From the NCBI GenBank assembly GCA_040307385.1, contig JAWRJQ010000099.1, positions 18,122 to 82,121 of the forward strand: a stretch of DNA of 64,000 bases, read 5' to 3'. How positions within the stretch are numbered: the stretch's first letter is position 1; each line of letters opens with the position of its first letter. A program made the translations under genes and the position numbers. Below the pieces are notes generated by a model, which made no database searches, was not told where the DNA came from, and saw only the letters and a list, made by a program, of their open reading frames with translations. This DNA is from Atopobiaceae bacterium (GTDB lineage Bacteria > Actinomycetota > Coriobacteriia > Coriobacteriales > Atopobiaceae). This document shows positions 1 to 64,000 of the stretch, piece after piece.

Positions 1-2
1 AC

Positions 3-779
3 ATGCACGGCGCCTTCCTGCGCGAGACCCTCGAGGACGCCGGCATCGACTGCTCGGGCCTCATCTCCGATCCCGACTTCTTCACCACGCTGGCCTTCGT
101 CGCCCTCGACGAGAACGGCGACCGCTCCTTCTCGTTTGCGCGCAAGCCCGGTGCCGACACCCAGCTCGCGCCCGACGAGCTGCGCCGTGACCTTATCGAG
201 GGGTGCCGCGTGTTCCACGTGGGCTCGCTCTCGCTTACCGATGAGCCCGCTCGGTCCGCCACGCATGAGGCCATCGCGTGCGCGAAGGCGGCCGGCTGCA
301 CCATGTCGTACGATCCCAACTACCGTGCGAGCCTGTGGGCGAGCCCCGGGGCGGCTGCGGAGCAGATGCGCTCCATTGCGGGATTCATGGATCTCATCAA
401 GATATCCGCCGAGGAATGCGAGCTCATGACCGGCGAAGCGGAGCCCGAAGCGGCTGCGGCCGCGCTGCTCGCAGGCGGGGCGTCGGTGGCGTGCGTCACG
501 CTGGACGCCGAGGGCGCCTATGTGGCGGCCCGCGATGGCGCGCGGCTGGTGCCGAGCTTCCGCGTGGATGCGGTCGACACCACCGGCGCGGGCGACTCGT
601 TCTGGGGCGGGTTCATCGCCGCCTTCATCGAGAGCGGCCTCGCGCCCGCCGAGATCGGCATCGACGATGCGGCGTCCTTCGCGCGCTTCGGCAACGCCGT
701 CGCCTCGCTGTGCGTGCGCAAGCGCGGCGCCATTCCCGCCATGCCTCTGCGCGACGAGGTGCGCGCGCTTCTCGCGTAG
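3..779 (+). CDS. PfkB-family carbohydrate kinase (fructokinase-like), 5' end probably outside the window
   Basis: PfkB signature DTTGAGDSFWGG plus YDPNYR and KISAEE motifs. Confidence 0.9.
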   Translation: MHGAFLRETLEDAGIDCSGLISDPDFFTTLAFVALDENGDRSFSFARKPGADTQLAPDELRRDLIEGCRVFHVGSLSLTDEPARSATHEAIACAKAAGCTMSYDPNYRASLWASPGAAAEQMRSIAGFMDLIKISAEECELMTGEAEPEAAAAALLAGGASVACVTLDAEGAYVAARDGARLVPSFRVDAVDTTGAGDSFWGGFIAAFIESGLAPAEIGIDDAASFARFGNAVASLCVRKRGAIPAMPLRDEVRALLA

Positions 780-830
780 GCCGCCCGCATGCGGCGGCGC
801 ATTCGGCAGTTCATGCGCGAGGAGGTTTCC

Positions 831-1857
831 ATGGGCAGGAATCACGAGGTCACGAGCGTGCAGCCGCTCCTTGATGAGCGGGGAGAGCTGCGCGAGCCCG
901 GGTGGTCGCGCAGGATGGTGCAGCGCTACAACCGCGCCGACGTCTGAGCTCCGGCTTGGCGCATCAAGGAATGGGATTACTATCTGGTGCTGGCCGACGG
1001 CTTTGCGGGCGCGTTCACCATCTCGGATAACGGCTATGTGGGCCTGCAGTCGGTGTCGCTGCTCACGTTTGGCGACCATCCCTGGGAGCACACCGAGACC
1101 GTGCTCAAGCCGTTCCCCTTGGGCAGGCTGCATCTGCCCTCAAGTTCCGAGCGGGGCGTCACCGCCTATCGCGATGGCCGGCTTCAGATGACGTTCTCGG
1201 TGGAAGGGAACACGCGGCGCATCCGCTGCATCTTCGCCAGCTTCTGCGACGGCAAGACGCTCGCCGCCGATATCGCTCTTACCCAGCCCAGCATGGATTC
1301 GCTGGTCATCGCGACGCCGTGGGAGCAGCAGCGCCGCTTCTACTACAACCAGAAGATCAACTGCATGCGTGCGAGCGGCTGGATCGAGCTCGGCGCACAG
1401 CGCTACGAGTTCGATCCTGCGACGGATTTCGGCACGCTCGACTGGGGGGCGCGGCGTGTGGACCTACGACAACACCTGGTATTGGGGTTCGGGCAACGCC
1501 GACATAGACGGGCACGCCTTCGGCTTCAACATCGGGTACGGGTTCGGCAACACGGCTGCCGCCACCGAGAACGCCATCTTCTGGGACGGCGTCGCCCACA
1601 AGCTCGATGACGTCACGTTTCACATTCCCGAGCGCAGCTGGTACGACCCATGGACGTTCACCTCGTCGGACGGTCGCTTCGAGATGGATTTCTCGCCCGT
1701 GCTCGACCGGGCAGCCCTGCTGGACTACAAGGCGATCGTCTCAGACCAGCATCAGGTGTTCGGGCGCATGACGGGCACCGCCATTCTCGACGATGGCACG
1801 CCGATTCACATCAAAGACGTGATGTGCTTCGCCGAGAAGGTTCACAACCGGTATTAG
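831..1857 (+). pseudogene. DUF2804-like protein, disrupted
   Basis: GGAGG RBS then ATG at 831. In-frame TGA at 945-947 inside an otherwise continuous frame (YNRADV*APAWRIKEWDYY). +1 frameshift in G6 at 1444-1449 splits DWG/RGVWTY between ORFs 987-1610 and 1369-1857. Confidence 0.75.
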
Positions 1858-1891
1858 ATTCGCGGCGGCTTTGCGCCTGCCGGCCGCGAGG

Positions 1892-2689
1892 CTACAGCAC
1901 GTCCACCTGCAGCCAGCGTTCGGCGTTGCGCCAGCATATCAGCTCGTAGGTCTTCTCGGAGAAGCCCAGCGAGCGGAAGATCTTGTATTCGGACGCAGGG
2001 CTCCACATGGGGAAGTCGGAGCCGAACATCATGCGCTCGGGCCCGTAGAGCTCGCACAGCTCGCGCGTGCGGCGCAGGCCCAGGAACTTCATCGAGCTCG
2101 ACATGTCGAGGAAACAGCGCTCATCTTCGAGATACTCCAGCGCGAGATCCTGCACCGACCAGCCGCCGAAATGCGCGGCGCAGATCCTGAGCTGCGGGAA
2201 CTCGTGCAGGATGCGCTTCATGCGCGAGGGGTGGGAGTAATCGTAGCGATAATCGCCGCAATGGATGAGCAGCGCCAGGCCCGCGCGCTCGCACAGCTCG
2301 TAGATGCTCATGAGCCGGGGATCGTCCATGTTGACGTGCTGGGTGTCGGGGTGGAGCTTCACGCCGAGCAGCCCCAGGCTCGTGGCGCGGGCGATCTCCG
2401 CTGCGGGATCTTCGAAGTCCTGATGCATGGCGGCGAGGCCGAGGAGGGTCTCGTCCTCTGCGCACGCTCCGGCGATGAAATCGTTGATCGACACCACGGC
2501 TTGAGGCTTCACGGCAACGGAGCACACCACGTTATGGGTGATGGGCGATGCCGCGCGCAGCTCGTGCAGCGTCGAGACCGATCCCTCGTGGGCGGTCATG
2601 GGAATGTCGTAGAACATGCCCACGCTTTCGGTGGCCTTTTGGGCGATCTTGTCGGGGTAGATGTGCGTGTGCATGTCGATGACGGGCAT
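1892..2689 (-). CDS. Amidohydrolase_2 family metal-dependent hydrolase
   Basis: IDMHTH, GVKLHP, AAHFGG and MFGSDFP motifs; start chosen at MPVIDMH. Confidence 0.85.
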   Translation of the reverse strand: MPVIDMHTHIYPDKIAQKATESVGMFYDIPMTAHEGSVSTLHELRAASPITHNVVCSVAVKPQAVVSINDFIAGACAEDETLLGLAAMHQDFEDPAAEIARATSLGLLGVKLHPDTQHVNMDDPRLMSIYELCERAGLALLIHCGDYRYDYSHPSRMKRILHEFPQLRICAAHFGGWSVQDLALEYLEDERCFLDMSSSMKFLGLRRTRELCELYGPERMMFGSDFPMWSPASEYKIFRSLGFSEKTYELICWRNAERWLQVDVL

Positions 2690-2838
2690 GGTGTCCTCCG
2701 AGGTTCGATAGGTGCGGAGCCAGTATAGTTGAGCTGCGTTTCGTGCGCGTAACCGGTTGCGGAGCGGTGCCGGAGCCGGCAGGGCGTACAATCGGAGCAG
2801 GCCGGCGTGCGCCCGGCTCTCGAGGGGAGGAGCAATCC

Positions 2839-3318
2839 GTGTTTCGTGAACTTGTCCGTAAAAAGCAGCAGCTCAACGACGAGCGGTGCCTCGAGATCCT
2901 CGAGCACGGGCTACGCGGCGTGCTTGCGGTTAACGGCGACGGGGGATACCCGTACTGCATGCCGCATAACTACTACTACAACCCCGACGATGGGCGCATC
3001 TACTTCCACTCAGGCAAACGCGGCCACAAGATCGACGCGCTCAAACGCGATGCGCGGGCGTGCTTCACGGTTCTCGATGCGGGCACGCCTGCGGATGACA
3101 GCGACTGGGCGCTCTATTTCAACAGCGTGGTGGTGTTCGGGCGCGTTGAGTTCATCGAAGACCAGGAGGTGGTCGATGAAATGAGCCGCCGCCTCTCATA
3201 TAAGTTCACCGACGACACCGCCTACATCGAGGCGGAGATCGCGCGCGTGGGCAAGGCGACCGCGCTCTTCGCGCTCGTTCCCGAGCAGATGGCCGGCAAG
3301 CGCGTGCGCGAAGACTAG
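2839..3318 (+). CDS. Pyridoxamine 5'-phosphate oxidase / NimA-like flavin-binding protein
   Basis: GVLAV..GYPY and IYFHS..GHKID motifs; GGAGG RBS then GTG. Confidence 0.8.
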   Translation: MFRELVRKKQQLNDERCLEILEHGLRGVLAVNGDGGYPYCMPHNYYYNPDDGRIYFHSGKRGHKIDALKRDARACFTVLDAGTPADDSDWALYFNSVVVFGRVEFIEDQEVVDEMSRRLSYKFTDDTAYIEAEIARVGKATALFALVPEQMAGKRVRED

Positions 3319-3367
3319 CGCTTCTCGCTTGACCGAACCGCTGGCTGAGAGTAGAATTCTTACGCAC

Positions 3368-3454
3368 GCGGGCGTGGCGGAATTGGCAGACGCGTACGGT
3401 TCAGGTCCGTATGGAGGCAACTCCGTGGGGGTTCAAGTCCCTCCGCCCGCACCA
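3368..3454 (+). tRNA. tRNA-Leu(CAG)
   Basis: Cloverleaf with long variable arm, anticodon loop TT-CAG-GT, GTTCAAGTC T-loop, encoded CCA. Confidence 0.97.
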
Positions 3455-3457
3455 TGA

Positions 3458-3498
3458 AAGAGCCCCCTTTTGCCTTTGCGGGCAAAAGGGGTTTTTCT
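3458..3498 (+). terminator. Intrinsic terminator after tRNA-Leu
   Basis: Stem CCCCTTTTGCC/GGCAAAAGGGG followed by a T-run. Confidence 0.85.
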
Positions 3499-3561
3499 TA
3501 CGCTCAGGGTGAGCAGCGGGCGTGGAGCATCCGGATCTGAGGCGACTCGTCCGTCTGCTGA

Positions 3562-3718
3562 ACCAAAAAATCTTCTAATGCTGCAGGGTTTCGGCAGCGG
3601 AGCATGTATCGGCTTTAGAGACTGCATATTATCGGCAAATATGCAGCATTAGATGCATAGAAACTGCTTCCAAGGCGGTCTCGAGCCGAAACCGTGCAGC
3701 ATTAAAGACATTTTTGGT
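3562..3718. repeat. 157-bp inverted-repeat (MITE/REP-like) element, copy 1
   Basis: 34-bp imperfect inverted arms at 3562-3595 and 3685-3718; homologous to the element at 23883-24039. Confidence 0.85.
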
Positions 3719-3774
3719 ACACGCCCCGCGTTCGCGCGGCGATGTTCATGTCTGGGCGATGCAGGAAAAGGGCT

Positions 3775-4650
3775 TCAGGAAAAGGATTCGTGGATCTGCA
3801 CCAGAAATCGTTCTGCAATCGGGCTGAACGCCTGGTGCTTCTTCCACACCAGGTACATGTTGACGGCGAGCACCGGCTCAAGCGGTCGGAAGACGAGCCC
3901 GCTTCCTGCTGCCGTGTCGATAAGATGGTCGAACGTCAGAAGATATCCAAGCCCCTCGCGGACAAACACGCCTCCGTTGTAGGCAAGTCGAAAGGAGCCC
4001 TCAAGGTGCAGGTCATCCATCCGTTCGCCGCACCAGCGGGGGATATCCGCACGCCATGACTGCTCCGAGCAAAACAGCGGAAGACCTACCAGATCATCAA
4101 CGGTAACGCTCGATTCACCTGCCAGCGGGTCTTCGAACGGCATGACCAGCCCGAACACGTCTGCTTCGGGAAACTCGGCAAACTCGTATTTCGATGCATC
4201 CGGTCGCTCGGCCAGCACGGCAAAATCCAGAATGCCCCGGTCCAGCTTTTCGACAACCTGCTCCGTGTCGCCGCTGGTCACGTGATAGCGCATGTGGGGA
4301 TACCGCCCCTTAAACGCTCGGATCTCGTGTGCAAGATAACGAATCTGATATGACTCCGCCAGACCGAGGTAGATGTCGCCTCCGGAGATGTCGTTCATCT
4401 TCTGAAACTCGGCGGATATCTTATCCGCCATCGCCACCAGATCATCCGCGCGCTTTCTGAGCAGGATACCCTCGTCCGTCAGGCTGATGCTGAAGGAATG
4501 CCGCTCAAACAGCTTGTGCCCCAGCTCCTGCTCGAGCGCCTTGACCGTTTTCGACAACGTGGACTGCGACACATGCAGAAGCTCCGCCGCACGCGTCATG
4601 TTCTCTTCGCGGGCGATTGCCAAGAAGTACCGAAGCGACTTGATCTCCAT
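3775..4650 (-). CDS. LysR-family transcriptional regulator
   Basis: N-terminal HTH (LRYFLAIAREENMTRAAELLHVSQSTLSK) plus substrate-binding domain. Confidence 0.95.
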   Translation of the reverse strand: MEIKSLRYFLAIAREENMTRAAELLHVSQSTLSKTVKALEQELGHKLFERHSFSISLTDEGILLRKRADDLVAMADKISAEFQKMNDISGGDIYLGLAESYQIRYLAHEIRAFKGRYPHMRYHVTSGDTEQVVEKLDRGILDFAVLAERPDASKYEFAEFPEADVFGLVMPFEDPLAGESSVTVDDLVGLPLFCSEQSWRADIPRWCGERMDDLHLEGSFRLAYNGGVFVREGLGYLLTFDHLIDTAAGSGLVFRPLEPVLAVNMYLVWKKHQAFSPIAERFLVQIHESFS

Positions 4651-4677
4651 GTGGCGACCTCCGTTGCTGCACGTCAG

Positions 4678-4692
4678 ATCATGAATTTCGAT
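4678..4692. promoter_or_regulatory. Candidate LysR binding box
   Basis: ATC-N9-GAT (T-N11-A) palindrome in the AT-rich divergent intergenic region. Confidence 0.45.
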
Positions 4693-4791
4693 AATAGAAT
4701 AATAGATATTCTAAAATTATATTAGCGAATATCAAAAGGAAGGTGCTATACCTAAGGCATAAAATCGTACACAGAAAGGCGGTATGGCAAG

Positions 4792-5790
4792 ATGGCACAC
4801 GAGGAACTTGCGCTGGTGGAAGAATGGGATAAGACTTTCCCGAAGAGCGATAAGGTGGAGCACCGCAAGGTGACCTTCCACAACCGCTACGGCATCACGC
4901 TGGCGGCCGACCTGTATGTCCCCGCACACGCGAAAAGCAAGCTCCCCGCGCTTGCGGTCAGCGGGCCGTTCGGCGCGGTGAAGGAGCAGTCGTCCGGCCT
5001 GTACGCTCAGGCCATGGCGGAGCGGGGCTTTGTCGCGATCGCCTTCGATCCGTCCTTTACCGGGGAGAGCGGCGGTCAGCCCCGCTACATGGCCTCTCCC
5101 GACATCAATACGGAGGATTTCCAGGCCGCGGTCGACTATCTCTCCACCTGCGAGCTGGCGGACCCGGAGCGGATCGGCATCATCGGCGTCTGCGGCTGGG
5201 GAGGGCTTGCGCTCAACGCCGCAGCGATCGATACCCGCATCAAGGCGACGGTCGTCAGCACCATGTACGATATGGCCCGCGTGAACGCAAACGGCTATTT
5301 CGACAGCGAGAACAGCGAGCAGCAGCGCTACGAAAAGAGGAAGGCGCTGAACGCCCAGAGAACCGCCGATTACAAAACCGGCATGTACCAGCGCGGCGGC
5401 GGTGTGGTCGATCCTCTGCCGGAGGACGCGCCTTCCTTCGTTCAGGACTACTACGACTACTACAAGACCGCACGCGGCTATCATGCGCGGTCCCTCAACT
5501 CCAACGACGGCTGGAATGTGACGGGGTGCATGAGCTTTCTCAACCAGCCGATCCTGCAGTACTCCCATGAAATCCGCAACGCGGTCCTCATCGTGCACGG
5601 CGAGCAGGCGCATTCGCGTTATTTTGCGGAAACCGCCTATGCGAACATGACGGACGGCAACCCCTGCCCCGACAACAAGGAGCTGATGATCATTCCGGGT
5701 GCCGTGCACACCGACCTGTACGACGGCGGGGACGAGGGATATATCCCGTGGGAGAAGCTCGAGGGCTTTTTCAAGACGTATCTCGCATAA
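4792..5790 (+). CDS. Alpha/beta hydrolase (YcjY/dienelactone hydrolase-like)
   Basis: GPFGAVKEQ, nucleophile motif GVCGWGG, GAVHTDLYD. Confidence 0.85.
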   Translation: MAHEELALVEEWDKTFPKSDKVEHRKVTFHNRYGITLAADLYVPAHAKSKLPALAVSGPFGAVKEQSSGLYAQAMAERGFVAIAFDPSFTGESGGQPRYMASPDINTEDFQAAVDYLSTCELADPERIGIIGVCGWGGLALNAAAIDTRIKATVVSTMYDMARVNANGYFDSENSEQQRYEKRKALNAQRTADYKTGMYQRGGGVVDPLPEDAPSFVQDYYDYYKTARGYHARSLNSNDGWNVTGCMSFLNQPILQYSHEIRNAVLIVHGEQAHSRYFAETAYANMTDGNPCPDNKELMIIPGAVHTDLYDGGDEGYIPWEKLEGFFKTYLA

Positions 5791-5810
5791 GGCGGAGAGG
5801 GGTGAGCTTC

Positions 5811-6311
5811 GTGGCGAGGTGTCTGCTTGCAGCGTTGGTCTGCCTGCACCTTCTGCTATCCGGGTGCGCTGCGCAGGGAGAAGTCGAGACCACGCCTATG
5901 ACCTCGCAGGATGAATCCCATGACGAAGCGACGAGCACGAGCGATACGCTGCATGAAAACCAGATACGCGTCTTTGTGGGGGAGGCGTCTTTTGTCGTGA
6001 CGCTAGAGGACAACGAATCCGCGCGGGCCCTCCAGGCGCTGCTCGTCGAAGGAGATATGACGATCGCCGCCTCCAACTATGGCGGTTTTGAAAAAGTCTG
6101 CCCCCTCGGCACGACCCTGCCGAGCAGCGATGAGCAGACCACGACGCAAGCCGGAGACGTGATGCTGTACAGCGGCGATCAGATCGTGTTCTTCTATGAT
6201 TCCAATTCATGGGCCTACACCAGGATCGGACACGTGGACGAGCTGTCTGCCGAAGAGTTGCGTGAGATTCTGGACGGCCCCGAAACGGAGATCACGCTGA
6301 GCATCCATTGA
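5811..6311 (+). CDS. Cyclophilin-like fold lipoprotein
   Basis: Lipobox LSGC; YGGFEK and GDVMLYSGDQIVFFY..YTRIG motifs. Confidence 0.7.
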   Translation: MARCLLAALVCLHLLLSGCAAQGEVETTPMTSQDESHDEATSTSDTLHENQIRVFVGEASFVVTLEDNESARALQALLVEGDMTIAASNYGGFEKVCPLGTTLPSSDEQTTTQAGDVMLYSGDQIVFFYDSNSWAYTRIGHVDELSAEELREILDGPETEITLSIH

Positions 6312-6460
6312 TCGCGAAGCGGTATGAGGCGCCCGCAACGCGCGCCCTATGATTCCCGTCCATGGGGTTTCGGTGTTTTGCCTGATCGTCGCCTTTATGA
6401 GGCATGTAGTGCGCCAGCATCGTATGCAGGGCCAGCATGGAGCCGCCGAAGGGAGCCTCT

Positions 6461-6913
6461 ATGAACGGATCGGTGAAACGGGTCGTTGCCACCGCCATCA
6501 TCGTCCTGCTCTGCGCCGGAGCGTTCATCGCGGGTTTCCTGAGCCCGCAACGTACGCGCGGGGTCGAGACGGCCCGGTACATGTCGGAGAACGTCGAGGT
6601 CGTCAGCATCTCCAAAGACTCATACGAGATCGCCGACGATGGCACCGTGCTCATCTTTCTCAGCTACAGATTGAGGAACACCGGCGATGAGGCGCTCTGC
6701 GTGTCCGTAGGCGGCATCTTCCGCACCGAGAAAGCAGCCGGGTTCCTAGAAGAGGAACTGCTGATCGCGGATGAGCCGTATGTGCTTGAACCGGGGGAGG
6801 ACACCTGGATCTCCGTCGTGCTTTCGGGACGCAACGGAGCCAACCCCACGATGCCGGACAGGTTGCCGCCCGACCCCTATGTGGTCGAATGCGATTCAAG
6901 CGCCGCGGCGTAG
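6461..6913 (+). CDS. Hypothetical membrane-anchored or secreted protein
   Basis: GGGAG RBS; N-terminal hydrophobic helix. Confidence 0.55.
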   Translation: MNGSVKRVVATAIIVLLCAGAFIAGFLSPQRTRGVETARYMSENVEVVSISKDSYEIADDGTVLIFLSYRLRNTGDEALCVSVGGIFRTEKAAGFLEEELLIADEPYVLEPGEDTWISVVLSGRNGANPTMPDRLPPDPYVVECDSSAAA

Positions 6914-6923
6914 GCGCGCGGGC

Positions 6924-7607
6924 CTACCGCTTTGGCAGGAACGCGGGCACGATGATGCGCGTGAAGACGACCAGCCACGCAGCGGCAACGCAATAGCCCG
7001 CGATGACGTCCGAGAGGTAATGGACGCCCAGATACACGCGGCTGATGCCGATCATGACCACGGCGAAGAACAGCGCGAGCGACCACACCCAGCGCAGAAT
7101 GGCGTCCTCCTCATAACGCATGATCAGCCAGATCATGAACCCATAGAACGCCACGGCAACCATGGAATGGCCGGACGGAAAGCTGTAGCCGCTCTCGGCG
7201 ATGAGGCGGAACCCCTCGGGACGCGGACGCTGTACGATTTCCTTCAAGGCGTAGTTGAGTACCACGATGCCCACCAGATTTGCCATCGCGAAGCGCCCCG
7301 GCATGCGACCGGGCGCAAACGCGGCCACCACGACGAGCATGACCGTGAGCACGATGGGGGATGAGAGGCTGGTGAACGATTGCATGATGGGGGTCAGCCA
7401 ATCGCGGCGCATGCGCACCACGAAGAACTGATAGGCAATGCCATCGAGGCGCCTGATGCCGCCCGAGAGCACGTTCTGCAGCAGATACACGAAGATGAGC
7501 AGCGCAACGGACAGCACGATCGTCAGGAGATTCTCGCGCATGACGCGCAGGACAACCCGCAGAGCGCCCTTGGCGCGCTGCGGTGCGTCGCTCCTCTCGT
7601 CTGCCAT
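6924..7607 (-). CDS. PAP2-family membrane phosphatase
   Basis: KEIVQRPRP, SFPSGH and SRVYLGVHYLSDV motifs. Confidence 0.92.
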   Translation of the reverse strand: MADERSDAPQRAKGALRVVLRVMRENLLTIVLSVALLIFVYLLQNVLSGGIRRLDGIAYQFFVVRMRRDWLTPIMQSFTSLSSPIVLTVMLVVVAAFAPGRMPGRFAMANLVGIVVLNYALKEIVQRPRPEGFRLIAESGYSFPSGHSMVAVAFYGFMIWLIMRYEEDAILRWVWSLALFFAVVMIGISRVYLGVHYLSDVIAGYCVAAAWLVVFTRIIVPAFLPKR

Positions 7608-7711
7608 CTCGCCTCCACTGCTGGAAAACGGCACGCCGATAGTCGGCATGCCGTCCGATTCATCGTGCTTTTAGGATATACCAGGTGCGCACTGCGCGCA
7701 TAGGAGAGCGC

Positions 7712-8029
7712 TTACAGGTGTGAGAGGATCTCGTGCTCGAGGTCGTCCTTGGGGCGGTTGCCCATGATGGTGTGGGCCGGCTCGCCGTCCTTGAAGAGGA
7801 TGAGCGTGGGGATGGAGACGATATTGAAGCGGGCAGCGATGTCGCTCTCATCGTTGACATTGCACGTATAGAAGGCGAACTTGCCGGCGTTCTCCGACGC
7901 AACCTGCTCGAGGGTGGGGCCGAGCGCGCGACAGGGGCCGCACCAAGGCGCCCAGAAGTCTACGAGCACGGGAAGCTCGCTGGCAGCGAGGGTGGAATCA
8001 AACGTGGCAGCGGTAATCTCCTGTGCCAT
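7712..8029 (-). CDS. trxA: Thioredoxin
   Basis: WCGPC active site, 105 aa. Confidence 0.95.
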   Translation of the reverse strand: MAQEITAATFDSTLAASELPVLVDFWAPWCGPCRALGPTLEQVASENAGKFAFYTCNVNDESDIAARFNIVSIPTLILFKDGEPAHTIMGNRPKDDLEHEILSHL

Positions 8030-8124
8030 GGCAACCTCCTGTAGGATGAGGGGAAATGCGATGCGTCTTAGCTACCCGAGATATACCCGGATTACAATAA
8101 TCTAGTACGACGTTGGGAGGTTCC

Positions 8125-8670
8125 ATGGCGCGCGACCGGGCGGCACTCAGAAAAGCGTACCAGGGCAAGGTGGACGCCGAGGCGGCCGCCCTCGCCGAGC
8201 AGGGCATCTGCTTTTCCGGAAACGCCTTCTCGTCGGTGACGCTCGCCAAGGGCGACGCGCGCGACGAGTGCGCCGCTCCGCTTTCGGGCGAGGATGGCAC
8301 GGCGCTGCGTCGCTCGCTCATCGCCCTCGGCTACGCGCCCGAAGACTGGAACGCATTTCTCACCTGCGACGAGGAGGGCATGCCGCTTTCCGCCGAGCTG
8401 TTCTTGCACGTGGTGGCGACGCTCGATCCGGCAACGCTCATCCTGTGCGATGAGGCCGCCGCGCATTGCGCGCGCAACGCGTTCGCCTCCGACCTTGCGG
8501 AGCTCGACGATTTTGACGCCGCCATGCTCGCACCGGGTGCGCTGGCGATCGTTCGCGGCATTCGGGTGATGAACCTGGGCGGTTTTTCCGCCGCGTTGGA
8601 CGATAATCGTGAGAAGCAGATAATGTGGGCTCGGCTCAAGAAGCTTCCGCCTCTCGGCGAGCCTTACTAG
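8125..8670 (+). CDS. Hypothetical protein, possibly a degenerate uracil-DNA-glycosylase-like fold
   Basis: GGAGG RBS; by-eye spacing similarity to family-4 UDG without the catalytic motifs. Confidence 0.55.
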   Translation: MARDRAALRKAYQGKVDAEAAALAEQGICFSGNAFSSVTLAKGDARDECAAPLSGEDGTALRRSLIALGYAPEDWNAFLTCDEEGMPLSAELFLHVVATLDPATLILCDEAAAHCARNAFASDLAELDDFDAAMLAPGALAIVRGIRVMNLGGFSAALDDNREKQIMWARLKKLPPLGEPY

Positions 8671-8697
8671 TACGATTCCATCGGGGAAGGAGCCAGC

Positions 8698-10434
8698 ATG
8701 AGCACCATCAAAGCACCGATCGATCCCACGTCATGCGCTGCCTGGAAGGCGCTGGATGAGCACAAGGCTGCGTTCGACACGCAGGGCATCACCCTCAAGG
8801 AGCTGTTCGCCAACGACCCCGACCGCGTTGCCAAACTCTCCTTCGATGTGGCCGACCTGCACTTCGATCTCTCCAAAAACCTGGTGACCGACGAGACGCT
8901 GCCGCTGCTCGTGCAGCTGGCCCGCGAGGTGGGTCTGGAGGAACGGCGCGATGCCATGCTCGCCGGCGAGCACATCAACACCACCGAGGATCGCGCGGTG
9001 CTGCACACGGCCCTGCGCAAGCAGAAGAACCAGGCGGGCAGCCTCATCGTCGACGGGCAGGATTGCATCGACGACGTGCACGGGGTGCTCGATCGCATGT
9101 ACGACTTCGCCGAGCGCGTACGCTCCGGCACCTGGCGCGGCGTCACCGGTCGCGGCATCAAGAACGTGGTGTCGATCGGCATCGGAGGCTCCGACCTGGG
9201 GCCGGTCATGGTGTACGAGGCCCTGCGCCCCTTCCTCGACGGCCCCGCGTGCCGCTTCGTCTCCAACATCGACCCCAACGACATGGCCGAGAAGCTGCGC
9301 GGCCTCGACCCCGAGACCACGCTGGTGATCGTCGTCTCCAAAACCTTCACCACGCTCGAGACCATCACCAACGCCCGCGAGGCGCGTACGTGGCTGCTCG
9401 ACACCCTGGTCGACCAGGGCGCCATCAATAACACGCCCGAGGATGCGGCCAACGCCGTCGCCCACCACTTCGTGGCCGTCTCCACGGCGCTCGACCTGGT
9501 GGCCGACTTCGGCATCGATCCCGCCAACGCCTTCGGGTTCTGGAACTGGGTGGGCGGTCGCTACTCCGTGGATTCCGCCGTCGGGCTCTCGCTCATCCTG
9601 GCGTTCGGTCGCGAGCGGTTCGTGCAGTTCCTCTCGGGCTTCCGCGCCATCGACGAGCACTTCGCCGCCGCGCCGCTCGAGCAGAACGTGCCCGCGCTCA
9701 TGGGCCTCATGAACGTGTGGTACGTCAACTTCTTCGGCGCCGAGAGCCACGCCGTGCTGCCGTACTGCCAGTACCTGCATCGCTTCCCCGCCTACCTGCA
9801 GCAGCTCACCATGGAGTCCAACGGCAAGGGCACGCGCTGGGACGGCTCGCCCGTCACCACCAAGACCGGCGAGGTGTTCTGGGGCGAGGCGGGCACCAAC
9901 GGCCAGCACGCGTTCTACCAGCTCATTCATCAGGGCACACGCCTGATCCCGGCGGACTTCATCGCCTTCGTCAACACGCCCAACCCCACGCGCGACGGCG
10001 ATCAGGACGTGCACGAGGTGTTTTTGGCCAACTTCCTCGCCCAGACCAAGGCCCTCGCCTTTGGCAAGACGGCCGACGAGGTGCGCGCCGAGGGAACCGC
10101 CGAGTGGATGGTGCCCGCCCGCGTGTTCACGGGCAATCGCCCCACCACATCCATCTTCGGCAAGGAGCTCACGCCGTTCGCGGTTGGGGCTCTCATCGCC
10201 CTCTACGAGCACATCACCTTCACCGAGGGATGCGTTTGGGGCATCAACTCCTTCGATCAGTGGGGCGTCGAGCTGGGCAAGCAGCTTGCCAAGCAGATCG
10301 TTCCCGCGTTCGATGACGATGAGGCCCTTGCCAAGCAGGATCCCAGCACGCAGGCGCTGCTCACCTACTATCGCACCTATCGCACGTGGAACGAGCGCGG
10401 CGGCAGCCCCTTCGTCCGCGATTCGGGAGCGTAG
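8698..10434 (+). CDS. pgi: Glucose-6-phosphate isomerase
   Basis: [28 protein letters not shown] and [10 protein letters not shown] motifs. Confidence 0.98.
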
Positions 10435-10747
10435 TGCCGAGCGTGGGCGGGCGGACCGGCCGCATGCCCACGCGCACTGCAGCCTCCGCCCACCTTGCTC
10501 CGGCGCAGCCTGTTCCACTGCTGAAGCGTGGCAAGAATATGGTGTTTATATGGCAACGCACACGATGCTGCAGCGCCAATCTGTTAAGCGGCTATCTGTT
10601 TCTGCAGGTAGCGGGGCTGTTGGCTGCTCGTGTCCGCGGCCCGCGCCGCCGCGCCTCGCCGCCCTTGACACGGAAAAAATCGGAGCCTAGCTTGTGAAGT
10701 TGCATAATCAACTATTACTCCGATCAACGATGAGGAGAGCTGAGAGT

Positions 10748-11722
10748 ATGGCGCAAACGCCGTTTGAAAGCTTTATCGCCGCATTCGGCCTGAAAAGCAA
10801 AGACTCCCGAGCCGTCGATGTGGTGGCAGGATGCCCGGTATCCCTGAAGTTCGGCAAGCGGGATGTGACGATCAGGACCGCGATGGACAAGGAGCAGTTC
10901 GAGGCCGTCAAGGACGCGCTCAACGCCAGCCTCGCCTCATCGGGCATCAAAGAGGCGAGATTCTACAACGGCTTCGTGCAGTTCGAGTTGAGCTCGCCCG
11001 GCGGCGCCATCGAAGACTACACCCTCATCCGTAACGCGATCCAGACCCATATCGCGCCTGCGTCCGCGCAGCGCCCCTGCCCCATTTGCGGCAAAGGCTC
11101 GTGCGATATGGCGGCATTCCACGATTTCTCGGATGACACGAACCCGTTGAACGAGTTCGTGCGGGTTCATGCTTCCTGCCATGCGCACGCCGTCGAACAG
11201 GCGCAGGCGAGGATCACGTCGGGCGCGGGAAGCTACCTGCGCGGCATTCTCGGCGCCCTTCTCGGCGCCGCCCTGGTTCTGGCGATCTGCTTCCTCATCG
11301 TCATGGTGAGCGACACCGTTATCGCGCTTCTGTTCGTCGCGGTCACCGGTGCGGCAGGCATAGGCTACCGCCTGCTCAACGGGCCCTACGGCGCCAAGGG
11401 CACGATCGCGTTCGTCGTGGTCAGCATCCTCGCGTTTGCCGGATATATCTACGTCGAGTGCGCGCACTATATCGCTCAGTACTATGAGCTGTCCATATTC
11501 GCCGTCCTGCTCGAGTTCGAAGTTGTCGCACAGACGGCGTTTTCACCCGCGTATCTTGCCGAGGACTGGTTCCAGATCATCTTCTTCATCGTAGGACTCG
11601 TTCTGGCGGCTATCGCGAGCCCGGCGTCTGCAAAATCTGCGCTCAACGATATCCAGGGCTTCGAGTCGATGGTGCTCCCCCTCGATGACGTCGGAGAGCT
11701 TCCGCAGCCCGTCAACCGATAG
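10748..11722 (+). CDS. Hypothetical membrane protein with a Cys/His-rich cytoplasmic domain
   Basis: TTGACA-N17-TAGCTT promoter-like element upstream; CPICG..C..H..CH motif; several C-terminal TM segments. Confidence 0.65.
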   Translation: MAQTPFESFIAAFGLKSKDSRAVDVVAGCPVSLKFGKRDVTIRTAMDKEQFEAVKDALNASLASSGIKEARFYNGFVQFELSSPGGAIEDYTLIRNAIQTHIAPASAQRPCPICGKGSCDMAAFHDFSDDTNPLNEFVRVHASCHAHAVEQAQARITSGAGSYLRGILGALLGAALVLAICFLIVMVSDTVIALLFVAVTGAAGIGYRLLNGPYGAKGTIAFVVVSILAFAGYIYVECAHYIAQYYELSIFAVLLEFEVVAQTAFSPAYLAEDWFQIIFFIVGLVLAAIASPASAKSALNDIQGFESMVLPLDDVGELPQPVNR

Positions 11723-11740
11723 CGTGCCAGTTCCGCCCGC

Positions 11741-12295
11741 CTAGCCGCTCCGCTCCCTGAGCATCTTGACCAAGCTGCGGAAGCGCGTCTCGGAGAGCGC
11801 CTTGCAGGGAATGTAGACGTACCTGCGCTGGCCGAACTTTGCGAGCGCGCCGTCGGAGTCCTCGGCGACTCCCTTGAGTTCGGCGAGGGGATACGTGCAG
11901 GCAGTGCCGTCGTGCCCTTCGACGATCATCGCCTCGGCGGTCACGGAGATGCGGCGGCCGGGAGCGCTGCCCTGGGCGAGGTTCGATCGCGCCACGTAGC
12001 GTTCGCGCAGCGAGGGCCAGTTCCTGCCAACGGCACCGCAGGCGAAAAACAGCACGAATCCGGCGATCGTTGCCGGATAGAGGGGCTGCTCCCGGTTGTA
12101 GACCGAGGCGATGATGACGAGCAGGAACACCGCCGAGGACACCGTTACGATCTGCTGTATGCGGCTCGGTCCCACCAGCCGCGCAGCGTTGAGGTAGTTC
12201 ACATCATCCATATCGTATGAGAACGAATAGAGCGCTTCGCCGTGCCGGTCATCGTCGCGGCGCGCCGTCTTCTGCGCGGTGCTCTTGTGAGCCAT
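11741..12295 (-). CDS. YcxB-like membrane protein
   Basis: Two TM helices plus a C-terminal domain ending YVYIPCKAL; start chosen at MAHKST. Confidence 0.6.
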   Translation of the reverse strand: MAHKSTAQKTARRDDDRHGEALYSFSYDMDDVNYLNAARLVGPSRIQQIVTVSSAVFLLVIIASVYNREQPLYPATIAGFVLFFACGAVGRNWPSLRERYVARSNLAQGSAPGRRISVTAEAMIVEGHDGTACTYPLAELKGVAEDSDGALAKFGQRRYVYIPCKALSETRFRSLVKMLRERSG

Positions 12296-12652
12296 GGGGA
12301 TCCTCTCGCCCGCCCTGCATGCCTTAATCCTACTCTGGATGGAGGATGCGTGGAGCAGATGTGTAAAAGTTTTGGTGCCAGCGCGCCCCTCGTGCGCTCG
12401 CCGAGATAACCATCGCGCTTGCGCGGCGTTCGTGTAAGGCGGAACCCGATGGGGGATGATATAAGTGCGGATGGCGAGGAAAGTACTTGACTCGGCCGAA
12501 CTGCCACCCGTACAAGCCGGAACGGCTTGAAGCGTTACCAAGTGGAGGGCTTTGACCTATGTCAGGGCCCTCCGTCCATTTTCATGCATGCGGGCATGCT
12601 GAGCACGCTCGATGTATCCGCAGCGTGCCCGCATGTGGTACAGTACGTATTC

Positions 12653-12761
12653 GAGCGTATTGGATGGGTGCGGGCGACGCCACACCCCGAACCTGGTCAG
12701 GGCCGGGAGGCAGCAGCCATAAGGAGTCACTGGCGGGCGCCCGCTCCCATCGAGCACGCTC
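12653..12761 (+). ncRNA. ffs: Signal recognition particle (4.5S) RNA
   Basis: Conserved SRP domain IV sequence GGTCAGGGCCGGGAGGCAGCAGCCATAAG with a GNRA loop. 5' GAGCGT..GATGGGTGCGGGCG pairs with 3' CGCCCGCTCCCATC..ACGCTC. Extended -10 TGGTACAGT just upstream. Confidence 0.92.
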
Positions 12762-12796
12762 AGCACCGGTGCCGTTTGGCAGACCGATGGGAACAC

Positions 12797-13471
12797 ATGA
12801 GATTCATCAACTACATCATCGACCTTATCAAAGACCCGCGAACGGCCATTGCAACGTGGATCGGCATGGGCCCCGTTGCCGCTTACGGCTTTGTCTTCCT
12901 CATCATCTTCATCGAGACGGGCGTGGTGTTCTTTCCGTTTTTGCCCGGCGATTCGCTGCTCTTTGCGGCGGGATACTTCTCCCACCCCGAGAGCCTTCCG
13001 CAGGGCCACTTCACCCTGCCCGCGCTCCTAGGTTTGGTGTGGGCCGCCGCCATCATAGGCGACCAGATGAACTACGCCATCGGGCACTTCTTCGGCCGCT
13101 CGATCGTCGATTCGGGCAAGGTGAAGGCCATGACGCCCGAACGCATCGCAAAGAGCGAGGCGTTTCTCGAGAAGTGGGGTCCGCTCGCCATCTTCCTGGG
13201 GCGCTTCTTCCCCTTCATCCGCACCTTCGTCCCGTTTCTTGCGGGCATGGGCGGCATGCACTGGCGCAGCTTCGCGATCTACAACGTGACGGGCGGCATC
13301 ACCTGGTCCACGATCTTCGTGGTGCTAGGCTACCTTGTGGGCGGGATCCCCGCCGTGCAGGAGCACTTCGGCCTGCTCGTGGGCGCCATCATCGTGATCT
13401 CCGCCATCCCTGCGGGCGCGACGTTCATCCGCTCGCAGCTCAATAGGGGCAAGAACAAGCAGAGCGCGTAG
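12797..13471 (+). CDS. DedA/VTT-family membrane protein
   Basis: FIETG..FPFLPGDSLLF and GRFFPFIRTF motifs. Confidence 0.93.
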   Translation: MRFINYIIDLIKDPRTAIATWIGMGPVAAYGFVFLIIFIETGVVFFPFLPGDSLLFAAGYFSHPESLPQGHFTLPALLGLVWAAAIIGDQMNYAIGHFFGRSIVDSGKVKAMTPERIAKSEAFLEKWGPLAIFLGRFFPFIRTFVPFLAGMGGMHWRSFAIYNVTGGITWSTIFVVLGYLVGGIPAVQEHFGLLVGAIIVISAIPAGATFIRSQLNRGKNKQSA

Positions 13472-13480
13472 CCTCCGCCC

Positions 13481-15631
13481 ATGCCGCAACCCGCAGACAA
13501 CGACCTCGAGCTGTTCGCGCGGTGCGCAGCGGGCTTCGAGGCGGTTCTCGCGCGGGAGCTGCGCGATCTGAGCATGCACCGCGTCAGGTCGCTCAAGGGC
13601 GGCGTCGCGTTTTTCGGACGGGTGGGCGACGCCTACCGCGCCTGCCTGTGGAGCCGCGTTGCCACGCGCATCCAGCTCGTGCTCACGCGTCTCGACGCCC
13701 GCGATGCCGAAGCGCTGTATGCGGGGTCCGTGCGGTTTGCATGGGAGAAGCACGTGGCGGCAGGGGCTACGATCTCCGTGCGGGCGCATGGCGTCAACGA
13801 TCAGCTCCGCAACACGCAGTTCACGGCGCTCAAGGTGAAGGATGCTCTGTGCGACCGCCTGCGCGAGAAGCGCGGGCAGCGTCCCGATGTCGATGCGCAT
13901 GACCCCGGCTTCTCGATAGACGTCTCGGTCCATCGCAATCACGCCACCCTGTACCTCAACCTGTCGGGTCCCTCGCTGCATCGCCGCGGATACCGTGAGG
14001 AGGCGGTGCAGACCGAGGCGCCGCTCAAGGAGACGCTCGCGGCCGGCATGCTGCTCGCCGCAGACTGGCACCGCCTCGCCCGCGCGGGAGCGGGCTTTGC
14101 CGACCCCATGTGCGGCTCGGGCACGCTCGCCATCGAGGCGGCGCTGATCGCCGCAGATCGCGCTCCCGGCCTCACGCGCACGCGCTGGGGTTTCACGGGC
14201 TGGGCCCGTCATGAGGCATCGGCATGGCACGATTTGATTGAAGAGGCGCGCAAGCGCGCCGATGCCGCGCATGTCAGCATCCTGCTGGTTGCGGGAGACC
14301 TCGACGAACGCGCCATCGCCATCGCACGCGCCAATGCAGAGCGTGCCGGGGTTGCCGACCTCATCGATTTCGGCGTTGCACATGCGGAGGACCTGGGCAG
14401 GCGTCTCGAGGCGGCGTACAGTCGTCTGCCCGAGCGCGGGCTTATCGCCGTGAACCCGCCCTACGGCCACCGCATGCAGAGCGAAGGCGGGCTTCTGCAA
14501 ACCTATGCGGCGCTCGAGCGGGGCATCGCTGCCGTGCCCGAACGCTGGCGCATGGTTGCCATCACGCCCGACGCGGGAATCGACACGGCGCTCGGCCGCC
14601 GTGCGGAGCGCGTCGTGCCATGCTTCAACGGCCCCATCCGCACCGCCGTGCGCTTCTATGGGCTCGCGCCCGTCCAACGCACGCAGCTCGAGGTGATCTC
14701 GCTCTCAGGCACCCGGCTGTCGGTTGCCGTTGCCGAGAAGAACAGCGAGCAGTTTGCGGCGCGGCTGCGCAAGGTGGCCAGGGAGCGCGCAAAATGGGCG
14801 CGGCGCGCGGGCGTGGCGAGCTATCGCGTCTACGATTCCGATCTGCCCGACTATGCGCTCTCGGTGGATGTGTACGCAGGCGCCGGGCCCGATGAGGGCG
14901 CGCGCTTCGTCCGCGTGGCGGAGCACCCGGCGCCCGCTTCGATCGATGCGGACCGAGCGGACGTGCGCTTTGCCGACGCCTGCGCGCTCATCCCCGCCAT
15001 CCTCGAGGTGGAGCAGGCGCGGTGCGCCGTTCTGGGACGTGCGTCCGAACGGTCCGTCGCGGCGGAGCCTCTGATCGCGCATGTTGCCGAGCAGGGCTTT
15101 ACGTTCGAGGCGAACCTCTCCGCACGGCAGGACACGGGCCTTCCGCTCGACCATCGCGCCACGCGCGACCTGCTCGGCTCCCTGGCCCAGGGCGCGCGGT
15201 TCCTGAGCGTGGGGTCCTACGCCGGCGTGCCTGCAGTCTACGCTGCGGCGGGCGGGGCGGCGAGCGTCACGGTGGTGGACCCTGCGGCAGCGCATGTGGC
15301 GTGGGCGCGGCGCAACGTCGCGCACAACGGGTATGCGGCAACGTTCCAGCAGGCGGAGATCGCTGCGTGGCTTTCCCGCGCCCCGCGTTTCGACCTCATC
15401 TACGGCGATGCAGCGGCGCTCTCCACCTTCGATCTGATCAAACAGGCCGCCGAGCTGCTCTCATCGCAGGGCATGCTCGTGCTCACCTCGAGCGCCCGCA
15501 ATGCCTCCCTCGACGCGGAGGCGCTTGCAGCCGCAGGATATGCGTGCGAGGATGCAACGGCGCGCACCATCGGTCACGATTGCGCGCGCACGCCCAAGAT
15601 CCATCGCTGCTGGCTCATCGCGCGCGGTTGA
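13481..15631 (+). CDS. rlmKL: 23S rRNA methyltransferase RlmKL-like fusion (THUMP + RlmL + degenerate RlmK domain)
   Basis: EAPLKETLAAG, DPMCGSGT and NPPYG in the N-half; YRVYDSDLPDY and DTGLPLDHR in the C-half. Confidence 0.85.
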   Translation: MPQPADNDLELFARCAAGFEAVLARELRDLSMHRVRSLKGGVAFFGRVGDAYRACLWSRVATRIQLVLTRLDARDAEALYAGSVRFAWEKHVAAGATISVRAHGVNDQLRNTQFTALKVKDALCDRLREKRGQRPDVDAHDPGFSIDVSVHRNHATLYLNLSGPSLHRRGYREEAVQTEAPLKETLAAGMLLAADWHRLARAGAGFADPMCGSGTLAIEAALIAADRAPGLTRTRWGFTGWARHEASAWHDLIEEARKRADAAHVSILLVAGDLDERAIAIARANAERAGVADLIDFGVAHAEDLGRRLEAAYSRLPERGLIAVNPPYGHRMQSEGGLLQTYAALERGIAAVPERWRMVAITPDAGIDTALGRRAERVVPCFNGPIRTAVRFYGLAPVQRTQLEVISLSGTRLSVAVAEKNSEQFAARLRKVARERAKWARRAGVASYRVYDSDLPDYALSVDVYAGAGPDEGARFVRVAEHPAPASIDADRADVRFADACALIPAILEVEQARCAVLGRASERSVAAEPLIAHVAEQGFTFEANLSARQDTGLPLDHRATRDLLGSLAQGARFLSVGSYAGVPAVYAAAGGAASVTVVDPAAAHVAWARRNVAHNGYAATFQQAEIAAWLSRAPRFDLIYGDAAALSTFDLIKQAAELLSSQGMLVLTSSARNASLDAEALAAAGYACEDATARTIGHDCARTPKIHRCWLIARG

Positions 15632-15651
15632 TGCCGCAGGCATCCTGCCCG

Positions 15652-16257
15652 CTATGCGGTGTCCTCCACCGTTATGCGGATCATCTTGCGCACCGGCATT
15701 TGGGAGACGAGCAGCGTGAACTCGCGGTCTTCGATGGGGTTAGCATAAGCCCCGTCATCCGGGGCGTTGATCACATAGGGCACATGGACGAGACGCTCCG
15801 TGCGAGGATCCGCGGCGATGCCGCTGTGATGCGGCCAGAGCGAGATATCCGAGAACATATCGAGCTGGAGGCACTCGTTTCCGCGCCCGGGTGTGAGCAG
15901 TGCTTCAATTAGGAGAAAACCGCCCTTCTCGTCTCCGTCGTTGCGTATGACCAGATCCACGCAGACGACGCTGCGCTGGTCGCCATGCTTGCCGATCTCC
16001 TCGGGGTTTTCACCATAGGCGCTCATGTATTCGTCGTAGGTCATCACGGTGACGCGCTCGACCTTTACCGAGTAGTCCTGCGTGGGTTCCGAGTCGGCGT
16101 CGTAGTGGAAGCAGCCCTCGAGCGCAACCCATTCGCCCTGTTCGTAGTATTCGTGCGGAATCCAGGGAAACGTCGCGTTCACCCACCAGATGCGCACGCC
16201 GACGGCGATCGCCACCGCCGCAGCCGCAACCGCAACCGCGATCAGCACACGCCGCAT
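15652..16257 (-). CDS. Membrane-anchored accessory protein of the ABC cassette (DUF5028-like)
   Basis: N-terminal TM helix; last gene of the operon; the start could be 16269. Confidence 0.55.
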   Translation of the reverse strand: MRRVLIAVAVAAAAVAIAVGVRIWWVNATFPWIPHEYYEQGEWVALEGCFHYDADSEPTQDYSVKVERVTVMTYDEYMSAYGENPEEIGKHGDQRSVVCVDLVIRNDGDEKGGFLLIEALLTPGRGNECLQLDMFSDISLWPHHSGIAADPRTERLVHVPYVINAPDDGAYANPIEDREFTLLVSQMPVRKMIRITVEDTA

Positions 16258-16270
16258 CCTCGCGCCCATG

Positions 16271-16921
16271 TCACCGATCCTTCCCCGCAGGCGGCGTCAA
16301 CCTGCCTGCGTCCATGTGGCAGCTCCGGGTGCAGACGGAATCGAGGAAGTCCTTGTCGTGGCTCGACACCACAACGCAGGCGCCGCGCTGCCGCTCCTGC
16401 GCGATGATGTCGATGAGCTCCACCACTCCCGAGTCATCGAGGCCGCTCGTAGGCTCGTCGAGGATGAGCAGTTGGGGCTTCTCCATGAGGGCCATGGCGA
16501 TGCCGAGGCGCTGCCTCATGCCGAGGGAGTACGTCCGGCACCGCTTGCGGTTGTCGGGGTCGAGGCCCACGCGCCGTATGGCCTCGCGGAGGTCGTCCGT
16601 GGTGGCGATGCCCTTGACCATGGCCAACAGCTCCAGGTTATCGATGCCGGAGTAGTTGTTGAGGATGGCGGGGGTTTCTATGAGGATGCCCGCGCTCGGA
16701 GGGAACGAGATGTCCTTCCAGAGGGTTGCACCGTCGATGGCAACCTCGCCCGAGGTCGGCCTGACCAGCCCGCACATCACCCTCATGAGCATGGTCTTGC
16801 CCGATCCGTTGCGCCCCTCAAGCCCCACGACCTCGCCCAGCTCGCACGAGAGGCTGACGTTGTCGAGGATGGTTTCTCCTCGGATCTGCTTGGATATCTG
16901 GCAGACGTCAAGATAGCTCAT
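16271..16921 (-). CDS. ABC transporter ATP-binding protein
   Basis: GRNGSGKT, YSLGMRQR and LILDEPT motifs, H-loop SSH. Confidence 0.95.
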   Translation of the reverse strand: MSYLDVCQISKQIRGETILDNVSLSCELGEVVGLEGRNGSGKTMLMRVMCGLVRPTSGEVAIDGATLWKDISFPPSAGILIETPAILNNYSGIDNLELLAMVKGIATTDDLREAIRRVGLDPDNRKRCRTYSLGMRQRLGIAMALMEKPQLLILDEPTSGLDDSGVVELIDIIAQERQRGACVVVSSHDKDFLDSVCTRSCHMDAGRLTPPAGKDR

Positions 16922-17817
16922 ATCCGATCCTTCCTCAGCACGTCCCGCGTGGAGACGATCATTCCTCCTGCGATAACCGCAGCGAGCGAGACGATCCCGG
17001 ATAGCGCCGCGGATACCCACAGCTGTATGCCCGGCGCATAGGTGCCGAATTCGGTCTGAACCGGTCCTTGGACCACGAACTCCGCGCTGCGCGAGGCCAT
17101 CATGAGATTGCCCATGAGAAGCGGGCTCATCGCAAAGAGCGATGCGCAGATCGAGGCTGCAATCAGGGCAAATGCAATGTTGCGGTCAAGTGCGGCCGAG
17201 AGTGCGCACTGCGCGAGGGCCAAGGCGCATGATGCGATGAGCGTGGAGATGCAGACGGGCAGGCCGCTGCGCACCGCGCCATGCGTGAGCGTCTCGTGCG
17301 TGAAATCGCACAGCGAGGGCAGCCAGGTCGAGGTTTCGAATGTCAGCTCGCCGCCCAGGGCGAGCGTCGCGGCAAGGCATACGGCGGCAACGCTCGCCCA
17401 GTAGGCGAGCACGCTTATCAGAGCCGACAAGAAGATGCCCTCCCAACAGGCACGGCGGCTGCCGCTGGCAACCATCACGCCCTGCAGCTCCTGGCTGTCG
17501 GGGTATACCGCCGAGACGAGGTAGACCGCAACGAGCATGAGCGCCAGCCAGCCGAAGGGAATCTTCAGCTGCTGCATCACCGTGAGCACATCTGGATTTG
17601 GCGGGGGCTGCGGCATGCCGGTAAGAACCGCACAGACGAGATCGCCCAGTTTCGGAGCGCGCGCAGCCTCGCTCACAAGGAGCTTCAGCCACAGGCCGAC
17701 GCATTCGCCCAAGGCGATGAGCGCACCCAAGGCGCAGCAGGCGCGACGTTCGAACCTCGAGGCACGCAAGGTTCGTTTCAAGACGCGCAGGGCAGCGTGC
17801 ACGCCGCCCACCATCAT
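16918..17817 (-). CDS. ABC-exporter-associated multi-pass membrane protein
   Basis: About 6 TM segments; overlaps neighbouring genes by 4 nt. Confidence 0.7.
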   Translation of the reverse strand: MMVGGVHAALRVLKRTLRASRFERRACCALGALIALGECVGLWLKLLVSEAARAPKLGDLVCAVLTGMPQPPPNPDVLTVMQQLKIPFGWLALMLVAVYLVSAVYPDSQELQGVMVASGSRRACWEGIFLSALISVLAYWASVAAVCLAATLALGGELTFETSTWLPSLCDFTHETLTHGAVRSGLPVCISTLIASCALALAQCALSAALDRNIAFALIAASICASLFAMSPLLMGNLMMASRSAEFVVQGPVQTEFGTYAPGIQLWVSAALSGIVSLAAVIAGGMIVSTRDVLRKDRI

Positions 17818-18632
17818 CGTCTCCCTCCTATGCCTATGTCGATGCGCGATGCTAGCGCCAGACCGCCCAAAAAGGCTGCTATACCTGCGAGAACGAAGAG
17901 CGCAAGACCTGCTTCCGGTCTAAGCAGCCCGTCTGCAAAGATGCTGCTGCGGGATGCGAGGAGATGGGCGAGGGGCATCGAGGAGTCCTTGACGAACCAT
18001 GCGGTGGCCAGGTGCGTCACCGATACGATGAACGCAGGAACAGCGCCGATTGCCAAGGAGAGGGCGAGCTGCACCAAAGATAAAGCGATAAGCCCCACGA
18101 AAAAGATTCCCGCAAAGCCCATGATGTGCGTCCAGGGGTAGTGCATGGGCGCGGTGGGGTCTCCTCCCCAAAGAGAATAGGCAGCGCACTCGGACCCAAG
18201 GCTCACATGCCCGCCCAGTGCAAATGTCCACAAAAGCGTGCCGATAAGGAGCGCCGCGCAGTCTATGGTAACGGTGAGCGTGCATACGAGAGCCTCGGCT
18301 CCCCACCAACGCGCCCTGCTCCCCGAGAGGGCGATGAGAGCGGTGTCGAACGAGCCTTGTCCACCGTGCACGGGCGCGCGGGTCGAGACGAGAACGCATA
18401 GGATGATGACGCTCCAAATGCTGATCAGGTCTATGTCGTTGCCCAAGGGGCCGAAGAGCACATCTCCGCCTGCAAAGGCGGTGCCGGACAGGCGGCGCAG
18501 GGCAAGCCCGCTTTTGAGCCCCACGGCATCGGAACCCGAGATGGCAAGGATCAGCCCCCAGCACGTCCAGCGGCGCGAGCACCGTGCACGCCACAGCGAT
18601 ACTGTCGTCCCGAAAAACGCGCTGCGGCTCAT
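17814..18632 (-). CDS. ABC-exporter-associated multi-pass membrane protein
   Basis: About 6 TM segments; translationally coupled to neighbours. Confidence 0.7.
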   Translation of the reverse strand: MSRSAFFGTTVSLWRARCSRRWTCWGLILAISGSDAVGLKSGLALRRLSGTAFAGGDVLFGPLGNDIDLISIWSVIILCVLVSTRAPVHGGQGSFDTALIALSGSRARWWGAEALVCTLTVTIDCAALLIGTLLWTFALGGHVSLGSECAAYSLWGGDPTAPMHYPWTHIMGFAGIFFVGLIALSLVQLALSLAIGAVPAFIVSVTHLATAWFVKDSSMPLAHLLASRSSIFADGLLRPEAGLALFVLAGIAAFLGGLALASRIDIGIGGRR

Positions 18633-19579
18633 AGCAGGTCTTCCCTGCGGCGTAAGCGCGGTACGATGATCGATGCTAGAGCAAGCAGCACGAGCACGAT
18701 GATGAGCCACTCGGTTCCGCCGCGTCCCGTGCTGGGGGAGAGAACCTGGAAGAGGTTGAGCGAGAGCGGGTCCCAGCCAAGGATGTTAAGCGCGCTTTGA
18801 TTGCGCCCCACCACCCCTGCGATTGCCGACCTTACCTGTGCGCTTATGAATGCGAGCAGATAGAGGACAACATATGATCCTATGATGGCCTCTGCCGGCC
18901 GCCTGATGAAGAGCGTGAAAACGAGAACCGTGGTTGCCCAGAGGCCGGCGATGATACTCGCTATGACCGACCATACCAAGCAGAACACGAAGGGATGCTG
19001 GTAGAAGAGGGAGGATAGGGGGGCATCTTGAAAGATGCCAATGTATCCTTGGTCACTTGCCCAAACCGGTGCAGCTGGGGCAAAGCAGGCGCAGATAATG
19101 AGGTTGAGCAGGTAGGGCACGAGAACCACGAGTGCGCCGGAGATGAATGCCGCCGTTGCCTTCGCGCGATAGCAGCGTTTTCTGCTCGTGCGCAGAGCCT
19201 CCTGCTGAAGTACGCCCCGCCGCCTCTCAACGCCCCAAGACCATGCATAGGGAGCGGCCACCAGCAGCGGCCAGGTGAGCGTGAATACGCCGAAAAAGAT
19301 TCCGTAGTTGTAGACCGGCATCCAGAGCGCGAAGCAACCCAAACTTGAATAGCTCCTATTTAAGGAAAGCGAAAGCTGCAGGGTGTTCCGAAAGATCGTA
19401 TAGCAATAGGCGGCCGAGCCAATCGCTAGCGCACAGCCGACGGCGAGGGGCAGCCAGAACCACGGGTTCGCGCCGAGCGCCTTTCTCAGTTCGGCGCGGA
19501 CGATGCCGGGAATCCGCGACGGACGCGATGCGCGGGGCTTATCCGACCCTTGTGTGCTGCTGAGCTGCATGGGCATCAC
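18629..19579 (-). CDS. ABC-exporter-associated multi-pass membrane protein
   Basis: Multiple TM segments; APYAWSW..E..R..CY.AK..AAFISG motif; exact start uncertain. Confidence 0.7.
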   Translation of the reverse strand: MMPMQLSSTQGSDKPRASRPSRIPGIVRAELRKALGANPWFWLPLAVGCALAIGSAAYCYTIFRNTLQLSLSLNRSYSSLGCFALWMPVYNYGIFFGVFTLTWPLLVAAPYAWSWGVERRRGVLQQEALRTSRKRCYRAKATAAFISGALVVLVPYLLNLIICACFAPAAPVWASDQGYIGIFQDAPLSSLFYQHPFVFCLVWSVIASIIAGLWATTVLVFTLFIRRPAEAIIGSYVVLYLLAFISAQVRSAIAGVVGRNQSALNILGWDPLSLNLFQVLSPSTGRGGTEWLIIVLVLLALASIIVPRLRRREDLL

Positions 19580-19867
19580 TCTTCATTCAAGCATATACGC
19601 CGTCGGAAGCGCATAAACGATGATTCTCTCCTCATTTCAGGCCTCAGTTCTGCTGCGATTAAGCGTGTTAAGTGTACCCAACAGAGTAGCCCGCTCCTTG
19701 ATATCGATACGGCGCAGAGCGGCATTCTCGCTATAAAAGGTAGGAAATGCCAGATGAACGGGGACGCACCGCACCCCCACAGTCCTGCCCTCCGCACGCG
19801 AACTATCCGCTGAGCGCTTCCGTGGCCTATACTGAGACAAGCACGTACGCACAGCAGCGGAGGTCAG

Positions 19868-21964
19868 ATGGAATCCCTGTACAACAAGTATCGTCCTACC
19901 ACGTTCGATGAGGTCGTGGGCCAGCATCATGTGGTCGAGACGATCGAGCGCGCCGTGCGCGAGCAGCGCGTGAGCCACGCGTACCTGTTCTGCGGACCGC
20001 GCGGCACCGGCAAGACCACCATGGCGCGCCTGCTTGCCAAGGCGCTGCTCTGCCAGCAGGGGCGCGGCGAGCTGCCCGACGGCACCTGCGAAGACTGCAG
20101 GCTCATCGCGGCAGGCAACCATCCCGACGTGCTCGAGATCGACGCTGCCTCCAACACGGGCGTCGATAACGTGCGCGACCAGATCATCTCGCGCGCCAGC
20201 TATGCTCCCGTGCGCGGCGATTACAAGGTCTACATCATCGATGAGGTCCACATGCTCACCCCGGCAGCGTTCAACGCGCTGCTCAAGACCCTCGAGGAGC
20301 CGCCCGAGCACGTGGTCTTCGTCATGTGCACCACCGACCCGCAGAAGATTCTGGGCACGGTGCTTTCGCGCGTGCAGCGGTTCGACTTCCACGCCATATC
20401 CAACAACGACCTGCAGGCGTATCTCGTGGAGCTGTGCGCGCAGGAGGAGATTTCCTACGAGCCCGCCGCGCTCGAGCTCATCGCCCGCAGCGCACGTGGC
20501 GGCATGCGCGATGCGCTCAAAACGCTCGAGCAGCTCGCGCTCTATACCAGCAAGAACGTGACGCTTGATGCTGCGCGCGATATGCTGGGCGAGACGGACG
20601 CGCGCACGCTGGCGCTGGTTTCCCAGGCGCTCGCCGCCCGCGACATCCCCAAGCTTTTCTCGCAAGTCGCCAGCCTCGTCGAGGGCGGACGCGACCTGCT
20701 GCGCTTTACCAACGATCTTGCGGCGCACCTGCGCGATGTGTATGTTGCGGCGGTAGCGGGCTCGGGCAAGGACGTGCTGTCTGCGGCGGACGACCCGGCT
20801 GAGCTTGCTGCGGAGGCGGCGGCGTTCGAAGACGCCGACCGGGTGGCGCGCGCCCTCGGGGTGCTCGCCGATGCAGCGGGCGAGATGCGCCACACCACCA
20901 ACCAGCGCCTTGTTCTGGAGGTTGCCCTCACGCGCATCGCACGCCCCAAGAGCGACCTCACGCTGGACGCCCTTGCCGAGCGCGTGGCGGCTCTCGAGCG
21001 GAGCGTACGCGCCCTTGCATCGCATGCCGGTGCTGCGGCCGCTCATCGTGCGGGCTCTGCGGCGGAGCCTGCCTCAGCGCCTGCTGCGCCGGTTGCGCCC
21101 GAGCCGGCTGCGCCTGCTGCGTCCGCCATGCCTGCCGCGCCCGCAGCGCCCGCAGCGCCGTCGGCCCCGGTTCCGGTGCCCGCGCCCGAACCCGAGCCGG
21201 TTGCCACGCCCGCGCCGAGCCCTGCTCCCGCGCCCGAGCCTGCCCCAATCGCCCCATCCGAGGTCGGCTCGAACAGCGCCGACCTCCAGCGCAGGTGGCG
21301 GCAGACGGTCGAGAAGGTCCGCGCCAGCAGCGCCGCCAAGGGATCCTTGCTCGCCAACGCCGTTCTCGAGTCCGACGATGGCAGCTCCCTCTCGATCGCC
21401 TTCCCTGCAGGCTCGCGCTTCGCCATGCAGATGCTCGTGCGCGAGGACGTGCGTTCGCTGCTCAACGCCGTCATCACCGAGGTGTTCGGCCCGCGCACCT
21501 TCACCTGCCACGAATCCGCCGACGTGGTGCCCGTGCCGCGGGAGGTCGAGCCCGTTGCCGCCCCTGTTCCTGCGCCGCAGCCCATGCCTGCTCCCGTTCC
21601 GCCGCCCTCCCCTGAGCCGTCGTACGAGGAGGTTCCCGCCTCGGCGTACGGAGATGCTGCGGAGGATCGCGAGTCCCCGCCGTGGGAAGACGACGCGCCC
21701 GCGCCGAACCCTGCTCCCGCGCCTGAACCTGCGCCCGAGCAGCCCGCTGCCACCGTTCGCAACGAGGTGGATTACGCTACGCCCAGCGAGCTCGCCAACC
21801 TCGCCGCCATGCTCGAAGACGCATTCGGGCACGGCGTGAACATAACCATGGAGGATGCCGGCACCGATGATATAGATGCTGTCGAGTCCGGAGATGACGA
21901 CGGATTCGACGACTACGACAAGTACGATGGTGAGGGCAGCGCCTCCGACGAAGAGGATAGCTGA
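19868..21964 (+). CDS. dnaX: DNA polymerase III subunit gamma/tau
   Basis: LYNKYRP, GPRGTGKTT, DEVHML and FNALLKTLEEPP motifs; Pro/Ala-rich linkers. Confidence 0.98.
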   Translation: MESLYNKYRPTTFDEVVGQHHVVETIERAVREQRVSHAYLFCGPRGTGKTTMARLLAKALLCQQGRGELPDGTCEDCRLIAAGNHPDVLEIDAASNTGVDNVRDQIISRASYAPVRGDYKVYIIDEVHMLTPAAFNALLKTLEEPPEHVVFVMCTTDPQKILGTVLSRVQRFDFHAISNNDLQAYLVELCAQEEISYEPAALELIARSARGGMRDALKTLEQLALYTSKNVTLDAARDMLGETDARTLALVSQALAARDIPKLFSQVASLVEGGRDLLRFTNDLAAHLRDVYVAAVAGSGKDVLSAADDPAELAAEAAAFEDADRVARALGVLADAAGEMRHTTNQRLVLEVALTRIARPKSDLTLDALAERVAALERSVRALASHAGAAAAHRAGSAAEPASAPAAPVAPEPAAPAASAMPAAPAAPAAPSAPVPVPAPEPEPVATPAPSPAPAPEPAPIAPSEVGSNSADLQRRWRQTVEKVRASSAAKGSLLANAVLESDDGSSLSIAFPAGSRFAMQMLVREDVRSLLNAVITEVFGPRTFTCHESADVVPVPREVEPVAAPVPAPQPMPAPVPPPSPEPSYEEVPASAYGDAAEDRESPPWEDDAPAPNPAPAPEPAPEQPAATVRNEVDYATPSELANLAAMLEDAFGHGVNITMEDAGTDDIDAVESGDDDGFDDYDKYDGEGSASDEEDS

Positions 21965-21978
21965 GAGAGGGGAAACGC

Positions 21979-22317
21979 ATGGCGTACGGACGTCCCAATA
22001 TGGGCGGCATGAACCAGAAGCAGATGATGAAGCAAGCCCGCCAGCTGCAGGAGCAGATGATGGCGGCGCAGGCCAAGCTCGTGGAGACGGAGTTCAACGC
22101 GTCTACGGGAGGCGGCGCCGTCAAGGTTGTGGTCACGGGCGATCTGCGCGTGAAATCGCTTGCCATCGATCCCGAGGCGTTCGATCCCGAGGACATCGAG
22201 ATGCTCGAAGACATGGTTATCGCTGCGGTCAACGATGCCATCGAGTCTGCCGAGGCCGCATCGAGCCAGTCGATGAGCGCGCTCACCGGAGGCCTCAACA
22301 TCCCGGGGCTGTTCTAA
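21979..22317 (+). CDS. ybaB: YbaB/EbfC nucleoid-associated protein
   Basis: GGGAVKVVVTG and LEDMVIAAVNDA motifs; lies between dnaX and recR. Confidence 0.95.
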   Translation: MAYGRPNMGGMNQKQMMKQARQLQEQMMAAQAKLVETEFNASTGGGAVKVVVTGDLRVKSLAIDPEAFDPEDIEMLEDMVIAAVNDAIESAEAASSQSMSALTGGLNIPGLF

Positions 22318-22318
22318 G

Positions 22319-22927
22319 GTGGGCGGAGCCGGCGGCGACAATCGTGCGCTGCAGCGCCTGCTCGACGAGCTGGGTCGCCTGCCCAGTATAGGCCCCAAAA
22401 CGGCTCAACGCATCGCCTTCCATCTGCTCTCGACCGAGAAGGAGGAGGCGCGACGCCTTGCCCAGGCCATCGCCGACGTGACCGATCAGGTGCACTTCTG
22501 CCCCGTCTGCTTCAACTACGCAACGGGCGACACGTGCTCCATCTGCGCCGACGCAACGCGCGACCGCTCCACCATCTGCGTGGTGGCCGAGCCGCGCGAC
22601 GTGACGGCTATCGAGCGCGCCGATACGTACCATGGCCTCTATCATGTGCTGGGCGGCATCATCTCGCCCATGGATAAGATCGGCCCCGAGCAGCTCCATA
22701 TACGCGAGCTGCTCGCTCGCCTTTCGTCCGACGAGGTGGAGGAGGTCATCATCGCCACCAACCCCAACGTCGAGGGCGAGGCAACGGCGACGTACCTTGC
22801 GCGCACCATCCGCCCGCTGGGTATCCGCACATCGCGCTTCGCCATCGGCCTGCCGGTGGGGAGCGAAGTCGAGTATGCTGACGAGATCACGCTCGCCCGC
22901 GCCATCGAAGGGCGCAGCGAGTTCTAG
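22319..22927 (+). CDS. recR: Recombination mediator RecR
   Basis: LPSIGPKTAQR, C4 zinc finger, Toprim domain, EYADEITL. Confidence 0.97.
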   Translation: MGGAGGDNRALQRLLDELGRLPSIGPKTAQRIAFHLLSTEKEEARRLAQAIADVTDQVHFCPVCFNYATGDTCSICADATRDRSTICVVAEPRDVTAIERADTYHGLYHVLGGIISPMDKIGPEQLHIRELLARLSSDEVEEVIIATNPNVEGEATATYLARTIRPLGIRTSRFAIGLPVGSEVEYADEITLARAIEGRSEF

Positions 22928-22946
22928 GCCGGGTAAGGAGGCAGCC

Positions 22947-23627
22947 ATGGCATCCCATTTCAAGCGGAGCTATACGGATGAACGTGACTTCGAGACAAAG
23001 GCGAGCCCTATGGCCACTGATGATATTACCAAGCTGCATTCGGGCGAGGGTGCGCGCAAGTTTGCCGCGCGACCCAAGCAGAGGCGGGAGGAATCCAAGC
23101 CCGCTCGTGCGGCTCTCATCGGAGTTGCTGCAGCCGCCTTGCTCGTGATCGCGGCGGCATTCTTCATCCTGCGCGGCATTCTCGGCCAGCCGGTCGCCAA
23201 CGTGGATGATGCTGAGTCCGGCTCGAACGATGCCCCTCAGCAGGTTGAGGTGAGCGTTGATGCGCAGACGGGTGCGGTTGAGGCGGGTACCATCGACTAC
23301 CTGGGCGAGACGATTTCGATGGAGGTCGTCGAGGGTCATGCTGCGGTTATGGCAACCGACGAGGCGGGCAACCAGCGCACCCTCTTCGTGCTTCCGGGCA
23401 CGCCGACCACCATGCTTTTCTTCAATGGAACCCTGCTCGTTCCCGAGAACCTTTCCGACGGCTGGGATGTTATGGCCTATGTATTGGATGGCGAGGCACA
23501 GCCCGGTCCCATTGTGGAAGATGGCGAGCCCGTTCATGGCGAGGGGGAGATCGTCGAGGCGTATCTTGACGGGGCGGAGCTTGTGGTGACCGACTCCACG
23601 GGCGCCACGGTGCGGCTCGCTCTGTAA
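22947..23627 (+). CDS. Hypothetical single-pass membrane protein
   Basis: AAGGAGG RBS; one TM helix followed by an acidic extracellular domain. Confidence 0.65.
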   Translation: MASHFKRSYTDERDFETKASPMATDDITKLHSGEGARKFAARPKQRREESKPARAALIGVAAAALLVIAAAFFILRGILGQPVANVDDAESGSNDAPQQVEVSVDAQTGAVEAGTIDYLGETISMEVVEGHAAVMATDEAGNQRTLFVLPGTPTTMLFFNGTLLVPENLSDGWDVMAYVLDGEAQPGPIVEDGEPVHGEGEIVEAYLDGAELVVTDSTGATVRLAL

Positions 23628-23701
23628 AAAATGCAGGCGTCCCGCGATTTGCTCTTTACAGCCTGTGCTTTTTTCGCTAAAGTATCCTATGCACTTGTTA
23701 C

Positions 23702-23778
<77 letters not shown>

Positions 23779-23788
23779 GATATTCCGA

Positions 23789-23816
23789 GGTCAGCCCTGT
23801 GCGGCTGGCCTTTTTT
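23789..23816 (+). terminator. Intrinsic terminator after tRNA-Asp
   Basis: GGTCAGCC/GGCTGGCC stem followed by T6. Confidence 0.85.
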
Positions 23817-23882
23817 GTTTCTCTTTCGCAGTTCCCGATGGGGGTTGTTCCCCGGTTGGAGCAAGGCTGCGGCATGCCGCGT

Positions 23883-24039
23883 ACCAAAAATGTCTCTAAT
23901 GCTGCACGGTTTCGGGCATCGGGTACGTATCGCGGCGAACGGATGCATATTTTTTGAGGTGTATGCCGTATTTCTGCATATAAATGCGTCCATGGAGGGC
24001 GTCGGATCGAAACCGTGCAGCATTAGAGACATTTTGTGT
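23883..24039. repeat. 157-bp inverted-repeat element, copy 2
   Basis: Perfect 28-bp inverted arms AAAATGTCTCTAATGCTGCACGGTTTCG at 23887-23914 and 24008-24035. Confidence 0.9.
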
Positions 24040-24288
24040 TCTAAGCATCGCTGCAGCAAACAGGCTGCTGGGGACCGCAGCCCCGCAGGGGGAGTGTTCC
24101 CGCGTGGAACATATAAAACCCGCTTACTTATGTTAGGATGATAGCGTCTACGAGGTGAAACGATGGCTCTGCTCCGAGCTTCGCCCGTAGATTCGCGCCT
24201 TCCCCACTCTGCTTCCGAAGGCCCTCATCGATAGCTCTGCAATCACGTGCTGTCTGCGGCGCCTTATCGAAACGGAGGTCCATTCTGT

Positions 24289-25083
24289 ATGGCGCATGTA
24301 ATTTGCAACGATGTTTCCTTCGCGTACCCCGGATCGGACAGGCTGGTTCTCGGCGGGGTGAACATGGACGTTCCCGAGGGCGAGTTCGTCTGCATCCTGG
24401 GGCAGTCCGGGTGCGGCAAGAGCACGTTTCTGAGGCTCTTGGCCGGTTTGGAAGAGGTTACGAGCGGAGAGCTGCTCCTTGATGGGCAGAGAGTCTCCGG
24501 CGCAGGCCTCGATCGCGGGGTCGTCTTCCAGGATTACGGCCTCTTCCCGTGGATGACAGCGGGCAAGAACATCCTGCTGGGCCTTCAGCAGAAGAACCCG
24601 AAAGGCGACAAGGCGGCGCTCAAGAAGCGCGTCATCGAACTCCTCAATATAGTCGGTCTCGACGGGAGCGTGTACAACCTGTTTCCCAAAGAGCTCTCGG
24701 GCGGCATGAAGCAGCGCTGCGCCATTGCCCGCATGCTCGGCATCGATCCGCCGGTCTTCTTGATGGACGAGCCCTTTGGTGCGCTGGACGCCATCACGCG
24801 CGCGCATCTCCAGGACACGCTCATGGGCGTGTGGCAGCTCGAGGAGAAGAAGACCGCTTTCTTCGTCACCCACGACGTCGACGAGGCGCTGCTGCTTGCA
24901 ACCAAGATCTACGTGTTCGGGCAGTCGCCGGCCGGCGTGATCTACTCGTGCGAGGTCCCTCGCGGCGAGCGGGTAACGCGCGAGGGCATCTTCGCCGACG
25001 CCGATCTATTGGAGTTGAGAACCGAGCTCATCCGGCAGATGAACTTGGATGTTACCGGACATATGCAGGCACAGGCCCACTAG
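24289..25083 (+). CDS. NitT/TauT-family ABC transporter ATPase
   Basis: GQSGCGKST, VVFQDYGLFPWMT, LSGGMKQR and MDEPFGALD motifs. Confidence 0.93.
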   Translation: MAHVICNDVSFAYPGSDRLVLGGVNMDVPEGEFVCILGQSGCGKSTFLRLLAGLEEVTSGELLLDGQRVSGAGLDRGVVFQDYGLFPWMTAGKNILLGLQQKNPKGDKAALKKRVIELLNIVGLDGSVYNLFPKELSGGMKQRCAIARMLGIDPPVFLMDEPFGALDAITRAHLQDTLMGVWQLEEKKTAFFVTHDVDEALLLATKIYVFGQSPAGVIYSCEVPRGERVTREGIFADADLLELRTELIRQMNLDVTGHMQAQAH

Positions 25084-25126
25084 AGACGCTTCAAGTTCCA
25101 ACATGCGAGGTAAAGGAGAGAGCGCA

Positions 25127-26263
25127 ATGAACCAGATGGATTTCTCGCACGTATCGATGTCCCGCAGGTCGTTCCTGGGAGGTGTGGGCGTCGCTGCAGC
25201 TGCCGCCCTGTCAGGCTGCGGCGGCGAGACGCCTTCCGATCCCGTCGAGACGGATTCCCCCGCACCTTCGGGAGATAACCCCGCCCTGGCCGAGGTGCCC
25301 GAAACCTCGACCATTCACTGGGCGCGCGCGAACAGCGGCAACATCTTCGTGACGCTCGGCCAGAAGAAGGGCTACTTCGCCGAGTACGGCCTGGAGGTCA
25401 TCGAGAACCCGGTGCAGAACGACGTCGATGCGATGACGTCGCTCAGCAGCGGCAAGGTCGATGTCACGTCCAACCAAGGCACCGTCACGCCCCTGCAGCA
25501 CATCGCCAGCGGCGAGGACTTCACGATCGTCGGCGGCTACATGCTGCAGGGCATGTACATGGTCGCCCGCACCGGCACCTTCACGTACAACGGCCCCGAG
25601 GATCTGGTCGGCAAGAAGATCGCCCACAAGGCCCCGCAGATTCCCGTCTGCTACGCGCTCGATCAGATCGGCGAGGATCCGCTGACCGCCGTCGAATGGG
25701 TCCAGACCGACACCGGCGCCGACCGTCTGACGGCAGCCATTACCGGCGAGGCCGATCTCGGCTATCTGTCCGGCGACCTGCTGTATCAGGTTGGGCAGAA
25801 CCCCGATGTCGAGATCGTCGTCTACGCCGACGAGCTCATGCCCGCATACGGCTGCTGCCGCATGAACATGCGCACCGAGTTTGTCGAGAACAACCCGACT
25901 ACCGTGAAACTGCTGCTCAAAGCCTTGATCCGCGCCGAGGCGTACTTCCAGGCCAACAAGGACGAAGCCTGCGAGATCCTGGCCGAGGAACTCAACACCA
26001 CGCCCGAGTTCTGCGCAGCCTACCTCAAGAACGAGCACTACATCATCTCGATCGACCCCGTGCGCAATCAGGTTCTGAAGAGCTGGGATATCATGAAGAA
26101 GATCAACTACGTTGACGAAGAGCAGGCCAAGACCGACGTTGACGGCCACATCAACACGAGCATCTACAAGACCGCGCTCGACGAGGTCATTGCCGAGCAT
26201 GGCGACGAGTATCCCGAGTGGTGGGCAGGCCGCCAGGAGTTTTTCGATGAGTACAATGTCTGA
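25127..26263 (+). CDS. NitT/TauT (SsuA/THI5-like) substrate-binding lipoprotein
   Basis: Twin-arginine signal SRRSFL plus lipobox LSGC; operon context. Confidence 0.85.
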   Translation: MNQMDFSHVSMSRRSFLGGVGVAAAAALSGCGGETPSDPVETDSPAPSGDNPALAEVPETSTIHWARANSGNIFVTLGQKKGYFAEYGLEVIENPVQNDVDAMTSLSSGKVDVTSNQGTVTPLQHIASGEDFTIVGGYMLQGMYMVARTGTFTYNGPEDLVGKKIAHKAPQIPVCYALDQIGEDPLTAVEWVQTDTGADRLTAAITGEADLGYLSGDLLYQVGQNPDVEIVVYADELMPAYGCCRMNMRTEFVENNPTTVKLLLKALIRAEAYFQANKDEACEILAEELNTTPEFCAAYLKNEHYIISIDPVRNQVLKSWDIMKKINYVDEEQAKTDVDGHINTSIYKTALDEVIAEHGDEYPEWWAGRQEFFDEYNV

Positions 26264-27056
26264 TTCCCGGCCGACAAGCACCACGAAGAAGAGCGCCAAT
26301 CCCGTGGTCGCGTTTGCCATGAAATACTGGATCACCGGGCTGATCTTCCTTGCCATCGTGCTCGTGTACGCCTTCATCGCCGAAAACGGGATCCTGAACA
26401 ACTTCCTGTTCCCGTCGATCAGCCTCATCGGGGAAGCGTTCGTCAACAACTGGCATATCTTCTTGATGAACATGGTCTACTCGTTCAGGCTGCTGGTTCC
26501 CGCCGTCGCGATCGCGACACTCGTGGCGCTCATCATCGGCTTTCTGCTGGGAATCAGCGGTCGCGTGCGTGAGGTGTTCCACCCGGTGGTGTATACCGTC
26601 AGCGTGATCCCGTCGATCCTGCTCGCACCGTTCGCGCTTCTGCTCGCCCCGAGCTTCAGGGCCGCATCGCTGTTCCTGGTAACGTTCGCGACGATCTGGC
26701 CGACGCTGTTCGCTACGATCACGGGCGTCCAGACCATCGACAAGCGCTATCTGGACAACGCCGCGACCTTGGGCTTGACGGGCTTCAAACGGTTCTACAA
26801 GGTCGTGCTGCCCGCCGCGAGCCCATCCATCATCGCCGGCTTCGTCAACGCGCTGCGCGGCTCGTTCGTCACGCTGGTGTACGCCGAGATGTATGGCGCC
26901 CAGTACGGCATGGGCTTCTTCGTCAAGAAGTACACCGAGTACGGGCTGTATGGAGAAGCCTGGGCGGGGTTCGTCTTCATGGTCGTCGTCCTGGTGATCG
27001 TCATGCAGATTTTCGAGAAGATCAAGAACCACATGCTGCGATGGGCCATAGACTAG
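26256..27056 (+). CDS. NitT/TauT-family ABC permease
   Basis: TM helices and EAA-like loop (NAATLG..KVVLPAASPSI). Confidence 0.9.
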   Translation: MSDSRPTSTTKKSANPVVAFAMKYWITGLIFLAIVLVYAFIAENGILNNFLFPSISLIGEAFVNNWHIFLMNMVYSFRLLVPAVAIATLVALIIGFLLGISGRVREVFHPVVYTVSVIPSILLAPFALLLAPSFRAASLFLVTFATIWPTLFATITGVQTIDKRYLDNAATLGLTGFKRFYKVVLPAASPSIIAGFVNALRGSFVTLVYAEMYGAQYGMGFFVKKYTEYGLYGEAWAGFVFMVVVLVIVMQIFEKIKNHMLRWAID

Positions 27057-27096
27057 CCGGCAATGCTGCCGGCAGGAAGCGGTAAGGTGAGGGTAT

Positions 27097-28287
27097 ATGA
27101 GGATCACGAAGGTAGACGTCGTTCTTATCGAAGAGATGCCAGAGGACAATCCGGCGTGGTCGCCTGTTGTATGCCGCGTATACACCGATGAGGGCATATA
27201 CGGCGACGGCGAGGCTGCGATGTCGTACGGCCATCCATCGCGCGGGGCATTCGGGGCGGTTCAGGACTATGCGCGGCTCGTGATAGGCAAGGATCCCCTG
27301 CAGAGCGAGAAGATCTGGGAGGACCTGTACAAGGGCACGTTCTGGGGCCAGAACGGAGGCCCGGTTGTCTTCGCCGCCATCTCGGCTCTGGACGTGGCGC
27401 TGTGGGATATCAAGGGCAAGTACTTCAATGCGCCCGTCTACCAGCTGCTCGGTGGGAAATGCCGCGACAGCTTGCGCTGCTATGCCAGCCAGCTGCAGTT
27501 CGGTTGGGGCGACAGGAAAACGCCCGCGTACACCATCTCCGAGTACGTTGAGAACGCCAACCGTGCGCTGGATGAAGGCTACGATGCTGTCAAGTACGAC
27601 TTCTTCACCTTTGACGAGGAGGGCGGCCAGTTCACCTACCGGCAGACCAACGGGCTGCTGCCGCCGCGCCTGACCGATCTGGTGCGCAGGCGCGTGGAGG
27701 CCGTGCGCGAAGCCGTGGGCCCCGACGTCGATATCATCATGGAGAACCACTCCAACATCGATGCTCAGGGCGCCGTGCAGCTTGGAAAGCTGGTGGAGCC
27801 CTACAACCTGTTCTATTACGAGGAGCCGTGCACGCCAACGCCGCGCCTTACCAAGCTCGTCCATGACAACGTGCGCATCCCCATTTCCCAGGGCGAGCGC
27901 GTGTATTCGCGCTGGCAGTATGCCGAGTACTTCGCGAATGGTTCCGTCCAGCTGATCCAGCCCGATCTGGGCAACTGCGGCGGTCTGACCGAGGGGAAGA
28001 AGATCTGCGACATGGCGCACGTGTTCGACGTGGGCGTGCAGGTGCACGTGTGCTCGAGCCCGCTGCTCACCGCCGCTGCGCTTCAGCTCGAATGCGTGAT
28101 CCCCAACTTCGTCATCCACGAGCACCACGTGTACAACCGCTTCGATTACAACAAGCGGCTGTGCGTGCACGATTATCAGCCGGAGAACGGGCGTTACTCG
28201 GTGCCCGATCTCCCGGGCATCGGCAACGAGCTCAGCGAGTACGTTTTCGAGCACGGCGAGGTGGCGACGATCGGCCAAGCTCTCTGA
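27097..28287 (+). CDS. Mandelate racemase/muconate lactonizing enzyme family protein (acid-sugar dehydratase-like)
   Basis: ALDVALWDIKGK, EEP, GER and QPDLG enolase-superfamily motifs. Confidence 0.9.
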   Translation: MRITKVDVVLIEEMPEDNPAWSPVVCRVYTDEGIYGDGEAAMSYGHPSRGAFGAVQDYARLVIGKDPLQSEKIWEDLYKGTFWGQNGGPVVFAAISALDVALWDIKGKYFNAPVYQLLGGKCRDSLRCYASQLQFGWGDRKTPAYTISEYVENANRALDEGYDAVKYDFFTFDEEGGQFTYRQTNGLLPPRLTDLVRRRVEAVREAVGPDVDIIMENHSNIDAQGAVQLGKLVEPYNLFYYEEPCTPTPRLTKLVHDNVRIPISQGERVYSRWQYAEYFANGSVQLIQPDLGNCGGLTEGKKICDMAHVFDVGVQVHVCSSPLLTAAALQLECVIPNFVIHEHHVYNRFDYNKRLCVHDYQPENGRYSVPDLPGIGNELSEYVFEHGEVATIGQAL

Positions 28288-28343
28288 TTGTGGGCGTTCT
28301 GGTACACAGGGAGCCTATAATCTGCTAATATGTTCTCCGCAAT

Positions 28344-28420
28344 CGGGACGTGGCGCAGTTTGGTAGCGCGCACGGTTCGGGACCGTGAGGTCGCTGGTTC
28401 GAATCCAGTCGTCCCGACCA
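28344..28420 (+). tRNA. tRNA-Pro(CGG)
   Basis: Cloverleaf, anticodon loop TT-CGG-GA, CCA. Confidence 0.97.
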
Positions 28421-28428
28421 GACATTCT

Positions 28429-28465
28429 AGGGTCAGAGGCGCAGCCCTCTGGCCCTTTTCCTTTC
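28429..28465 (+). terminator. Intrinsic terminator after tRNA-Pro
   Basis: AGGGTCAGAGG/CCTCTGGCCCT stem with a T-rich tail. Confidence 0.8.
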
Positions 28466-28540
28466 GAACATAACCGCTCATTGAGCAGCTCGACCGTTCA
28501 ACCACTCTGGAGCGTACGGAAATGATACCATTTAGAGGTG

Positions 28541-28631
28541 CTTTCGCATAATGTCAATGGCGAGAAAACCGCGCGCATCTGACCTGCGGCTCCTTGAAGC
28601 GCCTCGCGCGTACACGCACATTATGCGAAAG
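28541..28631. repeat. 91-bp element with perfect 14-bp inverted ends
   Basis: CTTTCGCATAATGT at 28541-28554 and ACATTATGCGAAAG at 28618-28631. Confidence 0.75.
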
Positions 28632-28662
28632 TCGGGGCCGCGCGCCGCCCGCACCCGGCATG

Positions 28663-30342
28663 CTACCGCCAGATTCGCGCCGTTCCCTCCCAGGGACGGA
28701 GCACCCCATCCGCGCCGGGCTCGTCGTAGGTGCTCACGAGCGCCTCGCCGCCCTCCCACGCAAGCGCAGGCTGCTCCTCGCCTGAGAAGTTGCATTGCAC
28801 CAGCACGCGCTCCGAGCCGAGCGTGCGCTCGTAGACGATGACCTTCTCGGCGGGAGAATCGAGAAAGCGCACGTCTCCCGCTTGGATGATCGGCTCTGCC
28901 TTCCGCAGCGCAATCAGGCGCTTAAAGAAGGAGAAAACCGATGCGGGGTCGTCCGTCTGCGCCTGCGCGTTGAGCCAGGTGTAGTTCTCGGCCACATCGA
29001 TCCAAGGTGCAGCGGTGGTGAAACCCGCATGGGGCGAGGCGTCCCACTGAACGGGGGTGCGCGCGTTGTCGCGCGATTTGTATGCGATGATCTCAAGCGC
29101 CTCCTGCTCGGACATGCCCCTATCCTCCTGCAGGATGCGATGGTAGTTGATGCTCTCCACGTCGCGGAACTGCTCGATGCGCGTGAAGCCGGGGTTCGTC
29201 ATACCGAGCTCTTCTCCCTGGTAGATATAGGGGGTTCCGCGCATGAGGAACGTGCAGACCGGCAGCAGCTTGGCCGACCGCAGCCAGCTCTCGGGCGTGG
29301 TGTCGTCGCCAAAGCGCGTGACGGGCCTCGGCTGGTCGTGGCAGGTCCAGAACACCGCGTTCCACCCGCCCGCCTCGGTCATGCGCTCCTGCCAGCCTGC
29401 AAAGATGTCGCGCAGCATGGCGATGTTCGGCTTGGCCTTGGACCAGCGGGTCCCGCCGACGTTATCCACGCGGAAGTGGTGGAACGAGAATGCCATGGCG
29501 AGTTCGTGGTTCTCGGGCTTCGTGTATTCGATGCAGCGCTCGATGGTGGTGGAGCTCATCTCGCCGACGGTCATCATGCCCTCGATGCCCCCGTCGCGCA
29601 CCAGCTCGCGCAGATACGCGCCCACATGTTCGCCGTCGGTGTAGAATCGCTTGCCATCGCCCTCATGGTCGTCCTCGAACACGGCGGGCTTCGAGATGTT
29701 GTTGATCACATCGAAGCGGAAGCCCTTCACGCCGCGATCCTTCCAGAACCGGAGCACGTCGGCGAGTTCGGTGCGGACCTCGGGATTGCGCCAGTCGAGG
29801 TCGGGCTGCGAGACATCGTAGAGATGCAGGTACCACGCGCCCATCTCGGGCGACCACGCCCAGGCGCTGCCGCCGAACTTGCTGCTCCAGTTGGTGGGCG
29901 GCTTGCCGGGATCGGCCGCGCTGCTTCCGTGCCGAGGATCTTGCAGCAGGTAGTACGCCTGGTACGTGGGGTTTCCCGCCAGCGCCTTCTGAAACCACTC
30001 GTGCTGGTCGGAGGTGTGGTTGAAGACCATATCGAGCATGAGTCCGATGCCGCGCGCCTCAGCCTCGCGTACCAGCTCGTCGAAGTCGTCCATCGTGCCG
30101 AACACCGGGTCGATGGCGCGATAATCGGCCACGTCGTAGCCGCCGTCTCTGAGGGGGCTTACGAAGAACGGGGTGATCCAGAGGTAATCGACGCCGAGCT
30201 CGGCGAGATAGTCGAGACGTTCGGTGATGCCGCGCAGGTCTCCCACGCCGTCCCCGTTCGAATCGTTGAACGACCTGATATAGATTTCATAGGCGACCTT
30301 CGAACCGAGTTCGAACGCCCTGCCGGTATCTCCTAGCGCCAT
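28663..30342 (-). CDS. treC: Alpha,alpha-phosphotrehalase (GH13)
   Basis: GH13 catalytic motifs FRFDVIN, VGEMS, HDQPR; downstream of the trehalose PTS gene. Confidence 0.88.
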   Translation of the reverse strand: MALGDTGRAFELGSKVAYEIYIRSFNDSNGDGVGDLRGITERLDYLAELGVDYLWITPFFVSPLRDGGYDVADYRAIDPVFGTMDDFDELVREAEARGIGLMLDMVFNHTSDQHEWFQKALAGNPTYQAYYLLQDPRHGSSAADPGKPPTNWSSKFGGSAWAWSPEMGAWYLHLYDVSQPDLDWRNPEVRTELADVLRFWKDRGVKGFRFDVINNISKPAVFEDDHEGDGKRFYTDGEHVGAYLRELVRDGGIEGMMTVGEMSSTTIERCIEYTKPENHELAMAFSFHHFRVDNVGGTRWSKAKPNIAMLRDIFAGWQERMTEAGGWNAVFWTCHDQPRPVTRFGDDTTPESWLRSAKLLPVCTFLMRGTPYIYQGEELGMTNPGFTRIEQFRDVESINYHRILQEDRGMSEQEALEIIAYKSRDNARTPVQWDASPHAGFTTAAPWIDVAENYTWLNAQAQTDDPASVFSFFKRLIALRKAEPIIQAGDVRFLDSPAEKVIVYERTLGSERVLVQCNFSGEEQPALAWEGGEALVSTYDEPGADGVLRPWEGTARIWR

Positions 30343-30455
30343 GGGTGCTCCTCACAACGTGGCTGTGCCCGTGCGGGCCATTGTAGCGAAAAGGAGGGAC
30401 GACGATGGCCGCCCCTCCCTGAACCCTCGCGGGGAGGGCACGTGAAAAAGGCCGT

Positions 30456-32408
30456 CTAGCTGATCTTAAGAACGGGCGCGCCCGCATCGACGGGTCCGAG
30501 TGTCGCCTCGACGGACGCATAGTCATCGGTGTTGGTGATGATGACCATGGTGGTCGCGGGCTTTCCAGCTGCTTCGACGGCATCCAGATCGACGACCATG
30601 AGCAGGTCGCCCGCGCTCACCTTGTCGCCCGCGACGCACTTCGCGGTGAACGGAGCGCCGCCGAGCTCGACGGTATCGATGCCGATGTGGATGAGGACCT
30701 CGGTGCCCTCGTCGGTGATCATGGCAAGGGCGTGGCCGGTCTCGGCGACCATCACGATGCTGCCGTTGGCGGGGGCGTACACGGCACCCACGGTGGGTTC
30801 GACCGCAAACCCCTTGCCCATGGTCCCGGAAGCGAACACGGGGTCGGCGACCTCGGAGGTGGCGACGGCGGTGCCGGTCATGGGCGAGACGATGGTGCCG
30901 GGCGCATAGGATGCCGCGATGCTGGCGGGCAGGCTCTCGGCGAGCACGTCCTTCTCGGCGATAACCGCAGCGACCTTCTCGGCCTCCTTCTCGATGCCCT
31001 TGCGCTTGCCGAAGATGAAGCACAGCGCAAACGGCACGGCGACGGCGATGAGGATGCACAGAGCGTAGGGAAGGATGGACTGCGACTGCATGGAGAGGAT
31101 GCCGGGCAGGCCGCCGACGCCGATGGCGTTGGCGGTGCAGGACAGGGCGGTGCACACGATGGCCGCGCAGGCGCTGCCGGTCATGCCGCACAAAAACGGG
31201 AAGACGTACTTCATGTTGACGCCGAAGATGGCGGGCTCGGTGACGCCCAGGTAGCAGGAGATGCATGCGGGGATGTTGATCTGCTCCTTGGCCTCATCGC
31301 GCCTCTGCAGGATGATCATGGCCAGGACGGCGGAGCCCTGGGCGATATTGGACAGCGCGATCATGGGCCACAGCATGGTTCCGCCCGTGTCGGCAATGAG
31401 CTGCAGGTCGATGGCATTGGTCATGTGGTGCAGGCCGGTGATGACCAGCGGGGCGTAGACGAAGCCGAAGATGGCGCCGAACACAACGCGGAAGCTGCCG
31501 GAGATGCCCGCCATGACGATGTCGGAGATGAAGCGGCCGATAATCCAGCCGATGGGGCCGAGCACGAAGTGGGCCGCGATGACGCTGAGCAAGATCGAGC
31601 AGAACGGCACGACGATCATCTGGATGATCGACGGCGTGATCTTCTTGAAGAGACGCTCAAGGTAGTTGAACGTGATGGCTGCGAGAATTGCCGGGATGAC
31701 CTGGCTCTGGTAGCCGATCATATTGACCTGGGCGAACCCGAAGTCCCAGAACGGGATGTCGCCGGGCGCCGCTCCCGCAACCGCATAGGCGTTCATGAGC
31801 TGGCCCGATACGAGCGTGAGGCCGAGCACGATGCCGAGCATCTCGGTGCCGCCCATCTTGCGCGTCACCGACCAGCAGATGCCCACGGGAATGCCCACGT
31901 GGAAGACGGCCTCGCCGATGAGCCACAGGAAGTTGTAGACGCCGGTCCAGAAGACGGACAGCGACGCGAGGGTTTGGGTGCCGTCGGGACCGAAGTTGGG
32001 CAGGTCGCCCAGGATGTTGCGGAAGCCGAGGATAAGGCCGCCGGTGATGATGGCGGGGATGAGGGGTGCGAAGACCTCGGAGATGGAACCCATGGCCTGC
32101 TGGAGCGGGTTCTGGTTGGCACGCGCGGCCTTTTTCGCCTCTTCCTTGGAGACGCCGCCCATGCCCGAAACCGCCACGAAGTCCTCGTAGAATTCGCCGA
32201 CTTCGTTTCCGATGATGACCTGGAACTGCCCGGCCTGCGTGAAGCTTCCCTTTGCCGCAGGAAGGGCTTCGATCGCCTCGACGTCCGCGATGCTTGGATC
32301 GACGAGGGTGAAGCGCATGCGCGTTACGCAGTGCGTGAACGCGGCAATGTTCTCCTTGCCGCCGATCAGACGGAGCATCTCGCGGGCGTCCTTCTCGAAC
32401 CTGCCCAT
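30456..32408 (-). CDS. treB: PTS trehalose-specific EIIBCA
   Basis: HCVTRMRF (EIIB), TGLHH and GVTEPAIFG (EIIC), LIHIGIDTV (EIIA). Confidence 0.92.
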   Translation of the reverse strand: MGRFEKDAREMLRLIGGKENIAAFTHCVTRMRFTLVDPSIADVEAIEALPAAKGSFTQAGQFQVIIGNEVGEFYEDFVAVSGMGGVSKEEAKKAARANQNPLQQAMGSISEVFAPLIPAIITGGLILGFRNILGDLPNFGPDGTQTLASLSVFWTGVYNFLWLIGEAVFHVGIPVGICWSVTRKMGGTEMLGIVLGLTLVSGQLMNAYAVAGAAPGDIPFWDFGFAQVNMIGYQSQVIPAILAAITFNYLERLFKKITPSIIQMIVVPFCSILLSVIAAHFVLGPIGWIIGRFISDIVMAGISGSFRVVFGAIFGFVYAPLVITGLHHMTNAIDLQLIADTGGTMLWPMIALSNIAQGSAVLAMIILQRRDEAKEQINIPACISCYLGVTEPAIFGVNMKYVFPFLCGMTGSACAAIVCTALSCTANAIGVGGLPGILSMQSQSILPYALCILIAVAVPFALCFIFGKRKGIEKEAEKVAAVIAEKDVLAESLPASIAASYAPGTIVSPMTGTAVATSEVADPVFASGTMGKGFAVEPTVGAVYAPANGSIVMVAETGHALAMITDEGTEVLIHIGIDTVELGGAPFTAKCVAGDKVSAGDLLMVVDLDAVEAAGKPATTMVIITNTDDYASVEATLGPVDAGAPVLKIS

Positions 32409-32544
32409 GTGTGCCTCCCATCGTATGTGCGCCGCAGCGTGGTTGCGGCGCCCTTTAGCTGGATTATTTCAACCGCATGCGGAACGCACAACTGCAAGTT
32501 ATGTGCATAAGGTCTGGCCTGCGTCTATGCTGAGTGTACGACCG

Positions 32545-32593
32545 TTGGGGAATCCCCATTCAGGGAGTATCCCCCATTCGGGGAGTATTCCCG
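32545..32593. repeat. 18-bp-period GGGAGTATCCCC short tandem repeat
   Basis: Units at 32563 and 32581; same family at 47332/47350, 60614 and 24089. Confidence 0.7.
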
Positions 32594-32628
32594 AGCGGGG
32601 GGGGGCGCACAGGGCGCGGGAGATTGCC

Positions 32629-33348
32629 ATGAGGTCAATTTACTTCGATATCTACGAGGACCTGCGTGATCGGATCGAGGCGGGGGAGTTTTCCTACCGG
32701 AAGTTCATCCCCTCCGAGGCGGTGCTTGTCGATGAGTACGAGTGCTCGCACAACACCCTGAGAAAAGCGCTTTCCGTGCTCCGCCTCCACGGCTACGTGC
32801 AGCCGATCCACGGCAAGGGCGTCATGGTCATCTGGCAACCCGACCGGCATGCACGCTTCGTCCTGGGCGATATCGAGTCGTTCAAGGAGGCCGCCGAACG
32901 CAACAACATCGTGGCCAGCACGCGGGTGCGCTCGTTCAGCGAGGCCGTCGTCGATTCCCATATAGCGCACGTGACCGGCTTTCCGGAGGGGGAGGAGTTC
33001 TACCGCGTGGAGCGCGTCCGCATCATCAACGGCTCGGCGCTCATCTACGATATCAACCACTTTCTCAAGTCGGCGGTGCCCGGACTCACGCCGGCCATCG
33101 TCGAGCGTTCGGTGTACGAGTACCTCGAGGGCGAGCTGGGCATGCGCATCACAACCAGCAGAAGAACTGTCAAGGTCGAGCATGTCACGAACGATGACAG
33201 GGAGGTGCTCGACCTGCTCGACTACACCATGGTGGCCGTGGTCGTCAGCCAAACCTTCAACTCCGACGGCGTGATGTTCGAGACCAACTTCTCACGCCAT
33301 CGTCCCGACTTCTTCACCTTCCACAACACAGCCGTGCGCGGGTACTGA
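32629..33348 (+). CDS. treR: Trehalose operon repressor (GntR/UTRA)
   Basis: GntR HTH followed by a UTRA domain ending SRHRPDFFTF; divergent from treB. Confidence 0.9.
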   Translation: MRSIYFDIYEDLRDRIEAGEFSYRKFIPSEAVLVDEYECSHNTLRKALSVLRLHGYVQPIHGKGVMVIWQPDRHARFVLGDIESFKEAAERNNIVASTRVRSFSEAVVDSHIAHVTGFPEGEEFYRVERVRIINGSALIYDINHFLKSAVPGLTPAIVERSVYEYLEGELGMRITTSRRTVKVEHVTNDDREVLDLLDYTMVAVVVSQTFNSDGVMFETNFSRHRPDFFTFHNTAVRGY

Positions 33349-33388
33349 CGCCTGCCGGGCGCACACGGCGGCCGGTACCGCGCTGCCC

Positions 33389-34879
33389 TTACGACTCGCG
33401 GCCGGGCTTCACGATGATGGGAATGTTGGAGAGCGCTTCGGCGGCCTGTTCGGGCAGATATACCGAGAGAAGCGCGCACGCGGCGGGGAAGGTCGCCCAG
33501 CCTTCATCGTCGATCTCGACGGTGCGCTCCTCGCCGAGCACGCACACCCAGCGCTCGCCCGCATGGGCTGTGCCGACATGCATGCGTTTCTCGCCGTTCG
33601 CGCGGCGCGAGACCAGCACGGCGCAGCCGGGGCCCTCGTCGGAACCCGCGCGCGTCCAGCCCACGATGTCGGGCTCATCGAAGTAATCGTGCTGCTCGCC
33701 GAACGCGCAATCCTCGCGGATCTCCATCAGCAGCGGCAGCTCGGCCACTGCGGGGATGCCGTCGTTGGGCAGCCCGTAGAGGTCGGCGAAGAACACGCAG
33801 GGGTAGCCCGCCTCGCGCAGCAGGATCAGGGCGTAGGCGGCCGACTTGAACCAGTGGCGCACCGTTGACTCCAGCGCTTGGTCGGGCTGGGTGTCGTGGT
33901 TCTCCACAAAGGTGACGGCGCGGATAGGGTCGGCGGTCACGAGCGATCCATCGAAGAGGGTGCGCAGATCGGCACCCTCGGGATCCTCGCTCGCGTGGAA
34001 GAAGTTGAAATGCAGCGGCACGTCGAAGAGCGAAAGCGACTCCTCCTCGCCGATGTAGTCCTGAAGGTCCTTCAGGTCCTTGGACCAGTATTCGCCCACC
34101 ACGAAGAGCTCATGGTCGACGGATGCGCGCATGTCGGCAAGCCAGCGCTGGTAGAACGCGCGGCTGATGTGCTTGAGCGCGTCGAGGCGCAAGCCGTTCA
34201 CGCCCGTGGAGCGCAGATACCAGCGGCCCCACGTGGCGAGCTGAGCGTACACGCGCTCATCCGAAACGTCCACGTCCATGCCCATGAGGTAGTCGTAGTT
34301 GCCGTTCTCGGAGCGGTCCACATCCTCCGCCCAGGCCTTCTCGCCGAAGCGCCACACGCCCGAGCGCTGCTCGGCCTCGTTCCAGTCGCAGCCGGTGAAG
34401 CAGCTCGCGTCCCAGACAAAGCGGTCGAGCTTGCCCGCACGTCCCGGAAAGGTGAAGCGCGACCACGTGCCGATGGTGCCCGGCTCGCCGATATCCTCGG
34501 TGCGGTTTGCGGGATTCACCTCGGTGGCGACGGCCTCCTCCAGCTCGTCTCCGCCCATCTTGTGGTTGAGCACGATGTCGCCGAGCACTTGCACGCCCTC
34601 GCTCTGCAACGTGCGCACGGCGTCGACATATTCCTCGCGGGTGCCGTACTTGGTGCGCACGGCTCCCTTCTGATCGAATTCTCCCAGGTCCCAGAGGTCG
34701 TAGGCGCCATACCCGACGTCGGCGGTTCCCGCCTCGCCCTTGTATGCGGGAGGAAGCCACACGGCGGTGAAGCCGCGCGATGCAAGCTCGGGTGCCCGCT
34801 CGGCCATGCGGCGCCAATGCTGTCCGTCGGACGGCAGGTACCAGCTGAAGCCCTGGAGCATCATTCCATTCATATGCAC
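33389..34879 (-). CDS. amyA: Cytoplasmic alpha-amylase (GH13)
   Basis: WLPPAYKG, RLDALKH, VGEYW and FVENHD motifs; no signal peptide. Confidence 0.9.
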   Translation of the reverse strand: MHMNGMMLQGFSWYLPSDGQHWRRMAERAPELASRGFTAVWLPPAYKGEAGTADVGYGAYDLWDLGEFDQKGAVRTKYGTREEYVDAVRTLQSEGVQVLGDIVLNHKMGGDELEEAVATEVNPANRTEDIGEPGTIGTWSRFTFPGRAGKLDRFVWDASCFTGCDWNEAEQRSGVWRFGEKAWAEDVDRSENGNYDYLMGMDVDVSDERVYAQLATWGRWYLRSTGVNGLRLDALKHISRAFYQRWLADMRASVDHELFVVGEYWSKDLKDLQDYIGEEESLSLFDVPLHFNFFHASEDPEGADLRTLFDGSLVTADPIRAVTFVENHDTQPDQALESTVRHWFKSAAYALILLREAGYPCVFFADLYGLPNDGIPAVAELPLLMEIREDCAFGEQHDYFDEPDIVGWTRAGSDEGPGCAVLVSRRANGEKRMHVGTAHAGERWVCVLGEERTVEIDDEGWATFPAACALLSVYLPEQAAEALSNIPIIVKPGRES

Positions 34880-34999
34880 CTCCTTACTGTGACACGTCGT
34901 GCCGGCACAGTGCCCGTGCGTCGAGCCGACAACTGCCTATCCTACCCATTTTCAAGGCACGATATGCACAGGGGGCTTTTGACGTAGGCACCCGAAACG

Positions 35000-36160
35000 C
35001 TACAGCTTGGCGACAAGCTCATCGGCGAGCGCCTCGATCTGAGCGCGGGAATCATCGTCGAGCGACCCCATCACGGTAGCCGTGTGCTCCGCGAACTCGA
35101 TCTCTGCGCACGTCTCCATGTCGGCGCGCATGCCCTTTGCGGCTGCGGGCATCCACGTGCCGTTCTCCAAGAACGCGACCGTGCGCTTTTGGAATGCGTG
35201 GTCGACCAGATGCTGGACGAAGTTGTGCATGATCGGGAAGTAGCCGCCGTTGTAGGTGGTGGTGGCGAGCACGAGAATACCGTGACGGAACGCATCCTCC
35301 GCCGCCTCGGCCTGGTCGTCGCGCGCGAGGTCGGTCACCACCACGCGCTCGCAGCCCTTCTCGCCGAGCACCTGCGCGAGATACTCCACGGCCTCCTTGG
35401 TGTGGCCGTAGACGCTCGTGTAGGCGATGACGATGCCCTTGGTCTCGACATCGTAGGCCGACCAGGTTTTGTACTGGCCGATATAGTGCTCGAGGTTCTC
35501 GGAGAGCACGGGGCCGTGGAGCGAGCAGATGGTTTGGACATCGAGCTGCTCCACCTTGGCGAGCGCCTTCTGAACGCTTGCGCCGAACTTTCCCACGATG
35601 CCGAAGTAGTAGCGCCGTGCCTCGCAATCCCAGTCTTCATCGACGTCGAGCGCGCCGAACTTGCCGAATGCGTCGGCGGAGAAGAGCACCTTGGCTGCCG
35701 CATCGTAGGTGAACATGACCTCGGGCCAGTGCACGAGCGGCGCGGTGATGAAGGTGAGCGTGTGCGTGCCCAGATCGAGCGTCTCGCCGTCTTTGACCAC
35801 GCGGCTGCGCCCCTCGAACTTGGTGCCGAAGTAGTTCTGCATCATATTGAACGCGCCCACGGTGCCGATGATCGTGGCCTCGGGGTAGCGGTCCATGAAC
35901 GTGGTGATGTTGGCGGAGTGGTCGGGCTCCATGTGCTGCACGACGAGGTAATCGGGCGCGCGCCCGCCGAGCGCTTCCTCGAGCTTGCCGATCCACTCGT
36001 CGCCGAAATGAGCCTCGACGCTGTCCATGACGGCGATCTTATCATCGAGGATGACATAGGAGTTGTAGGCCATGCCGTTGGGCACGATGAACTGGCCCTC
36101 GAAGAGATCCAGCCGGTGATCGTTCACGCCGATGTAGAGGATGTCGTCTGCGATCTGCAT
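35000..36160 (-). CDS. fprA: FprA-family flavodiiron protein
   Basis: QHMEPDH, VHWPE, SADAFG and SLHGP motifs, plus a flavodoxin domain (YTSVYGHT). Confidence 0.92.
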   Translation of the reverse strand: MQIADDILYIGVNDHRLDLFEGQFIVPNGMAYNSYVILDDKIAVMDSVEAHFGDEWIGKLEEALGGRAPDYLVVQHMEPDHSANITTFMDRYPEATIIGTVGAFNMMQNYFGTKFEGRSRVVKDGETLDLGTHTLTFITAPLVHWPEVMFTYDAAAKVLFSADAFGKFGALDVDEDWDCEARRYYFGIVGKFGASVQKALAKVEQLDVQTICSLHGPVLSENLEHYIGQYKTWSAYDVETKGIVIAYTSVYGHTKEAVEYLAQVLGEKGCERVVVTDLARDDQAEAAEDAFRHGILVLATTTYNGGYFPIMHNFVQHLVDHAFQKRTVAFLENGTWMPAAAKGMRADMETCAEIEFAEHTATVMGSLDDDSRAQIEALADELVAKL

Positions 36161-36317
36161 GGTGGGCGCCTTTCTGCGTAGATATCGAATCTCTATAGGA
36201 TAGGATACCGCTTTGGCGCAGCCCCGTTCACCGCAGCGGGCGTTTCGAAAAGCTCGGCGGAGCATCGCATCCTCCAACGCTCGGTTCCTATAATGGAAGG
36301 TGTGGAAAGGAAGCCCC

Positions 36318-36905
36318 ATGCGCAAGCTATTTCTCGTGCGTCACGGCCAAACCTATTTCAATATGAGGAAGCTGATCCAAGGCTGGTGCGACTCGCCTCT
36401 CACGGAGCTGGGCATCAGGCAGGCCGAGACGGCGCGCGAGCGTCTGCTCGAGCGGGGCATCCGCTTCGATCACGCATGCTGCTCGTCCTCGGAGCGCGCC
36501 TGCGACACCGCGGAGATCATCCTGAACGGGGAGATTCCCTACGAGCGCCGCAAAGACCTGCGCGAGTTCCATTTTGGAACCCTGGAGGCGGGCAGCACGA
36601 GCATCATCAGGCAGAGACGAGGCCGCTTCGACGATTTTCTCGTGCAGTTCGGCGGCGAGAGCAGGGCAGGGGTTGCCGCGCGGATGAACGCCGCGCTCAC
36701 CGAGATCATGCTACGGCCCGGATACGAGCGCGTGCTTGCCGTTTCGCACGGGGCGGCGATCCTCGAGTTCCTCACCCTCTGGCAGGACGAGAGCCCCATG
36801 AAGGTCGAAGAGGTGCTGGGCAACTGCACCGTCTACGAGCTCGACTTCGATCCGGCGCGGCGCGCGTTCGCGTGCGTGGACTTCATCCAACCCGACGTCG
36901 GATAA
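36318..36905 (+). CDS. Histidine phosphatase (phosphoglycerate mutase family)
   Basis: LFLVRHGQT and VSHG motifs. Confidence 0.92.
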   Translation: MRKLFLVRHGQTYFNMRKLIQGWCDSPLTELGIRQAETARERLLERGIRFDHACCSSSERACDTAEIILNGEIPYERRKDLREFHFGTLEAGSTSIIRQRRGRFDDFLVQFGGESRAGVAARMNAALTEIMLRPGYERVLAVSHGAAILEFLTLWQDESPMKVEEVLGNCTVYELDFDPARRAFACVDFIQPDVG

Positions 36906-36963
36906 GCGCCGAGCGGCCTGACGGCTCCGCGCCCCGGTCGCTCGACGCCCGGATTTCCCGGAT

Positions 36964-38349
36964 TTAGAAGAAGCGCTCCACGAGCTCGCGGGAATACTCC
37001 GCCGTCTCGTCCATGTTGCCGAACGACATGATCTCGCCCGCATAGAAGGTGTCGTAGACGCCCTGCAGCGCCTCCACCCTGTCGTACCAGCCGGCGGCAT
37101 AGTCGGCGGTGACGACATGGGGGAAGTGGTACACGCTCCATGCATCGACAACCTCCAGGGCCGGGTTGCCCATGGTCGCCAGATCGTCCAGAACCATCTG
37201 CGCGCACTCGTCGCGGCCGATCTCGGCCATATCGCGATGCTTGCGCAGGGCGTAGGCGGTGATGACCTGGCTGCTGTCGTCGCGCCAGCGGCGGTAGCAC
37301 GCCATGAGGTGGCCGAGGCGCTCCTTGACCATGTTATCCAGGACGTAGTAGGAGCTGTCGGGATACTCCTCGGGCTTGGTGAGGACGGCCTGCACGTCAT
37401 AGCGCTCGTAATCGATCTTGGAGAAGAGCTCGATCTCATCGGGCCGGGCATCGAAGTACGCGATCATGCCCCGCTGGCCGTCGGCGCGCTCGTCGGGGAC
37501 ATAGAGCGGGGCGGTGACGATGACCTTGTCGTACTCCTCGACCGTCCCGTTGACGGTGACGAAGACCTTGCCGCCCGTGCGCTCGACCTTCTCGACGGCG
37601 GCGTTGAGGCGCGCGGGGTTCTTGAGACGGCCGTTGAGCTGCTCCCAGATGTGCTGGGTGCCGTTCTCCCAGGTCCAGAGGTTGACGTTGAGGTAGTTCA
37701 TCACGGTCTGGAAGTCGAGGAATTTGAGCACGTACCCTGCGGGGATCTCATCGAAGTACCCGTAGCCGGACGAGGTGAAGGGCCCGCGCCACAGATCCTG
37801 CACGAGCTCGACGCCGTTCTTCTCGCAGAACCGCTTGAAGGGCAGCGCGAGATCCTTGAGGTTCTCGTTGACGCCCGAGACCGGCTCGCGGCCGGGGGTG
37901 ACGGTAAAGCCGTCGTAGCGGCCCTCGGCAACGCCCCGATGACCGTTGACGTCGTAGCCCTTGTACTTGGTCTCGAGCAGCTCGCCGAACTTCTTCAGCT
38001 GGTCTTTCATCTTCTTGAGGTGCGGGATCTTGAGCGGGTTCTTCTTCGGGTTGAACGGGTCGATCGCCGCGCCATCGGCGGTCCGGTAGGTGCGGTTGAT
38101 TTTGGGGCCGTCGTGGGTGATGCCGCAGAATTCCTCGATGTCGTGCACCGCATAGAAGGAGGGAACGCCCACGGCGGCGCCCATCTCGAAGCGACGGCCG
38201 TTGTGCACGGGCGACCAGCACGTGCCTCCGACGCGCTCGAGGCGCTCGAGGATGACGTAGTTCTCGTAGCCTTTTTTCTCGAGGTACATGCCGGCGGAAA
38301 GACCGGCGGGACCGCCGCCGATGATGCAGATTCGCGCACGCTTGTCCAT
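36964..38349 (-). CDS. FAD-dependent polyunsaturated fatty-acid isomerase (PAI/linoleate isomerase) homologue
   Basis: GGGPAG FAD motif; colinear by eye with C. acnes PAI as recalled (GRRFEMGA.GVPS, GPK..R, KY.GYD.NGH, PFT..GYG.FD..PA.YVLK.LDF, YAGEIMSFGN). Confidence 0.8.
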   Translation of the reverse strand: MDKRARICIIGGGPAGLSAGMYLEKKGYENYVILERLERVGGTCWSPVHNGRRFEMGAAVGVPSFYAVHDIEEFCGITHDGPKINRTYRTADGAAIDPFNPKKNPLKIPHLKKMKDQLKKFGELLETKYKGYDVNGHRGVAEGRYDGFTVTPGREPVSGVNENLKDLALPFKRFCEKNGVELVQDLWRGPFTSSGYGYFDEIPAGYVLKFLDFQTVMNYLNVNLWTWENGTQHIWEQLNGRLKNPARLNAAVEKVERTGGKVFVTVNGTVEEYDKVIVTAPLYVPDERADGQRGMIAYFDARPDEIELFSKIDYERYDVQAVLTKPEEYPDSSYYVLDNMVKERLGHLMACYRRWRDDSSQVITAYALRKHRDMAEIGRDECAQMVLDDLATMGNPALEVVDAWSVYHFPHVVTADYAAGWYDRVEALQGVYDTFYAGEIMSFGNMDETAEYSRELVERFF

Positions 38350-38472
38350 GGATACCCTCCCGATCGTCGTGCAGAACGTGCAGAGCTCACTGCCCACCAT
38401 TATGATGGTTCGACGGACATCCATCAGGATGTGCCGAAATTCTCCCCACGCGACGTTGCTTACGAAGCCGAT

Positions 38473-39048
38473 CTACAGCACCAGAACGCCCAGATGTTCG
38501 AGCAGCACCTTCGTGCCGATGAGAATGAGGATGATGCCGCCCGCCAAGGTGGCGAACCTGCGATGCACGGCTCCGAAGCGATGGCCGATGAGGACCCCTG
38601 CCACGCTCAGGGCAAACGTGGTGATGCCGATGAGGGCCACGGCGGCGACGATATCGATGCTCAGCGATGCGAGCGCAATGCCCGAGGCAAGGGCGTCGAT
38701 GGAGGTGGCCACAGACAGCACGAGCAGCTCCCGGAGGGGCACGCGGGTAACCGAACCCCGCTCGATCTCCTCGTCTTTCGACAGCGCGTCGCAGATCATG
38801 CCGTAGCCGATGAACGCGAGCAGCCCGAACGCGATCCAATGGTCGATGGGGGCGATGAGCCACAGCAGCCGGCTGCCCAGCGCCCAGCCGATAAGCGGCA
38901 TGCCCGCCTGGAAGAGCCCGAACGCGCATGCGATCATAAGGGTTGTCCGCCAGCTGATCCGCTCCATGCCGAGGCCTTTGCAGATGGATACCGAGAATGC
39001 GTCGAGCGAGAGCCCGACGGCAAGCAGCGTCAGTTCGATAAAGCTCAC
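38473..39048 (-). CDS. mntP: Manganese efflux pump MntP
   Basis: LSLDAFSVS and ATSIDALASG repeats. Confidence 0.92.
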   Translation of the reverse strand: MSFIELTLLAVGLSLDAFSVSICKGLGMERISWRTTLMIACAFGLFQAGMPLIGWALGSRLLWLIAPIDHWIAFGLLAFIGYGMICDALSKDEEIERGSVTRVPLRELLVLSVATSIDALASGIALASLSIDIVAAVALIGITTFALSVAGVLIGHRFGAVHRRFATLAGGIILILIGTKVLLEHLGVLVL

Positions 39049-39051
39049 GTT

Positions 39052-40140
39052 CTACTCCAGAATCTCCGCGCAGGAAGCAAGGAGGTCGATGATGGGCAGG
39101 TGCTGAGGACACGCCGCCTCGCACTGCCCGCAGGAAATGCAATCGGAGGCGCGGCCCCCTTCGGCGGTTGCCTCAGCGTACCATGCGCGTGCAGGGGCGG
39201 TCTGCCCGTTGCCCAGATGCTCGTTCATTGCCGAGAAGATGCCGGGAATGTCGATCGTTTGCGGGCAGCCCGCCGTGCAGTAGCCGCACGTCGTGCATGG
39301 GATGATCGCCGATTCGCCGAGCGCGACCTGCGCTTGGCGGATGGTTTCGCGCTCCGAGGCATCGAGGGGCTTGAAGTCGCGCATGAACGAGAGGTTGTCC
39401 GCCATCTGCTCGATGGACGACATGCCCGAGAGCACCGCCATCACGCCGTCGAGCGATGCGGCGAAACGGATAGCCCACGAGGCGGGGGAGGCGTTCGGGT
39501 CGGCGGCTTTCAGGATGCGCGCAACGCTTGAGGGCGGTTTGGCGAGCTTGCCGCCCTTCACCGGCTCCATGATCACGATCTGCTTGCCGTGCGCACGGGC
39601 GACCTCGTAGTTTGCGCGCGATGCGATGCGCGGGTCCTCCCAGTCGGCGTAGTTGATCTGCAGCTGCACGAACTCCGTGTCGGGATGCTTGGTCAGAAGC
39701 TCGTCGAGCAGTTCGGGGCCGTCATGATAGGAAAAGCCCCAATGGCGGACGACGCCCTCGCGCTTGAGCTCGCGCGCGTAATCCCACAGCCCCATGCGGT
39801 CGTACTTGCCCACATTGCCGTCCATGATGGTGTGCAGCAGATAGTAGTCGATGTAGCCCGCTCCGGTGCGGCGCAGGCTCGTCTGGATCTGCTTGCGTGC
39901 AGCCGCTCCGGTGAGTGCGGCGGGAGCGTTGAGCTTGGTGGCGATGGTGAACGTCCCGCGTGCATGGCGCTCGACCAATGCCTTTCTCGTTGCGCTCTCA
40001 GACCCCACGTAGACGAATGCGGTATCGAAATACGTGAAGCCCGCATCGAGGAACATGTCCACCATGGTGCAGGTTTGCGCGATATCGGTGACGAGGCCCT
40101 TGCGCGGCAAGCGCATGAGTCCGAAGCCCAGTTGAGACAC
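39052..40140 (-). CDS. Aldo/keto reductase with a C-terminal 4Fe-4S dicluster
   Basis: LGFGLMRLP, YFDTAFVY, CTTCGYCTAGCP and CISCGQCEAACP motifs. Confidence 0.9.
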   Translation of the reverse strand: MSQLGFGLMRLPRKGLVTDIAQTCTMVDMFLDAGFTYFDTAFVYVGSESATRKALVERHARGTFTIATKLNAPAALTGAAARKQIQTSLRRTGAGYIDYYLLHTIMDGNVGKYDRMGLWDYARELKREGVVRHWGFSYHDGPELLDELLTKHPDTEFVQLQINYADWEDPRIASRANYEVARAHGKQIVIMEPVKGGKLAKPPSSVARILKAADPNASPASWAIRFAASLDGVMAVLSGMSSIEQMADNLSFMRDFKPLDASERETIRQAQVALGESAIIPCTTCGYCTAGCPQTIDIPGIFSAMNEHLGNGQTAPARAWYAEATAEGGRASDCISCGQCEAACPQHLPIIDLLASCAEILE

Positions 40141-40271
40141 AGCTCCCCTTTCTTCGTGTCGCTCTGCCCATGATTGTACCGCTGCCGGTGCGGCAGTGCA
40201 GTCCGCCGCCACCATCGCGCGACGACGATGCTCCTCGTCAGCGTTCGGCAGATACGCTAGAATAGGCACGC

Positions 40272-40347
40272 GCTGGATTAGCTCAGTTGGTAGAGCAGCG
40301 GTCTTGTAAACCGCAGGCCGTCGGTTCGAGTCCGACATCCAGCTCCA
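40272..40347 (+). tRNA. tRNA-Thr(TGT)
   Basis: Cloverleaf, anticodon loop CT-TGT-AA, CCA. Confidence 0.97.
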
Positions 40348-40427
40348 TCTTCTCAGCATATGGGCAGGAGTCCCGTGCGTGCGTGAGGGGCGCTCGGTCC
40401 TGCGATACCGACAGGTGCGAGAGTTCG

Positions 40428-40775
40428 CTACTCAGGCACCTCGATGGAATCGAGCTCCATCTCGTTGCCCTGCAGCAGCACTGTGTCGGGGCTCGCGCAA
40501 TGCGGGCAGATCCTGCCGTGCTCCACGGTGCCGTACGTGCGTCCGCAGCTGTTGCATACCGTGATGGCGGGGACCTGCTCAACGGCGAGTTCGCAGCCGC
40601 GCAGCAGATCGCTTTTGTCGGCGGCCCAGCGCCAGCAATCCTGCAGGTAGTCGGGTAGGACGCCCGACACCTCGCCCAACCTCAGGTTGACCTTGGCCAC
40701 GGAGCTGAGGGCGTTTTCGCGCCCCAGCTCCTCGACCATGTCCACAATATAGAAGACGATGCCCAGCTCGTGCAT
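40428..40775 (-). CDS. hypA: Nickel metallochaperone HypA
   Basis: N-terminal MHE Ni motif; CNSC and CPHC Zn motifs; ..QGNEMEL.SIEV tail. Confidence 0.93.
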   Translation of the reverse strand: MHELGIVFYIVDMVEELGRENALSSVAKVNLRLGEVSGVLPDYLQDCWRWAADKSDLLRGCELAVEQVPAITVCNSCGRTYGTVEHGRICPHCASPDTVLLQGNEMELDSIEVPE

Positions 40776-40776
40776 G

Positions 40777-43700
40777 CTACTTCTTGGCCCTGCCCGAGAT
40801 CTTGTTGCGTATGATCTTGACGCCGCGCTTGGCCGCATACGGCAGGATGGCCTTGACCTTGTCTTCGGCAGCGTACATCGTGCTCGCCTCGGGATGGTCG
40901 CGGCGCAGGTGGATGGCATCGAACTCGCAGCGCGTGGTGCATAGGCCGCAACCGATGCACTTGTTGGCGTCCACCACGGACTTGCCGCACTTGAGGCAGC
41001 GCGCGCACTCGACCTTGAGCTGCTCTTCGGTGAAGACCGCGCGCGGGTCGTCCCAGTTATGCACGATGGAGGCCACCTTGGAGGTGGCGGGAACCTGGCG
41101 GCCGGAGTGATCGTAGCCGTTGTTCGCGAGGTCGATGTCGCTCTTGTCGAGCTCCACATAGTAGCGCTGGTTGCGCGACAGCGTGAGCGATGAGCCGGAC
41201 TGCACGAAGCGATGCAGCGAGATGGCGGCCTCATGGCCTGCTGCGATGGCGTCGATGATGAACTTCGGGCCGGTGTAGGCGTCGCCGCCGATAAAGATGT
41301 CGGGCTGCAGGGTCTGATAGGTCTTGGGGTCGGCGGCCACGCGCCCGCCGCGTCCCGCATCGATGGCGTCCTCGTTCACGAGCAGGTCGCCCCACTCGAT
41401 GCTCTGACCGATGGAGAGCACCACGTTCTCGCAGGCCAACGTCATGGTATCGCTCTCATCGTATTCAGGCGAGAAGCGCCCCTCGTCGTCGTAGACGCGC
41501 GTGCAGCGCTTGAAGACGATTCCCGCGACCGTGCCGTCCTCGGCGACCTCGATCTTGGCCGGGCCCCAACCGTTCACGATCTCCACGCCGTCCTCTTCGG
41601 CCTCCGCGATCTCTCCGGGCAGCGCCGGCATCTCGTCGCGCTGCTCGAGGCAGACCATGGTGACCTTGTCGGAGCCGCAGCGCACGGAGACGCGCGATGA
41701 GTCGATGGCCACGTTGCCGCCGCCCACCACCACAGTTGCGCCTGCAACCTCGTGCGCGGGGTCGTCGAGGGCGGTGCGCAGGAAATCGACGGCGGTGGAG
41801 ACGCCTGCAGCGTCTTCGCCCTCAACGCCGGCGCGGCGGCCTCCCTGGCATCCGATGGCCAGGTAGAAGCCCTGATAGCCCTCGTCGCGCAGTTGATCGA
41901 TGGTGACGTCCTTGCCCACGGTCACGCCGCAGCGGATCTCGACGCCCATTTCGCGCAGGATGTCGATCTCAGCCGCAACGACATCCTTCTCCAGCTTGTA
42001 GGAGGGGATGCCGTAGACCATCATGCCGCCGGGCTTCTCGTCCTTCTCGAACACGGTGGGGTTGTAGCCCATCTGCGCCAGATAGAACGCGCAGGAGAGG
42101 CCCGCCGGTCCGCCGCCGATGATGGCGATCTTCTCGAGCAGGCGTCCGCGCGTGGAGGGGATCACGGGCTCGGGCACGTAGCGGGTCTCGGCGTCGAGGT
42201 CCTTCTGCGCGATGAAGTTCTTGACGTCGTCGATGGCCACGGCCTCATCGACGGTGCCGCGCGTGCAGGCGTCCTCGCAGCGCTTGTTGCACACGCGCCC
42301 GCAGACGGCGGGGAAGGGGTTCTCCTGCTTGATGAGGGCGAGCGCGTCGCGATAGCGGCCCTCGCTGGCCATCTGCAGATACCCTTGGATCGAGATGTGC
42401 GCGGGGCAGGCGGTCTTGCAGGGCGCCGTGCCGGTCTCATGCGTCTCGATGCGGTTGTTGTTCTTGTAGTCAAGGTCCCAGTTCTTCTCGCTCCAGGGCA
42501 GCTCGTCGGGCAGGGGCTGCGTAGGATACGCCACGGCGTCGCCGCTCGAACGCGGGAGCTTCTGGCCCAGCTGGACGGCGCCGGCGGGGCAGACCTCGAC
42601 GCACCCGCCGCAGGCAACGCACCGGTCGTCCTCGATATGGGCGCGATACGCGCTCGCGCTCATGTTGGGGGTGTTGAAGAGCTGCGAGGTGCGCAGCGCG
42701 TAGCACACGCTCACGTCGCAGTTGCAGATGGCGAAGATCTTGTTCTCGCCGTCTATGTTGGTGATCTGGTGCACGTAGCCGTTCTTCTCGGCCTCGAGCA
42801 GGATGTCGATGAACTCGTCGTAGGTGACGTAGTGGCCCTTGCCGGTTTCGACGCAGTAGTCGGCCATGTCGCCCACGCCCAGGCACCAGTTCTGCGGATC
42901 GCGCCCGCCGTTGTCGCCGCGCGCACGTTCGGAGAGGGCGCACGAGCAGGCACCGGCGGAGTAGCGGTCGTACTTCTTGAGCCAATGCGAGATGTGCTCC
43001 ACATCGGCCGTGACGTTCTCCTGTTTGATGGCGTGTTCGACGGGGATGACATGCATGCCGATGCCCGCGCCTCCGGGCGGCACCATCTTGGTCGCCACCG
43101 TGAGCGGCAAAAAGGTCATGCGCTCGAAGAAGGTGCCGATCTCGGGATGTTCCTCGAGCTGCTTCTGATTCATGACGGTGAACTCGGCGGAGCCGGGCAC
43201 GAACATCGGGAGCACGTAGCGCTTCGCGCCCTCGGGGTTCTTGCCGTCGAGGTTCTCCCAGCTGTACTCGATGATCCCCTTGATGCAGAGGGCGTCGAGC
43301 AGCTCCTGCACGTGCTCGGGCTTCATGCCGGAGCCGGCGACGACCTGCTCGAAGGTTTCGGGCACGCGCACCTTCATATGCTTGGTGAGCTCGGCCTCCT
43401 CCTCGGTCATCACGCTGCCGAGGCCCCAGTAGTCGGGGTCTTGGTAGGTGGCCTTCTTGAGGCCCAGCTTGATGGGCAGGCGATCGGTGATCTTCTTGCC
43501 CTCGCGGAGCACGGCCGGCTTGGGCGCGGCGAAGGCAGCCGGACCCGGATCGTCGGGCGATGCGGGCTTGTAGCTCGTGAACGTAGTGTTCTCGGAATAG
43601 TATTCCTCGGCGATGATACGATGGGGATCGCCGTTGGGGGCCGTCTCGGGGATGGCGTTGCGCGCCGCGATCTCCTCATCGGTGAGCGTGCCGCGCATGG

Positions 43701-43779
43701 AAGCGGCGCGTTCCTCCACGGTTGCGCCGCCATAGGGTTTCTTCGGTCGCGGCGTCTTCCTGCCGGGTGTTTCAGCCAT
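40777..43779 (-). CDS. Multidomain Fe-S flavoprotein (Cys-rich N-domain + ferredoxin + GltD-like FAD/NAD(P) oxidoreductase + ferredoxin)
   Basis: CVACGGCVEVCP, APCKTACP, CGRVCNKRCEDAC, GGGPAG, VVGGGNVA, RCLKC and CIGCGLCTTRC motifs. Confidence 0.88.
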   Translation of the reverse strand: MAETPGRKTPRPKKPYGGATVEERAASMRGTLTDEEIAARNAIPETAPNGDPHRIIAEEYYSENTTFTSYKPASPDDPGPAAFAAPKPAVLREGKKITDRLPIKLGLKKATYQDPDYWGLGSVMTEEEAELTKHMKVRVPETFEQVVAGSGMKPEHVQELLDALCIKGIIEYSWENLDGKNPEGAKRYVLPMFVPGSAEFTVMNQKQLEEHPEIGTFFERMTFLPLTVATKMVPPGGAGIGMHVIPVEHAIKQENVTADVEHISHWLKKYDRYSAGACSCALSERARGDNGGRDPQNWCLGVGDMADYCVETGKGHYVTYDEFIDILLEAEKNGYVHQITNIDGENKIFAICNCDVSVCYALRTSQLFNTPNMSASAYRAHIEDDRCVACGGCVEVCPAGAVQLGQKLPRSSGDAVAYPTQPLPDELPWSEKNWDLDYKNNNRIETHETGTAPCKTACPAHISIQGYLQMASEGRYRDALALIKQENPFPAVCGRVCNKRCEDACTRGTVDEAVAIDDVKNFIAQKDLDAETRYVPEPVIPSTRGRLLEKIAIIGGGPAGLSCAFYLAQMGYNPTVFEKDEKPGGMMVYGIPSYKLEKDVVAAEIDILREMGVEIRCGVTVGKDVTIDQLRDEGYQGFYLAIGCQGGRRAGVEGEDAAGVSTAVDFLRTALDDPAHEVAGATVVVGGGNVAIDSSRVSVRCGSDKVTMVCLEQRDEMPALPGEIAEAEEDGVEIVNGWGPAKIEVAEDGTVAGIVFKRCTRVYDDEGRFSPEYDESDTMTLACENVVLSIGQSIEWGDLLVNEDAIDAGRGGRVAADPKTYQTLQPDIFIGGDAYTGPKFIIDAIAAGHEAAISLHRFVQSGSSLTLSRNQRYYVELDKSDIDLANNGYDHSGRQVPATSKVASIVHNWDDPRAVFTEEQLKVECARCLKCGKSVVDANKCIGCGLCTTRCEFDAIHLRRDHPEASTMYAAEDKVKAILPYAAKRGVKIIRNKISGRAKK

Positions 43780-43844
43780 ATCCTCTCCTTTTTGGCCGGA
43801 TTACCTGTATGATCGCCCGCATCCGGGCGTGCGTGCGAGATGTG

Positions 43845-44513
43845 CTAGGCCTTGTGCGCTGCCACCTGGTCGCGCAGCCACCGATACCACTCGTCCATGC
43901 CCTCGCCGGTCTTGGCACAAACGGGGATCACGCGGGCGCCGGGGTGGCGCTTCTCCACGTTTGCACGGCATGCATCGAGGTCGAAGTCGAAGTAGGGGAG
44001 CACGTCGATCTTGTTGACGAGAACCACGTCGCAGACCTGGTACATGAGCGGGTATTTGAGGGGCTTGTCGTCTCCCTCGGGAACCGACAGGATGGTCGCG
44101 TTGACGGCGGCACCGGTATCGAACTCGGCGGGGCACACGAGGTTGCCCACGTTCTCGAGGACGATCAGGTCGGCCTCGTGGGCGTCGAGGCCGTCGAGGC
44201 CCTGCTCGCACATGCTGGCATCGAGATGGCACATGCCGCCCGTATGCAGCTGGATCACCTTGGCGCCGGTGGCGGAGATGGCGGCAGCGTCCACGTCGGA
44301 GTCGATGTCGGCCTCCATGACGGCGATCTTCATCTCGCCGGAAAGCGCCTCGATGGTGCGGGCGAGCACGGTTGTTTTGCCCGATCCGGGCGAGCTCATG
44401 AGGTTGATGAGCAGCTGGCCGCGAGCCTTGAGCTTGGCGCGCAGCTCGTCGGCGCGGCGGTCGTTGTTGGCACGCACGGCCTCCTTGACCTCGATAACGC
44501 GGTAGTTCTCCAT
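43845..44513 (-). CDS. hypB: Nickel-insertion GTPase HypB
   Basis: SSPGSGKTT, TGGMCHLDA, ENVGNLVCPAEFD, EGDDKP.KYP and NKID motifs. Confidence 0.95.
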   Translation of the reverse strand: MENYRVIEVKEAVRANNDRRADELRAKLKARGQLLINLMSSPGSGKTTVLARTIEALSGEMKIAVMEADIDSDVDAAAISATGAKVIQLHTGGMCHLDASMCEQGLDGLDAHEADLIVLENVGNLVCPAEFDTGAAVNATILSVPEGDDKPLKYPLMYQVCDVVLVNKIDVLPYFDFDLDACRANVEKRHPGARVIPVCAKTGEGMDEWYRWLRDQVAAHKA

Positions 44514-44628
44514 AGGCCTTCTCCTTAAGGCTATTCATTCTTCATATAAATATATACGAGTATGGGCTACAGCGCGGGGCGGCTTCTTTCCCCATGCGCC
44601 TCGCCGATGCCGTGGTCGGCGCGGTGCG

Positions 44629-45213
44629 CTATGCGATGACCTCGTCCTTGGGACGGAAGATGATCGAGATGAGCGCAGCGTCCTCGCCGTCGATGGCGAT
44701 CATGCCGTATTCGCGGCCGGAATCGAAATAGAGGGTGTCGCCGGCGGAGACCTCCTCGACGTGGTCTTCGAAGGCGTAGCGCAGGCGCCCCTTGAGGATG
44801 TAGTCGAACTCCTGGCCCTTGTGGTGGGACAGGGCGATAGGGGCGTCTTCCAGCTCTTCGTTGTAGGGCACCTCGATGTAGAAGGGCTCGCCGATACGGT
44901 TTTTGAAGAACGGAGCCTTATGCAGGTAGTTGAGGCCGTCGGGGCTCTCCACCGGCAACCCGTCCCCGGCGCGCACGATGGAGTAGTGCTTGAGGCGCGG
45001 GCTTTCGCTGGTGAGCAGGTCCACCACGTCGACGCCCAGCTTGGCGGCGCACTTGTAGATGAAGGTGAAGGTGAGGTCGTGCTCGCCGCTCTCGAGGGAT
45101 GCGTAGACCTCGGGCGTGCGGCTGGTTGCGCGGGCCATCTCCTCGATGGAGACGCCGTTGTCCTCGCGCAGCGATCTGATGCGGTCGGCGACTTCGCGGA
45201 TGTGCTCGGCCAT
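44629..45213 (-). CDS. XRE-family HTH regulator with a cupin sensor domain
   Basis: N-terminal XRE HTH; HKGQEFDYILKG and GDTLYFDS cupin motifs. Confidence 0.9.
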   Translation of the reverse strand: MAEHIREVADRIRSLREDNGVSIEEMARATSRTPEVYASLESGEHDLTFTFIYKCAAKLGVDVVDLLTSESPRLKHYSIVRAGDGLPVESPDGLNYLHKAPFFKNRIGEPFYIEVPYNEELEDAPIALSHHKGQEFDYILKGRLRYAFEDHVEEVSAGDTLYFDSGREYGMIAIDGEDAALISIIFRPKDEVIA

Positions 45214-45416
45214 GGGTCTTCTCCTCGGGCGGAAGCGAACGGTCCCGTTTATCATACGTCATCTCCGCGCACGCCCGGCGCATCGAACGGCCAGCGTATC
45301 GGCTTTGTTACGTCCTGCGAGCGGGTTTTGGCGCCCCGCGCGCGTATGATATAACTGTGTGCACGTTACATGCGGGGTGCATCCGAGCATCCGGCGCCGT
45401 GGAGGGAGGGCGTAAC

Positions 45417-45488
45417 ATGATCGACCGTGCTCGACTCAGCGTCCTCGCTGCTCCTGTTGCCGGCTCCGCCGGCGTCCTCGTAGGGTAA
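45417..45488 (+). other. Putative 23-aa leader peptide MIDRARLSVLAAPVAGSAGVLVG
   Basis: GGAGGGAGG RBS before the ATG; hairpin GGCGCAGCC/GGCTGTGCC just downstream. Confidence 0.35.
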
Positions 45489-45572
45489 GGCGCAGCCTGT
45501 CGCAACCGGCTGTGCCGAAAACCTCGAGCCGCGCCGTTGCGTACCCACCCCGCCCTCAGGAGATTCGATCGT

Positions 45573-47318
45573 ATGCTCAACATCCACAGACGCTATTGCA
45601 CCGAGACCTTCGATACCGCAGGAAACCTGGCCAGCTTTCGCATCCACGTCCCCGTAGACTTCAATTTCGCATACGACGTCATCGACACGATCGGCGCGGC
45701 GGAGCCCGAGCGGCGCGCCATGCTCTGGAGCAACCCCGAGGGGGAGGAGCACCTATTCACCTTCGCGGATCTCGCGCACCTCTCCAACAAGGCCGCCAAC
45801 TACCTGCTCTCGCAGGGCATCGGCAAGGGCGATAAGGTCATGGTGATCCTGCGCCGCCACTATGCGTTCTGGGTGACGGCGCTCGCGCTGCACAAGATCG
45901 GCGCGACGGTCATTCCCGCCACGTTCATGCTCAAGGAGCATGACGTGGTGTATCGCATCAGGGCGGCGGGCGTGAAGGCCGTCGTCGCCACCACCGTGGG
46001 CGCCATCGCGCAGATCATCGACGACGCATGTGCGCTTCTCAACGAGGATGAGCGCCCCCTGCTCTTTCTCATGAACGGCTCGCAGTACGATATTTCCAGC
46101 TCGGAGGGGACATCGTATGGCGCTGCGCTCTCGGGACCGGCGCTCTCGGGCCCCGAAGGCCTCTTCGCGGCCACCTGCGCACGCTCCGGATGGATCGATT
46201 ACGGAGCCGGTGTGCGCGCGGCCGGCGACGCCCTCGAACGCATTCCCACGCACGTCGACGACCCCATGCTCATCTACTTCACGAGCGGAACCTCGGGCGA
46301 GCCCAAGATGGCGCTCCACGGCCACGACTACGCCGCCGCCCATCTCACCACGGCGAAATGGTGGCACGGCGTCACGCCCGACAGCGTTCACATGACCATC
46401 GCCGACACCGGCTGGGCCAAGTGCACGTGGGGCAAGTTCTACGGCCAGTGGTTCATGGAGGGCTGCCAGGTGGTCTACGACTTCGACCGCTTCCACGGCG
46501 GCGAGCTCCTTGCGCTTATCGGCACGCATCGCATCACCACGTTCTGCTGCCCGCCCACCATGTGGCGCCTCCTCTCCAAGGAGGACGTGGACGCCTACGA
46601 CTTCTCGTCGATCGAACGCTTCACCACGGCGGGCGAGGCGCTGCCGCCCGATCAGTTCGATTTCTGGCTCGAGCACACCGGGCTTCCCATCTATGAGGGC
46701 TTCGGCCAGTCGGAGAGCCCGGTCATCGTGGCCAACATGATCGGCTGCAAGCCGCGTCCCGGATCCATGGGCAAGCCCATGCCCTTCGGCAACATCAAGC
46801 TGCTGCGCGAGGACCTCTCCGTGTGCGATCCCGGCGAGGAAGGCGAGATCTGCATCAAGTGCGATCCCAAGCCTGCGGGCATCATCCACGAGTATTACCG
46901 CGATCCCGAGAAAACCGCCGAGGTGTTCCGTGGCGGCTGGTACCACACGGGCGACGTCGCCTATGCCGACGAGAGCGGCTACTACTATTACTGCGGTCGC
47001 AACGACGACCTCATCAAATCGAGCGGTTACCGCATCTCGCCCTTCGAGGTGGAGAGCGCCCTCAACTGCCATCCGTCCGTGCACGAGTGCGCGGTGACGG
47101 CCGTGCCCGACCCGCTGCGCGGCTTCGCCGTCAAGGCAACCGTGGTGCTCGAGCCCGGCGTCGCGGGATCCGATGAGCTCACGCGCGAACTGCAGGTGTG
47201 GGCCAAGCAGCAGACCGCGCCCTACAAGTTCCCGCGCATCATCGAGTACGTGGACTCGCTCCCCAAGACCTTCTCGGGCAAGATCCGCCGCGCCCGTATC
47301 CGCGAGAACGACAGCTAG
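45573..47318 (+). CDS. AMP-binding acyl-CoA synthetase
   Basis: YFTSGTSGEPK, YEGFGQSE, YHTGD, GRNDDLIKSSGYRI and LPKTFSGK motifs. Confidence 0.93.
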   Translation: MLNIHRRYCTETFDTAGNLASFRIHVPVDFNFAYDVIDTIGAAEPERRAMLWSNPEGEEHLFTFADLAHLSNKAANYLLSQGIGKGDKVMVILRRHYAFWVTALALHKIGATVIPATFMLKEHDVVYRIRAAGVKAVVATTVGAIAQIIDDACALLNEDERPLLFLMNGSQYDISSSEGTSYGAALSGPALSGPEGLFAATCARSGWIDYGAGVRAAGDALERIPTHVDDPMLIYFTSGTSGEPKMALHGHDYAAAHLTTAKWWHGVTPDSVHMTIADTGWAKCTWGKFYGQWFMEGCQVVYDFDRFHGGELLALIGTHRITTFCCPPTMWRLLSKEDVDAYDFSSIERFTTAGEALPPDQFDFWLEHTGLPIYEGFGQSESPVIVANMIGCKPRPGSMGKPMPFGNIKLLREDLSVCDPGEEGEICIKCDPKPAGIIHEYYRDPEKTAEVFRGGWYHTGDVAYADESGYYYYCGRNDDLIKSSGYRISPFEVESALNCHPSVHECAVTAVPDPLRGFAVKATVVLEPGVAGSDELTRELQVWAKQQTAPYKFPRIIEYVDSLPKTFSGKIRRARIRENDS

Positions 47319-47321
47319 CAG

Positions 47322-47369
47322 CCCCCGTCCAGGGAGTATCCCCCTGTGGGGGAGTATCCCCGGACGGGG
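47322..47369. repeat. GGGAGTATCCCC tandem hairpin repeat
   Basis: Units at 47332 and 47350 inside a CCCCGTCC/GGACGGGG stem. Confidence 0.7.
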
Positions 47370-47395
47370 AGGGATACGCCCGGAGCCGTGGCGTG

Positions 47396-47424
47396 TTGAC
47401 AACTGCTTTTTGCAGGCATAAAGT
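47396..47424 (+). promoter_or_regulatory. Sigma70-type promoter of the str operon
   Basis: TTGACA-N17-TAAAGT. Confidence 0.75.
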
Positions 47425-47528
47425 TTTTCTTTGCGCTAACTCAGGGCAAGCGGTGCTGCGCTTCCCTTCAAGGTACTATTCGTGCACGTCAACATATGCA
47501 AGATCATTTTTTCGAGAAGGAGTGAACG

Positions 47529-47903
<375 letters not shown>

Positions 47904-47949
47904 TGCGCCCACGTCAGACCACCATTCGATTCTTTGAGGAGAAATAACT

Positions 47950-48423
47950 ATGCCGCGTCGTTCAACCGCAGTCCATCGTCGCGAGGTCATGCCTGACGTG
48001 AAATACAACAACCGTCTTGTGACCCAGCTCATCAACAAGGTCCTTCTCGACGGCAAGAAGTCCGTCGCCGAGCGCATCGTCTACAGCGCGTTCGACATCG
48101 TCGCCGCCAAGACGGGCGAGGACGCCCTCGCCACGTTCAAGAAGGCCATGGACAACGTCCGTCCCACCGTCGAGCTCAAGCCCCGCCGCGTCGGCGGCGC
48201 CACCTACCAGGTGCCCATGGAGGTCAACTCCCGCCGCTCCACCACGCTCGCCATCCGCTGGATGGTCGGCTTCAGCCGTGCCCGCAAGGAGAAGACCATG
48301 GCCGAGCGCCTTGCCAACGAGATCATCGACGCATCCAACGGCGTCGGCGCCTCCGTCAAGCGTCGCGAGGACGTCTTCAAGATGGCCGAGGCCAACCGCG
48401 CCTTCGCGCACTACCGCTATTAA
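47950..48423 (+). CDS. rpsG: 30S ribosomal protein S7
   Basis: [11 protein letters not shown] and ANRAFAHYR. Confidence 0.99.
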
Positions 48424-48443
48424 GCTCGTGAGGAATCATTGAT

Positions 48444-50537
48444 ATGGGAAAAGTAAAGTACAAGCTCGAGAACCTTCGCAATATCGGCATCATGGCCCAC
48501 ATCGATGCCGGTAAAACGACCACGACCGAGCGCATCCTCTACTATACCGGCAAGACCCACAAGATCGGCGAGGTCCACGACGGTGCGGCAACCATGGACT
48601 GGATGGTCCAGGAGCAGGAGCGCGGCGTAACCATCACCTCGGCGGCCACCACGTGCTTCTGGGGCGATCACGTCATCCAGATCATCGACACCCCGGGACA
48701 CGTCGACTTCACGGCCGAGGTCGAGCGCTGCCTGCGCGTCCTCGACGGCGCCGTCGCCGTGTTCGATGCCGTCGCCGGCGTCCAGCCCCAGTCTGAGACC
48801 GTGTGGCGCCAGGCAACCAAGTACGGCGTGCCCCGCATCGCCTTCATCAACAAGTACGACCGTATCGGCGCCGACTACTTCCGCGCCATCGACACCATGA
48901 AGGAGCGCTTGGGCGCCAACGCCATCGCCGCCCAGATCCCCATGGGTTCCGAGAACAACTTCTGGGGTCTCATCGATCTCGTCACCATGGAGGCGTGGGA
49001 CTTCAAGGAAGACTCCAAGGGCATGATCTATCCCGAGAAGATGGATGAGATCCCCGCCGAGTTCGCCGAACTCGCCGCCGCCAAGCGCGACGAGCTGCTC
49101 GATGCGGCCTCCAACTTCTCCGATGAGCTCATGGAGCTCGTCCTCATGGAGGAGGACGTGCCCGTGGAGACGGTCAAGGCCGCCATCCGCACCGGCGTCA
49201 TCTCCGGCGAGATCAACCCCGTCTTCGTGGGCTCCGCCTACAAGAACAAGGGCATCCAGGAGCTGCTCGATGCCGTCGTGGACTACCTGCCCAGCCCGCT
49301 CGACGTCAAGGAGATCGACGGCGAGACCCTGCGCGGCGAGGCCGACGTGCGCCACTCCGACCCCAAGGAGCCCTTCTCGGCGCTCGCGTTCAAGATCATG
49401 ACCGATCCGTACGTGGGCAAGCTCACCTACATCCGCGTGTACTCCGGCCAGGCCGAAGCCGGCTCCTACGTGTACAACTCCGTCAAAGACAACCGCGAGC
49501 GCCTGGGCCGCATCCTCGAGATGAACGCCAACGACCGCGTTGACCGCGAGGGCTGCTATGCAGGCGACATCGTTGCGTGCGTGGGTCTCAAGAACACCAC
49601 CACCGGCGATACCCTGTGCGACGAGAAGCACCCCATCATCCTCGAGTCCATCAAGTTCGCCGACCCGGTCATCGACGTTGCCGTCGAGCCCAAGACCAAG
49701 GCCGAGCAGGAGAAGATGAGCGTGGGCCTGGCCAAGCTGGCCGAGGAAGACCCCACCTTCCAGGTGCACACCGATCAGGAGACCGGCCAGACCATCATCG
49801 CCGGCATGGGCGAGCTGCACCTCGAGATCATCGTCGACCGCCTGCGCCGCGAGTTCAAGGTGGAGTGCAACGTGGGCAAGCCCCAGGTTGCCTATCGCGA
49901 GACCGCCGGCCGCGCCGTCTCCCACGTCGAGGGCAAGTTCGTGCGCCAGTCCGGCGGGCGCGGCCAGTACGGCCATGCCATCATCGACATCGAACCCAAC
50001 GAGACCGGCAAGGGCTATGAGTTCGAGAACGCCATCGTGGGCGGCGTCATCCCCAAGGAGTACATCCCGTCCATCGACAAGGGCATCCAGGAGGCTCTCG
50101 AGAGCGGCGTCATCGCCGGCTATCCCGTGGTCGATGTCAAGGTCAAGCTCGTCGACGGCTCCTACCACGAGGTCGACTCCTCCGAGGCGGCTTTCAAGAT
50201 CGCCGGCTCCATGGCCATCAAGGAGGCCCTGCGCAAGTCCGATCCCGTCCTGCTCGAGCCCATGGAGGCCGTGGAGGTCGAGACGCCCGAGCAGTACATG
50301 GGCGACGTCATGGGCAACCTCTCCAGCCGCCGAGGCAAGATCGAGGGCATGGAGGACCGTCGCGACACCAAGGTCATCAAGGCCAAGGTGCCTCTGGGCG
50401 AGATGTTCGGCTACGCGACGGACCTTCGCTCCCAAACGCAGGGCCGCGCGAGCTACACCATGCAGTTCGACAGCTACGAGGCGGTTCCCAAGGCGGTTCG
50501 CGACGAGATCGTCGCCAAGCACGGCGGTGTTGCGTAA
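48444..50537 (+). CDS. fusA: Elongation factor G
   Basis: [23 protein letters not shown] and full domain set. Confidence 0.99.
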
Positions 50538-50585
50538 GTTGTAGCCCAATGCGCGGAAACGCGCACGTACATGGAGGTTTTGAAA

Positions 50586-50894
50586 GTGTCAAACCAGAAG
50601 ATCAGGATTCGTCTCAAGGGCTACGACCATGAGGTTGTCGACCAGTCCTCGAAGCTCATCGTCGACACCGCCCTTAAAACCGGCGCCCGCATCTCCGGGC
50701 CCATTCCCCTGCCCACCGAGCGCAACCTCTACACGGTCATCCGCTCGCCGCACAAGTACAAGGACAGCCGCGAGGAGTTCGAGATGCGCACCCACAAGCG
50801 CCTCATCGACATCCTCGATCCCTCCAGCTCGACGGTCGATTCGCTCATGCGCCTCGACCTCCCCGCTGGCGTCGATATCGAGATCAAGCTCTAA
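50586..50894 (+). CDS. rpsJ: 30S ribosomal protein S10
   Basis: GTG start; IRIRLKGYD and [13 protein letters not shown]. Confidence 0.99.
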
Positions 50895-50918
50895 GCGAGC
50901 CTTCTGTTGCACGCATGC

Positions 50919-50946
50919 GCGCCCCCGGCCTTCGGGCTGGGGGCGC
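50919..50946 (+). terminator. Stable hairpin after rpsJ (possible terminator)
   Basis: 12-bp stem GCGCCCCCGGCC-TTCG-GGCTGGGGGCGC; weak T-tail. Confidence 0.55.
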
Positions 50947-50971
50947 TGTGCGTTCGCAGGGCGAAAAGGGC

Positions 50972-51082
50972 ATGGCGCCAAAACGCCTTATTCCTGCGGA
51001 TTCTGGCACGAGAAAGCCCTATTCCTCAGGAACAAGGCGTTCTGGGGGATCAGGCCGCAGAAATAAGGCGATTCCGTGCCAC
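50972..51082. repeat. 111-bp nested inverted-repeat element
   Basis: 28-bp imperfect arms at 50972-50999 and 51055-51082; central palindrome TTCCTCAGGAA; internal partial arm copies. Confidence 0.7.
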
Positions 51083-51097
51083 GGTGCGCGCAGCACT

Positions 51098-51697
51098 CTA
51101 CCAGCTCACCGTTTCCCAGATGGAGAAGAGATAGCTTTCATCGAGCGTGATGCCGCCTTCGCGGATCGACGGCTCCACGACCAGGATCTCGAGCGCATTG
51201 CCCTCGTCGATCTGCACGGCTGAGACGAAGCACATGTTGGGGCGGCCGTATTCGTCATCGAAGCGGTACCAGCCCCACAGCACCTCGTGCCCGCCGACCT
51301 CGGTGCGCATGACTTCGCTCACCTCGACCTGCGTGTAGCGTCCGCCGAAGAGATGAGCGCCCACAATGGTGTCCGCATCGAGCTGGCAGGCGAGGTACTT
51401 CTCGGCATCGTCGGAGGTGTAGGCGATGTCCACGCTGCCCCGCGCCCATAAACAGCCGATGCGCTCCTCGGCAACGCCTGCATCGTCGGCGAGCGGTTCG
51501 TACTTCACGGTTTCCAGCCAGGCGGGGAAGCCCACGGTAACCTGCGGGGCCGCGTCGTCATGCCACGGCACGAGCACCACCGAATCCTGCGTGGAGAGGT
51601 CGACCTCCACGGCGTTGGGCGACATGCCGTCGCCGCACCCGGCGAGCGTCAGGCATGCGAGCAGGGCAACGAGCGGAAACAAGAGGCGTGTACGCAT
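51098..51697 (-). CDS. Hypothetical lipoprotein lying between rpsJ and rplC
   Basis: Signal peptide with lipobox LAGC; GGAG RBS. Confidence 0.75.
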   Translation of the reverse strand: MRTRLLFPLVALLACLTLAGCGDGMSPNAVEVDLSTQDSVVLVPWHDDAAPQVTVGFPAWLETVKYEPLADDAGVAEERIGCLWARGSVDIAYTSDDAEKYLACQLDADTIVGAHLFGGRYTQVEVSEVMRTEVGGHEVLWGWYRFDDEYGRPNMCFVSAVQIDEGNALEILVVEPSIREGGITLDESYLFSIWETVSW

Positions 51698-51941
51698 GAA
51701 GGCTCCCAACGACGATGACAGCACAGCAAGTGTACGCTAATCCCGCATCGCCGCACGAAATCGCCCGAAAAACTTCTTGAGATACGCCCGGCGCAGTGGT
51801 AATCTAGTAGAGCTGCTCTCTCTAGCAGGTCATGCACCCATGCCACGAGCAAGCAGCGCTTCTGACGGATGTGGTCCGCTGGGGACGTGCGATAAGGGAT
51901 CGCGCGCAAAGGCCCATGACCACCAAGGGAAAGGACCAGCG

Positions 51942-52562
51942 ATGGTCAACACTATTCTCGGCCGCAAGCTGGGGATGACGCAGGTTTGGGACGATGACGA
52001 CAACGTCGTTCCCGTTACCGTCATCCAGGCTGGCCCCTGCACGATCTCGCAGGTGAAGACCAAGGCGACCGACGGCTATGACGCCGTCCAGATCGGTTTT
52101 GGCGAGATCAAGCCCAAGCGCGTCAACAAGCCTCTCGCGGGCCACTTCAAGGCCCAGGGCGTCGAGCCCATGCGCTACCTCCGCGAGGTGCGCGTCGAGG
52201 ACGCCGGCGAGTACAAGGCGGGCGACCAGGTCACCGTCGAGATCTTCTCCGACACCAAGGCCGTCGACGTAACCGGCACCTCCAAGGGCAAGGGCTTCCA
52301 GGGCACCATCAAGCGTTGGAACTTCCATCGCGGCCCCATGACGCACGGTTCGCGCAACCAGCGTCGCCCGGGTTCCATCGGCCAGTGCGCGTACCCAGCC
52401 CGTGTTCGCAAAGGCCTCCACATGGCCGGCCACATGGGCAACGAGCGCGTCACCGTGAAGAACCTCAAGCTCGTGCGCGTTGACGCCGAGCAGAACCTCT
52501 TGCTCGTCAAGGGCGCCGTTCCCGGCGGCAAGAACGCCCTCGTCCAGGTCCGCATGGCTTAA
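51942..52562 (+). CDS. rplC: 50S ribosomal protein L3
   Basis: [16 protein letters not shown] and GHMG motifs. Confidence 0.99.
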
Positions 52563-52576
52563 AGGAGGGTACAGCA

Positions 52577-53203
52577 ATGGCACACTACGATATCAAGAAG
52601 GCCGATGGCAAGAAGGCCGGCACCGCCGAGCTTTCCGACGCCGTCTTCGGCATCGAGCCCAACATCCCCGTCATCCACCAGGTGGTCGTCTGCCAAGACG
52701 CGTGCATGCGTCAGGGCACCCATTCCACCAAGAACCGCCACGACGTCTCCGGCGGCGGCAGGAAGCCCTACCGCCAGAAGGGCACCGGCCGTGCCCGCCA
52801 GGGCTCGATCCGTGCGGGCCAGTGGACCGGTGGCGGCGTCATCTTCGGGCCCATGCCCCGCAGCCACGCCAAGCGCATCAACAACAAGATGGTCAAACTG
52901 GCCATGCGCTCCGTGCTCTCCGGCAAGGTTGCCGACGAGGAGCTCGTCCTTGTCGACGCCCTGAGCTTTGAGAAGCCCTCCACCAAGGAGGCCAAGGCCG
53001 TCCTCGACGCCCTCGGCATCAACGGTAAACGCGTCACCCTCGTGGTTCCCGACGACGATGTCAACACCTACCTGTCGTTCCGCAACCTCCCGAAGGTGTC
53101 CATCTTCGGCGTTTCCGAGGTCAACGCCCGCTACCTCATCGACAACGGCGTCCTTCTCATGACCGCCGACGTCGCCAAGCAGCTCGAGGAGGTGCTCGCA
53201 TAA
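52577..53203 (+). CDS. rplD: 50S ribosomal protein L4
   Basis: [12 protein letters not shown]. Confidence 0.99.
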
Positions 53204-53508
53204 TGAACTCCGCATATAACGTCATCATCCGCCCCATCGTCTCCGAGCGTTCGTACGAACTCATGGAGCAGGGCAAGTACACGTTCGAGGTCGCCAAGAC
53301 CGCCGGCAAGGAGGAGATCGCCGAGGCCGTCGAGAAGCTCTTCGACGTCCACGTGGTCAAGGTCAACACCATGTCGGTCAAAGGCAAGCACAAGCGCGTC
53401 CGCTATCAGACCATGGGCATGACCCGCTCTTGGAAGAAGGCCATCGTCACCCTGAAGGATGGCGAGACCATCGAGATCTTCGGCAACCAGCAGGTGGCCG
53501 CAGAGTAG
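53203..53508 (+). CDS. rplW: 50S ribosomal protein L23
   Basis: RPIVSE and WKKAIVTL. Confidence 0.98.
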   Translation: MNSAYNVIIRPIVSERSYELMEQGKYTFEVAKTAGKEEIAEAVEKLFDVHVVKVNTMSVKGKHKRVRYQTMGMTRSWKKAIVTLKDGETIEIFGNQQVAAE

Positions 53509-53646
53509 GCATTCCACCCGCGCCCGAAACCGGGCCGGGTTCTTATGCCGCGTGTAATGGATACGCGCGGTACCGTGGTAAGTCCGGTGTCGTTGCGCCA
53601 CACCTTCGAGCGGAACGGCCAACGGAACACAGAAGGGATTTGAGTA

Positions 53647-54489
<843 letters not shown>

Positions 54490-54519
54490 TCGGAACACGA
54501 GTGAGTGGAGAAAGATAGT

Positions 54520-54780
54520 ATGAGCAGAAGTCTCAAGAAAGGCCCGTTTGTGGAGACTCGCCTCCTCGCGCGTGTCACCGCACAGAACGAGGCCGGCACC
54601 AAGGAGGTCATCAAGACCTGGTCGCGCTCCTCGACCATCTATCCCGAGATGGTAGGCCACACCATCGCCGTCCACGACGGCCGCAAGCACGTCCCCGTAT
54701 ACGTCACCGAGTCCATGGTCGGTCACAAGCTGGGCGAGTTCGCCCCCACGCGCACCTTCCGCGGGCACAAAGCAAAGTAA
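54520..54780 (+). CDS. rpsS: 30S ribosomal protein S19
   Basis: [10 protein letters not shown] and [11 protein letters not shown]. Confidence 0.99.
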
Positions 54781-54795
54781 GGAGGGTAGACGCTC

Positions 54796-55143
54796 ATGGC
54801 AAACACCGAAGTCAAGGCCACGGCCAAGTACGTGCGCACCGCGCCGCGCAAGGCCCGCATGGTCGTTGACATGATCCGCAGCAAGTCCGTCGCCCAGGCG
54901 CTCGAGATCCTCCAGTTCTCCAACCGCGCCGTCGCCGTCGACGTTGCCAAGGTCATCCGTTCCGCCGTCGCCAATGCCGAGAACAACAGCGGCCTGCGCG
55001 GCGAGAACCTCATCATCAAGGCCTGCTACGTGGATGAGGGCCCCACGCTCAAGCGCATCCGTCCCCGCGCCAAGGGTTCCGCGAGCCGCATCAACAAGCG
55101 TATGAGCCACATCACCGTCGTCGTCGCACCGAAGGAGGCGTAA
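54796..55143 (+). CDS. rplV: 50S ribosomal protein L22
   Basis: PRKAR and RPRAKGSA. Confidence 0.99.
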
Positions 55144-55150
55144 AAGAGCT

Positions 55151-55863
55151 ATGGGCCAGAAGGTACATCCTACCGGTTTCCGTCTCGGCACCACCGAGAA
55201 TTGGCGTTCTCGCTGGTACGCCGATAAGAAGAAGTATGCCGCAACCGTCGGCTCCGACCTTGCCATCCGCACGTTCCTCGAGAAGCGCCTCGCCAACGCC
55301 GCGCTCTCGCGCGTTGAGATCGAGCGTGCCGGCGACAAGATCGCCGTCACCATCTACACCGCCCGCCCCGGTGTCGTGATCGGCAAGAAGGGCGCCGAGA
55401 TCGACACGCTCCGCACCGACCTCGAGAAGGTCGCCGGCGTGGAGAAGGGCATGGTCGCCGTGGACGTCGTCGAGGTCAAGCGCCCCGAGCTCGATGCCAC
55501 GCTCGTCGCCCAGTCCATTGCCGACCAGCTCGAGGGTCGTATCGCGTTCCGCCGCGCCATGCGCAAGGCGGTCCAGACCGCACGCAAGTCCGGCGCCAAG
55601 GGCATCCGCATCCAGTGCTCCGGCCGCCTCAACGGCGCCGAGATGGGTCGTCGCGAGTGGTACCGCGAGGGTCGCGTGCCCCTGCACACCCTCCGCGCCG
55701 TCATCGATTACGGCGAGGCCGTCGCCTCCACCACCATGGGCGCCTGCGGCGTCAAGGTGTGGATCTACCACGGCGAAAAGCTCCCCGGCCAGGACGCCCC
55801 CAAGCCCGCGCTCGAGGGCTCCGCGCGTCCGCGCCGTCCGCGTAACGAGAGGAGGAGCCGCTA

Positions 55864-55864
<1 letters not shown>
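55151..55864 (+). CDS. rpsC: 30S ribosomal protein S3
   Basis: MGQKVHP and [10 protein letters not shown]. Confidence 0.99.
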
Positions 55865-56289
<425 letters not shown>

Positions 56290-56291
56290 CC

Positions 56292-56507
56292 ATGAAATAT
56301 GCCGATGTTGCCAAGCTCACCGATGAGGAGCTGGCCAAGAAGCTGGAGGAGGGCCGCGCTGAGCTCTTCAACCTCCGTTTCCAGATGGCCACCAGCCAGC
56401 TCGACAACACTGCGCGCGTGAAGACCGTCAAGCGTGACATCGCGCGTGTTCAGACCGAGATGCGTACCCGTCAGATCGCAGCGGACAAAGCCGCTGCGGC
56501 CGAGTAG
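56292..56507 (+). CDS. rpmC: 50S ribosomal protein L29
   Basis: ELFNLRFQ and DIARVQT. Confidence 0.98.
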
Positions 56508-56524
56508 AGCCAGGAGAGTAAGAC

Positions 56525-56791
56525 ATGGCTGAGAACGAGACCAGGAACGCTCGAAAGGTCCGCACCGGCATCGTCGTCTCCCTCTCCGGCGACAAGACGA
56601 TTACGGTCCAGATCACCTATCGCAAGCGTCATCCTCGGTACAACAAGATGATGACTATCAACAAGAAGCTCCACGCGCACGACGAGAGCAACGACGCCGG
56701 CCTCGGCGATACCGTCCGCGTTATGGAAACCCGTCCGCTTTCGAAGACCAAGCGCTGGCGCCTGGTTGAGATCGTGGAACGCGCCAAGTAA
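56525..56791 (+). CDS. rpsQ: 30S ribosomal protein S17
   Basis: AHDE and [11 protein letters not shown]. Confidence 0.98.
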
Positions 56792-56805
56792 AGGAGGAGT
56801 GCCCC

Positions 56806-57174
56806 ATGATTCAGATGGAGTCCATGCTCAATGTGGCCGACAACAGCGGCGCAAGGCGCGTGAAGTGCATCAAGGTCCTCGGCGGTTCCAAGCGCCGGTA
56901 TGCCGGCCTCGGCGACGTGGTCGTCGGAGCCGTCCAGGAGGCAACGCCCAATGCCGCCGTCAAGAAGGGCGACATCGTGCGCTGCGTCATCGTGCGCACC
57001 GCCAAGGAGACCCGCCGCAAGGACGGCAGCTACATCAAGTTCGATCAGAACGCCTGCGTGCTGGTCAACAAGGATGGCGAGCCCCGCGGCACCCGTATCT
57101 TCGGGCCTGTTGCACGCGAGCTGCGCGACCGCAAGTACATGAAGATCGTCTCGCTTGCGCCCGAGACGCTGTAG
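56806..57174 (+). CDS. rplN: 50S ribosomal protein L14
   Basis: VADNSGA and [12 protein letters not shown]. Confidence 0.99.
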
Positions 57175-57188
57175 GAGGAGACGAGATT

Positions 57189-57503
57189 ATGCCTAAGATG
57201 AACGTTAAGAAAGGCGATACCGTCGAGGTCATCTCCGGCAAGGACAAGGGCAGGCAGGGCCAGGTTCTGCGCGCCTTCCCCGACGAGGGAAGGGTTCTTG
57301 TCGAGGGCGTTGCCATGGTCAAGAAGGCCATGCGTCCCAACCAGATGAACCAGCAGGGCGGCATCGTAGACCGCCCCGCCAAGATCGACGTGTCCAACGT
57401 CATGCTCGTGTGCCCCACCTGCGGCGAGGCCACCCGCGTCGGCCACACCGGCACGGGTGCCGACAAGAAGCGCGTCTGCAAGAAGTGCGGCGCAGAGTTT
57501 TAA
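57189..57503 (+). CDS. rplX: 50S ribosomal protein L24 (with CxxC...CxxC)
   Basis: [18 protein letters not shown] motif; SNVML. Confidence 0.98.
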
Positions 57504-57535
57504 GCCGCCGCATCTGTTGCACAGCACGTAAAACG

Positions 57536-57568
57536 ACCGACCCCGTCCGAGCGCGGGGTCGGTTTTCT
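57536..57568 (+). terminator. Intrinsic terminator after rplX
   Basis: ACCGACCCCG/CGGGGTCGGT stem followed by TTTCTC. Confidence 0.8.
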
Positions 57569-57620
57569 CATATCGGCGGTAGGCGGCGCATATCCGATGA
57601 CGCGAATTCAAATCCTTCTT

Positions 57621-57815
57621 GTGTCACGCCGATTTACGCAAATGGCATAATTATCCGTTTTTCTGCTGATTTTGGGGCTCGATTCTCCATCGGACGAAAA
57701 CCTGCCCTCCATTTGCGCAGGTCAGACAGCCTGTGAATGCGACCCCGTTTTTTCCGGTGCCGTTTTTCGGCAGAAAAACGGAAAATTATGCCATTCCCGC
57801 GTGTCGGCGTGACAC
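57621..57815. repeat. 195-bp element with 49-bp imperfect inverted arms
   Basis: Arms at 57621-57669 and 57767-57815 differ in one 8-nt block and two single bases. Confidence 0.85.
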
Positions 57816-57876
57816 GATTGCGCCTGCGAGGCCATGCGTGCAGCATTGAAATCGCAGCATGATAAATGACTCATAA

Positions 57877-57901
57877 AATCTATTGTGTGAAGACTTAGAT
57901 T
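57877..57901. promoter_or_regulatory. Candidate HspR operator upstream of dnaK
   Basis: AATCTA-N13-TAGATT; same geometry upstream of clpB. Confidence 0.55.
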
Positions 57902-57986
57902 ATGTATATTAATAACCTTGAAAGGATATAACCTGTACTAGTAAAAGAAATCAAGCGCGTCAAAGCGCAGGAAGAAGGGATTCAAA

Positions 57987-59873
57987 ATGGCAAAGATTCT
58001 GGGCATCGACCTGGGCACCACCAACTCGGCGATGGCTGTTCTCGAGGGCGGCGAGCCCACGATCATCGTCAATGCCGAGGGCGACCGCACCACCCCGTCC
58101 GTCGTGGGATTCCGTTCCGATGGCGATCGCATCGTGGGCAAGGCCGCCAAAAACCAGGCCGTCACCAACCCCACCAACACCGTGTTCTCCATCAAGCGTT
58201 TCATGGGTCGCAAGATCGACGAGGTCGAGTCCGAGCTCAAGACCGTTCCCTATCAGGTCAAAGCCGGTACGGGCGGCCGCGCGGTCGTGGGCATCGGCTC
58301 CGAGGACTTCACTCCCGAGCAGATCAGCGCCATGATCCTCGCCAAGATGAAGGCCGATGCCGAGAAATACCTTGGCGAGCCCGTCACCGAAGCCGTCATC
58401 ACCGTTCCCGCCTATTTCAACGATGCCCAGCGCCAGGCCACCAAGGACGCCGGCAAGATCGCCGGCCTCAACGTGCAGCGCATCGTCAACGAGCCCACCG
58501 CTGCGGCCCTTGCCTACGGCCTCGACAAGAAGGGCGTCGACCAGAAGGTCCTCGTCTTCGACCTAGGCGGCGGCACCTTCGACGTGTCCCTGCTCGATCT
58601 GGCCGACGGCGTGGTCGAGGTTCTCGCCACCAACGGCGACAACCACCTGGGCGGCGACGACTGGGATCAGCGCGTCATCGATTGGCTGGCCGACAGGTTC
58701 AAGGCCGATAACGGCATCGATCTGCGCAGCGACCCCATGGCTCTGCAGCGCCTGAAGGAGGCTGCGGAGAACGCCAAGAAGGAGCTTTCCAGCGCCCAGC
58801 AGGCCCAGGTCAACCTCCCGTTCATCACGGCCGACGCAACCGGCCCCAAGCACCTCGACTACACGCTCTCCCGCGCCGAGTTCGAGCGCATCACGCGCGA
58901 TCTGCTCGACCGTTGCAAGGCGCCCGTCACCAAGGCCCTGCGCGACGCCAACCTGCAGATCTCCCAGGTCAACGAGGTCATTCTCGTGGGCGGCTCCACC
59001 CGCATGCCCGCTGTGCAGGAGCTCGTCAAGACCATGACCGGCAAGCAGCCCAACATGTCCGTCAACCCCGACGAGGTCGTCGCCGACGGCGCAGCCGTTC
59101 AGGGCGGCGTGCTCACGGGCGACGTCTCCGGCATCCTGCTTCTCGACGTCACGCCCCTGTCGCTCGGCGTCGAGACCCTCGGCGGCGTTATGACCCGAAT
59201 GATCGACCGCAACACCACCATCCCCACGTCCAAGACCGAGATCTACTCCACGGCGTCCGACAATCAGACGTCCGTCGAGATCAACGTCCTGCAGGGCGAG
59301 CGCGAGATGGCCGCCGACAACAAGAGCCTGGGCAAGTTCAACCTCACCGGCATCCCTGCAGCGCCGCGCAACGTGCCCCAGATCGAGGTCACGTTCGACA
59401 TCGACGCCAACGGCATCGTGAAGGTGACCGCCAAGGACAAGGCCACCGGCAAGAGCCAGCAGATCACCATCTCCGGCTCCACCGCCCTCTCCGATGACGA
59501 AGTCGATCGCATGGTCAAGGACGCTGCGGCCCATGCCGAGGAGGACAAGGCCAAGAAAGACGAGATCGAGGTCCGCAACCAGACCGACTCGCTGTGCTAC
59601 TCCACCGAGCAGACCCTGAGCGAGCTGGGCGACAAGGTTCCCGCCGACACCAAGGCAGACGTCGAGGCTGCCGTGGCAGAGGCCAAGAGCGCCCTGGGCG
59701 GCACCGACATCGAGGCCATCAAAGCCGCCGGCGAGAAGCTCAGGCAGACCGGCTACAAGCTGGCTGAGATCGTCTACTCCGACCAGCAGTCCCAGACCGC
59801 AGACGGTCCTTCCGCCAGCGATGGCGGCGATGACGTGGTGGACGCCGATTACGAGGTCGTAGACGACAACTAA
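57987..59873 (+). CDS. dnaK: Chaperone DnaK
   Basis: [19 protein letters not shown] and [10 protein letters not shown] motifs. Confidence 0.99.
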
Positions 59874-59893
59874 GGCGAAAGCAGGCTGCGATC

Positions 59894-60601
59894 ATGGCAG
59901 ATAAGAAGAAAAAGATCCGGGTTGAGGACGGGGCCGCCGAGGCTCCGTCCCAGCCCAACGAAGCAGAAGAGCGCGAGATGACCGAGGAGGAGATGATCGA
60001 GGCCGCAAAGCGCGCGGGAGCAGAGGCCGCCGAGGCCGAGATCGCCGAGAAGGCCCAGCAGGACCTTATCGACCTCGAGGCGCGCGCCGTGGAGGCCGAG
60101 ACGCGTTTGGAGGATGCCGAGAAGGCCGCGCAGGACGCCACCGACAAGCTCCTGCGCCTGCAGGCCGACTGGGACAACTTCCGCCGCCGCACCGCAACGG
60201 AGCGTCTCGCCGAGCGAGACCGCGCCACCGAGGGGCTCGTCGAGAAGCTGCTGCCCGTCATCGACGATCTGGAGCGCGCCATCGACCACGCCGACACCTC
60301 CGAGAGCACCGAGCTCGTCCAGTTCGTGGAGGGCATCGTTGCGGTGCACGCCAAGATCGTCTCAGTGCTCGAGAAGGAGGGCGTCGAGGTGATCGACCCC
60401 GTCGGCCAGCCCTTCGATCCGCTTGCGCACCAAGCGGTGGGCCGCGAGGAGAACGCTGAGACGTACGACGAGACGGTTGCCCAGGTGTACCAGAAGGGCT
60501 ACCGCATGGGCGGCAAGGTCATCCGCTCCGCTATGGTGACGGTCACGTTCGGCGGACCCCAGCGTCCTGCCGATGATCCCGATCCCGCAGAGCAGACATA
60601 G
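59894..60601 (+). CDS. grpE: Nucleotide exchange factor GrpE
   Basis: LRLQADWDNFRRR, FDP..HQA, YQKGY and IRSAMV motifs. Confidence 0.98.
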   Translation: MADKKKKIRVEDGAAEAPSQPNEAEEREMTEEEMIEAAKRAGAEAAEAEIAEKAQQDLIDLEARAVEAETRLEDAEKAAQDATDKLLRLQADWDNFRRRTATERLAERDRATEGLVEKLLPVIDDLERAIDHADTSESTELVQFVEGIVAVHAKIVSVLEKEGVEVIDPVGQPFDPLAHQAVGREENAETYDETVAQVYQKGYRMGGKVIRSAMVTVTFGGPQRPADDPDPAEQT

Positions 60602-60604
60602 CGT

Positions 60605-60635
60605 CCCCAACAGGGGAGTACCCCCAAGCGGGGAA
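60605..60635. repeat. GGGAGTACCCCC repeat copy between grpE and dnaJ
   Basis: CCCCAACAGGGGAGTACCCCCAAGCGGGG. Confidence 0.55.
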
Positions 60636-60653
60636 TGAAAGGAGGCGAGCTTT

Positions 60654-61610
60654 ATGGCAGGTAAGGCAACGTACTACGACATCCTGGGCGTAAAGCGCAG
60701 CGCCTCCCAGGATGAGATCAAGGCCGCGTTCCACAAGCTCGCGGCCCAGCATCACCCCGATCGCGGCGGCGATGAGACCAAGTTCAAGGAGATCTCTGAG
60801 GCGTACAACACGCTGTTCGACGAGAAGAAGCGCAAGGAATACGACCAGCTCCTCATGTTCGGCGGCATCCCCGGCGCCGGAGGCCCCGGTCACGGCTACA
60901 GCTACTCCACCAACGTGGGCGGCCCCGACTGGGCTCAGATGTTCAACAACATGAGCAGCGGCAACGGTGCCTTCGGCGGCTTCGATTTCTCGCAGTTCTT
61001 CACCGGCGCGGCGGGCGGCGGCGCACGTGCGCAGCGCTCGACGCGCGGACAAGACCTCACGTTGTCGGTCGATGTTTCGGCCGAGGAAGCCTTCACGGGC
61101 ACCACGCGCAAGGTCACCTATCGCATCCCGTCCACGGGCGAGGAGCAAACCATCACGGTCAAGGTGCCCGCCGGTGCCGTCGATGGCGGCAAGCTGCGCT
61201 ATAAGGGGCGCGGAGAGTACAGCACGAGCGGCGGCTCCCGAGGCGATCTCGTGGTGACCACGCGCGTTGCGGAGGACCCCCTGTTCAAGCGCGACGGCGC
61301 CGACGTGCGTATGGAGCTGCCCATCAGCGTATACGAGGCGGCGCTGGGCGCCCAGATCGACGTGCCCACGCCCGAGCACAAGACGGTGCGGCTCAAGGTG
61401 CCCGCCGGCACGCAGGACGGCAAGACCTTCCGATTCAAAGACCTCGGCGCACCCAACGTCAAGCGCAAGGGCGCACGCGGCGCCCTCTACGTCACCGTGC
61501 GCGTGAAGGTCCCCACGCGCCTTTCGGCAAAGGAGCGCGAGCAGCTGCAGGCGCTGTCCGATGCCGACAAGCGCACCTATAGAGAGGACGTGGAACGCCA
61601 TGGCGCGTGA
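60654..61610 (+). CDS. dnaJ: DnaJ-class chaperone without a zinc finger (CbpA-like)
   Basis: J domain with HPD, G/F region and C-terminal domain; no CxxCxGxG repeats. Confidence 0.92.
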
Positions 61611-62019
61611 ACACGCGAGCGATAAGGACAAGCCGCTCTATATGATCAGCGTTGCTGCCGACCTCACGGGCATGCACCCGCAAACCCTGCGCGTCTACGA
61701 GCAGAAGGGCCTCGTGACCCCCGGTCGCAGCCGAGGCAACACCCGTCTCTACAGCCAGGCTGACATCGAGCGCCTCAACCTCATCAACAAACTCACCGAC
61801 GAGGGCATCAACCTCGCCGGCGTGGTGCGCATCCTCGACATGCGCGAGCGCCAGCTCGAAAAGGATGAGAAGATCGACGAGCTCACCCACCGTGTGCGCG
61901 AGCTCGAGAACGAGGTTCACGAGTTCAAGATGCAGCAGCGCATCACGGCGCTCGCCCGCTACGAGGGGCAGAGTGCCGAGGCCGTCATGCGAGGGCTTCT
62001 CGACGGCAGGGACGACTAG
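61600..62019 (+). CDS. hspR: Heat-shock repressor HspR (MerR family)
   Basis: [22 protein letters not shown] and G.RLYS..GINLAG; last gene of the dnaK operon. Confidence 0.93.
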
Positions 62020-62033
62020 CGGAATCAGCCTGC

Positions 62034-62654
62034 TTAGACGGCCTTCCCGCCGGCGATGCCCTCGCGAAGGACGATCATGGCGTTCACGTGCACGGAATAG
62101 GCGAGCAGGATCACGGCGCTCTCGAAAAGGTCCTCCAAGCCTCCTGTTGCCGGCTCTCCCTGGGTGTTGAAGAAACGCAGCGCAGTGTGCATCCGCGCAG
62201 ACGGTTCGCCGGGCTTGTGGGAAACGAGGCCGCGGAGCGTCTCTTCGAAGAGTTCGATCATAGCGTCGTACGCTCGCGCGCTATCGACGTCTGCCTCCTC
62301 CGCAAGGGTGAGCAGCACGCGGATCTGCTCGATGGAGAGCACCTGTTTGAACGCGCACACGAAGAGCAGCGTCGCAAGGTGGCGCCGCGCGTAGCGCTTC
62401 CGCACGGGTGCCGGGACGATGCGCTGCTTCACATAGTTGTTCACCATCGCCCCCGTCACGACGCGCTCGCCGGGGGCGTACATGAACGCAAGCTCTGATG
62501 ACACGATCGAGAGCACCTGATCGAGGTAGAGCTCGATGCGCGGCATCTCGGAGATGCGCGAGATGTGCAGGGCGCTCACCCGTTCGGCATAGGCGGCGTA
62601 GCACGTCTCGTACTTGTTGCGCTGGTCTTGTTCCGCAGTATCATCGCGCGTCAT
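62034..62654 (-). CDS. DUF1836-family putative regulator
   Basis: MP.IELYLDQV, TGAMVNNYVKQ and RYARRHLA motifs; divergent from degV. Confidence 0.85.
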   Translation of the reverse strand: MTRDDTAEQDQRNKYETCYAAYAERVSALHISRISEMPRIELYLDQVLSIVSSELAFMYAPGERVVTGAMVNNYVKQRIVPAPVRKRYARRHLATLLFVCAFKQVLSIEQIRVLLTLAEEADVDSARAYDAMIELFEETLRGLVSHKPGEPSARMHTALRFFNTQGEPATGGLEDLFESAVILLAYSVHVNAMIVLREGIAGGKAV

Positions 62655-62806
62655 GGCATCCTCCTCGCGTCCTGCCGTGTATCTCTGCATGAGCCCACTC
62701 CCATGATATGTTAAAAATGATAACCCAAATATCTAGTATTAAAAACTAGGTCATGCGGTTATAATATCCCTATATGCACATCAACACTGCAAGGGAAGGG
62801 ACGGGC

Positions 62807-63697
62807 ATGGGTTCACGGAGCATCGCCATCCTCACCGATACCGGCACCAACACCCCGAGGTCCTTCATCGCGGAGCATGATGTGCGCGAGGTCGCCCTGC
62901 GCATCAACCTCGCCGACGGGTCGAGCCTCCGTTCCGGAGCCGACATCTCATCCGAAGGCCTGACGGCCCTGCTCGCCACAGAAATCCCCACAACCTCCCT
63001 GCCCTCACCCGATGAGATGCTTCAAGCGCTGCAGCAGGCTCGCAACGACGGCTATGAGAACGCCGTCTTCGTCACCATCGCCGCCGGGCTCTCTGCAACC
63101 AACCAGACGGCGCAGCTCGTGGCCGAGCGCATGGAGGGCTTCCCGGTGGCGGTGATCGACTCTCGGAACATCGGCATCGCGGCAGGCATGGTGACCATCG
63201 CGGCCGTTGAGATGGCCGATGCCGGCGCTCCCTTCAATGCGCTCGCCCGCGCGCTTGACGAGCTTTCGCGCGATACCCGCGTGTTCTTCTCGACGAAGAC
63301 CCTCGAATACCTGCGCAAGGGAGGGCGCATCTCCGAAGCGGTGTACCGCCTGGGGTCGTTTCTCCGCATCAGCCCCGTCATCACCTGCGATAAGGACGGG
63401 CGCTACACGGTTGCGCGCAAGGTGCGCGGCTGGGAGCGTTCGCTCGACGCGGAGGTGCTGCTTGCGCTCGACCATGCGCAGAAGCTCGATCGTCCGGTGC
63501 GGCTCGCCGTCTGCTGCAGCGCCGCACACGATCGCTTCGACGAACTCGAGGGCAAGCTCCGTGACGGCCTTGCGCAGCGCGACGTCGAGGTGGCGGGAGA
63601 TGTGCTGCGCTCAGGCGTATCTCCCGATCTGCTCGTGCACACCGGTCCCGATCTCGTGGGCGTGGGCATCCAGCCGCAGTGGGTGCGCTCCTGGTAG
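62807..63697 (+). CDS. DegV-family fatty-acid-binding protein
   Basis: AILTDTG, TTSLPS, LSAT, LEYLRKGGRI and VHTGP motifs. Confidence 0.93.
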   Translation: MGSRSIAILTDTGTNTPRSFIAEHDVREVALRINLADGSSLRSGADISSEGLTALLATEIPTTSLPSPDEMLQALQQARNDGYENAVFVTIAAGLSATNQTAQLVAERMEGFPVAVIDSRNIGIAAGMVTIAAVEMADAGAPFNALARALDELSRDTRVFFSTKTLEYLRKGGRISEAVYRLGSFLRISPVITCDKDGRYTVARKVRGWERSLDAEVLLALDHAQKLDRPVRLAVCCSAAHDRFDELEGKLRDGLAQRDVEVAGDVLRSGVSPDLLVHTGPDLVGVGIQPQWVRSW

Positions 63698-63730
63698 GTA
63701 CCGGATGCCGGCGCCTGCCTCCAGCATGAG

Positions 63731-63755
63731 AATCTTATACAAACGCACTTAGATT
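63731..63755. promoter_or_regulatory. Candidate HspR operator upstream of clpB
   Basis: AATCTT-N13-TAGATT with an ACTTAGATT right half identical to the dnaK site. Confidence 0.55.
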
Positions 63756-63835
63756 TGCTTAGCGCCTCTATGCGATGGGCATAACTCCTTTTGATATACG
63801 GCAACGCCCCTCGGGCACAGAAGGAGTGGATTTCA

Positions 63836-64000
63836 ATGAGAATCGATAAATGGGCCGTCACTGCTCAGGAGGCGCTCCAGGCGTCCATGGGCATTGCAGC
63901 CGATGCGCAGGCCGGCTCCATCGAGTCGATCCACCTGCTCAAGGCACTGCTCTCAGGCGGCGAGCGCAATATCAGCGCCATCATCGAGCGCGTGGGAGCC
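63836..64000 (+). CDS. clpB: ClpB chaperone, N-terminus (runs off the window)
   Basis: AAGGAG RBS; MRIDKWAVTAQEALQ..HLLKALL Clp N-domain. Confidence 0.8.
   Translation, partial: MRIDKWAVTAQEALQASMGIAADAQAGSIESIHLLKALLSGGERNISAIIERVGA

What the first reader, a model, noticed from the sequence alone, without database searches (positions are those of the whole stretch)
3562..3718. 157-bp symmetric element family with fixed geometry, copy 1 (after tRNA-Leu)
Seen: 34-bp inverted arms (ACCAAAAA..CTAATGCTGCA(C/G)GGTTTCGG). The distance from the left-arm start to the right-arm CGAAACC is 125 nt here and also 125 nt in the copy at 23883. In all four arms an (A/C)TGCA motif follows exactly 28 nt inside the arm, while the rest of the interior has diverged. 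This copy also has an internal partial arm (ATGCAGCATTAGA). Inference: conserved spacing with a diverged interior suggests protein-recognised sites, such as a non-autonomous mobile element or recombination site array, rather than a simple duplication. No transposase is in the window.
Basis: partly seen in the sequence, partly recalled or inferred. Interest (0 to 1): 0.62.

Follow-up and report, generated by a model that had tools for sequence, protein, structure and literature searches.

The report
Palindromic repeat family behind tRNA genes
A roughly 160-bp imperfect-palindrome DNA repeat, present in about 6-10 copies in one rumen Atopobiaceae species, sits just past the terminator of tRNA genes; it is most likely a small non-autonomous mobile element (MITE-like), which is an ordinary kind of element in an unusual position.

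Summary
Window 3560-3720 and 23881-24041 are two copies of one element. Each has 34-41-nt inverted arms, a near-invariant 19-nt arm core (TAATGCTGCA[C/G]GGTT[T/C]CGG), TGCA at +47 from each core, and a 129-bp core-to-core span.

The family is larger than two copies. A third sequenced copy lies behind tRNA-Phe on another contig of the same species. A fourth has the same 129-bp geometry. Contig depth in rumen metagenomes indicates about 6-10 elements per genome.

All three sequenced copies lie 88-107 nt past a tRNA gene (Leu, Asp, Phe), beyond its intrinsic terminator, and in the same orientation.

The elements are AT-rich and non-coding, and match no Rfam family, plasmid or phage. Between strains they vary as freely as their flanks, cores included. 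That argues against an in-place host function and for a selfish, MITE-like repeat.

Mobility is not shown. I found no target-site duplication, no empty site within the species and no partner transposase. A related species has a different palindromic repeat at the same tRNA-Leu site.

Verdict: a new, low-copy, species-restricted member of the bacterial palindromic intergenic repeat class. The tRNA-downstream bias rests on n=3 but is statistically unlikely by chance.

The parts
3368..3454 (+). tRNA-Leu(CAG), the gene upstream of copy 1
   Evidence: ARAGORN; Rfam tRNA, 50.7 bits
3464..3498 (+). Intrinsic terminator of tRNA-Leu (12-pair stem plus T run). Copy 1 starts about 60 nt after it.
3560..3720 (+). 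Copy 1 (c1), complete element of 161 bp counted from G[A/T]ACC to its mirror. GC is 45% against 63% for the window.
3560..3595 (+). c1 tRNA-proximal arm. The conserved core is 3576-3594 (TAATGCTGCAGGGTTTCGG). The outer part is diverged.
3623..3657 (.). c1 central region. TGCA lies at 3623-3626 and 3654-3657, symmetric about 3640. An inner palindrome is TGCATATT...AATATGCA. A 12-nt internal partial arm lies at 3642-3653.
3685..3720 (-). c1 tRNA-distal arm (core 3686-3704)
3775..6913 (.). LysR / alpha-beta hydrolase / cyclophilin-like / 158-aa block that abuts copy 1. It is absent from the syntenic locus of a related species, so it is an inserted accessory block.
23702..23778 (+). tRNA-Asp(GTC), the gene upstream of copy 2
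23787..23819 (+). Intrinsic terminator of tRNA-Asp
23881..24041 (+). Copy 2 (c2), complete element of 161 bp with 28-nt perfect inner arms. Cores are 23897-23915 and 24007-24025; TGCA lies at 23944-23947 and 23975-23978.

Best explanation
The finding is one copy of a low-copy family of about 160-bp imperfect-palindrome repeats. The family has roughly 6-10 elements per genome and was found only in one rumen Atopobiaceae species. It is best read as a non-autonomous, MITE-like element in the style of Correia or ERIC.

Each element has two inverted arms. The 19-nt arm core and a subterminal TGCA motif 28 nt further in would be the sites recognised by a trans-acting transposase or recombinase that has not been found. 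The interior is free to drift.

**Shown:**
- the repeat family and its anatomy;
- AT-richness and lack of coding capacity;
- position 88-107 nt downstream of three different tRNA genes, beyond their terminators, in one orientation;
- neutral-looking variation between strains.

**Inferred:**
- that copies spread by transposition or recombination;
- that conservation of the cores reflects selection at the moment of mobilisation rather than a function in place;
- that the tRNA-downstream position reflects target preference or preferential survival in a safe, highly transcribed but gene-free spot.
For: **Family and anatomy.**
- Inverted arms are far beyond chance.
- A third copy lies behind tRNA-Phe on a different contig of the same species (L121). 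A fourth copy has an identical 91-nt interior length. The interior of a fifth copy appears as a loose end.
- Other contigs carrying the arm have the same depth as the flanks. Summed arm depth is 14x (c1 distal arm) and 17-26x (c2 proximal arm) the flank depth in four runs.
- Cores are 17-19/19 identical, against interiors at 41-54%.

**Not a host site or an RNA.**
- Strain-level polymorphism is as dense in the elements as in the flanks, about 2.5% against 2.8% of sites. It includes three core positions (24020, L121:6388, L121:6497) and 1-nt and 13-nt indels.
- Arm mismatches are not compensated. c1 has 6 arm mismatches. In c3 an A-run is replaced by a T-run on one arm only.
- GC is 45-49% against 63% for the window. 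There is no Rfam match and no promoter consensus.

**Supporting context.**
- A second, unrelated palindromic repeat in the window (57621-57815) is high-copy at 50-80x and also lies about 54 nt past a terminator. The genome therefore does carry MITE-like families.
- The orthologous tRNA-Leu site of a related species lacks this element.
Against: - No target-site duplication at any boundary offset.
- No empty site or presence/absence polymorphism in the 12 runs laid on the three loci, or in four assemblies.
- No longer copy and no transposase bearing these arms in the JGI metagenome scan (3 loci, all short elements), viral contigs, or plasmid and phage collections.
- The most conserved part is the inner 19 nt of the arm, not the extreme tips. 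That is less typical of transposon ends.
- Near-constant length despite about 50% interior divergence hints at a spacing constraint that neutral decay would not keep.
- tRNA-downstream, single-orientation placement is not a described habit of bacterial MITEs. A 2024 review (PMC10969869) does not mention tRNA at all.
Confidence: 0.52

Rival explanations
1. The element is a host-domesticated protein-binding module. It would consist of two inverted 19-nt sites 129 bp apart plus central TGCATA half-sites, kept downstream of very highly transcribed tRNA genes. Possible roles are a roadblock or insulator, a nucleoid-protein or gyrase site, or a back-up bidirectional terminator, comparable to what is proposed for REP/BIME and for the IHF site of Correia elements.
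For: - All three sequenced copies follow tRNA terminators in one orientation.
- The cores and the TGCA motif are conserved in all six half-elements while the sequence between them has drifted.
- The core-to-core span is 129/129/128/129 bp.
- Two copies sit between convergent transcription units: tRNA against LysR, and tRNA against TetR.
Against: - Between strains the cores mutate as often as the flanks, with 3 polymorphic core sites in 114 nt.
- The spacing changes by 1-2 nt in strains.
- Only some tRNA loci have the element. tRNA-Thr has none, and tRNA-Pro has an unrelated single-copy palindrome.
- The family was found in one species only.
Confidence: 0.15
2. The element is the tRNA-proximal end, or a recombination or landing site, of integrative gene cassettes that accrete behind tRNA genes. 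Accessory blocks would be joined to the chromosome at or next to the element by a trans-acting site-specific recombinase.
For: - Copy 1 lies exactly between tRNA-Leu and a 3.1-kb LysR-hydrolase block. That block is absent from the syntenic locus of a related species and is found as a portable cassette in unrelated contigs.
- In one low-coverage run, a contig follows the locus through the proximal arm and then continues into unrelated DNA.
- The orientation relative to the tRNA is constant.
Against: - There is no integrase or recombinase near any copy.
- There is no direct repeat of a tRNA 3' end.
- There is no second arm or element at the far end of the LysR block.
- Copy 3 is flanked by ordinary-looking genes that are identical in all assemblies.
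- The X20 junction may be an assembly chimera at 5x depth.
Confidence: 0.13
3. The element encodes or forms a structured RNA, either a long hairpin sRNA or a 3' tail element of the tRNA transcript.
For: - Predicted folds are very stable, at -62 to -73 kcal/mol with z of -4.4 to -8.8 against shuffles, on both strands.
- The elements have a polarity shared by the copies.
Against: - The stability comes from the arms alone. Interior folds differ between copies.
- Arm differences are not compensatory.
- Strong intrinsic terminators separate the element from the tRNA.
- There is no promoter consensus and no Rfam hit even at E<=5.
- No RNA run was available.
Confidence: 0.05

Closest known systems
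Correia repeat-enclosed elements (CREE) of Neisseria
   Same: - Non-coding intergenic element of about 105-157 bp (size from my own knowledge).
- Terminal inverted repeats of about 26 bp or more.
- A protein-binding site in the centre, and subtypes that share ends but differ inside.
- No transposase of its own (review PMC10969869).
   Different: - Correia has more than 100 copies, a TA target duplication, documented strain-to-strain mobility and promoters.
- This family has roughly 6-10 copies, no duplication and no observed mobility.
- It sits behind tRNA terminators, and there is no sequence similarity.
ERIC / IRU elements of Enterobacteriaceae
   Same: - An imperfect palindrome of a little over 100 bp (ERIC is 127 bp).
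- Strictly extragenic, often at the 3' ends of transcription units.
- Variable copy number between species.
- No known transposase, and mobility inferred rather than shown.
   Different: - ERIC is usually transcribed as part of mRNAs and is conserved across genera.
- This family lies beyond terminators, has a strong arm-versus-interior conservation contrast, and was found in one species only.
REP/BIME and REPIN elements with RAYT (Y1) transposases
   Same: - Extragenic palindromes located after genes.
- Recognised by proteins (gyrase, IHF, RAYT).
   Different: - REPs are 20-40-nt GC-rich hairpins present in hundreds of copies with a cognate RAYT gene.
- This element is 160 bp, AT-rich, has 34-nt arms 89-91 nt apart, and no Y1 gene is known nearby.
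Orientation-specific elements that home to sites behind conserved genes (Tn7-like elements at attTn7 or tRNA genes)
   Same: - Insertion downstream of a conserved, highly expressed gene in a single orientation.
- Several transposase-binding sites within each end, giving the element polarity.
   Different: - Tn7-like elements insert at a fixed distance from one specific target, make 5-bp duplications and have much longer ends with TGT...ACA termini.
- Here three different tRNAs are involved, distances vary (88-107 nt), and no duplication is seen.
- This is a resemblance in behaviour only and was not tested as membership.

Membership tests
MITE (miniature inverted-repeat transposable element) | Terminal inverted repeats of at least 10-15 bp | tested here: met
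   Arms are 34-41 nt and 81-85% complementary. The 20-mer occurs 4 times against 0.01 expected.
MITE (miniature inverted-repeat transposable element) | Small (50-800 bp), with no coding capacity of its own | tested here: met
   The element is 160-161 bp. Frames are interrupted or not shared between copies. No called protein overlaps it in the 5.8-billion-protein collection.
MITE (miniature inverted-repeat transposable element) | Multiple dispersed copies in one genome | tested here: met
   There are 3 sequenced loci, a 4th complete copy and the interior of a 5th. Arm depth is 14-26x the flank depth.
MITE (miniature inverted-repeat transposable element) | Target-site duplication of 2-10 bp flanking the element | tested here: not met
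   A scan of all boundary offsets from -4 to +7 and lengths 2-10 found nothing consistent in the three copies. Only the ambiguous G[A/T]AC could be read as a duplication, and it can equally be read as the arm tip.
MITE (miniature inverted-repeat transposable element) | Evidence of mobility: empty sites or presence/absence between strains | tested here: inconclusive
   All three loci are occupied in every run and assembly of the species examined. The element is absent from the orthologous tRNA-Leu site of a related species (73% aa identity), but the intergenic DNA there is not alignable.
MITE (miniature inverted-repeat transposable element) | A cognate autonomous IS or transposase with matching inverted repeats | not testable with these tools
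None was found in the JGI metagenome scan, viral contigs, plasmids or phages.
tRNA-gene integrative island end (attL/attR) | Direct repeat of the tRNA 3' segment and an adjacent integrase | tested here: not met
   There is no 16-mer (up to 1 mismatch) of any tRNA elsewhere in the window. There is no 9-mer or longer of the tRNA downstream of c2 or c3. No integrase domain occurs in the neighbouring genes.
tRNA-end-copying hairpin repeats noted earlier in this scan (other phyla) | Arms or tails made of sense and antisense copies of the neighbouring tRNA's own 3' end | tested here: not met
   The arms are the same behind tRNA-Leu, tRNA-Asp and tRNA-Phe and match none of them. The only match is a 10-mer of the tRNA-Leu 5' end in the c1 spacer, which is near chance level.
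Any Rfam RNA family | Covariance-model match | tested here: not met
   Nothing reached the gathering threshold. At E<=5 only sub-threshold noise appeared.

The most novel reading that the evidence does not exclude
The family is a tRNA-terminator-homing, orientation-specific non-autonomous element. Its two 19-nt cores and subterminal TGCA sites, held at a fixed 129-bp geometry, would be bound by an undescribed trans-acting recombinase or transposase. That enzyme would place the element about 90-110 nt behind tRNA genes without a target duplication. The element might then serve as the docking point for accessory gene blocks such as the LysR cassette. This would make it a bacterial counterpart of the tRNA-gene-targeting elements known from eukaryotes.
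Probability: 0.15. Interest if true: 0.65.

Novelty: new member of a known kind. Interest (0 to 1): 0.36.

Why it matters
As a MITE-like repeat, this adds a small, species-restricted family in a little-studied rumen lineage, which is of modest interest.

The feature worth following is position. Three of three sequenced copies lie just beyond the terminators of three different tRNA genes, in one orientation. If a genome-wide census confirms that, it would be a rare bacterial case of tRNA-locus targeting by a short palindromic element that carries no tRNA-derived sequence. It would also give a handle (a 19-nt core) for fishing out the protein responsible.

On the practical side, the arms break short-read assemblies of this species next to tRNA genes.

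Tried and rejected
- **Wasted scan.** Its 119 hits are chance matches in unrelated phyla. None has a second arm or scores above noise with the element profile.
- **Viral contigs.** No arm core was found. The X20 junction 30-mer was not found either.
- **Plasmids and phages.** blastn in 'distant' mode gave no match.
- **Protein route to other copies.** I translated the open frame through copy 2 (both arms are in frame, giving ...KMSLMLHGFG...KPCSIRDI...) and searched the protein collection. No candidate was found.
- **Walking out of the window.** Exact-protein look-ups returned only short Logan contigs, or nothing.
- **Target-site duplication scan.** Negative.
- **tRNA-fragment repeats and att-like direct repeats.** Negative.
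- **Rfam.** Negative at the gathering threshold and at permissive thresholds.
- **RNA evidence.** No run of known RNA type holds the locus.
- **Homology beyond the arms.** Only a weak 12-nt resemblance between the c1 and c3 distal flanks, judged not significant.
- **Purifying selection between strains.** Rejected, because polymorphism density is the same inside and outside the elements.
- **Profile scores as evidence of polarity.** Forward-versus-reverse scores are inflated, because the profile was built from the same copies. I rely on the pairwise blastn instead.

Full report
**1. What is in the sequence**

Copy 1 (c1) spans window 3560-3720 and copy 2 (c2) spans 23881-24041. The repeat finder gives arms of 37 nt (81% complementary) for c1 and 41 nt (85%; inner 28 nt perfect) for c2. 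The 20-mer CTAATGCTGCASGGTTTCGG occurs four times with up to 3 mismatches, against 0.01 expected from shuffles.

- The distance from arm start to CGAAACC is 125 nt in both copies.
- TGCA lies 47 nt from the start of each core, which is 28 nt inside the arm.
- c1 has a 12-nt internal partial arm at 3642-3653.

The arms extend two bases further out than reported, as G[A/T]ACC.

**2. Setting**

Both copies follow a tRNA gene and its intrinsic terminator.
- c1: tRNA-Leu(CAG) 3368-3454, terminator 3464-3498, element at 3560.
- c2: tRNA-Asp(GTC) 23702-23778, terminator 23787-23819, element at 23881.

Downstream of c1 is the 3' end of a convergent LysR gene. Downstream of c2 is an ABC-transporter operon. 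Earlier notes of this scan identify the organism as a rumen Atopobiaceae bacterium. Consistent with that, the locus is held by bovine and sheep gut metagenomes.

**3. More copies**

A scan of JGI metagenomes with a 22-nt degenerate core pattern returned three loci from one sample. Two are the orthologues of c1 and c2 in another strain (L120, L122). The third (L121:6371-6530) is a new copy, c3. It again lies behind a tRNA, tRNA-Phe(GAA) at L121:6618-6693 on the minus strand, beyond its terminator and 88 nt from the tRNA end.

Further copies show up in the run data:
- A 669-nt contig in run X20 carries a fourth complete copy whose two arms enclose the same 91-nt interior.
- A loose end in two runs shows the distal-type interior of a fifth copy.

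Contigs of four rumen runs were laid on the loci. Other contigs carrying the arm have the same depth as the unique flanks. Summed arm depth is 14x (c1 distal arm) and 17-26x (c2 proximal arm) the flank depth. Contigs overlap by k-1 at repeat borders, so this may overcount by up to twofold. My estimate is roughly 6-10 elements per genome.

No other copy or solo arm exists in the roughly 130 kb of this species that I held.

**4. Anatomy of the family**

The six half-elements were aligned without gaps. They share three features:
- the tip G[A/T]ACC;
- a loosely kept A-run (AAAATGTCT);
- an almost invariant 19-nt core TAATGCTGCA[C/G]GGTT[T/C]CGG, followed exactly 28 nt further in by TGCA.

Identity between copies differs sharply by region:

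| Region | Identity between copies |
|---|---|
| Cores | 17-19 of 19 |
| Outer arms | 7-12 of 16 |
| Interiors | 41-54% |

The core-to-core span is 129, 129 and 128 bp, and 129 bp in the fourth copy.

The interior has polarity. Pairwise blastn aligns whole elements plus/plus (c1-c2 72% over 156 nt; c1-c3 76% over 172 nt). Plus/minus alignments cover only the arms or score much lower. Proximal-specific blocks are GTATCG and TGCATATT. A distal-specific block is TATGCA.

All three sequenced copies have the same orientation relative to the upstream tRNA. That has a 1-in-4 chance by itself.

tRNA adjacency of 3 out of 3 copies is far less likely by chance. About 4 of roughly 55 intergenic regions in this window are tRNA-downstream. 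That gives on the order of 1e-4 for three independent hits. This is my own rough estimate.

The elements have 45-49% GC in a 63% GC window.

**5. Tests of function**

*RNA.* Folds are very stable on both strands (z of -4.4 to -8.8). The stability is due to the arms, and the interior structures differ between copies. Arm differences are not compensated: c1 has six arm mismatches, and c3 has its A-run replaced by a T-run on one arm only. Strong terminators precede the elements, and no promoter consensus lies in them. Rfam gives nothing. No RNA run was available.

*Host function in place.* I tabulated strain polymorphisms from twelve runs and four assemblies. Substitutions and indels are as dense inside the elements as in the flanking spacers (about 2.5% against 2.8% of positions). 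They include three core positions (24020, L121:6388, L121:6497), 1-nt indels that change the spacing of c2, and a 13-nt tandem duplication across the proximal tip of c3. There is therefore no sign of purifying selection on resident copies. Conservation of the cores between copies is better explained by selection at the time of copying, which is the transposon-end logic.

*Mobility.*
- No target-site duplication was found at any boundary offset.
- No empty site was seen in any run.
- All assemblies of the species carry c1 and c3.
- A related species (PNPOx neighbour 73% identical, same synteny) lacks the element behind its tRNA-Leu. Instead it carries a different 62-nt-period palindromic repeat and an inverted T-arm fragment. 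It also lacks the LysR block.

*Integrative-island reading.* There is no integrase and no tRNA-fragment direct repeat.

*tRNA-end-copying hairpin families.* Earlier notes of this scan describe such families in other phyla. The arms here are the same behind three different tRNAs and contain no tRNA-derived sequence, so this is not that kind of element.

**6. Context that favours a selfish repeat**

A second, unrelated palindromic element in the window (57621-57815, 49-nt arms) is high-copy at 50-80x flank depth. It also lies about 54 nt past a terminator, in this case of a protein gene. The palindrome behind tRNA-Pro is single-copy. The genome thus harbours at least two MITE-like families that end up shortly after terminators.

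**7. Conclusion**

The best reading (about 0.5) is a new, low-copy, species-restricted MITE-like palindromic repeat. Its 19-nt cores and subterminal TGCA motifs would be the recognition sites of an unidentified trans-acting enzyme. It shows a notable, still thinly sampled, preference for the region just beyond tRNA terminators.

The rivals are:
- a domesticated protein-binding module (about 0.15);
- a docking or recombination site for accessory blocks (about 0.13);
- a structured RNA (about 0.05).

Compared with known families, it resembles Correia and ERIC elements in size and architecture (review PMC10969869). It differs in copy number, in the absence of a target duplication, and in its position. 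That review of prokaryotic MITEs does not mention tRNA-associated insertion at all.

**8. Unresolved**

In run X20 (about 5x depth) a 989-nt contig matches the window from 3200 through the proximal arm of c1 to 3602. It then continues for at least 316 nt into unrelated sequence, while a half-depth contig carries the normal interior. The junction 30-mer is not in any sequence I hold or in viral contigs. This may be a chimera, a nested insertion, or alternative DNA joined at the arm. If it is the last of these, the docking-site reading would gain weight.

Noticed in passing
window 57621-57815: An unrelated 195-bp palindromic element (49-nt arms, 84% complementary) lies about 54 nt past a protein-gene terminator. 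Its arm depth is 50-80x the flank depth in three rumen runs. It is therefore a high-copy MITE-like family in this species, with perhaps 25-40 elements.
   Followed up: partly
window 28541-28631: A palindrome lies behind tRNA-Pro(CGG), with 14-nt perfect arms CTTTCGCATAATGT 63 nt apart. It is single-copy in two of three runs, so it is not a repeat family like the other two.
   Followed up: partly
window 3775-6913 (compare L129:3557-4045 and L132): The LysR / alpha-beta hydrolase / cyclophilin-like / 158-aa block is an insertion between tRNA-Leu and the PAP2 gene, relative to a syntenic related species. The same cassette (71-78% aa identity) occurs in unrelated contigs next to other genes, so it looks like a portable regulator-enzyme cassette.
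   Followed up: partly
L129:3774-3899 and 3985-3997: A related Atopobiaceae species has a different repeat behind its tRNA-Leu. The repeat consists of two 62-nt-period units rich in the palindrome TTCGCGAACGCGA, each ending in ACGGTT[T/C]C, which is the same 8-mer as in the arm core here. It is followed by an inverted 13-nt copy of the tRNA T-arm.
   Followed up: partly
L121:6509-6535: A 13-nt tandem duplication (AAATGGTTCATGG x2) spans the proximal tip of copy 3. It is polymorphic: absent in run X1 and present in X4, X5, X9, X14 and the JGI contig.
   Followed up: yes
window 3200-3602 in run X20: A low-depth contig leaves copy 1 right after the proximal arm (after 3602) and runs into at least 316 nt of unknown sequence beginning GGCTACGTCCCTAAAGTGGTGTAAAAGACG. 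It is either a chimera or a structural variant.
   Followed up: partly
window 23784-23818 and L121:6572-6609: The terminators of tRNA-Asp and tRNA-Phe share their stem flanks (CGAGGTCA[G/A]CC ... GG[C/T]TGGCCTTTTTT) although their loops differ. The tRNA-Leu terminator is unrelated.
   Followed up: no
window 3516-3525: GCGGGCGTGG in the spacer before copy 1 is identical to nucleotides 1-10 of tRNA-Leu. Copies 2 and 3 have no counterpart, so this is probably chance.
   Followed up: yes
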